In this document: one piece after another, positions 1-7,420 of the stretch | Layout: each line of letters opens with the position of its first letter | Numbering within the stretch: position 1 is the stretch's first letter | Made by a program: the position numbers and the translations under genes | Notes under the pieces: model-generated | What the model was told of the DNA's origin: nothing | The model's input: only the letters and a program-made list of their open reading frames with translations | Databases searched by the model: none | From: a virus | Lineage: Duplodnaviria; Heunggongvirae; Uroviricota; Caudoviricetes | Length of the DNA: 7,420 nucleotides | Virus record (IMG/VR): IMGVR_UViG_2693429700_000021 | Span: 1 to 7,420 of that record | Direction: 5' to 3' (one strand)

Positions 1-168
1 CTGTGAGTCATATTCATCCTGACTTTCCAGAACCATACGAATCGCCCGCTGACGGACTTCGGGGGAAAAACGAGTATTTTTAGTCATCCTGTTTACCTCT
101 TTCTCAGGGAGTTTAGTCTCCAGGATTTCCGGGGCGGTTCAACCCGCTGCTTTATCGATGCCGATAAT

Positions 169-732
169 ATGCGAGCCGTCAGTGTGCTTAACCTGGGTAC
201 TATTGATGAACCAGGTCACGCAGATAACACCGCCACCCTCAAACTGAAAAAGACAGCACCGTTTTCTGCTCTGTTGTCTGTTAATGGCGAGCGTAACTCC
301 CAGAAGTCACTGGCAGAATGGATTGAAGACTGGGCCGACTACCTTGTGGGCTTTGATGCTAATGGTGACACCATTCAGGCAACCAAAGCGGCTGCGGCAG
401 TCCGTAAAATCACAATTGAAGCAAACCAGACCGCTGATTTTGAAGACAATGACTTCAGCGGCAAACGCTCTCTGATGGAGTCTGTCGAAGCGAAAACCAA
501 AGACATTATGCCAGTGGCATTTGAATTTAAATGCGTTCCGTTTGAAGGCCTGAAAGAACGTCCGTTTAAATTACGCCTCAGCATTATCACTGGCGATCGT
601 CCTGTACTGGTTCTGCGCATTATTCAGCTGGAAGCGGTGCAGGAAGAAATGGCTAACGAATTTCGTGATCTGCTTGTTGAGAAATTCAAAGACAGCAAAG
701 TAGAAACCTTTATTGGTACTTTCACCGCCTGA
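169..732 (+). CDS. Prophage protein of unknown function, probably DUF2303/YfdQ-like; N-terminus uncertain
   Basis: 187-codon ORF from ATG 169 to the stop at 730-732. The frame is open back to position 7 but has no ATG/GTG/TTG there, and no clear Shine-Dalgarno precedes 169. It lies directly upstream of a YfdR-like gene, as yfdQ does in E. coli CPS-53/KplE1. The family name rests on remembered gene order, not on an alignment. Confidence 0.6.
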
Positions 733-745
733 TTTCATTACTGCA

Positions 746-770
746 AATGCCCCTGCGGGGGCATTTATGG
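746..770 (+). terminator. Possible intrinsic terminator or attenuator between the yfdQ-like and yfdR-like genes
   Basis: Hairpin AAATGCCCC (746-754), loop TGCG, GGGGCATTT (759-767), then AT-rich TTTAT; it lies 14 nt after the stop at 732. The U-tract is short, so it may be only a partial terminator. Confidence 0.4.
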
Positions 771-860
771 AAACGTAATTAACTCAATAATCACCGGATG
801 GTGAGAGCTTCCTTTTAGCAGAATTCAGCGCGGTGCAGCGCATATAAAGTGGAGAACGAA

Positions 861-1397
861 ATGTCATTTATTAAAACTTTTTCCGGGAAGCATTTTTATT
901 ATGACAAGATAAATAAAGACGACATCGTGATTAACGATATCGCAGTTTCCCTTTCAAATATCTGTCGCTTTGCAGGACATCTTTCACACTTCTACAGTGT
1001 CGCCCAGCATGCGGTGCTTTGCAGCCAGCTGGTGCCGCAGGAATTTGCTTTTGAAGCGTTAATGCATGATGCAACAGAAGCATATTGCCAGGACATCCCC
1101 GCGCCACTAAAACGCCTTCTTCCTGACTATAAACGGATGGAAGAAAAAATAGACGCCGTAATCCGTGAGAAATACGGGTTACCCCCGGTTATGAGCACGC
1201 CTGTGAAATATGCCGATCTCATCATGCTGGCAACCGAACGCCGCGATCTCGGGCTTGATGATGGCTCTTTCTGGCCTGTACTGGAAGGCATCCCGGCGAC
1301 AGAGATGTTCAAAGTTATTCCACTGTCGCCAGGCCATGCCTATGGGATGTTTATGGAACGTTTTAACGAGTTATCGGAGTTACGCAAATGCGCATGA
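861..1397 (+). CDS. yfdR: HD-domain phosphohydrolase, YfdR-like 5'-deoxynucleotidase
   Basis: GGAG at 851-854 lies 6 nt before ATG 861, so I prefer this start to the GTG at 849 used by the ORF track; this gives 178 aa. HD-domain signature is readable: RFAGH, SVAQHAV, ALMHDATEAY with downstream Asp residues. The N-terminus MSFIKTFSGKHFYYD matches my memory of E. coli YfdR. Confidence 0.85.
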   Translation: MSFIKTFSGKHFYYDKINKDDIVINDIAVSLSNICRFAGHLSHFYSVAQHAVLCSQLVPQEFAFEALMHDATEAYCQDIPAPLKRLLPDYKRMEEKIDAVIREKYGLPPVMSTPVKYADLIMLATERRDLGLDDGSFWPVLEGIPATEMFKVIPLSPGHAYGMFMERFNELSELRKCA

Positions 1398-1903
1398 ATG
1401 TTTTCGAAATGGAAGGGTTTCTTCACGGGAGATGTGTACCGCGAGATCTGAAAGTGAACGAAACAAACGCTGAGTACCTGGTGCGTAAATTTGCTGAAGC
1501 TGAGTCCAAGTGCGCGGCGCTGGCGGCGGAGAATGCGGGGCTGAAGTCTGGCGCTATGGACGAAATCAAGGTTATCAACCGTGGAGGGCAGGCATATTGC
1601 GTAAAAGATGGAGTGCAAGTCAATCCCATGTATGCAAGAGGGTGGAATGACTATCGCGCAAAGTCTCTGCAATCAGACACCCCAGCCACCGATGCTTTCC
1701 TGGCTGAAGTACGGGCGCAGGGCGTGGATGCTGCTATAGAAGCTGCAAAAAATCTGGTGGCCCAAGAATATGAGTATAAGGATTTCAAAGCGGCACAGAG
1801 TGATTGCTGTATGCACCCTGGTTCAGACCGGGTAGGGAAGGTTGAAATGACTGAGTGGTTAGTTGACTTTGCTGCCCAGCTTCGCAAAGGAGGCAACCAG
1901 TGA
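1388..1903 (+). CDS. Hypothetical prophage early protein, possibly Ead/Ea22-like mosaic family
   Basis: 171-aa ORF whose ATG 1388 overlaps the yfdR stop (ATGCGCATGA). It ends ...KGGNQ* with its stop overlapping the next GTG start. The internal segment TPATDAFLAEVRAQGVDAA resembles segments I recall from Ea22-like prophage proteins. Confidence 0.65.
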   Translation: MRMNVFEMEGFLHGRCVPRDLKVNETNAEYLVRKFAEAESKCAALAAENAGLKSGAMDEIKVINRGGQAYCVKDGVQVNPMYARGWNDYRAKSLQSDTPATDAFLAEVRAQGVDAAIEAAKNLVAQEYEYKDFKAAQSDCCMHPGSDRVGKVEMTEWLVDFAAQLRKGGNQ

Positions 1904-2385
1904 CTGGACATGCAGCAATCCTCGACATGTGTTGTGGCAGTCGCATGTTCTGGTTCGATAAGAATGACGACCGGGCGATATTTAGCGATATCAGAAAGGA
2001 AGAGCACACATTATGTGATGGACGACGGCTGATAATTAGCCCTGACCTGATAGCAGATTTTCGTGCATTACCATTTGCAGACGCATCGTTTCCGGTTGTT
2101 GTATTCGACCCTCCGCATCTTGAGCGTGTTGGTGATAACGCCTGGATGGGAAAGAAATATGGACGACTGAATAAAGATACCTGGCGTGATGATTTGCGGC
2201 AGGGGTTTAAAGAAGCCTTTCGGGTGTTGTGGCCACACGGCGTTCTGATTTTTAAATGGAATGAAACGCAAATACCTGTTCGCCAGATATTGGCACTGAC
2301 CGACAGAAAGCCTGTTATCGGTCAACGAACAGGAAAGGGTGACAAGACCCACTGGATTATTTTTATGAAGGAGGGCAACCAGTGA
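1900..2385 (+). CDS. Small SAM-dependent methyltransferase, probably a DNA N6-adenine/N4-cytosine type
   Basis: GTG start at 1900 preceded by GGAGG (1889-1893) with a 6-nt spacer. SAM-binding motif I-like ILDMCCGSRMFW near the N-terminus and catalytic motif IV-like VVFDPPH (the (D/N/S)PP(Y/F/W/H) class). At 161 aa there is no room for a large target-recognition domain. Confidence 0.75.
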   Translation: MTGHAAILDMCCGSRMFWFDKNDDRAIFSDIRKEEHTLCDGRRLIISPDLIADFRALPFADASFPVVVFDPPHLERVGDNAWMGKKYGRLNKDTWRDDLRQGFKEAFRVLWPHGVLIFKWNETQIPVRQILALTDRKPVIGQRTGKGDKTHWIIFMKEGNQ

Positions 2386-3035
2386 GCAAGATTGACTATC
2401 AGGCACTGCGTGAGGCGGCAGAGCGTGCAATTCCGGCAATGGAACGCCTGTTAATGTTGCCAGTTGATGATGATCTGATAAGCGAACAGGAACTTAAAGA
2501 TTACGGTGTGGATATTGATGCGCTCAACGCCTTCAAATTTCTGACCGGACCAGAAACCGTGCTGGCGCTGCTGGATGAACGGGAAAGAAACCAGCAACAC
2601 ATCAAATCACGCTACCAGGAGAACGAGGATATTGCGCTAACGGTTGGGAGGCTGCTAATCGAAAACGGCCAGCTTGTTGCCGATACGCTACGCCACTTAT
2701 CTGATAACGAAATCGACTCTGATTATTTTGCTATCACCTCAACGAATGAGAACGGTACTGAAATTGATCATGAGATGGCTATTACCGATTACGCACTGCA
2801 AGCTGCCGGAACTGTAGACGAATTGGTTGCAGCGCTGGAATCCGCAGAGAAGCGTATTGCTGAACTGGAAGCGCGGGAAGTTCAATTACCGACTCGCTAC
2901 GACCTTCGATATGGACACCCGATAAATGCAGATGAGCTACATGTCATGATACCTAAAGAAAATGGCAGTTGGCTTTACCTGATTGACCTAGAACACGCAT
3001 TACGCGTCGCTGACATTCGCATCAAAGGAGAGTGA
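2382..3035 (+). CDS. Ead/Ea22-like prophage early protein
   Basis: GTG start at 2382 overlapping the upstream TGA, preceded by GGAGGG. N-terminal MSKIDYQALREAAERA, central VLALLDERE and C-terminal AEKRIAELEAREVQLP match conserved segments I recall from the Ead/Ea22-like family. Confidence 0.7.
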   Translation: MSKIDYQALREAAERAIPAMERLLMLPVDDDLISEQELKDYGVDIDALNAFKFLTGPETVLALLDERERNQQHIKSRYQENEDIALTVGRLLIENGQLVADTLRHLSDNEIDSDYFAITSTNENGTEIDHEMAITDYALQAAGTVDELVAALESAEKRIAELEAREVQLPTRYDLRYGHPINADELHVMIPKENGSWLYLIDLEHALRVADIRIKGE

Positions 3036-3036
3036 T

Positions 3037-3552
3037 ATGGCGCTAACACACCGCGAACTCTGTCAGATTGCGTACAAGTTCCTTAAGCGCAACGGGTTCA
3101 AGGTTTGTTTTCATGACCGCTTTATAGCTGTAACCAGTACCGGAGAACAGCCAGATGCTATGGGATTCAGAAATTCAGCATCATGCCTGATAGAGGCGAA
3201 GTGTTCTCGTGCTGACTTGTTGGCAGATAGAAAAAAGCGTTTTCGTAAAAATCCGTCTCTTGGAATGGGCGACTGGCGATTCTTTATTAGTGAGCCGGGA
3301 ATTATTTCAATTGAGGATTTACCACCTGGCTGGGGATTACTTCACGTTGTTAACGGAAGAGTACGGAAAGTACATGGGTGGCCCAAGGGTAATTGCTGTT
3401 GGGGTAATCCTGACGATAAGCCATTTACTGGAAATAAGCAGGTTGAATGCGATTACATGTTATCTGCATTAAGGCGCATGGAGTTGAGAGGGCACCTTAA
3501 TGAAATATATGACGGTGTAATTGTTAATAAGAAAGAAGGAAACGCGGCATGA
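3037..3552 (+). CDS. PD-(D/E)xK nuclease-like protein of unknown function
   Basis: ATG 3037 with AGGAG 6 nt upstream. N-terminal region has an upstream Glu (RELCQ), then GEQPDAMGF and, 13 residues later, CLIEAKCS, which fits the PD...(D/E)xK restriction-endonuclease-like core. The C-terminal half is Cys/Trp-rich (GNCCWGNPDD). Confidence 0.6.
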   Translation: MALTHRELCQIAYKFLKRNGFKVCFHDRFIAVTSTGEQPDAMGFRNSASCLIEAKCSRADLLADRKKRFRKNPSLGMGDWRFFISEPGIISIEDLPPGWGLLHVVNGRVRKVHGWPKGNCCWGNPDDKPFTGNKQVECDYMLSALRRMELRGHLNEIYDGVIVNKKEGNAA

Positions 3553-3950
3553 TCACTATTACCAAAGAGCGACTACTGACAATCAAGCAGTGGCGCGAAA
3601 CATACGGACCTGATAGCAACGTTGTACTGCCAGCAGAAGAAGCGGAAGAACTGGCGCGGATTGCGCTGGCATCGCTGGAAGCAGAACCGGTGGCATGGCT
3701 GCATTCAGACAATGGCTTAGGTATTCCGGCAATAACACGGAGTAAAAACGTTGCTGACAGTTGGTTATCAAAGGGTTGGTATGTTCAGCCGCTATATATA
3801 GCTCAGCCAGTACACGTGCCGGAGGAAATGAATCTGGCACGCGCACAGAAAGAGGTGGGTTTTAATCGATATATCATGGCTGGGTATGTTGATGGCTGGA
3901 ACGCCTGCCGCGCTGCCATGCTTCAGAGCCAAGGTGGAGGCAACCAATGA
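3549..3950 (+). CDS. Hypothetical prophage early protein
   Basis: 133-aa ORF; ATGA start/stop overlap with the upstream gene. It ends GGGNQ* at the conserved junction motif. No catalytic motif recognised. Confidence 0.65.
   Translation: MITITKERLLTIKQWRETYGPDSNVVLPAEEAEELARIALASLEAEPVAWLHSDNGLGIPAITRSKNVADSWLSKGWYVQPLYIAQPVHVPEEMNLARAQKEVGFNRYIMAGYVDGWNACRAAMLQSQGGGNQ
3864..3878 (+). repeat. 15-nt exact repeat ATCGATATATCATGG, copy 1, inside the 3' part of CDS 3549..3950
   Basis: Identical 15-mer recurs at 6373-6387, with flanking similarity (TTTT before; GG..TATGTT after). Confidence 0.7.
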
Positions 3951-4258
3951 GCAATTATCTGTACTGGTCTGGCTTAGTGGCTAACATCGCGCTCATGTTG
4001 TTCGTGGCTCTTTGCATCTGGGTTTGGTTTATCTGGCCTTTTGTAGAAGCCATGAGCATAACTCGGTGCTTTATTTGCGCATCAAAGACTTCTGGATGCA
4101 AACCAACTGTAAGAGCAATTATCAGAACTTTAAAATACTGGTATCTGGATTTGCTTTTCGGCAGGGGCTGGACGCGAATTAGTAACCGCCAGTTTGAATG
4201 GGAAGGCGTCGGTAACTGGCGAATTCACAGCAGCAAAGAAACGCAGGAGGTGAAGTAA
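3947..4258 (+). CDS. Small membrane protein, hypothetical
   Basis: 103-aa ORF, ATG 3947 overlapping the upstream stop, GGAGG 6 nt upstream. Strongly hydrophobic N-terminal segment LVANIALMLFVALCIWVWFIWPFV predicts one transmembrane helix (possibly two); a Cys-containing stretch CFICASKTSGC follows. Confidence 0.6.
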   Translation: MSNYLYWSGLVANIALMLFVALCIWVWFIWPFVEAMSITRCFICASKTSGCKPTVRAIIRTLKYWYLDLLFGRGWTRISNRQFEWEGVGNWRIHSSKETQEVK

Positions 4259-4830
4259 TGAATAACTTAATGATCGACCTTGAGACGATGGGGAAAAATA
4301 AGGATGCACCGATCGTTTCCATTGGCGCGGTGTTCTTCACTCCAGAAACCGGAGACATCGGACAAGAATTCTATACGGTTGTTAGCCTGGAAAGTGCTAT
4401 GGGGCAAGGAGCTACACCTGACGGCGATACCATCCTGTGGTGGTTGAAACAGAGCTCTGAAGCACGAGCTGCAATCTGTATTGATGATACTTTGTCGATC
4501 AGCGATGCACTCTCTGAACTGAGCCATTTCATTAATCAGCATGCAGACAATACAAAATATTTAAAAGTCTGGGGTAACGGGGCCACCTTCGACAACGTAA
4601 TTTTACGTGGAGCTTACGAGCGAGCAGGACAAATCTGCCCGTGGGCGTACTGGAATGACCACGATGTACGCACGATCGTTACGCTTGGGCGTTCCATCGG
4701 ATTCGACCCCAAAATGGACATGCCTTTCGATGGCGAACGGCACAACGCCCTGGCTGATGCCCGTCATCAGGCAAAATATGTTTCCGCTATCTGGCAGAAA
4801 CTAATTCCTGCCACCAGCACAGAATTATGA
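4258..4830 (+). CDS. DnaQ-like DEDDh 3'-5' exonuclease (prophage exonuclease)
   Basis: ATG 4258 overlapping the upstream TAA (TAATG), GGAGG at 4246-4250. Exo I motif MIDLETMG (D-x-E), Exo II WGNGATFDNV and Exo III HNALADARH (H-x4-D) are all present in the expected order. Confidence 0.85.
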   Translation: MNNLMIDLETMGKNKDAPIVSIGAVFFTPETGDIGQEFYTVVSLESAMGQGATPDGDTILWWLKQSSEARAAICIDDTLSISDALSELSHFINQHADNTKYLKVWGNGATFDNVILRGAYERAGQICPWAYWNDHDVRTIVTLGRSIGFDPKMDMPFDGERHNALADARHQAKYVSAIWQKLIPATSTEL

Positions 4831-4866
4831 TTTTCCCGGGTGCAGCCGGTTTTGATGGAGAAAATT

Positions 4867-5148
4867 ATGAACACCTTGTTTTTACTGATGGCTGAATTCA
4901 ATACCCCTAACATTGAACTCTCAGCAGTTAGCCAAAAGTACTTTGGCATGAGTCCAGCCACGGCAGAAGCAAAAGCAAACGCTTGTAAGTTGCCCGTTCC
5001 AACATATCGCATCGGCACATCACAAAAAGCAAAACGTTGCATCAATATTCAGGATCTTGCGGAATACATAGACAAAAGACGAGAAGAAGGACGTATCGAG
5101 TGGGAACAGGTCAGAACAAGCAAACAGAAGGGCAAAGAACATCACTAA
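4867..5148 (+). CDS. Excisionase/recombination directionality factor-like protein, PrtN/P22-Xis-like family
   Basis: The track ORF starts at GTG 4840, but GGAG (4857-4860) sits 6 nt before ATG 4867, giving MNTLFLLMAEF..., the N-terminus typical of PrtN-family excisionases. Stop at 5146-5148, followed directly by a strong terminator. Confidence 0.7.
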   Translation: MNTLFLLMAEFNTPNIELSAVSQKYFGMSPATAEAKANACKLPVPTYRIGTSQKAKRCINIQDLAEYIDKRREEGRIEWEQVRTSKQKGKEHH

Positions 5149-5150
5149 AG

Positions 5151-5177
5151 AAAAAACCCGCCTAAAGGCGGGTTTTC
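5151..5177. terminator. Bidirectional rho-independent terminator
   Basis: AAAAAA (5151-5156), stem CCCGCC (5157-5162), loop TAAA, stem GGCGGG (5167-5172), then TTTTC. This gives a U-run on both strands, between the convergent + strand excisionase-like gene and the minus-strand 57-codon ORF. Confidence 0.75.
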
Positions 5178-5195
5178 AAAAAGCACCAGCTATGA

Positions 5196-5369
5196 TCATG
5201 CTGCTTTGCGACGACGAAGCTTACCCTGCTGCTCTTTACCAGAGACAGTAGCGTGAGTGAACGCATTAGGAGCAGCCTTCATCAGAACTTCAACAGCAGC
5301 ACCCATACCTGCGAATGCTTTCATTGTGTCGAACTTAACCTGTGGCTTGGTTGCTTTTTGATCTTTCAT
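5196..5369 (-). CDS. Small hypothetical protein (57 aa), absent from the ORF track
   Basis: My own translation of the minus strand gives MKDQKATKPQVKFDTMKAFAGMGAAVEVLMKAAPNAFTHATVSGKEQQGKLRRRKAA. ATG at 5369-5367, GGGAG 6 nt upstream on the minus strand, TGA stop at 5198-5196, and the bidirectional terminator about 20 nt downstream. Confidence 0.55.
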   Translation of the reverse strand: MKDQKATKPQVKFDTMKAFAGMGAAVEVLMKAAPNAFTHATVSGKEQQGKLRRRKAA

Positions 5370-5439
5370 AGAAAACTCCCGAGACAGTAAAGGCGTCTCT
5401 AACCCTCTCTTTAAAGCTAGCTTGTTTCGCTAACTTATG

Positions 5440-5460
5440 CCAATCGATCATGTCGATTGG
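5440..5460. promoter_or_regulatory. Perfect inverted repeat CCAATCGA-N5-TCGATTGG, candidate operator
   Basis: 8-bp arms are exact reverse complements around a 5-bp spacer. It lies about 70-90 bp upstream of the small minus-strand ORF and overlaps a -35-like TTGGCA on the minus strand. No adjacent U-tract, so it is not a terminator. Confidence 0.3.
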
Positions 5461-5565
5461 TGACATCGTTTCTTAGTAGTTTAAGCACAAAACGACTGCC
5501 ATAGATGTACCTTTAAGGTAATCTGGACGGGTATCCTACAATTTGTAGCCCCTTCTCGTCTATAC

Positions 5566-6102
5566 CTACTGAGCAAATTTAAGAAAGATATCCTGCAGCT
5601 CATCAATGACTGCAGACATCACATAACCGCACTGTTCCATGCGGAAACCAAAAGACTCGTAATACTGCACCAGTTCTGGTACTGGCTCTACAATGTGGAC
5701 AACTTTACATTCAACAGCTTTACAAAATATAAAAGCACTCATAAGAGTGAGTAAAACCATGCGCCCTTTCAATGGGTGAGATTCATCTTCTCTAGAAAAC
5801 CTTTCGATCATATGGATACGAAAGATGTTTTCTTCAACCCCATAAACACAAATTGCTGCTCCTGATGGTATTCCCTGAACCCGACCTTGCTGAACAAGTT
5901 TTATGCAGAACTCATACTTTTCTCTGGAGTTGCCATAGGTGCTTAACGCATAGTCCCATTCAAGCTCACCATAGCCACCACACAGAATCTTGTAATCATC
6001 ATCACTGAGCGGACCAACAGCAAGAGGTAAGCCGACATGATCAATAATCAACTGGATATTGTTACGTACAGATTGACCTATCTCGTCTAGGGTAAGCATC
6101 AT
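5566..6102 (-). CDS. GNAT-fold-like acyltransferase candidate, atypical
   Basis: 178-aa ORF starting with tandem ATG codons (6102-6097) and ending at TAG 5568-5566. C-terminal YYESFGF resembles the conserved GNAT beta-strand (FYxxLGF), and HPLKGRMVLLTLMSAF is a weak candidate for the acetyl-CoA-binding segment. The canonical R/Q-x-x-G-x-G/A motif is not cleanly present, so the fold assignment is tentative. Confidence 0.6.
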   Translation of the reverse strand: MMLTLDEIGQSVRNNIQLIIDHVGLPLAVGPLSDDDYKILCGGYGELEWDYALSTYGNSREKYEFCIKLVQQGRVQGIPSGAAICVYGVEENIFRIHMIERFSREDESHPLKGRMVLLTLMSAFIFCKAVECKVVHIVEPVPELVQYYESFGFRMEQCGYVMSAVIDELQDIFLKFAQ

Positions 6103-6131
6103 AGACTCTCAAGCGGAACACTAAAAATCTC

Positions 6132-6137
6132 ATTATA
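6132..6137 (-). promoter_or_regulatory. Candidate -10 hexamer (TATAAT) for the GNAT-like gene
   Basis: Exact TATAAT on the minus strand, 29 nt upstream of the ATG at 6102. No good -35 match; the palindrome ATGCCcGGCAT (6148-6158) occupies the -35 region. Confidence 0.3.
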
Positions 6138-6372
6138 TCTCATTCTGATGCCCGGCATGGATTACACCTTGAAATGAAAACACCGGGTTCCCAATAGGCT
6201 CCCACAAAGTGTATAACTACTTGTTTTTCAAAAACGATACATCCTATCGAGCATTGGTGCAACGCTAAACCGACCACTCCAGTGAACGTCAGTTTTTTCA
6301 GGCATTGCGCTGGTTTGGTTGATTTTTTGCATTTCAGAATTACCGTGCATTTTCAAATGTAGAGATTATTTT

Positions 6373-6387
6373 ATCGATATATCATGG
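6373..6387 (+). repeat. 15-nt exact repeat ATCGATATATCATGG, copy 2, in the intergenic region
   Basis: Same 15-mer as 3864-3878; about 30 nt downstream is CAGGAGGCTCAATAGCG, which resembles the GGAGGCAACCAATGA gene-junction motif. Confidence 0.7.

Positions 6388-7420: not shown

Follow-up and report, generated by a model that had tools for sequence, protein, structure and literature searches.

Phage mosaicism has been debated since 1978, with recombination at short conserved linkers on one side and random illegitimate joining plus selection on the other, and most mosaic joints have no linker. Could a 15-nt string that recurs at three gene boundaries of one prophage region be such a linker? The window, meaning the whole 7,420-nt stretch of DNA analysed here, belongs to a degraded lambdoid prophage located at dusA in E. 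coli, of which it is the early-left accessory region ('ea', exo-xis type). Its recurrent string, GGAGG(G)CAACCA(G/A)TGA (the motif), is in our judgement probably a portable gene-junction linker of the early-left accessory (ea/exo-xis type) operon in enterobacterial lambdoid and P22-like phages. The alignments described below support the view that it marks the exact points at which accessory cassettes are swapped between related phages.

The motif at three gene boundaries

A pattern search allowing up to two mismatches found three copies of the motif in the window, all on the plus strand (J1, J2 and J3; Table 1), and no further sites; the 32.6-kb source locus contains the same three copies and no others. 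The number expected by shuffling is 0.04, and three or more copies arose in 0 of 200 dinucleotide shuffles. An earlier note, made from the sequence alone, had described an identical cassette at three gene boundaries, each with a 4-nt stop/start overlap (GTGA or ATGA). The sequence, the pattern search and the shuffles confirm the cassette, and the sequence together with the ORF list confirms the overlap at J1, J2 and J3. The same note placed the Shine-Dalgarno (SD) sequence 6 nt before the next start. This holds at J1 and J3; at J2 the distance from GGAGG is 7 nt, or 6 nt when GAGGG is taken as the SD.

Table 1. Coordinates of the junctions and genes discussed in the text
Feature	Position	Strand	Description
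J1	1877..1903	+	Motif core GGAGGCAACCAGTGA at 1889-1903 plus conserved left extension CAGCTTCGCAAA
J2	2370..2385	+	GGAGGGCAACCAGTGA, one extra G; methyltransferase stop (..KEGNQ-stop), SD, GTG start (2382) of Ea22-like gene
J3	3936..3950	+	GGAGGCAACCAATGA; ORF133 stop (..GGGNQ-stop), SD, ATG start (3947) of ORF103
EaE/HkaH-family gene (171 aa; ORF171)	1388..1903	+	BLASTP to HK620 HkaH, E 9e-31
Class I SAM-dependent methyltransferase (MTase), 161 aa	1900..2385	+	Single-gene cassette between J1 and J2; RefSeq product name
Three-gene block between J2 and J3	2382..3950	+	Ea22-like gene 2382-3035, ORF171b 3037-3552, ORF133 3549-3950
ORF103, hypothetical protein	3947..4258	+	Downstream partner of J3; ORF list and RefSeq annotation; start ATG 3947
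Second, different multi-context junction linker	3014..3039	+	CATTCGCATCAAAGGAGAGTGATATG; Ea22 C-terminus ..IRIKGE-stop, SD, next start

The ORF list and the source genome's RefSeq annotation place the gene boundaries alike. J1 contains the ...QLRKGGNQ-stop end of the EaE/HkaH-like gene, the SD sequence AAGGAGG and the GTG start (1900) of the methyltransferase. The EaE/HkaH-like protein ends in FAAQLRKGGNQ-stop, compared with FADQLRKGGSQ-stop in HK620 HkaH, and its match to P22 EaE is weaker than that to HkaH (BLASTP, E 1e-9); among the upstream partners of the motif, this gene is probably the 'home' one. The methyltransferase shows weak matches to Pfam Methyltransf_11/25 and has the C-terminus ...FMKEGNQ-stop. 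Downstream of J2, the Ea22-like gene matches Pfam Ead_Ea22 (E 5.7e-26) in an alignment that runs from residue 2, and ORF133, which closes the three-gene block, has the C-terminus ...QGGGNQ-stop.

Gene contexts and cassette boundaries at the motif

Related loci were analysed by annotation-free k-mers and alignment endpoints, a quick gene caller having mis-set some starts. We collected 74 unique homologous yfdR-to-exonuclease regions without reference to the motif. An exact copy is present in 37 of the 74, and 46 have a copy with at most two mismatches. The extended junction was found in 465 phage records, and HK620 carries a one-mismatch copy at the hkaH/hkaG boundary. The motif is thus present at the homologous junctions of related phages, whose lack of it was to have counted against the earlier note. 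It is lineage-restricted, to phages of Escherichia, Shigella and Salmonella. The same cassette array also occurs on large plasmids or phage-plasmids. As to the origin of the motif at the end of the methyltransferase gene, a homologue in a Rac-like context has AGAGGCATCCAGTGAG, but as a decaying pseudogene this copy gives no direction of descent.

In the 74 unbiased regions, the motif ranked first among 10,349 recurring 15-mers for context diversity on both sides, with 11 left by 13 right contexts, a number that derives from clustering of ungapped 40-nt flanks and may be too high. Viral contigs selected for the motif showed 58 distinct combinations of left and right flanks. The left flank of J1 is joined to at least four different downstream genes, and in front of ORF103 the motif is found after three different genes. 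Elsewhere, the methyltransferase follows the motif after variants of another EaE/HkaH-type gene (..EEWAEQIRKGGNQ-stop) and not after the window's ORF171. Among 72 pairs with long homology on the left, homology on the right was lost in 68, in 35 of them no more than 5 nt past the motif end and in about 30 at 25–50 nt; pairs with long homology on the right (n = 90) lost the left side in 86 cases, 48 of these at most 5 nt from the motif start. Where Ea22-like genes are concerned, many of the exchanges could lie in the neighbouring 30–45 nt, a conserved N-terminal coding sequence, and not in the motif itself. At the window's own junctions, homology to other loci begins at 1877-1879 for J1, begins at 2368 in four distinct contexts and stops at 2386-2389 for J2, and begins at 3936-3937 for J3. 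The conserved stretch at J1 runs further left, into the EaE/HkaH C-terminus that is conserved at the protein level.

Two cassette presence/absence polymorphisms have boundaries that fall exactly at motif copies. The methyltransferase is missing in four loci (L039, L014, L094 and L007), in which the left flank of J1 and the right flank of J2 meet at a single motif. Window positions 1682-1903 and 2368-2654 align to L039 1680-1459 and 1475-1190, with 17 nt common to both alignments in the subject, and identity changes abruptly across the motif, from 98.6% on the left to 92.3% on the right. The three-gene block is missing in L228 and L251, in which a single motif joins the methyltransferase to ORF103; here window positions 1877-2389 and 3937-5200 align to L228 6186-6697 and 6680-7943, and the overlap is the single 18-nt motif copy of L228. 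Because the relatives have either EaE-like gene, one motif, Ea22-like gene or methyltransferase, one motif, ORF103, the window's methyltransferase (1904-2385) and three-gene block (2386-3936) each lie between direct repeats of the motif. These two motif-bounded indels, the homology endpoints at J1, J2 and J3 and the top 15-mer rank bear out the proposal in the earlier note that mosaic breakpoints coincide with the motif.

Homology breakpoints were also detected at all four gene junctions that have no motif (1395-1403, 3039-42, 3548-49 and 4230-42) and at intragenic positions (1491-1546, 2550-63, 2654-56, 2850, 3660, 3681-98 and 3808-13), and some of these have more distinct continuations than the motif sites. 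This indicates that the motif is not required for mosaicism here and is one exchange point among several. The second junction linker, at the end of the Ea22-like gene, came next after the motif in the ranking of 15-mers by context (11 left by 9 right), with homology breakpoints at 3014 and 3039-3042.

Alternative origins of the shared sequence

The earlier note regarded the three upstream proteins as otherwise unrelated and their shared ends as imposed by the nucleotide motif. BLASTP among the three agrees with the former, as the only significant similarity lies in their tails and in a patch of 15 residues (E 0.02, six-protein search). A functional C-terminal peptide, ...RKGGNQ, serving for example as an interaction or degradation tag, would instead place the conservation at the protein level. 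To the left of J1-type junctions, the tail (F/I/W)A(A/E/D)(Q/E)(L/I)RKGGNQ is indeed kept with varying codons in many EaE/HkaH-family proteins, and this longer tail is a case of real protein-level conservation. However, an upstream ORF end adjoins the motif in all 95 distinct related contexts and in 24 of them, about a quarter, the motif is read in another frame, as ...EATSE..-stop, so that it is the nucleotides and not the GNQ peptide that are conserved. Some motif contexts have no long in-frame upstream ORF, and the methyltransferase and ORF133 are unrelated proteins that have only G-N-Q in common with the EaE tail. The second-frame usage led us to reject a functional peptide as the general cause of the motif, an explanation that we regard as highly improbable, and supports the claim that the peptide ends follow from the nucleotide sequence. 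Convergent selection, by which unrelated junctions independently reached the same SD, spacer and overlapping stop/start as an optimal initiation or coupling signal, is also very unlikely. AAGGAGG comes close to a perfect SD and a 6-nt spacer rich in A and C is a favourable one; of 396 junctions in these operons, 75 have the ATGA/GTGA overlap, more than any other type. Nevertheless, the SD-spacer string differs widely among the other junctions of these operons, the probability that three junctions would share one 6-nt spacer by chance is ~1e-6 or less, and the flanks of the cassette indels are 92–99% identical, which is a mark of descent. A scan for the 18-mer across 185,579 species genomes (representatives) returned 23 matches, two of them in Escherichia, against ~17 expected by chance, and a universal optimal initiation region was rejected on these numbers. 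The varied SD-spacers at other junctions and the chance-level occurrence of the 18-mer outside Escherichia argue for identity by descent and exchange.

Under the Hendrix model, joints arise illegitimately and selection keeps those at gene edges, and the motif would be a passive hitch-hiker inherited with a gene end. This model fits the breakpoints seen at all gene junctions and at numerous motif-free positions inside genes, as well as a motif identity of only 15–18 nt and the finding of Ea22-like and EaE-like genes with other junction sequences. The independent variation of the two sides of the same 15 nt, 11 by 13 and first of all the 15-mers ranked, speaks against it. Furthermore, where a motif 3' end meets a motif 5' end there is always exactly one in-register copy, never a tandem or partial duplicate, and this is the outcome expected from homology-guided joining. 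Passive hitch-hiking is on this evidence rather unlikely. It is extremely improbable that the motif is the site of a dedicated, integron-like system of site-specific recombination, or a structured RNA element with a regulatory role, even though single-gene cassettes between short repeats superficially resemble integron arrays. The motif array shares with attC arrays its promoterless single genes, a recurring short element and cassettes that are present or absent among relatives; it differs in having neither an integrase nor an attC-like imperfect inverted repeat, and its element is 15 nt long and lies within coding and initiation sequence. The junctions have no inverted-repeat or hairpin potential, and each junction, folded together with the 45 nt to its left and to its right, did no better than shuffled sequences (z-scores of +0.5, -0.6 and +1.0). 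Motif copies in the 74 unique regions are found exclusively on the coding strand and always overlap a start codon. No recombinase gene, including an integron integrase, accompanies the array among the window ORFs or in the source-locus annotation, and Rfam gave 0 matches at the gathering threshold over the whole window. An integron attC-type site was rejected on the fold scores and the lack of an adjacent integrase, and a structured RNA or riboswitch-like element on the folds and the lack of an Rfam match.

A linker model and its relation to known systems

A single 15-nt string serves three purposes: its TGA ends the upstream ORF, (AA)GGAGG provides a strong SD 6 nt ahead of the next start, and the GTG or ATG start overlaps the stop by 4 nt. 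The original home of the motif is probably the boundary between an EaE/HkaH-family and an Ead/Ea22-family gene, and the same string now stands at the ends of several unrelated accessory genes. Because the ends share the motif, a crossover between copies, allelic or non-allelic, would always be in-register, so that the upstream gene terminates and the downstream gene keeps its initiation signals. Such crossovers could insert, delete or reassort whole gene cassettes. The three copies in the window would be the expected outcome of one or two unequal crossovers; for example, (X-m-MTase-m-ORF103) x (EaE-m-Ea22...ORF133-m-ORF103), where m denotes the motif, would at non-allelic copies stack the methyltransferase and the three-gene block.

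The crossover itself would in this model lie within the motif and be driven by homology, guided by 15–18 nt of identity and carried out by phage single-strand-annealing recombinases or host RecA. A length of 15–18 nt is short for efficient homologous recombination. Short-homology recombination has been documented at low frequency only (PMC2327257); according to the literature, modules can be exchanged by way of short conserved boundary sequences, and RecET recombines homologies of 5–13 bp (PMC3029335; PMC2327257). Rad52-like/SSAP recombination (lambda Red, RecET, Erf, Sak4; Martinsohn et al. 2008, PMC2327257) would be plausible enzymology for crossovers of 15–60 nt between co-resident (pro)phages, and HK620 and P22 encode short-homology SSAP-type recombinases in the same operon; the window contains no recombinase gene, and the link to this locus is one that we infer. 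It is distinctly unlikely that the motif is a selected 'adaptor' which turns the ea operon into a cassette array open to expansion, acts as a universal in-frame joint, is kept identical in unrelated genes because it promotes unequal crossing-over, and may be preferred by the phage's own annealing recombinase. If this were true, lambdoid prophages and large plasmids or phage-plasmids would exchange accessory genes far more often than at the background rate.

The stop/start overlap suggests that translation of the adjoining genes may be coupled. No SD-sequestering structure is predicted at the junctions, so a strict dependence of the downstream gene on upstream translation is not implied by the sequence. 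In common with translationally coupled overlapping junctions (ATGA/GTGA), the motif combines a 4-nt overlap with a strong SD inside the upstream ORF end at optimal spacing, with GGAGG 6–7 nt before the start. Ordinary coupled junctions are specific to a gene pair, whereas the motif is the same string between many unrelated pairs.

The motif is a well-documented instance of a known concept and not a new kind of system. The boundary-sequence concept comes from the modular theory of Susskind & Botstein 1978 and from Clark, Inwood, Cloutier & Dhillon 2001 (HK620), both as cited in PMC3029335 and PMC2327257. As the citing papers describe them, lambdoid boundary sequences are short, common to otherwise dissimilar neighbours and found where genes of the early ('metabolic') operons adjoin, and high-to-low similarity transitions between phages coincide with them. 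The motif likewise has dissimilar flanks, sits at early-operon gene boundaries and coincides with similarity transitions, alongside numerous other breakpoints. It goes beyond the concept in its three copies per array, indels bounded by direct repeats, use in two frames and ranking against all 15-mers.

This locus is an unusually clean positive case for a linker, in which a single 15-nt string has at least 11 upstream by 13 downstream contexts, bounds cassette indels and is used in two frames, and the linker model can therefore be tested directly by scrambling the motif in phage crosses. The motif also accounts for the labels 'partial' or 'frameshifted' that annotation pipelines give to intact mosaic ORFs here, and it can be used as a marker of the limits of accessory-gene cassettes in lambdoid prophages, Stx prophages among them. 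Searches of the full-text literature for the exact motif strings returned unrelated primer sequences only. Five variants of the motif are known, namely GGAGGCAACCAGTGA, ..CAGCCA.., ..AATGA, GAGGGCAACC.. and AGAGGCAACC.., and, as regards a Chi-like or other recombination hotspot on the reverse strand, the reverse complement of the motif, TCACTGGTTGCCTCC, compared by eye, differs from GCTGGTGG at two positions.

The motif copies and their setting in the prophage

The window is 100% identical to positions 31218–38637 of NZ_CP148401.1 (E. coli strain Z1323CEC0019) and takes in the early-left end of a lambdoid prophage, now degraded, that adjoins dusA. The counterparts of this region are the 'ea' region in P22 and HK620 and, in lambda and Stx phages, the exo-xis region. 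At 1–142 and 343–732 a DUF2303/yfdQ gene is split by an IS1203 copy, and the window begins within the IS end. At the prophage end (4867–6350), a hairpin terminator (about 5155–5176) lies 3' of the PrtN/excisionase-like gene, followed by two small hypothetical minus-strand genes and a 5' fragment of dusA. The integrase gene is no longer present there, so the element looks immobilised.

Features of the window
Feature	Position	Strand	Basis or remark
IS1203 end	1–142	+ gene order	interrupts DUF2303/yfdQ gene
yfdR	861–1397	+	ORF list, RefSeq, Pfam
171-aa gene (EaE/HkaH-like; ORF171)	1388–1903	+	ORF list, RefSeq, Pfam
161-aa class I SAM methyltransferase (MTase)	1900–2385	+	ORF list, RefSeq, Pfam
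Ead/Ea22-like gene	2382–3035	+	ORF list, RefSeq, Pfam
Hypothetical gene	3037–3552	+	ORF list, RefSeq, Pfam
Hypothetical gene (ORF133)	3549–3950	+	ORF list, RefSeq, Pfam
ORF103, 103-aa gene	3947–4258	+	ORF list, RefSeq, Pfam
3'-5' exonuclease	4258–4830	+	ORF list, RefSeq, Pfam
PrtN/excisionase-like gene	4867–5148	+	ORF list, RefSeq, Pfam

The motif GGAGG(G)CAACCA(G/A)TGA was read at exactly the positions reported in the earlier note, J1 (1889–1903), J2 (2370–2385) and J3 (3936–3950). A pattern search allowing two mismatches found these three sites only in the window, all on the plus strand; 0.04 matches were expected from shuffling, and three matches occurred in none of 200 shuffles. In each copy the upstream ORF stops at TGA and the next ORF starts at GTG or ATG, the two overlapping by 4 nt, with GGAGG 6 nt from the start (7 nt at J2, owing to an additional G). 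RefSeq concurs on the downstream starts, and the Pfam model alignment of the Ea22-like gene begins at residue 2. These data confirm an identical stop/start cassette at three boundaries. Translational coupling is likely from this geometry; no structure masking the Shine-Dalgarno (SD) sequence is predicted, and strict dependence of downstream translation is therefore not implied.

The upstream proteins had been described as otherwise unrelated, and pairwise comparison of the three revealed no significant similarity except for the tails and one 15-residue patch. This patch, GWNxxRxxxLQS, is common to ORF171 (residues 82–96; 1631–1675) and ORF133 (residues 113–127; 3885–3929), which are otherwise unrelated; it may represent a further short module shuffled among proteins of the ea region. 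RefSeq/PGAP labels 2382–3035, 3037–3552 and 3549–3950 as partial or frameshifted pseudogenes (15605–16849 of compared locus L001), and each ORF is intact in the window. The three are module mosaics with intragenic breakpoints at 2550–63, 2654–56, 2850, 3660 and 3681–98, and hence are misjudged by homology-based annotation.

Distribution and reading frames of the motif

A motif scan of IMG/VR returned 120 loci, in which matches on unrelated metagenomic contigs look like chance. On enterobacterial prophage contigs, the motif sits inside a recurring junction, ...GCCGCCCAGCTTCGCAAA / GGAGGCAACCAGTGA / GCAAGATTGACTATCAGGCACTGCGTGAGG, which codes on its left for the C-terminus (F/I/W)A(A/E/D)(Q/E)(L/I)RKGGNQ-stop and on its right for a conserved Ead/Ea22-like N-terminus, MSKIDYQALREAAE. 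The window 171-aa protein is homologous to HK620 HkaH (E 9e-31), and the hkaH/hkaG boundary carries the junction with one mismatch, GGAGGCAGCCAGTGA, so that HkaH ends in FADQLRKGGSQ-stop. P22 EaE is a weaker relative, and its terminal junction is related but different. The 18-mer AAAGGAGGCAACCAGTGA had 23 matches versus ~17 by chance across 185,579 species (one genome each), only two of them in Escherichia. This near-chance count indicates that the string is lineage-specific and not a general optimum.

To counter ascertainment on the motif, loci were collected through YfdR and exonuclease anchors. Both anchors were present in 113 loci, yielding 74 unique intervening regions of 754–3679 nt. At least one exact copy was found in 37 of the 74, always on the coding strand, and only the window had three; with up to two mismatches, a copy in one of five sequence variants was found in 46. 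The extended junction occurred in 465 records of Escherichia, Stx-converting, Shigella and Salmonella P22-like phages. The motif is thus present at the homologous junctions of related phages, as the earlier note had proposed to check.

Among 95 distinct related contexts, the motif is read as ...GGNQ-stop in 70 and in another frame in 24 (...EATSE-stop, ...EATSEQD-stop and similar), with a downstream-gene overlap of 8 or 14 nt. The MTase C-terminus is ...KEATSE-stop in compared locus L228 and ...KEGNQ-stop in the window, one G apart. This use of a second frame supports the proposal of the earlier note that the nucleotide sequence dictates the common C-terminal residues. The longer AAQLRK tail to the left of J1 is truly conserved as protein among EaE/HkaH family members.

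An ea-type gene array on a ~96-kb E. coli plasmid (NZ_CP048611.1, 23162–31536) has three motif-type junctions, GGGGGCAACCAGTGA, GGAAGCAGCCAGTGA and GGAGGCAACCAGTGA, at positions 1492, 2193 and 3190 of that locus. Window pieces also match the ~100-kb phages JL22, vB_EcoM-813R1, PhiR41_1 and SJ46; the cassettes are therefore common to lambdoid prophages and large plasmids or phage-plasmids.

Direct motif repeats flank cassette indels

ORF103 directly follows the MTase gene in loci L228 and L251. Window 1877–2389 aligns with L228 6186–6697 and window 3937–5200 with L228 6680–7943, and the 18 nt common to both alignments are the sole motif copy of L228. Relative to these loci, the window has an extra 1.55 kb with three genes (2386–3936) between the direct repeats J2 and J3. 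In four further loci (L039, L014, L094 and L007) the EaE/HkaH-like gene of the window is joined straight to an Ea22-like gene, and the 17-nt subject overlap of the two alignments is the motif; the MTase gene (1904–2385) thus lies between the direct repeats J1 and J2. Identity shifts abruptly across the motif (98.6% left versus 92.3% right in L039), indicating different histories for the two sides. Ahead of ORF103 the motif comes after any of three different genes, and the ORF starts with ATG or GTG according to the partner. The window arrangement is contiguous in one of 5,426 complete E. coli genomes, and its pieces occur in 3,378. An MTase homologue of 86.5% identity with an internal stop (1503–1995 of a locus from NZ_CP026929.2) follows a DUF977 gene in a Rac-like replication-region context; its 5' end is without the motif and its 3' end has a degenerate AGAGGCATCCAGTGAG.

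Flanks 40–240 nt from the motif were clustered for motif-selected loci, later dereplicated to 58 combinations. They assort freely, giving a highly combinatorial table of 18 left and 16 right non-singleton clusters. Long left homology was shared by 72 pairs and ceased on the right in 68; the break lay no more than 5 nt from the motif end in 35, and in about 30 it lay at 25–50 nt, where the conserved Ea22 N-terminal stretch finishes. Long right homology, shared by 90 pairs, ceased on the left in 86, with the break no more than 5 nt from the motif start in 48. Alignment of the window to 155 anchored loci placed breakpoints at J1, J2 and J3, with homology starting at 1877–79, 2368 and 3936–37 and stopping at 2386–89. 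In an annotation-free scan of 10,349 recurring 15-mers in the 74 regions, the motif ranked first for distinct two-sided contexts (11 left by 13 right, 31 occurrences), and 93% of the 15-mers had a single context on at least one side. Mosaic breakpoints therefore do coincide with the motif. The conserved string comprises stop, SD and start together and assorts independently with both neighbours.

Probable reassortment at the motif, and other exchange points

These patterns make it probable that crossovers guided by the short motif identity reassort the cassettes. Such crossovers would probably be the work of phage annealing recombinases or of RecA while (pro)phages co-reside, and the products would survive because any crossover inside the string leaves termination and initiation intact. 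If two such phages underwent one unequal crossover at non-allelic copies of the motif, the window arrangement would result. For efficient homologous recombination, 15–18 nt is short. In the literature consulted (PMC2327257), RecET gives only low-frequency events at 5–13 bp and Red performs relaxed recombination. The main rival is that the joints formed illegitimately and the motif was merely carried along with gene ends. It appears unlikely, as a single in-register copy is present wherever a gene that ends in the motif is joined to one that starts with it. An integron-like or structured element was rejected on membership tests; folding of the junctions gave no structure, and they matched no known RNA family.

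Short conserved boundary sequences were proposed by Susskind and Botstein, and Clark et al. (2001) described them in lambdoid phages including HK620, according to the passages citing them in PMC3029335 and PMC2327257. The motif is of this kind, and the proposed fit gains support from independent flank assortment, motif-bounded cassette indels and the one-mismatch copy in HK620; the observation is confirmed and its interpretation supported. No occurrence of the exact string turned up in the searchable full-text literature. Since HK620 has a one-mismatch version, the motif may already be among the examples of Clark et al.; it is a new, or newly quantified, instance of a known concept.

Exchange points other than the motif exist, and it is perhaps not the principal one. 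All non-motif gene junctions of the window have breakpoints (1395–1403, 3039–42, 3548–49 and 4230–42), and so do many positions inside genes, at some of which there are eight or nine distinct continuations. A second linker, CATTCGCATCAAAGGAGAGTGATATG (3014–3039), comprising the Ea22 C-terminus ..IRIKGE-stop, SD and next start, is nearly as promiscuous (11 left by 9 right contexts), with breakpoints at both edges. Elsewhere in these operons junction SD-spacer strings are many and different, and other initiation regions are also found for Ea22-like genes. A ~50-nt intragenic stretch, CAACTCTCCGGTAACTCCGGATGGTTGGATAAGCTGTAGTGAGCGAATGCC, absent from the window, occurs in many contexts in related loci (L122–L276) in a linker-like role, and is apparently a domain-boundary exchange point preceding a DUF551-type domain. 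In P22 a junction of its own, CAGCCCAATGAGCAACATCGACAAAC, is repeated at the starts of two successive ea genes, eaF (25855) and eaD (25499). Both gene products begin with MSNIDK, suggesting a linker-mediated duplication of the same type based on another string.

What the first reader, a model, noticed from the sequence alone, without database searches (positions are those of the whole stretch)
1900..3552. Small methyltransferase and PD-(D/E)xK nuclease-like gene in the same early operon
A 161-aa methyltransferase with DPPH-type motif IV sits two genes upstream of a protein with a PD...ExK core, separated by an Ea22-like gene. Phage early-operon methyltransferases often act as anti-restriction (orphan) methylases, and a PD-(D/E)xK protein in the same operon could be a nuclease acting on host or competitor DNA, or a recombination helper. 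Neither function is established for these particular proteins.
Basis: inference. Interest (0 to 1): 0.5.

Follow-up and report, generated by a model that had tools for sequence, protein, structure and literature searches.

The report
Prophage methylase and MmcB-like nuclease
Two ordinary accessory genes of a decayed E. coli lambda-like prophage, a small and very widely conserved phage methyltransferase and a small nuclease-fold protein distantly related to the MmcB DNA-repair nuclease, lie in one operon through mosaic gene shuffling and not as a working pair.

Summary
A 161-aa ORF (1900-2385) carries SAM-methyltransferase motifs, including an invariant DPPH. An Ead/Ea22 gene follows (2382-3035). 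Then comes a 171-aa ORF (3037-3552) with D40...E53-x-K55.

The methyltransferase belongs to a very widespread small temperate-phage family (PHROG 954; PADLOC MTase_II/orphan-MTase models). Members are about 50% identical from E. coli to Listeria, Streptococcus and Gordonia phages. It has no target-recognition domain, no partner nuclease and no experimental characterisation that I could find.

The two genes are not a system. Each occurs in about 17% of complete E. coli genomes, but they are rarely together (0/80, 2/80 and 1/33 loci). All ORFs from 169 to 5148 are co-directional, mostly with overlapping stop/start codons, as in an early-left operon ending at xis.

One loose end remains. In 113 non-clonal loci, DNA methyltransferases of six unrelated families lie within 1 kb of this nuclease family about 2.4 times more often than random placement predicts.

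Verdict: new members of known kinds, low interest, biochemical functions still inferred.

The parts
169..5148 (+). Co-directional gene string of a defective lambdoid (CPS-53/KplE1-like) prophage: truncated yfdQ, yfdR, phrog_614, methyltransferase, Ea22, nuclease-fold gene, phrog_60, phrog_2531, 3'-5' exonuclease, PrtN/TorI-type excisionase
   Evidence: ORFs; Pfam and PHROG assignments; synteny with NZ_CP148401.1, where the string starts on the repressor-gene side; no + strand promoter-like site in the scan of 1-5600
1889..1903 (+). Junction motif GGAGGCAACCAGTGA: the last codons (G-G-N-Q-stop) of the upstream gene, a Shine-Dalgarno sequence, and the overlapping GTG start of the methyltransferase
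   Evidence: 3 copies in the window against 0.12 expected; the same 15-mer is in 49 of 208 fetched loci, always on the gene strand
1900..2385 (+). 161-aa small phage SAM-dependent methyltransferase (PHROG 954; RefSeq WP_000145666.1)
   Evidence: phrog_954 E 2.8e-88; PADLOC MTase_II E 7.3e-74 and oMTase E 1.5e-49; Methyltransf_11 matched by 12 of 15 family members at E <= 0.05, above the curated cut-off in six of the ten scanned one by one
1921..1941 (+). Motif I (LDMCCGS), the predicted SAM-binding loop
   Evidence: L8, D9 and G13 are invariant across 15 diverse homologues
2107..2118 (+). Motif IV, DPPH, the predicted catalytic pocket for an exocyclic amino group
   Evidence: D70, P71, P72 and H73 are invariant. 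In homologues this segment aligns with positions 2-65 of Pfam N6_N4_Mtase, below threshold
2371..2385 (+). Second copy of the junction motif (GAGGGCAACCAGTGA), at the methyltransferase/Ea22 boundary
2382..3035 (+). 217-aa Ead/Ea22-like protein (mosaic variant)
   Evidence: PF13935 E 5.7e-26 and phrog_250 E 7.5e-66. PGAP splits it into two 'partial' pseudogenes although the ORF is continuous
3037..3552 (+). 171-aa PD-(D/E)xK-fold protein, MmcB-like (PHROG 9263/631), 100% identical to YP_009907841.1 of phage Lys12581Vzw
3154..3156 (+). Codon of D40, the predicted metal-binding Asp at the start of strand beta2
   Evidence: Invariant in 49 sequences; beta2 spans residues 41-45 in the model; aligns with the Asp of 'RVDVMG' in 3dnx
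3193..3201 (+). Codons of E53-A-K55, the predicted (D/E)xK at the end of strand beta3
   Evidence: Conserved in at least 90% of 49 sequences; beta3 spans residues 48-54; aligns with 'IECK' of 3dnx
3936..3950 (+). Third copy of the junction motif (GGAGGCAACCAATGA)
5152..5177 (.). Strong G+C-rich hairpin just after xis, the likely end of the operon
   Evidence: 11-bp stem with 6 G-C pairs, reported on the - strand. The stem is palindromic, so it also forms in the + strand transcript; only the - strand reading was shown to be followed by a T run

Best explanation
The region holds three independent, exchangeable accessory genes of the leftward early operon of a decayed E. coli lambdoid prophage.

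(1) The 161-aa protein is a minimal class I SAM-dependent methyltransferase. Motif I (LDMCCGS), D30 and D53-F54 would bind SAM. The invariant DPPH would hold a flipped base whose exocyclic amino group is methylated. The most likely product is N6-methyladenine or N4-methylcytosine in DNA. It would be made early after induction or infection, so that progeny DNA is protected from restriction enzymes of the next host. It has no cognate nuclease, so it is an orphan.

(2) The Ea22-like gene is unrelated filler of the same variable slot.

(3) The 171-aa protein is a stand-alone metal-dependent PD-(D/E)xK nuclease of an MmcB-like clade. D40 and E53 would hold the metal and K55 would activate water. 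It most likely cuts damaged or branched DNA during phage replication and recombination.

Shown here: the ORFs, the motifs and their conservation, the fold of (3), the family memberships and the lack of linkage. Inferred only: that the methyltransferase substrate is DNA, that (3) has nuclease activity, and both biological roles.
For: Methyltransferase:
- phrog_954 'DNA methyltransferase' E 2.8e-88.
- PADLOC MTase_II E 7.3e-74 and orphan-MTase E 1.5e-49.
- 12 of 15 diverse homologues match Methyltransf_11 and 11 of 15 match Methyltransf_25; 5 of 15 show sub-threshold N6_N4_Mtase matches confined to the motif IV-VI segment.
- Motifs I, II, III and IV are invariant.
- The family occurs in 256 phage records, at 45-65% identity in Streptococcus, Listeria A118, Enterococcus, Lactobacillus, Gordonia, Vibrio and Acinetobacter phages, within replication or early modules and with no constant neighbour.

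Nuclease:
- AF2 model with the canonical alpha-beta-beta-beta-alpha-beta core.
- 3dnx is a PF06319 MmcB-like member (E 7.5e-32).
- The family profile hits 3dnx at E 2.5e-4 and aligns D40 and ExK-SR-DF-AD.
- 5 of 49 members touch PF06319 weakly.
- BFVD fold hits include phage proteins named MmcB-like (E 4e-6 to 1e-4).
- Catalytic residues are conserved.
- MmcB is described as a PD-(D/E)xK endonuclease that protects Caulobacter from mitomycin C (PMC9578287).

Independence of the two genes:
- 0 of 80 loci carrying a >=99% identical nuclease gene have the methyltransferase within 6 kb.
- 2 of 80 methyltransferase loci have the nuclease.
- 1 of 33 species-level loci has both.
- 944 and 928 of 5,426 E. 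coli genomes carry each gene. In the ranked list, the record at about rank 58 of 3,356 already covers only one of the two genes, so fewer than about 57 records hold both in one place.
Against: - No member of either family has been assayed, as far as my searches show.
- The methyltransferase could not be modelled (pLDDT 51), so its fold rests on sequence profiles alone. The window protein itself scores just under the Pfam cut-offs.
- The enzyme has no target-recognition domain and is about 50% identical across phyla, which is unusual for sequence-specific DNA methylases. A non-DNA substrate is therefore not excluded.
- The nuclease family fails the Pfam MmcB-like threshold, and Foldseek against PDB gave no significant match (best E 0.02).
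- In 113 non-clonal loci, DNA methyltransferases of six unrelated families lie within 1 kb of this nuclease family in 12 loci against 5.0 expected (P about 4e-4). 'Fully independent' may therefore be too strong at the level of gene classes.
Confidence: 0.7

Rival explanations
1. The methyltransferase and the PD-(D/E)xK protein form a restriction-modification-like or otherwise obligate two-gene system. The nuclease would attack unmodified DNA and the methylase would protect the phage.
For: - They lie in one operon, 650 nt apart.
- Two IMG/VR loci (L128, L131) have homologues of both genes directly adjacent.
- About a dozen or more E. coli genomes carry both within about 2 kb.
Against: - Co-occurrence is 0/80, 2/80 and 1/33. 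Each gene is in about 17% of E. coli genomes, but they are rarely in one place.
- The nuclease gene is 99-100% conserved in Stx-type phages that lack the methylase. A restriction enzyme without its methylase would be lethal.
- An unrelated Ea22 gene separates them here.
Confidence: 0.04
2. The small methyltransferase does not modify DNA. It would methylate a conserved host or phage RNA or protein amino group, in the way the small RsmD-type m2G or PrmC-type enzymes do, which also carry (D/N)PP(F/Y) motifs. This would explain why it needs no target-recognition domain and is so conserved across phyla.
For: - It is only 154-170 aa with no variable domain, and about 50% identical from Proteobacteria to Firmicutes and Actinobacteria phages.
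- The weak PDB profile hits include the RsmD-family methylase HI0767 and a UPF0020 methyltransferase (E about 1) alongside a DNA methylase.
- No methylation motif has been assigned to the family in the literature I searched.
Against: - The segment from DPPH to 'RVLxPxG' aligns with the start of the DNA-specific N6_N4_Mtase model in 5 of 15 members (best E 2.8e-4).
- PADLOC models of restriction-modification and orphan methyltransferases recognise it strongly.
- It lies in replication or recombination modules of phages.
- PamA, a 141-aa phage enzyme, methylates GATC, so very small size does not exclude DNA methylation (PMC12435837).
Confidence: 0.15
3. The 171-aa protein is a structure-specific recombination nuclease, a Holliday-junction or flap resolvase like archaeal Hjc. 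It would act with the phage recombination functions and not as a lesion-repair nuclease of the MmcB type.
For: - 4 of 49 family members weakly match Pfam Hjc (best E 1.3e-4).
- Hjc chains appear among the profile and fold hits.
- It is small, as a homodimeric resolvase would be.
- Neighbours in other species include NinG, RusA, RdgC and DnaC-like genes.
Against: - The matching prophage already encodes RusA.
Confidence: 0.2
4. The 171-aa nuclease is a weapon. It would be a superinfection-exclusion or defence effector, or a host-DNA degrading enzyme, carried as a moron.
For: - It lies in the variable accessory slot of early operons, on prophages, phage-plasmids and conjugative elements.
Against: - There is no PADLOC hit.
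- There is no sensor, immunity or antitoxin partner, and no conserved neighbour.
- It is co-transcribed with lytic-cycle early genes and is not set apart as an independently expressed lysogenic cassette.
Confidence: 0.1

Closest known systems
MmcB / Pfam PF06319 MmcB-like (structure 3dnx, SPO1766 of Ruegeria pomeroyi)
   Different: Only about 23% identical. The window protein does not reach the Pfam model, and only 5 of 49 relatives touch it weakly. It has extra conserved blocks (GMGDWRF, LPxGWGLL, KPFxxNKQxE) that were not aligned with SPO1766. It is carried on mobile elements, whereas MmcB is a chromosomal SOS-regulated gene.
Archaeal Holliday-junction resolvase Hjc (PF01870)
   Same: Small PD-(D/E)xK nuclease. 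Weak sequence and fold matches.
Orphan DNA methyltransferases of temperate phages (concept reviewed by Murphy et al. 2013, cited in PMC8637289)
   Same: A stand-alone methylase gene in an early or replication module with no endonuclease partner. Recognised by PADLOC's orphan-MTase model.
   Different: Much smaller than Dam/D12, N6_N4 or C5 enzymes. No target-recognition domain. Motif IV is DPPH rather than DPPY, NPPY or SPPY. Specificity is unknown.
PamA of S. aureus prophage mPhi11 (141 aa, NPPY, methylates GATC; PMC12435837)
   Same: A tiny prophage methyltransferase with motif IV near residue 65. It shows that a DNA adenine methylase can be this small.
   Different: Not homologous. hhalign probability is 0.5%. 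A phage protein that matches PamA at E 8.5e-10 falls in the Dam family PF05869; PamA itself was not scanned against Pfam.
Beta-class N6/N4 DNA methyltransferases (PF01555; e.g. TTHA0409, PDB 2zie)
   Same: The stretch from motif IV to 'RVLKPxG' aligns with profile positions 2-65.
   Different: The motif order is permuted. Here motif I precedes motif IV, whereas in PF01555 it follows. Matches are below the curated cut-off.
Lambda/Stx-phage exo-xis and ea region (Ea22, Ea8.5, orf60a-73)
   Same: Same kind of location: a string of small, exchangeable, mostly uncharacterised genes between the recombination genes and xis. An Ea22 homologue lies between the two genes.
   Different: The two genes studied here are not among the exo-xis genes examined experimentally in the papers I read.

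Membership tests
Class I SAM-dependent methyltransferase fold (Pfam Methyltransf_11/25) | Score above the curated Pfam cut-off | tested here: inconclusive
   The window protein scores 19.9 bits against a cut-off of 21.2 (Methyltransf_11), and 17.2 against 27 (Methyltransf_25). Homologues at 50-60% identity pass Methyltransf_11 (about 29 bits). 12 of 15 members match it at E <= 0.05.
Class I SAM-dependent methyltransferase fold | Rossmann-like seven-strand fold seen in a structure | tested here: inconclusive
   The AF2 model had pLDDT 51 and pTM 0.49, which is unusable.
Amino-methyltransferases (N6-A, N4-C, N2-G) | Motif IV (D/N/S)PP(Y/F/W/H), preceded by motif I and by acidic motif II and III residues | tested here: met
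   LDxxxG (residues 8-13), D30, D53-F54 and D70-P-P-H73 are all invariant across 15 diverse homologues.
DNA methyltransferase N6_N4_Mtase (PF01555) | Full-length match above the cut-off with motif order IV...I | tested here: not met
   Only partial matches to profile positions 2-65, at 15.7-21.4 bits against a cut-off of 26.7, and none for the window protein itself. The motif order is I...IV.
PHROG 954 / PADLOC MTase_II (PDLC03288) | Strong full-length profile match | tested here: met
   E 2.8e-88 over residues 3-160; E 7.3e-74 over residues 6-160. The family names are annotations and not assays.
Restriction-modification system | A cognate endonuclease gene that consistently accompanies the methylase | tested here: not met
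   0/80, 2/80 and 1/33 co-occurrence with the PD-(D/E)xK gene. Neighbours vary in 10 diverse phages.
Any DNA methyltransferase | Demonstrated methyl transfer to DNA and a recognition motif | not testable with these tools
   This needs a methylome or an in vitro assay. No report was found.
PD-(D/E)xK phosphodiesterase superfamily | An alpha-beta-beta-beta-alpha-beta core with Asp at the start of beta2 and (D/E)xK in beta3 | tested here: met
PD-(D/E)xK phosphodiesterase superfamily | Conservation of the catalytic residues across the family | tested here: met
   D40 is invariant. E53 and K55 are conserved in at least 90% of 49 sequences down to about 36% identity.
Pfam PF06319 MmcB-like | Score above the curated cut-off (22 bits) | tested here: not met
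   The window protein has no match at E <= 0.1. 5 of 49 relatives match weakly, best E 2.9e-4.
Pfam PF06319 MmcB-like | Closest structural and profile similarity to a bona fide member | tested here: met
MmcB function (protection against mitomycin C and cisplatin) | A DNA-damage phenotype and endonuclease activity | not testable with these tools
   Only the literature description of Caulobacter MmcB is available.
Ead/Ea22 (PF13935), middle gene | Pfam match above the cut-off | tested here: met
   92.2 bits against a cut-off of 27.

The most novel reading that the evidence does not exclude
The MmcB-like nuclease family has 2,614 clusters at 50% identity, has no Pfam model, and is carried by prophages, phage-plasmids and conjugative elements. 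It may be loosely tied to DNA methylation in function. In 113 non-clonal loci, methyltransferases of six unrelated families (C5, N6_N4, D12, Dam, MT-A70 and the small DPPH type) lie within 1 kb of it 2.4 times more often than random placement predicts. It could be a repair or processing nuclease that mobile elements pair with whatever methylase they carry. For example, it might remove lesions or stalled intermediates created by methylation, or by the DNA damage that induces the prophage.

Separately, the DPPH methyltransferase has no recognition domain and is conserved across phyla. It might have one universal target, either near non-specific DNA methylation or a conserved RNA or protein site.
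Probability: 0.12. Interest if true: 0.55.

Novelty: new member of a known kind. Interest (0 to 1): 0.2.

Why it matters
The practical gain is in annotation. A protein present in about 17% of complete E. coli genomes, including Shiga-toxin-type phages, is labelled 'hypothetical' or wrongly flagged as a frameshifted pseudogene in RefSeq records. It can now be described as an MmcB-like PD-(D/E)xK nuclease with an identifiable active site.

The small DPPH methyltransferase is one of the most widely spread phage methylase families, and it still has no assigned specificity. One methylome experiment would annotate thousands of prophage genes at once.

Showing that the two genes are not a system prevents a false 'new restriction-modification or defence pair' lead.

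Tried and rejected
- Structure prediction of the methyltransferase from a 19-sequence alignment failed (pLDDT 51).
- Single-sequence and profile searches of PDB with the methyltransferase gave only generic or insignificant hits: 1ve3 at E 0.002, and RsmD-like 2ift and TTHA0409 at E about 1.
- I tested whether PamA, the characterised tiny phage Dam, is a relative of the methyltransferase. It is not (hhalign probability 0.5%).
A2 was used instead.
- The look-up of encoding contigs returned one place for a divergent homologue and was not pursued.
- Literature searches for the accession, for a 'DPPH motif', for Ea22 plus methyltransferase, and for orphan phage methylases found no experimental work on either family.
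- The restriction-modification pair hypothesis was rejected on distribution.
- The PGAP 'frameshifted' flag on the 171-aa gene was checked and rejected. The ORF is intact and identical to an annotated phage gene.
Full report

The + strand ORFs are listed below.

| Coordinates | Assignment |
|---|---|
| 169-732 | truncated DUF2303/YfdQ |
| 849-1397 | YfdR HD-domain 5'-deoxynucleotidase |
| 1388-1903 | phrog_614, unknown function |
| 1900-2385 | methyltransferase |
| 2382-3035 | Ead/Ea22 |
| 3037-3552 | the PD...ExK candidate |
| 3549-3950 | phrog_60, unknown function |
| 3947-4258 | phrog_2531, unknown function |
| 4258-4830 | Rv2179c-like 3'-5' exonuclease |
| 4840-5148 | excisionase |

DPPH occupies residues 70-73 (nt 2107-2118). 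PD occupies residues 39-40, and ExK residues 53-55 (nt 3151-3156 and 3193-3201).

The genes have overlapping stop/start codons (GTGA at 1900 and 2382, ATGA at 3549 and 3947). The scan of 1-5600 found no promoter-like site on the + strand. The one strong hairpin follows xis at 5152-5177. A weaker terminator-like hairpin lies on the + strand at 2222-2245, inside the methyltransferase gene; I did not follow it up, and the scan found no more such sites than shuffled sequence does. A single transcription unit is therefore the simplest reading. 'Early' rests on synteny.

**The methyltransferase.** The window protein scores just under Pfam's generic Methyltransf_11 and Methyltransf_25 cut-offs. It is a full-length member of PHROG 954, 'DNA methyltransferase' (E 2.8e-88). 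It also matches PADLOC's Type II methyltransferase and orphan-methyltransferase models (E 7.3e-74 and 1.5e-49). RefSeq calls it a class I SAM-dependent methyltransferase (WP_000145666.1).

- *Size of the family.* The large protein collection holds 7,828 clusters at 90% identity. There are 256 phage records. Members in phages of Streptococcus (including T12), Listeria (A118), Enterococcus, Staphylococcus, Lactobacillus (A2), Gordonia, Porphyromonas, Vibrio, Acinetobacter and Mannheimia are 45-65% identical over the whole length.
- *Conserved residues.* In a 15-sequence alignment across these hosts, the invariant residues are L8-D9, G13 (motif I), D30 (motif II), D53 (motif III), D70-P-P-H73 (motif IV) and the block F103...E105...R108-V-L...G114...F118-K-W. 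There is no variable region that could serve as a target-recognition domain.
- *Pfam matches of homologues.* Of the 15 homologues, 12 match Methyltransf_11 and 11 match Methyltransf_25. Five give sub-threshold matches to the DNA-specific N6_N4_Mtase model. Those matches are confined to profile positions 2-65, the segment from motif IV to 'RVLKPxG'. Motif I precedes motif IV here, so the order is not that of the beta class.
- *Neighbours.* They differ from phage to phage: a DnaD-like loader, an integrase, an excisionase, a primase, an HNH endonuclease, or a second large methylase. No endonuclease partner is conserved.
- *What could not be done.* The AF2 model was unusable (pLDDT 51), and profile searches of PDB returned only generic hits. 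I found no experimental paper on this family. The A118 record's note 'methylates cytosine residues' is an annotation in the record.
- *A functional analogue.* PamA of S. aureus mPhi11 is a 141-aa prophage enzyme with NPPY that methylates GATC (PMC12435837). It shows that such small DNA methylases can be active. PamA is not related to this family (hhalign probability 0.5%).

My reading is an orphan DNA amino-methyltransferase (m6A or m4C), at roughly two chances in three. A non-DNA target is the main alternative.

**The 171-aa protein.** Pfam, NCBIfam, PADLOC and PDB sequence searches with the single protein found nothing. PHROGs 9263 and 631 (unknown function) match strongly. An exhaustive HMMER search of cluster representatives found 2,614 clusters at E <= 1e-3, so this is a large family without a Pfam model.

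- *Model.* A 32-sequence alignment gave a usable AF2 model (pLDDT 76, pTM 0.71). Its elements run helix 5-18, strands 22-25, 41-45 and 48-54, helices 58-71, and strand 80-85. This is the alpha-beta-beta-beta-alpha-beta core of PD-(D/E)xK nucleases. D40 lies just before beta2, and E53 and K55 lie at the end of beta3.
- *Profile search.* A profile of 49 diverse family members hits 3dnx at E 2.5e-4. It aligns PD-x-x-G with RVDVMG, and LIECK-SR-DF-AD-K with VIECKSSRADFQADAK. Five of the 49 members touch PF06319 weakly and four touch Hjc.
- *Viral structures.* Foldseek against BFVD returns phage proteins named 'MmcB-like DNA repair protein' at E 4e-6 to 1e-4. Foldseek against PDB was not significant.
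- *Conservation.* D40, D60, G78, R81, W99 and E137 are invariant. E37, E53, K55, S57, D64, K67, R70, R146 and R147 are nearly so.
- *The gene is intact.* It is 100% identical to YP_009907841.1 of phage Lys12581Vzw and 99% identical to a cluster of 1,363 sequences. The 'frameshifted' flag that PGAP places on its first 179 nt in two RefSeq records is an annotation artefact.
- *What MmcB is.* It is described as an SOS-regulated PD-(D/E)xK endonuclease that protects Caulobacter against mitomycin C and cisplatin (PMC9578287).

I conclude that the protein is a stand-alone nuclease of an MmcB-like clade. It is not a formal PF06319 member. Its substrate is unknown. Lesion or branched-DNA processing during phage replication is the most economical guess, and an Hjc-like resolvase role is the nearest rival.

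**Are the two genes a pair? No.**

| Sample | Result |
|---|---|
| 80 IMG/VR loci with a >=99% identical nuclease gene | none has the methyltransferase within 6 kb |
| 80 methyltransferase loci (65-98% identity) | 2 have a nuclease homologue, directly downstream |
| 33 loci from different species | 1 has both |

Among 5,426 complete E. coli genomes, 944 carry the methyltransferase gene and 928 carry the nuclease gene; 248 of the nuclease gene's matching places are on plasmids, and the one examined looked like a phage-plasmid. Only one record covers 80% of the 1900-3552 segment. In the ranked list the record at about rank 58 of 3,356 already covers only one of the two genes, so fewer than about 57 records hold both. 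In Stx-type phages the order is ea22, then this gene, then eaA/DUF551, with no methylase. A restriction enzyme could not spread without its methylase, so that model is rejected.

**How the mosaic is built.** The 15-mer GGAGGCAACCA(G/A)TGA occurs three times in the window, at 1889, 2371 (one mismatch) and 3936, against 0.12 expected. It encodes the C-terminal G-G-N-Q-stop of one gene, a Shine-Dalgarno sequence, and the overlapping start of the next. The same 15-mer is present in 49 of the 208 loci fetched, always on the coding strand. In the loci I checked, it sits at the start of an Ea22-type or methyltransferase gene. This pattern is consistent with a conserved gene boundary at which modules are exchanged. 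It would also explain why these two genes ended up in one operon here.

**A loose end.** I looked at the nuclease family outside the E. coli clone, in 33 species-level loci and 80 diverse viral loci.

- Its neighbours are heterogeneous. They include Ea22, DUF551, NinG, RusA, RdgC, DnaC-like, NA37 and F-type conjugation genes.
- Recognisable DNA methyltransferases of six unrelated families lie within 5 kb in 19 of the 113 loci. They lie within 1 kb in 12 loci, on either side of the nuclease gene.
- Random placement of the nuclease gene inside the same loci predicts 5.0 loci within 1 kb (P about 4e-4).
- Eighty-three per cent of the loci have no methylase nearby, and 79 of the 80 E. coli-type loci have none.

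This may only reflect the clustering of DNA-metabolism accessory genes in one hot spot. The test does not correct for phylogeny or for the position of core genes. I record it as unexplained.

**Verdict.** Observation confirmed; interpretation partly supported. Both proteins are new, uncharacterised members of known kinds. One is an orphan phage methyltransferase. The other is an MmcB-like PD-(D/E)xK nuclease. They share an operon by mosaic recombination and are not a system. Interest is low (0.2). The useful outputs are a better annotation for a common 'hypothetical' E. coli prophage gene and two cheap experiments, a methylome and a nuclease assay.

Noticed in passing
window 1889-1903, 2371-2385, 3936-3950: The junction 15-mer GGAGGCAACCA(G/A)TGA recurs (3 copies against 0.12 expected). 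It encodes G-G-N-Q-stop, a Shine-Dalgarno sequence and the overlapping start of the next gene. The same 15-mer is in 49 of 208 fetched loci, always on the coding strand; in the loci checked it sits at Ea22 or methyltransferase gene starts. It looks like a conserved module boundary for mosaic exchange.
   Followed up: partly
window 3037-3215; L001 10203-10381; L209 3501-3679: In two RefSeq records PGAP annotates the first 179 nt of the intact 171-aa gene as a 'frameshifted hypothetical protein' pseudogene. The ORF is complete and 100% identical to YP_009907841.1 of phage Lys12581Vzw. This looks like a recurring annotation artefact.
   Followed up: partly
window 2382-3035: The Ea22-like ORF is continuous (217 aa), but PGAP splits it into two 'partial' pseudogenes. 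It appears to be a mosaic of an Ead/Ea22 N-terminal domain and a different C-terminal module.
   Followed up: no
window 1-342: Window 1-141 matches the end of IS1203 and 142-342 an upstream part of yfdQ. The arrangement differs from the otherwise identical genome NZ_CP148401.1, where the IS lies 201 bp further downstream in yfdQ. The yfdQ ORF at 169-732 is truncated at its N-terminus (it matches DUF2303 positions 84-269).
   Followed up: partly
window 5566-6102 (- strand): A 178-aa ORF in a low-GC stretch (about 41-43%) lies between the xis hairpin and the dusA fragment at the prophage end. It has no Pfam, NCBIfam or PADLOC match. It may be a cargo (moron) gene.
   Followed up: partly
L173-L205 and L211-L290 (nuclease-family loci): DNA methyltransferases of six unrelated families lie within 1 kb of the MmcB-like nuclease gene in 12 of 113 non-clonal loci, against 5.0 expected from random placement within the loci (P about 4e-4). 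In at least four loci the two genes abut or nearly abut (L181, L182, L198, L204).
   Followed up: partly
P0129, P0228 and other 248-aa relatives of the methyltransferase: Many Enterobacterales homologues are 248 aa long. They carry an extension of about 88 aa fused at the point where the window protein ends (...GNQ-stop), which suggests read-through or fusion across the junction motif.
   Followed up: no
P0263 (428 aa), P0330, P0364, P0370, P0384 (272-325 aa): Some distant members of the nuclease family are fused to extra domains. One of the 49 sequences scanned matches TniB (E 3.2e-6). These fusions could hint at partners or substrates.
   Followed up: no
L001 209-862: The same prophage carries a second, unrelated methylase (a phage N6-adenine methyltransferase of the Dam type) next to RusA in its other arm.
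   Followed up: no
window 4258-4830: This ORF is an Rv2179c-like DEDD 3'-5' exo(ribo)nuclease (PF16473, E 1.9e-75) just upstream of xis. It is common in these early operons and its role in phage biology was not examined.
   Followed up: no

What the first reader, a model, noticed from the sequence alone, without database searches (positions are those of the whole stretch)
4840..5180. Excisionase-like gene ends the operon with no integrase nearby
The PrtN/Xis-like gene is the last + strand gene and is followed by a strong bidirectional terminator and then unrelated minus-strand genes. This resembles the KplE1/CPS-53 arrangement, where the directionality factor sits at one prophage end and the integrase at the other, so the attachment site (attR) may lie within about 5150-5570. 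Alternatively the integrase was deleted or displaced by the cargo. The track start (GTG 4840) is probably too long; ATG 4867 has the better ribosome-binding site.
Basis: partly seen in the sequence, partly recalled or inferred. Interest (0 to 1): 0.45.

Follow-up and report, generated by a model that had tools for sequence, protein, structure and literature searches.

The report
Known RdfN excisionase at prophage end

Summary
The gene is real. Its true start is ATG 4867 (4867-5148, 93 aa). It matches Pfam PF11112 and a PHROG family named "excisionase", and a 10-bp-stem hairpin follows at 5153-5176. The window covers the integrase-distal end of an mEp460-like lambdoid prophage inserted in the 5' end of host dusA. 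A four-way alignment (window junction, K-12 empty site, the integrase-side junction of a near-identical prophage, and mEp460 attP) confines the crossover to 8 bp at 6247-6254. The two minus-strand genes after the terminator (57 aa and 177 aa) are phage cargo, also present in phage mEp460. Host DNA begins only at the dusA 5' remnant (6246-6350) and yjbM. In mEp460 the order is rdfN, cargo, attP, int, so integration places int and rdfN at opposite prophage ends. In strain 873.10 they lie about 40 kb apart. PrtN-domain proteins were shown experimentally to be the directionality factor (RdfN) of dusA-specific elements (Durand 2021), with int and rdfN lying across attP. A 76-aa V. cholerae homologue is 61% identical. 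The KplE1-like reading is therefore right in kind, wrong on att position, and already described. Interest is low.

The parts
1..141 (-). Terminal 141 bp of an IS3-family IS1203 copy that truncates yfdQ. This is context, lying upstream in the same early-left operon.
   Evidence: 100% match to the end of the annotated IS1203 in NZ_CP148401.1.
142..4830 (+). Early-left operon of an mEp460-like lambdoid prophage: yfdQ', yfdR 849-1397, 1388-1903, methyltransferase 1900-2385, Ea22 2382-3035, 3037-3552, 3549-3950, 3947-4258, and a 3'-5' exonuclease 4258-4830.
   Evidence: ORFs. Pfam and PHROG hits. Two collinear blocks at about 97% identity with mEp460, window 142-1491 and 4242-6353; the middle of the operon is mosaic.
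4857..4860 (+). Shine-Dalgarno GGAG, 6 nt upstream of ATG 4867.
   Evidence: Read from the sequence.
4867..5148 (+). rdfN: a PrtN-domain recombination directionality factor (excisionase), 93 aa, the last gene of the operon.
5153..5176 (.). Hairpin terminator shared by the converging transcripts. It has a 10-bp stem, with a U6 tail on the minus strand and a U4 tail on the plus strand.
5120..6176 (-). Exchangeable cargo (moron) cassette lying between rdfN and the att arm.
   Evidence: Homology to PhiR47_1 and PhiR40_1 stops at about 5118 and resumes at about 6177-6186. Those phages carry PanT/PanA or YafO/YafM in this slot.
5196..5369 (-). 57-aa cargo protein (phrog_2741, mEp460 gp24 homologue), function unknown.
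5566..6099 (-). 177-aa GNAT-fold cargo protein (phrog_4350, mEp460 gp23 homologue).
6177..6246 (.). Conserved phage att arm on the rdfN side. It carries two GGGARCC repeats (6186-6192, 6197-6203), which are candidate arm-type integrase sites.
   Evidence: Conserved in phages with different cargo. Five of six GGGARCC copies in 15.6 kb of mEp460 fall within 235 bp around attP.
6247..6254 (.). att core. This 8-bp segment (ATGCTCGA on the minus strand) is the only stretch where the crossover can have occurred. It sits within an imperfect 21-bp direct repeat at 6242-6262 (17 of 21 positions identical to the other junction).
   Evidence: Four-way alignment. Unique in the window. The PhiR47_1 record, as deposited, ends at window position 6248.
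6246..6350 (-). Displaced host 5' end of dusA: 35 native codons, then 5 phage-derived codons and a stop at 6228-6230.
   Evidence: 100% identical to K-12 dusA nt 1-104. PGAP annotates it as a pseudogene.
6713..7420 (-). Host gene yjbM (DUF2713), the chromosomal flank.
   Evidence: PF10897, E 1e-166. K-12 gene order is yjbM then dusA.

Best explanation
The window is the integrase-distal end of an mEp460-like lambdoid prophage integrated in the 5' end of the host tRNA-dihydrouridine synthase gene dusA. The gene at 4867-5148 encodes an RdfN-type (PrtN-domain) recombination directionality factor. It is the last gene of the repressor-controlled early-left operon, so it is made only after induction. 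It then binds the att arms and directs the dusA-specific tyrosine integrase to recombine the two junctions and excise the prophage. In the circular phage the order is rdfN, cargo, attP, int. Integration at attP therefore puts int beside the restored dusA at one prophage end and rdfN at the other. The phage supplies a surrogate dusA 5' end and promoter beside int. The original dusA 5' end is left in the window, joined at the 8-bp core 6247-6254 to a 70-bp phage arm. Next comes an exchangeable cargo cassette (a GNAT-fold protein plus a 57-aa protein), and then the terminator. Shown here: gene identity, junction position, gene order in the phage and in intact lysogens, and cargo status. Taken from the literature: that PrtN-domain proteins are the RDF of dusA elements. 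Inferred: induction-dependent expression, the DNA sites bound, and activity of this particular copy.
Confidence: 0.87

Rival explanations
1. The protein is a PrtN-like transcriptional activator (as for pyocin genes in P. aeruginosa) that switches on late or lysis genes, and is not an excisionase.
For: The Pfam family is named after the pyocin activator PrtN. Farrugia 2015 left its role in dusA islands open. The fold also resembles MerR-type regulators.
Against: RdfN was shown to be necessary, and with Int sufficient, for excision of a dusA element. The gene occupies the xis position at the end of the early-left operon, next to attP. The prophage already carries a Q-type antiterminator for late genes. 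A secondary regulatory role is not excluded, since Cox and TorI have one.
Confidence: 0.06
2. The RDF is orphaned: in this genome the integrase end of the prophage has been lost or moved by rearrangement, so the gene is a relic of a trapped prophage.
For: No integrase or dusA 3' part turned up in 156 kb of the source record. The prophage runs into a chimeric jumble of phage fragments at the record end. IS1203 interrupts yfdQ upstream.
Against: The jumble looks like an assembly artefact rather than biology. It contains dozens of phage gene fragments, many of only about 100-300 bp. The nearest relatives all have int at the other end. In any case this would describe the state of one copy. It would not explain why int is not adjacent, which is the native layout.
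Confidence: 0.2
3. One reading: the att site lies at 5150-5570, just after the terminator, and everything to the right is host DNA or unrelated cargo that displaced the integrase.
For: Gene orientation switches at the terminator.
Against: The free phage mEp460 carries window 4242-6353 as one contiguous block at 96.9% identity, so 5150-6246 is phage DNA. Identity to the K-12 empty site begins only at 6247.
Confidence: 0.01

Closest known systems
RdfN of dusA-specific integrative elements (IMEVchUSA3, Vibrio cholerae; Durand et al. 2021, PMC8409611)
   Same: Both have the PF11112 domain. The window protein is 61% identical to a 76-aa V. cholerae homologue. Both elements insert in the 5' end of dusA and supply a new dusA 5' end. 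In both, int and rdfN lie on opposite sides of attP.
   Different: Here the carrier is a lambdoid phage, and rdfN is the last gene of the early-left operon, presumably under the phage repressor and SOS control. In the Vibrio element it sits behind an AcaCD-responsive promoter. The protein here is 93 aa with a longer C-terminal helix. It is transcribed towards the junction, and a cargo cassette lies between it and the arm.
Enterobacteria phage mEp460 gp25 'excisionase' (NC_019716)
   Same: The locus is about 97% identical at DNA level, with the same neighbours: exonuclease, gp24, gp23, attP and integrase gp22.
   Different: The mEp460 annotation uses the longer GTG start (102 aa). The function there was assigned by annotation only.
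KplE1/CPS-53 TorI-IntS module of E. coli K-12 (Panis et al. 2010, PMC2951348)
   Same: The RDF is the last gene of a yfdP-yfdQ-yfdR-type early operon at one prophage end. The integrase sits at the other end with its own promoter in the att region, so int and RDF transcription are uncoupled.
   Different: The RDF family differs: the window protein matched only PF11112 in Pfam. The integrase and target differ (argW tRNA versus the coding 5' end of dusA). KplE1 has no gene-restoring surrogate 5' end.
PrtN, pyocin gene activator of Pseudomonas aeruginosa
   Same: Same Pfam domain; both are small DNA-binding proteins.
   Different: PrtN activates transcription at pyocin promoters and is not linked to an integrase or an att site. 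The context here is a recombination module.
Lambda Xis-Int
   Same: Small winged-helix excisionase fold, and a position at the distal end of the PL operon next to attP.
   Different: In lambda, xis and int are adjacent on the same side of attP and are co-transcribed. Here attP and a cargo cassette separate them.

Membership tests
RdfN (PrtN-domain RDF of dusA-specific elements) | PF11112 PyocinActivator domain in a small protein (about 75-100 aa) | tested here: met
   81.8 bits against a cut-off of 24.2, covering profile positions 1-73 of 74. The protein is 93 aa.
RdfN (PrtN-domain RDF of dusA-specific elements) | Element integrated in the 5' end of dusA, flanked by an imperfect direct repeat of about 21 bp | tested here: met
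   The four-way alignment places the crossover at 6247-6254. The two junctions are identical at 17 of 21 positions over 6242-6262. I could not compare this with the published logo because figures are not held.
RdfN (PrtN-domain RDF of dusA-specific elements) | Partner dusA-specific tyrosine integrase on the other side of attP, next to a restored dusA | tested here: met
   Met in mEp460, strain 873.10 and five other genomes. The integrase matches PF00589. It was not found in the fetched parts of the source assembly.
RdfN (PrtN-domain RDF of dusA-specific elements) | Required, and with Int sufficient, for excision | not testable with these tools
   Shown for IMEVchUSA3 only.
Excisionase / MerR-like winged-helix fold | Structural similarity to solved RDFs | tested here: met
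   [not shown]
TorI / AlpA-type RDF (KplE1) | Sequence membership in the TorI/AlpA family | tested here: not met
   hmmscan against Pfam at E<=0.01 returned only PF11112. The resemblance to KplE1 is one of layout, not of family.
KplE1-type recombination-module layout | int and the RDF at opposite prophage ends, with the int promoter region overlapping att | tested here: met
   Opposite ends are shown. GGGAACC repeats lie 20-55 bp upstream of the int start codon in mEp460. The promoter itself was not mapped.

The most novel reading that the evidence does not exclude
The stretch between rdfN and the att arm (about 5120-6176) may be a dedicated swap slot for small toxin- or defence-like modules. 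Related phages carry PanT/PanA or YafO/YafM there. The window's occupant is a GNAT-fold protein that no Pfam, NCBIfam or PADLOC model recognises, plus a very conserved 57-aa partner. This pair could be an undescribed toxin-antitoxin or anti-phage pair. In the lysogen it may additionally be read from the displaced host dusA promoter, because the dusA 5' remnant points into it with no terminator-like hairpin found in between.
Probability: 0.2. Interest if true: 0.45.

Novelty: already known. Interest (0 to 1): 0.14.

Why it matters
It matters little for discovery. The RDF family, the dusA target, the surrogate 5' end and the layout with int and rdfN across attP have all been published. This phage family sits in about 13% of complete E. 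coli genomes. The practical value lies in annotation. The RefSeq name 'pyocin activator PrtN family protein' should be read as an excisionase. The prophage boundary belongs at 6247-6254, inside dusA. The two hypothetical genes before that boundary belong to the phage.

Tried and rejected
I walked the source record NZ_CP148401.1 from the prophage across the record origin to find the integrase end. The last 75 kb or more is a jumble of phage gene fragments and displaced chromosomal blocks. tblastn and blastn found no integrase and no dusA 3' part in the 156 kb fetched. The source genome was also not among the 60 best integrase-side matches. Whether this copy still has its integrase therefore stays open. 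A tRNA search of the window found nothing, so this is not a tRNA-targeting element. Rfam at gathering thresholds found nothing. PADLOC and NCBIfam gave no hits for the RDF or the two cargo proteins. The repeat search gave no convincing RdfN operator. Only the GGGARCC repeats stand out, and two copies in the window are not significant on their own (67 of 200 shuffles reach two). Their clustering in mEp460 is what suggests a function. I considered calling the cargo a GNAT toxin-antitoxin pair. I rejected this as a claim because the gene order (large gene first, then a gap of about 196 nt) differs from the known TacT/AtaT modules, as I recall them, and the fold match is generic GNAT.

Full report
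**Observation.** The window carries a run of + strand genes typical of the early-left operon of a lambdoid phage: yfdQ', yfdR, a methyltransferase, Ea22, and an Rv2179c-like 3'-5' exonuclease at 4258-4830. The last + strand ORF is 4840/4867-5148. It matches Pfam PF11112 (PrtN) at 81.8 bits, against a gathering score of 24.2. It also matches PHROG 1300, whose category is "integration and excision: excisionase", at E 1e-39. Five bases after its stop codon lies a 10-bp-stem hairpin at 5153-5176. Its free energy is -18.1 kcal/mol, z = -4.2, and none of 200 shuffles folds as well. The hairpin is followed by six U on the minus-strand transcript but only four on the plus-strand transcript. The window holds no tRNA gene, no Rfam family and no tyrosine integrase.

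**Start codon.** Fifteen of sixteen homologues begin MNT(L/M/A)F(L/M)LMA, aligned with ATG 4867. These range from 97% to 39% identity and include proteins from Citrobacter, Serratia and Vibrio. A GGAG lies 6 nt upstream, and PGAP uses the same start.

**The attachment site.** I aligned four sequences:
- the window junction;
- the K-12 empty site;
- the integrase-side junction of strain 873.10, whose rdfN-side junction is 99.5% identical to the window;
- mEp460 attP.

The window is identical to K-12 up to ...CCAATGCTCGA and follows mEp460 afterwards. The 873.10 integrase-side junction follows mEp460 up to ...CCTATGCTCGA and K-12 afterwards. The exchange can only have occurred within the shared ATGCTCGA. 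This is window 6247-6254, and it occurs once in the window. Around it the two junctions are identical at 17 of 21 positions (6242-6262). That fits the semiconserved 21-bp repeat reported for dusA islands, although I could not see the published logo. The deposited PhiR47_1 genome ends at window position 6248.

**The other end.** In 873.10 the order is as follows:
- pspG;
- an intact dusA;
- a divergent 365-aa tyrosine integrase (PF00589), 98.4% identical to mEp460 gp22;
- dinI;
- about 40 kb of prophage;
- rdfN, the 57-aa gene and the 177-aa gene;
- the dusA remnant and yjbM.

The restored DusA differs from the K-12 protein at 9 of its first 30 residues, because the phage supplies that part. 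The phage copy of the dusA 5' end is 83% identical to the host copy over 107 bp. Five further genomes appear in both hit lists, with the two matched blocks 23-42 kb apart. The integrase type occurs in about 730 of 5,426 genomes. Some copies appear as separate circular records of about 44 kb.

**Caveats.** The window's own copy may be defective. The end of an IS1203 copy abuts a truncated yfdQ at window 141/142. This join lies 204 bp upstream of where the RefSeq record has the insertion. I could not find the integrase end in the source assembly, whose tail is a patchwork of phage fragments. No experiment exists for this E. coli phage protein itself.

**Verdict.** The feature is real and ordinary. 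It is a member of the published RdfN family in its published layout. The proposed att position and the reading of the downstream genes as flank do not hold.

Noticed in passing
[not shown]
   Followed up: partly
window ~5120-6176; L016 4798-6120; L017 4798-5948: The slot between rdfN and the att arm is exchangeable. Otherwise collinear phages carry PanT/PanA (PhiR47_1) or YafO/YafM (PhiR40_1) there. The swap also replaces the last ~10 codons of rdfN, giving 90-aa and 93-aa variants.
   Followed up: partly
window 6186-6192 and 6197-6203; L002 10468-10700: GGGARCC repeats cluster on both arms of attP: five of the six copies in 15.6 kb of mEp460 fall within 235 bp. Three of them lie 20-55 bp upstream of the integrase start codon. 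That would allow integrase autoregulation, as described for KplE1 intS.
   Followed up: partly
window 6103-6356 (-): The displaced dusA 5' end, and presumably its promoter, point into the GNAT cargo gene. The scan found no terminator-like hairpin between them. A perfect TATAAT also lies ~35-40 nt upstream of the GNAT start codon (near 6134-6139 by my reading of the sequence). It is conserved as TACAAT in Citrobacter.
   Followed up: partly
window 1-345: Window 1-141 is the end of IS1203, fused directly to yfdQ sequence at 142. In the RefSeq record of the matching strain the same IS end joins yfdQ 204 bp further downstream. The window therefore differs from that record by the IS position, which points to another isolate, another assembly version or a rearrangement.
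   Followed up: partly
NZ_CP148401.1 5,141,579-5,218,873 (L004, L014, L015): The last ~77 kb of this 'complete' chromosome record is a mosaic of truncated phage gene fragments, many only about 100-300 bp long. Just upstream of it lie displaced chromosomal blocks (trpR next to P2-like tail genes, then flk-fabB). This is most likely an assembly artefact.
   Followed up: no
L008 and L009, 6001-6258: In Serratia prophages a 60%-identical PrtN-domain gene is again the last gene of the early operon. There it abuts cutC rather than dusA, so this RDF family is not restricted to dusA-targeting integrases.
   Followed up: no
L007 10001-14827: The V. cholerae element carrying the 76-aa RdfN homologue encodes an OLD-family ATPase/TOPRIM protein followed by a UvrD-type helicase, immediately downstream. 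This pair resembles a Gabija defence system.
   Followed up: no
window 5432-5452: The palindrome CCAATCGA-CATGA-TCGATTGG lies in the 196-nt gap upstream of the 57-aa gene and is largely conserved in the Citrobacter copy. It may be an operator or an RNA hairpin.
   Followed up: no
H63 NZ_CP081704.1, H65 NZ_CP081794.1, H72 NZ_CP142787.1: Records of 43.7-55.6 kb, deposited as separate replicons alongside a chromosome, carry the same integrase plus a dusA fragment. They are probably excised circular forms of the phage that were assembled as plasmids.
   Followed up: no

Follow-up and report, generated by a model that had tools for sequence, protein, structure and literature searches.

A phage-borne two-gene cassette pairs a small basic protein with a predicted, divergent GNAT-fold acetyltransferase

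The open reading frame (ORF) at positions 5196..5369 (minus strand) of the window, the 7,420-nucleotide stretch of Caudoviricetes DNA analysed here (IMG/VR record IMGVR_UViG_2693429700_000021), encodes a basic protein of 57 residues, p57, which by its gene neighbourhood is the fixed second member of a mobile cassette of two genes. Ahead of it, at 5566..6102 (minus strand), lies the gene for p178, a predicted acidic acetyltransferase with a divergent GNAT fold. The function of the cassette is most plausibly toxin-antitoxin-like or defence-related. While p57 is already known as a catalogued hypothetical protein, its pairing with a divergent GNAT enzyme, the mobility of the cassette, and a degron-like tail are new relative to the literature searched. 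Should the cassette act as a defence module or in a toxin-antitoxin-like way, GNAT enzymes would gain a member whose partner is of a new type and whose target is probably not tRNA; p57 would be a small, tractable protein neutraliser that has a built-in degron. If not, two “hypothetical proteins” still become one defined cassette with clear boundaries and a candidate internal promoter.

p57 is read on the minus strand from an ATG at 5369-5367 to a TGA at 5198-5196, and its translation is MKDQKATKPQVKFDTMKAFAGMGAAVEVLMKAAPNAFTHATVSGKEQQGKLRRRKAA. As the preliminary description of this ORF had noted, the start codon follows a Shine-Dalgarno (SD) sequence, GGGAG, at a spacing of 6 nt; read directly on the minus strand, the order is GGGAG (5380-5376; feature 5376..5380), TTTTCT, and the ATG. 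An SD-like sequence (GAGG, GGGG, or GGAG) occupies the identical position in all diverged homologous p57 loci. The terminator that had been placed just downstream is likewise present, starting 18 nt past the stop codon, where a scan match at 5177-5152 (minus strand) comprises a stem of 11 bp, 6 of them G-C pairs, with a 4-nt loop and a T run. This intrinsic terminator (5152..5177) is bidirectional and also serves the convergent PrtN/excisionase-like gene at 4840-5148 (PF11112, phrog_1300), which ends at 5148. Among the printed sequences inspected for 15 representative loci, 14 have a G+C-rich inverted repeat and T run after the p57 stop, the Photorhabdus locus L100 being the sole exception. 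Together with the conservation of the frame, the SD sequence and terminator bear out the earlier view of a genuine small gene with good expression signals.

p178 (178 aa; WP_000956556.1) matches PHROG 4350 over its full length (E=2e-103), and no Pfam acetyltransferase model recognizes it by sequence. Its AlphaFold2 (AF2) model is confident (pLDDT 92.9), and a Foldseek search with this model gave 275 PDB matches at E<=1e-3; all 50 of the 275 that were listed are GNAT-type acetyltransferases or structural-genomics entries, and the structural neighbours include TacT3, TacT2, AtaT, and toxin 7byy. On this model, p178 is a predicted divergent GNAT-fold acetyltransferase. A conserved tyrosine close to its C-terminus, Y148, sits at what we take to be the position of the AtaT catalytic tyrosine. 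The p178 family has a net charge of -10 to -18 in 30 of 32 members and a pI of 4.3-4.9 in all but one, and this acidity complements the basic p57 family, whose net charge is mostly +6 to +9. Because p178 is so acidic, which fits poorly with a tRNA-binding toxin, tRNA appears doubtful as its substrate.

The association of the two genes is strict. Among 130 p178-bearing loci drawn from IMG/VR, metagenomes, and genomes, with p178 identities of 39-100%, 127 carry a p57-family ORF just downstream on the same strand, and the other three are contigs that end within 300 bp of p178. Wherever the sequence extends far enough past p178, p57 is present (127/127), and the gap between the genes is ~95-200 bp. 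Distant phages keep the arrangement, with the p57 homologue preceded by a protein of ~178 aa homologous to the product of window ORF 5566-6102 (minus strand). Examples include a 183-aa p178 homologue (47% identity) with a 55-aa p57 partner at the integrase end of another dusA prophage, and, in a P2-like prophage of Edwardsiella tarda, a 162-aa homologue (46% identity) paired with a p57 of 59 aa, the cassette there being placed between gpA, the replication gene, and the portal gene (L226, 2501-3246). Pairwise identities of p178 and p57 correlate with r=0.89 over 153 pairs, and by this measure the two proteins co-diverge. The preliminary description overlooked this main point, that p57 is the second gene of a GNAT-fold acetyltransferase cassette.

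At least five different genomic slots hold the cassette: the att-proximal end of dusA prophages; the site between the Q antiterminator and holin genes in Hafnia, Serratia, and Edwardsiella; a position between tail genes in Photorhabdus; one beside cas3; and the P2 hotspot between gpA and the portal gene. Beyond E. coli, it is carried by temperate phages of Enterobacter, Hafnia, Serratia, Edwardsiella, Photorhabdus, and Shewanella. Its slots are accessory ones (moron/defence hotspot) in unrelated temperate phages, and this distribution of homologous loci indicates that the cassette is mobile between them. Such slots include the P2 gpA-gpQ defence hotspot (bioRxiv 10.1101/2021.01.21.427644), the lambdoid Q-holin moron site, and the att-proximal dusA cargo position. 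The p178-p57 pair occupies exactly these, yet it matches no PADLOC defence model, and location is not function. Of 5,426 complete E. coli genomes, 562 have the region; a 501-bp query reaching from p57 through the spacer into the 3′ end of p178 is covered to at least 80% in 358 (~7%), and ~200 further genomes match only the p57 part of the query, namely the ORF, the terminator, and the end of the PrtN-like gene.

Several neighbours of the cassette deserve mention. In Hafnia phages (L092, 3150-4109; L093, 3051-4109), a RelA_SpoT-domain gene lies directly upstream, between Q and holin, and could possibly encode a toxic small alarmone synthetase. Three further unassigned genes adjoin the cassette of the Edwardsiella prophage, and one copy (L098 / L099, 224-1112) adjoins a type I-E CRISPR-Cas locus (cas3, cse1, cse2).

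p57 has a net charge of +8 and a pI of ~10.5. An AF2 monomer computed from the family alignment is of low confidence (pLDDT 63) and was not taken into the fold search for that reason; it contains two short helices, at residues 15-18 and 22-32, and both features suggest a protein that may be largely disordered on its own. The conserved core reads F-D-T-x-x-A-F-x-x-M-G-A-A-V-E-x-L-x-K-A-A-P-x-x-F and is followed by E-x-Q/H-G-K/R and after that by a basic cluster. A role for p57 as a specific acetylation substrate was considered and is disfavoured by the variable N-terminus and the lack of an invariant lysine.

The Lys/Arg-rich C-terminal tail remarked on earlier is real, with 6 Lys/Arg in the last 14 residues, and it has a further property. 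In 49 of 57 distinct p57-family sequences, the basic cluster is followed by a C-terminal Ala-Ala or Val-Ala; of the eight that end otherwise, three are solitary copies of the Cronobacter type, three are singletons with a frameshift or read-through, and two are AV point variants. Copies linked to p178 have both the C-terminal basic cluster and the Ala-Ala or Val-Ala end, and family tails include RRRKAA, RSRKVAA, SKKAVA, and RKAAA. This tail resembles a ClpXP degron in sequence. The likeness to ssrA-like and MuA-like ClpX degrons lies in an alanine end after Ala/Val and a basic cluster, comparable to LAA/LVA and to the MuA degron RRKKAI (PMC8138137). In a tag screen, the top tag FKLVA, which ends in LVA, was degraded by ClpXP in vitro, and the consensus was [L/F/Y/W]-[L/A/R]-L-A-A (PMC10862746). 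Ala-Ala alone was insufficient for degradation in that screen, Leu was favoured at position -3, and 39% of Ala-Ala tags were weak (PMC10862746). p57-family tails differ from ssrA-like degrons in having Lys, Val, Ile, or Glu at -3, the favoured Leu being absent.

Expression signals between the two genes point to separate control of p57. A sigma-70-like promoter motif, TAGACG-N18-TAGGAT (5533..5562, minus strand), begins 3 nt past the p178 stop codon, and a similar motif with 16-19 nt spacing recurs just past the p178 stop in 14 of 18 diverged loci. Since it recurs while the spacer sequence varies, it suggests a candidate promoter serving p57 alone, even though it is too weak to register in a generic promoter scan. 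Within the ~150-nt leader, a perfect palindrome, CCAATCGA-N5-TCGATTGG (5440..5460, minus strand), has arms that are nearly invariant in nine enterobacterial loci and is a candidate for either an operator or an RNA hairpin. A small hairpin, GAGAC-N9-GTCTC (5381..5399, minus strand), abuts the p57 SD sequence, and most related loci have an equivalent inverted repeat with some arm changes (AGAGC/GCTCT in Hafnia). The spacer as a whole (5370-5565, minus strand) is unusually conserved and also holds a TTACC...GGTAA inverted repeat (compare L007-L011 and L098). RNAalifold predicted no pairs in an alignment of 15 spacer sequences, and in one of nine sequences it gave a weak structure (-7.35 kcal/mol) with little covariation that leaves the hairpin unsupported. 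A structured leader RNA is not claimed, the covariation being too weak.

These features lead us to favour, tentatively, a reading of p57 as a putative short-lived, antitoxin-like neutralising partner of the p178 acetyltransferase. p57 would bind p178 via its conserved central segment, F13-F37, and its cationic tail, acting as an antitoxin or pseudo-substrate does, would keep the enzyme from working. Expression from the extra promoter would leave p57 in excess over p178, and the ssrA-like C-terminus would make it short-lived through ClpXP. Were p57 synthesis to stop, for example because the element is lost or an infecting phage shuts off the host, p178 would be released to modify a cationic cellular target, and growth arrest would follow. 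The coding status of p57, the strict linkage and co-divergence of the pair, the opposite charges of the two proteins, the degron-like tail, the promoter-like motif between the genes, and the terminator after p57 all favour an antitoxin-like role, as do neighbours and slots that include a Panacea toxin-antitoxin-type pair, the Hafnia RelA_SpoT gene, and the P2 defence hotspot. So does the asymmetry of occurrence: p57 is sometimes alone and p178 never, which is the pattern expected if p178 needs control and fits a dangerous enzyme with a harmless neutraliser. Against it stand the lack of a DUF1778/RHH domain in p57, an enzyme-first order and 95-200 bp gap unlike those of known GNAT toxin-antitoxin pairs, the acidity of p178, the absence of a PADLOC match, the low-confidence AF2 model of p57, Lys rather than Leu at -3, and the solitary, tail-less Cronobacter copies that are selected without p178.

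The closest comparison is with the GNAT/DUF1778 type II toxin-antitoxin systems (TacAT, AtaRT, KacAT, and ItaRT), which share the two-gene mobile module, a GNAT-fold enzyme of ~160-180 aa, and a small partner that probably takes on order only when it binds. However, p57 has no DUF1778/RHH domain; its gene lies downstream of p178 in 127/127 loci, with its own promoter-like motif, rather than upstream and abutting; and p178 is strongly acidic with no Pfam acetyltransferase match. Lacking the partner domain and having a different gene order, p178-p57 is not a member of the GNAT/DUF1778 family. In the reverse-order modules higBA and mqsRA, the toxin or enzyme gene comes first and the neutraliser second, with an additional promoter for the second gene. 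p178-p57 has the same order and an extra promoter-like motif, but it is not known to be related to these modules in sequence or fold, and its spacer is unusually long and conserved.

p57 also occurs without p178. In the ~200 E. coli genomes with a partial match, homology stops at about window position 5380, and in the examples examined (L002 and phages Lys8385Vzw and SKA5) p178 is replaced by a Panacea-domain protein together with an unassigned 128- or 139-aa protein. This variant pair is of toxin-antitoxin type. The Panacea-type swap (PF13274) spans 3310-4298 in L002 and 2973-3961 in both L004 and L005, which are sister dusA prophages, and p57 is intact in the Panacea-variant prophages. The p57 Shine-Dalgarno sequence marks the exact edge of the swap; homology to the window picks up again there, and the slot is therefore a cargo-exchange point. 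A second set of solitary homologues (51-54 aa) is found in Cronobacter-type P22-like phages (L096, 5001-5156; L223, 3001-3165). These copies have no basic Ala-Ala tail. They occupy the opposite strand between the genes for portal and terminase and follow different, unrelated small genes (85 aa, or the gp49/66 family). Their dN/dS is 0.14 at a pS of 0.47; since solitary p57 is under purifying selection, the core, on this substitution pattern, has some function independent of a neighbouring p178.

A rather doubtful alternative to the antitoxin-like role is that p57 is not an inhibitor and instead acts as a required cofactor, targeting subunit, or activator of p178. Its basic tail would then recruit acidic p178 to the ribosome, RNA, DNA, or some other polyanionic site, and the cassette would be a non-toxic enzyme pair for lysogenic conversion or counter-defence. 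A cofactor is not expected alone, yet p57 persists in ~200 E. coli genomes and in the Cronobacter phages, and a conserved degron-like end and separate promoter are more typical of a labile neutraliser.

It is unlikely that p57 is an independent small phage protein, such as a nucleic-acid-binding regulator or a host-takeover factor, that accompanies p178 only through a shared cassette and terminator. The selection on solitary copies behind different upstream genes, the retention of intact p57 in Panacea-variant prophages, the promoter-like motif of its own, and the nearly invariant palindrome upstream all agree with such independence. The linkage in 127/127 loci, at p178 identities of 39-100% and in at least five slots, is nevertheless hard to explain without a functional tie, and no DNA-binding domain is detectable in p57 by Pfam or PDB sequence searches.

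An extension of the antitoxin-like reading brings the solitary copies into the same scheme, though as a whole it is quite unlikely to hold. p178-p57 would be an undescribed phage abortive-infection or addiction system in which ClpXP-labile, polycationic p57 serves as a pseudo-substrate clamp on an acidic GNAT enzyme with a cationic, non-tRNA target. The tail-less solitary p57 of P22-like phages, in lytic modules, would then be stabilised counter-defence decoys.

E. coli TopAI(YjhX)-YjhQ, in which a GNAT-family protein neutralises a small toxin, offers a precedent for reversed roles, with p57 as the toxin and the GNAT protein as the antitoxin. A small basic protein strictly linked to an adjoining GNAT gene is what such a pair would look like. 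This assignment is improbable, however, because p57 stays intact without p178 in many genomes, which is unexpected for a potent toxin, and because a degron-like tail suits a labile partner and not a toxin. The gene order is also opposite to that of topAI-yjhQ, p57 lying downstream of the GNAT gene, and p57 matches no Pfam family; the two systems are set apart here on these grounds. The toxin role offered in the preliminary description fits poorly for a related reason, in that ~200 E. coli genomes match the p57 part only and the examples examined have no p178.

A membrane-active peptide or type-I-like toxin, also proposed earlier, is very improbable. Small size, an Ala/Gly/Val/Met-rich centre, and a location at a prophage border invite the idea, and the reported hydrophobic core does exist as the stretch FAGMGAAVEVLMKAAPNAF (residues 19-37). 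It has, however, neither the length nor the low charge of a membrane helix. The centre is broken by K17, E27, and K31; the Kyte-Doolittle maximum over 19 residues, 1.01, lies well under the transmembrane threshold, and no hydrophobic helix of transmembrane length was found by this measure. The net charge of +8 and the absence of a signal peptide-like start do not suit such a role. No known antisense RNA family reached threshold in Rfam, which at E<=1 over the whole window gave only matches far below threshold, centred on the terminator (rnk_pseudo, 32 bits vs a gathering score of 55).

The coding status of p57 has to be established by conservation. The window contains 81 mechanically called ORFs of at least 30 aa, so the p57 ORF is by itself not beyond chance, and the case for it rests on how it is conserved. 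The frame is intact in 104/104 loci first collected, which represent 24 distinct coding sequences, and frameshift variants are rare singletons only; the disruption of the frame amid conserved nucleotides that was named beforehand as evidence for an RNA did not occur. Synonymous changes dominate, as the same description had asked to be checked, with a median Nei-Gojobori dN/dS of 0.18 over 67 pairs of 14 diverged representatives and synonymous sites near saturation in distant pairs. Homologues in Hafnia, Serratia, Edwardsiella, Photorhabdus, and Shewanella retain the frame, a length of 54-61 aa, and the SD-like sequence, with identities from E. coli to Shewanella as low as ~30%. Given this strong purifying selection and the retention of the frame to ~30% identity, comparative analysis indicates that p57 encodes a real protein and not an RNA. 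A spurious ORF over a conserved non-coding RNA or regulatory element, which the frequency of short ORFs by chance and the overlap of the sub-threshold Rfam matches with the p57 3′ end might bring to mind, is contradicted by all of these observations and has next to no probability.

The ORF was called unannotated in the preliminary description, which holds only for the ORF track used there. On an E. coli chromosome of 100% identity, PGAP annotates exactly this frame as hypothetical protein WP_000654815.1; three GenBank phage records annotate it too, as gp024 of mEp460 and as a hypothetical protein in Lys8385Vzw and SKA5. The PHROG 2741 HMM aligns residues 1-57 of p57 to positions 1-57 of its 57 (E=8.1e-36), and the entries for PHROG 2741 and PHROG 4350 carry no function. 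Pfam, NCBIfam, and PADLOC models match neither p57 nor p178; specifically, no Pfam family matches p57 at E<=0.1, and PADLOC-DB v2 at E<=1 gives zero families for each protein. Profile searches of PDB sequences with the two families found no credible match. A profile search of 1.8 billion representative proteins yielded 14 matches to p57 at E<=0.001, none of which tied it to a known domain. Full-length small proteins of 54-61 aa account for nine of these and start or frameshift variants of 63-77 aa for three, while the remaining two are large proteins with weak matches to repeats. Literature searches by protein accession, locus tag, and PHROG identifier returned nothing on p57 or p178, and keyword searches for GNAT with a small-protein defence or toxin-antitoxin system found no description of the pair. 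No tRNA or tmRNA genes are present in the window.

A lambdoid prophage has inserted into dusA, at the 5′ end of the gene, and the window corresponds to its non-integrase end. Positions 6247-7420 align with the yjbM-dusA site of E. coli Sakai, which is empty of the prophage, and this alignment places the prophage/chromosome junction at 6246/6247. By the same blastn comparison, the displaced 5′ end of host dusA (first ~104 nt) lies at 6247..6350 (minus strand), where PGAP calls a partial tRNA-dihydrouridine synthase pseudogene. The junction agrees with a described family of dusA-specific integrases (PMC4482086), and the earlier placement at a prophage border proved accurate, p57 lying ~880 bp inside it. 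On the circular phage, the order is int <- attP -> cargo -> p57 -> terminator <- xis-like <- exonuclease <- early genes. The displaced dusA end, presumably with its promoter, points into the prophage toward p178 and p57. Since there is no terminator-like site between this end and p178, transcription of the cassette in the lysogen may start from the host dusA promoter. Further out, host yjbM (DUF2713, E=1e-166) occupies 6713-7420 (minus strand), in an ORF that reaches the window edge; in the E. coli ESBL 15 chromosome, a 100% match to window positions 5100-5600, PGAP marks the yjbM counterpart as frameshifted.

Follow-up and report, generated by a model that had tools for sequence, protein, structure and literature searches.

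ORF178, a gene at the attR end of a lambdoid prophage, is obligately paired with a small gene, orf57, and the two form an autonomous cassette that sits in a cargo slot of the prophage. The window, i.e. the whole stretch of DNA that was analysed (7,420 nucleotides, Caudoviricetes, IMG/VR record IMGVR_UViG_2693429700_000021), contains the cassette together with its neighbours (Table 1). The ORF178 family, which is undescribed, is herewith given a fold, predicted with high confidence to be that of the GNAT proteins, and a definition: its members are obligately paired with a small protein. The pair is placed in a slot where, in other strains, a toxin-antitoxin (TA) module of a validated type resides. 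Our best explanation, to which we assign a probability of roughly 40%, is that ORF178 and orf57 constitute a TA-like, abortive-infection or prophage-stabilising moron whose effector has the GNAT fold and acts by an inferred mechanism.

Table 1. Features of the cassette and its neighbourhood (window positions).
Feature	Position	Strand	Remarks
PrtN-type excisionase gene (xis)	4840..5148	+	last gene of the prophage early-left operon; convergent with the cassette
Bidirectional intrinsic terminator	5152..5177	both	common to orf57 (minus) and xis (plus); cassette end
orf57, obligate partner gene	5196..5369	-	= mEp460 gp24, phrog_2741
Structured RNA spacer between ORF178 and orf57	5370..5565	-	structure indicated by covariation of pairing
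orf57 Shine-Dalgarno GGGAG	5376-5380	-	
Spacer hairpin HP-D (predicted)	5381-5399	-	abuts the orf57 Shine-Dalgarno
Exchangeable cargo slot	5383..6176	.	swapped in other E. coli dusA prophages
Spacer hairpin HP-C (predicted)	5414-5436	-	
Spacer hairpin HP-B (predicted)	5440-5460	-	
Spacer hairpin HP-A (predicted)	5507-5521	-	
Two invariant hexamers	5533..5562	-	just past the ORF178 stop, 18 nt apart: TAGACG 5557-5562, TAsGAT 5533-5538
ORF178, GNAT-fold protein gene (fold predicted)	5566..6102	-	= mEp460 gp23, WP_000956557.1, phrog_4350
ORF178 Shine-Dalgarno GAGAG	6106..6110	-	6 nt from the second ATG
Perfect -10 hexamer TATAAT	6132..6137	-	precedes the ORF178 ATG by ~30 nt
Displaced 5′ end of host dusA	6246..6350	-	attR junction near 6246; RefSeq pseudogene

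The ORF178-orf57 cassette and its cargo slot

The first-pass annotation had placed a gene at 5566-6102, and an open reading frame on the minus strand fills exactly that span. It translates into 178 amino acids, with HPLKGRM at residues 109-115 and YYESFGF at residues 147-153. Translation probably begins at the second ATG (6099), since homologues start with MLTL, RefSeq annotates 177 amino acids, the length that this start would give, and the GAGAG Shine-Dalgarno sequence lies 6 nt from it. ORF178 is confirmed as a real gene, far beyond a chance ORF, by its 100% identity to mEp460 gp23, by its full-length presence in 357 of 5,426 complete E. coli genomes (O157:H7, O55:H7 and O111 among them), by its homologues (51 clusters at 90% identity; 95 clusters at 50% identity, E ≤ 1e-3) and by purifying selection, with a dN/dS of 0.05 to 0.30 in three comparisons with measurable dS. 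Literature searches covering the accession, the phage and GNAT defence systems turned up no report on this protein. Both cassette genes carry the label “hypothetical protein” wherever they are annotated.

A small partner gene accompanies the ORF178 family in 103 of 103 loci, on the same strand and 97-252 nt downstream, and was also found in 7 of 8 assessable distant relatives. The pairing spans 16-100% identity and occurs in unrelated surroundings: the cassette adjoins attP in mEp460, lies within a tail module in Photorhabdus, in a prophage in Shewanella and downstream of Q in phage Eeyore, and further cassettes were found in islands. Gene order is inverted in one distant relative (L119), where the small gene is located upstream. 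No GNAT gene lacking the small partner was present among the 103 loci, and more than 200 E. coli genomes retain orf57 without the GNAT gene. The organisation matches that of type II TA modules in general, conserved two-gene units that move jointly from one genomic context to another, whose order may flip, and in which the antitoxin but not the toxin may be encountered alone. An obligatory activator, adaptor or substrate would explain this asymmetry just as well.

ORF178 had initially been described as not organised like GNAT/RHH pairs. This holds in so far as the window contains no small ORF upstream of the gene and no RHH partner. The implication that the gene stands alone, and is hence not TA-like, is unsupported: the gene is strictly paired, and in other strains the same prophage slot bears the TA module PanAT.

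The prophage that carries the cassette is lambdoid, mEp460-like and integrated in dusA, and has the cassette at its attR end. RefSeq calls the adjacent host fragment “tRNA-dihydrouridine synthase, missing C-terminus”; it is co-oriented with ORF178, so that the host dusA promoter might read into the cassette. In other E. coli dusA prophages the slot contains PanA (PF13274, E 1.8e-18) and a 128-aa gene, together the PanAT module, and the flanks of the slot, including orf57, are 98-99% identical between the PanAT and the GNAT version. In the more than 200 genomes orf57 is left as an orphan beside PanAT. A role of orf57 as general third gene of PanAT was considered and rejected, as the PanA and 128-aa gene pair stands alone, without orf57, in Yersinia and Klebsiella phages.

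The term moron names an organisation, not a function. This organisation was found here: a -10 element in register, a terminator, a lower GC content (41-43% in the cassette and 46-51% in the early region) and at least three different phage positions.

Fold, cofactor loop and active site of ORF178

A GNAT fold had been suggested for ORF178 on the basis of the YYESFGF string and the protein size, with structure modelling proposed as a check. Structure prediction returned this fold with high confidence, and structure comparison recognised the GNAT core (β1-α1-α2-β2-β3-β4-α3-β5-α4-β6) in the model. The nearest solved structures include TacT3, TacT2, AtaT, KacT and 7byy; a fold search of BFVD retrieved generic GNATs only. 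The profile search against Pfam, likewise proposed, turned out differently: it gave no acetyltransferase match, and no strong match to an unrelated family either (ORF178 no match at E ≤ 1, 28 close relatives none at E ≤ 10). NCBIfam and PDB sequence searches gave no match for ORF178. Altogether, in Pfam, NCBIfam, PADLOC, PHROGs and PDB sequences, ORF178 and orf57 match only two PHROGs of unknown function. Neither matches PADLOC-DB v2, which holds known and candidate defence proteins, at E ≤ 1, which counts against our best explanation. A bridge from the family to canonical GNATs through the weak tail of the HMM search was tried and discarded, as the 20 distant relatives scanned carry no Pfam domain.

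The pyrophosphate-binding motif had been called degenerate (HPLKGRM), and indeed the string Q/R-x-x-G-x-G/A is absent before helix α3 (DSSP helix 115-130). The β4-α3 loop, residues 102-114, reads SREDESHPLKGR, is followed by M115 and is 3-5 residues longer than that of RimI. H109, P110, L111, G113 and M115 are invariant in the 28 close relatives, and H-P-L-x-G-R/K-M is the family's own motif, mostly kept family-wide. G113 is the sole loop residue that can be matched to a motif glycine; it is not universal, being Arg or Lys in some relatives, and Met115 sits where the small residue of the motif aligns. With hhalign, PELVQYYESFGF of ORF178 aligns with AAAIALYESLGF of RimI, and YYESFGF comes to lie opposite RimI ALYESLGF. 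This profile-profile comparison is confident for α4 only; it is collinear through motif A at a probability of 5.8%, and the register of G113 against QxxGxG is therefore tentative. A homology search with RimI returned relatives of at least 80% identity only.

The α4 motif A-x-x-x-Y-x-x-x-G-F (motif B) is present in ORF178. Close relatives all share Y148, G152 and F153, and nearly all share E100 in β4; Y148 and F153 are also retained by at least 90% of the wide family. Tyr148 would be the catalytic general acid. Conservation of Tyr148 and Glu100, together with the invariance of the replacement loop in close relatives, makes a functional active site more likely than a decayed one.

It is doubtful that ORF178 is instead a non-catalytic GNAT-like scaffold, which would have kept the fold and lost cofactor binding. 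Such a protein would act by binding, for instance by serving as an acidic decoy for Orf57 or another basic nucleic-acid-binding protein and thereby sequestering it. The missing motif, Met115 at the small-residue position and the variable G113 would agree with such a scaffold, as would the strong negative charge of the protein and the result that acetyltransferase HMMs match 0 of 28 close and 0 of 20 distant relatives scanned. However, a loop that is invariant in close relatives and mostly kept family-wide, combined with conserved Tyr148 and Glu100, is the pattern typical of a used active site. GNATs hold the pyrophosphate via main-chain amides; loss of the side-chain motif alone thus need not abolish CoA binding. 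An inactive ORF178 would illustrate how the GNAT fold can be reused for binding.

ORF178 has a net charge of -10 and a pI of 4.8, and 26 of 27 close relatives have charges of -9 to -18. We expect tRNA-acetylating toxins to require a basic tRNA-binding surface. The strongly acidic character (net charge -10 to -19) argues against tRNA binding, without excluding it, and acetylation of aminoacyl-tRNA by ORF178 is unlikely. A different donor or acceptor could also be considered. In the manner of LuxI, FeeM, Fem and L/F-transferases, ORF178 might draw on acyl-ACP or aminoacyl-tRNA in place of acetyl-CoA, or it might detoxify a small molecule such as an antibiotic or polyamine, with orf57 being functionally unrelated or merely regulatory. 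This is improbable: it leaves the strict pairing across 16-100% identity and the charge complementarity of the partners (see below) unexplained, and the gene has no biosynthetic or resistance context.

Orf57, the spacer RNA and expression signals

Orf57 is a basic protein of 57 amino acids (pI 10.5) with the C-terminus ...QGKLRRRKAA. Its predicted structure consists of one central helix (residues 15-32) flanked by disordered tails. Across the loci the small partner has 52-68 amino acids and is mostly disordered and usually basic. Net charges of the two partners are anticorrelated (rho -0.72, p 0.013, n=11), which, like the predicted disorder of the partner alone, suggests that Orf57 may physically bind ORF178. 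orf57 has a dN/dS of 0.05-0.2. The small protein is better conserved than ORF178 and the synonymous divergence of its gene is far lower, which shows mosaic exchange and not tight pairwise co-evolution. Eight divergent partner versions showed no Pfam domain at E ≤ 10, neither RHH/DUF1778 nor Panacea. The N-terminal dipeptide is not conserved and no lysine is conserved, in the tail or family-wide; the tail of the phage Eeyore partner contains no lysine at all. The small gene is unannotated in phage Eeyore, and gene callers can miss such genes. In the assembly collection, 1,389 indexed blocks contain the Salmonella version of the small partner.

These properties bear on two other roles for Orf57. 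ORF178 could be a lysogenic-conversion enzyme, a non-toxic acyltransferase acting on a basic host or incoming-phage protein (ribosomal, nucleoid-associated or injected), with Orf57 as obligatory adaptor, activator or first substrate. We regard this as possible but rather unlikely. Lacking a conserved dipeptide or lysine, the partner would be a poor universal substrate; moreover, it is found intact in many genomes that lack the enzyme, and the slot is otherwise occupied by a TA module. Alternatively, the roles might be reversed as in a type VII-like system, the small basic protein being the toxin that is neutralised through acetylation by the GNAT enzyme. A two-gene module of one enzyme and one small basic protein would suit such an enzymatic antitoxin, and HepT/MntA and TglT/TakA are precedents for antitoxins that act by chemical modification of the toxin. 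Nevertheless, it is highly improbable here: orf57 is intact, at 98-99% nucleotide identity, in the more than 200 E. coli genomes without the GNAT gene, which is hard to square with orf57 as toxin, and no lysine of the small protein is conserved family-wide.

The spacer RNA is structured, as judged from comparison of alleles. In its hairpins 91.4% of cells are paired, compared with 22-44% in slid controls, and 22 cells have double changes, compared with 8.9 in shuffles, none of 500 shuffles being as high. About 46 cells are G.U, which makes the structure specific to the coding strand. Rfam gave no match for the spacer. A type III (RNA antitoxin) element was rejected, because the hairpins are not tandem repeats and are positioned downstream of the putative toxin. 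A protein-coding spacer was rejected as well: a 43-aa ORF (5335-5466) shares the frame of orf57 only in certain alleles, and no other part of the module is less conserved than this stretch. The sRNA-17 of E. coli RS218 is located in an mEp460-like prophage (PMC7719688); it was discarded as an overlapping element, since its sequence (from the primers of that paper) is absent from the window and from the six loci examined.

The -10 element upstream of ORF178 probably has promoter activity: TAnAAT is in the same register in all alleles, even where the upstream DNA is otherwise unrelated. The hexamers past the ORF178 stop are a candidate internal promoter for orf57; the pair, with 8 of 12 matches, is below the threshold of the promoter scanner. 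AGAC of the hexamer region can alternatively form a long-range pairing with GUCU of HP-D. The terminator at the cassette end has a perfect 11-bp stem followed by a T-run. On the minus strand the terminator scan found none in the spacer; the only other match is a 5-pair stem (5749-5736) within the ORF178 coding sequence.

Proposed function and comparison with known systems

For the TA-like moron we propose the following mechanism. ORF178 would be a highly divergent protein of the GNAT (acyl-CoA N-acyltransferase) fold with an acidic surface and a remodelled cofactor loop, which the small, basic and largely disordered Orf57 would bind and control. In the lysogen, Orf57 would hold the acyltransferase inactive, possibly as a pseudosubstrate whose Arg/Lys-rich tail occupies the acidic groove for the substrate. 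Once Orf57 is lost, ORF178 would acylate a basic cellular or phage target, and growth arrest would result. The loss could occur by ClpXP-type proteolysis via the ...RRRKAA C-terminus or by shut-off of its structured mRNA leader, which would be under separate control. For ClpXP, the C-terminal tags ..YALAA, ..GVAA and RRKKAI are known (PMC8138137) and give a lead towards such a degron. The proposal presumes that ORF178 is enzymatically active and toxic, that Orf57 carries a degron and that the pair has the biological role described.

The obligate pairing, the unrelated contexts, the inverted order, the asymmetry and the slot in common with a TA module argue for this reading, as do the conserved α4 and β4 residues, the anticorrelated charges and the moron anatomy. 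The partner without an RHH/DUF1778 or Panacea domain, the distance between genes that do not overlap, and a small protein that is more conserved than the putative toxin count against it. The enzymatic part is further weakened by the missing canonical CoA motif and the variable G113, and CoA binding is putative. A more specific version, in which the pair represents an undescribed class, is unlikely: a disordered, degron-tailed pseudosubstrate would restrain a loop-remodelled GNAT acyltransferase, and a four-hairpin leader would set synthesis of the pseudosubstrate. Infection or prophage loss would free the enzyme to acylate a basic protein, not tRNA, with the outcome that phage growth is aborted or cured cells are killed. 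If this is true, TA and defence systems would gain a new effector chemistry, one that occurs in prophages of E. coli O157:H7, O111 and Salmonella. An active acyltransferase with a protein target would be a new mechanism for prophage-encoded addiction or defence systems, and it would offer an experimental handle on a widespread gene of unassigned role. The cassette is common.

GNAT/DUF1778 TA systems (TacAT, AtaRT, KacAT, ItaRT, GmvAT and the DUF4065-paired clade) resemble the pair in having a GNAT-fold protein of ~175 aa, a conserved two-gene module on mobile elements, a conserved α4 tyrosine and a small, partly disordered partner. Their defining feature is an adjacent DUF1778 (RHH) antitoxin gene, or DUF4065 in clade C (PMC9177977), whereas the partner of ORF178 is neither DUF1778/RHH nor Panacea. 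It is usually located downstream, beyond a structured spacer of 97-252 nt and without overlap. In addition, ORF178 is acidic, has no canonical CoA loop and is unrelated in sequence, the Pfam, NCBIfam and PDB sequence searches being empty. The peptide N-terminal acetyltransferases NatD/Naa40, Naa20, Ard1/Naa10 and RimI are 10-13% identical to ORF178. For RimI the α4 motif alone aligns by profile comparison, with low probability; ORF178 lacks the QxxGxG/A loop of these enzymes, and Orf57 lacks a conserved N-terminus usable as substrate.

In sister E. coli dusA prophages, PanAT fills precisely this cargo slot between orf57 and attR, and like ORF178-orf57 it is a phage-borne two-gene accessory cassette. 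The proteins are unrelated, and ORF178 is no Panacea protein; the PanAT genes abut, whereas ORF178 and orf57 are set apart by the long structured RNA. Lambdoid morons such as lambda lom and bor are autonomous promoter-gene-terminator inserts; the cassette resembles them in having a -10 element and an intrinsic terminator of its own, a lower GC content and insertion at module boundaries in different phages. In contrast to them, it carries a two-protein system and, inside it, an RNA that may be regulatory.

ORF178 and its predicted fold

The best-supported reading of ORF178, a gene with a predicted GNAT fold, and of the small gene orf57 is that they form a toxin-antitoxin (TA)-like cassette for addiction, abortive infection or exclusion. 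This reading draws on the predicted fold, the conservation at catalytic positions, an obligate pairing that does not depend on gene order, the finding that only partners occur as orphans, the PanAT alternative and the autonomous signals of the cassette. GNAT folds and two-gene TA-like cassettes are already known. New are a GNAT-fold family that is unseen by all sequence models and has a remodelled cofactor loop, an obligate partner that is small and disordered, a structured RNA between the two cistrons and the prophage cargo slot in common with PanAT. Nothing was found on ORF178 in the literature. The cassette is spread widely through pathogenic E. coli and Salmonella, and the function we infer for it is easily testable.

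Features of the cassette and its surroundings
Feature	Position	Strand	Remark
Phage early-left genes, including 3'-5' exonuclease	left of cassette	+	
PrtN-type excisionase	4840-5148	+	
Bidirectional terminator	5152-5177	both	strong; follows orf57
orf57	5196-5369	-	small gene downstream of ORF178
Spacer ORF178-orf57	5370-5565	-	196 nt, four conserved hairpins
Invariant hexamers TAGACG and TAsGAT	5557-5562, 5533-5538	-	18 nt apart, just past ORF178 stop; rest of spacer variable
ORF178	5566..6102	-	178-codon ORF at exactly these coordinates
GAGAG ribosome-binding site of ORF178	6106-6110	-	6 nt from ATG at 6099
Perfect TATAAT upstream of ORF178	6132-6137	-	
Displaced host dusA 5' end	6246-6350	-	RefSeq pseudogene
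Host yjbM (DUF2713)	6713-7420		
Panacea gene and 128-aa gene	L115 2760-3748, L116 2760-3748		E. coli loci; equivalent to window 5383-6176

ORF178 is 100% identical to gp23 of the lambdoid phage mEp460, and 357 complete E. coli genomes carry it in full length. Its homologues form 51 clusters at 90% identity, spanning Enterobacterales and Shewanella, and an HMM search against 1.84 billion representatives gave 95 clusters (E <= 1e-3). The second ATG (6099) is more likely than the first to be the start codon, since homologues start with MLTL, RefSeq gives a protein of 177 aa and the GAGAG element is at a suitable place. Three comparisons with measurable dS gave dN/dS values of 0.05-0.3; non-synonymous change is strongly suppressed, and the ORF is not due to chance.

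The first-pass annotation had proposed a GNAT fold, to be checked with acetyltransferase profiles and structure prediction. The profiles did not detect it: ORF178 has no match in Pfam (E <= 1), NCBIfam or PADLOC, the family profile found none among PDB sequences, and neither 28 relatives (E <= 10) nor 20 remote relatives matched a Pfam family. The sole sequence-library match is PHROG 4350, function unknown. Structure prediction bears the proposal out. The predicted model matched NatD/Naa40 (12.0), TacT3 (11.5), Naa20 (11.4), the bacterial toxin 7byy (11.3), RimI (11.0) and LasI (10.5), all at a sequence identity of 8-13%, and the viral structure library returned GNATs only. The fold assignment is therefore well supported, albeit through a predicted model, and TM-scores of 0.5-0.6 mark the protein as an outlier inside the superfamily. 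Peptide N-terminal acetyltransferases dominate the matches, which favours the main rival to the TA-like reading, namely that ORF178 is an acyltransferase without toxicity and requires Orf57 as an adaptor or activator.

In the model, strand beta4 comprises residues 93-101 and helix alpha3 begins at 115. The beta4-alpha3 loop, SREDESHPLKGR, is longer than that of RimI and does not contain the Q/R-x-x-G-x-G/A motif; the earlier description of a degenerate cofactor motif was right. In its HPLKGRM stretch (residues 109-115), close relatives never vary at H109, P110, L111, G113 and M115, and these residues are mostly retained family-wide; in some members Arg or Lys replaces G113, as in HPLRRKM of phage Eeyore. 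W49 is invariant across the whole family, and E100 of beta4 is nearly invariant in close relatives. Within the alpha4 segment YYESFGF (residues 147-153), close relatives show no change at Y148, G152 or F153; across the wide family, 90% or more of the members retain Y148 and F153. A profile comparison aligned PELVQYYESFGF of ORF178 with AAAIALYESLGF of RimI, the sole segment that aligned with any confidence. A tyrosine at the position of Y148 is commonly the general acid in the GNAT superfamily, and by analogy Y148 might have this role. Because both the replacement loop and the residues at catalytic positions are conserved, the active site looks remodelled rather than dead, with cofactor binding being putative; a non-catalytic scaffold or an enzyme using another acyl donor is less likely.

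The small partner Orf57

All 103 loci (a tally that takes in the window and many near-identical prophages) carry a small gene on the same strand, 97-252 nt downstream of the ORF178 relative. The first-pass annotation overlooked this partner, and its view that ORF178 is not organised like a TA pair needs correcting. The informative cases are the unrelated contexts: the pair is located beside attP in mEp460, within the tail/baseplate module in Photorhabdus prophages, in a Shewanella prophage, and between the Q antiterminator and the lysis genes in phage Eeyore (PP925821.1). The Eeyore homologue of orf57 (L006 4798-4959, 53 aa) has no GenBank annotation, and several of the tiny annotated ORFs around it (about 30-38 aa) look spurious. 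Partners were also found next to remote relatives.

Neighbours of remote ORF178 relatives
Relative	Identity to ORF178	Locus	Partner	Order	Adjoining gene
P0058	34%	L103	58 aa	downstream	
P0083	26%	L106/L107	58 aa	downstream	resolvase
P0085	16%	L108	61 aa	downstream	
P0100	22%	L121	68 aa	downstream	
P0074	26%	L122/L123	52 aa	downstream	P4-type integrase
P0069	32%	L119	55 aa	upstream (inverted order)	
P0121	17%	L104	different 90-aa neighbour		
P0064	31%	L105	contig too short to judge		

P0121 belongs to a remote basic subgroup of the family; at its locus (L104 392-1169) the 90-aa downstream ORF overlaps it and stands in place of the 52-68 aa partner.

The small partners follow one recognisable scheme: the N-terminus varies, a single amphipathic helix carries ...L.KAAP, and E-x-x-G-K/R comes next, before a tail of basic residues that frequently has AA at its end. 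Orf57 matches no Pfam family; orf57 is a genuine coding gene, its dN/dS being 0.05-0.2. Alone, the protein is predicted to form one helix, residues 15-32, flanked by disordered tails (pLDDT 61). The pI of the window Orf57 is 10.5 versus 4.8 for ORF178, and the net charges of the two proteins are anticorrelated in 11 divergent pairs (Spearman -0.72, p 0.013, no phylogenetic correction), which is modest evidence of contact.

In the TA-like reading, ORF178 would be the effector and Orf57 the neutralising partner. The two would bind one another, with the basic tail of Orf57 acting as a pseudosubstrate in an acidic groove, and free ORF178 would be toxic or otherwise active. ORF178 is acidic, and toxins that acetylate tRNA are expected to need a basic tRNA-binding surface. 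If ORF178 is a toxin, we would expect a basic protein as target and not aminoacyl-tRNA. The Orf57 C-terminus ...KLRRRKAA might serve as a ClpXP-type degron and is similar to the listed examples from ssrA (..YALAA), RseA (..GVAA) and MuA (RRKKAI) (PMC8138137). ORF178 is outside the known GNAT toxin family: its sequence shows no relation to these toxins, and the DUF1778 or DUF4065 partner that defines them (PMC9177977) is missing.

An exchangeable slot in dusA prophages

In other E. coli genomes (>200, estimated from search ranking), similarity to the window breaks off at 13 nt upstream of orf57's start codon and restarts near att. The replaced stretch encodes a Panacea-domain protein (PF13274, E 1.8e-18; 190 aa) followed by a 128-aa gene, the arrangement found in PanAT TA modules. 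Panacea is a validated, promiscuous antitoxin domain of PanAT modules (PMC8832971). The putative 128-aa toxin has no Pfam domain; relatives are found in Yersinia, Klebsiella, Vibrio and Pseudomonas phages. Since the pair occurs alone, without orf57, in the Yersinia and Klebsiella phages, the orf57 beside it in E. coli looks like a remnant of cassette replacement. At their att-proximal end, these dusA prophages have a slot for exchangeable cargo, used for TA-type modules. One Salmonella locus (L113 5381-5848) carries an extra gene between orf57 and xis that encodes an HTH_3 domain fused to a 2TM domain. The PADLOC models for RmrA, capH and control protein match it weakly, and the insert is a further sign of an accessory-gene hotspot.

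The small gene persists without the GNAT gene, whereas no GNAT gene was found to lack a small partner. In Photorhabdus temperata (L022 6001-6468) the GNAT-like gene is broken, its frame stopping after 72 codons, and the small gene downstream is intact, a further case of the partner outliving the enzyme. An adaptor or activator role of Orf57 accounts for this asymmetry equally well. The reverse assignment, with ORF178 as enzymatic antitoxin against a small toxin, is less likely in view of the many intact orphan orf57 genes.

orf57 is far more conserved than ORF178, in protein sequence and also at synonymous sites (dS 0.1-0.7 versus saturated; pS 0.1-0.46 versus about 0.7-0.96). Deeply diverged GNAT alleles have therefore been reassorted onto a near-constant orf57-xis flank, and the lower divergence of orf57 is consistent with mosaic exchange.

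Prophage location, cassette signals and spacer structure

The window corresponds to the right end of a prophage whose integration site is the dusA 5' end. The free phage mEp460 has the order int, attP, gp23, gp24, xis and carries, upstream of gp23, a diverged dusA 5' end of its own (L002 about 4700-4860). A dusA 5' fragment, from the host in the prophage and the phage's own copy in mEp460, therefore points into ORF178 in both, and ORF178 is located downstream of a dusA-type promoter region in phage and prophage. The displaced dusA end is a 42-codon ORF (6228-6356, minus strand) ending 126 nt before ORF178. About 55-64 nt beside the att junction (window 6177-6240) have a 90-98% match in cassette-free E. 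coli genomes, probably a conserved attP arm common to different dusA-integrating elements. A RefSeq record (L001) has DNA identical to window 5400-6400; upstream of it, at 449-6284 (versus window 1-4260), PGAP marks several early-region genes as partial or with frameshifts, and the DUF2303 gene is interrupted by an IS1203. This strain's prophage is probably defective.

TAnAAT is present in the same register in every allele, including alleles with unrelated remaining upstream DNA, and in several loci it comes after the terminator of the preceding gene. The GC content is 41-43% in the cassette versus 46-51% in the early region. The anatomy of the cassette is that of a moron. A terminator scan found no minus-strand terminator in the ORF178-orf57 spacer; besides the one after orf57, the sole terminator-like match on this strand is a 5-pair stem within ORF178 (5749-5736).

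Four hairpins are common to 16 distinct enterobacterial spacers. Altogether, 91.4% of cells are paired, versus 22-44% with slid partners, and 22 cells are double compensatory, versus 8.9 +/- 2.8 in shuffles (0/500 as high). On the opposite strand, some 46 G.U cells would turn into C.A mismatches. These cells and the pairing statistics therefore show that the structure is one of RNA, on the coding strand. The spacer has no Rfam match. Its last hairpin, HP-D, abuts the orf57 Shine-Dalgarno sequence, and the spacer may act as a leader for translational control or as an element for processing. The two hexamers may be a weak internal promoter (their score is under the scanner threshold), which would provide orf57 with a separate transcript whose leader is ~150 nt long. 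Another possibility is a long-range pairing of AGAC with GUCU at 5382-5385, in competition with HP-D.
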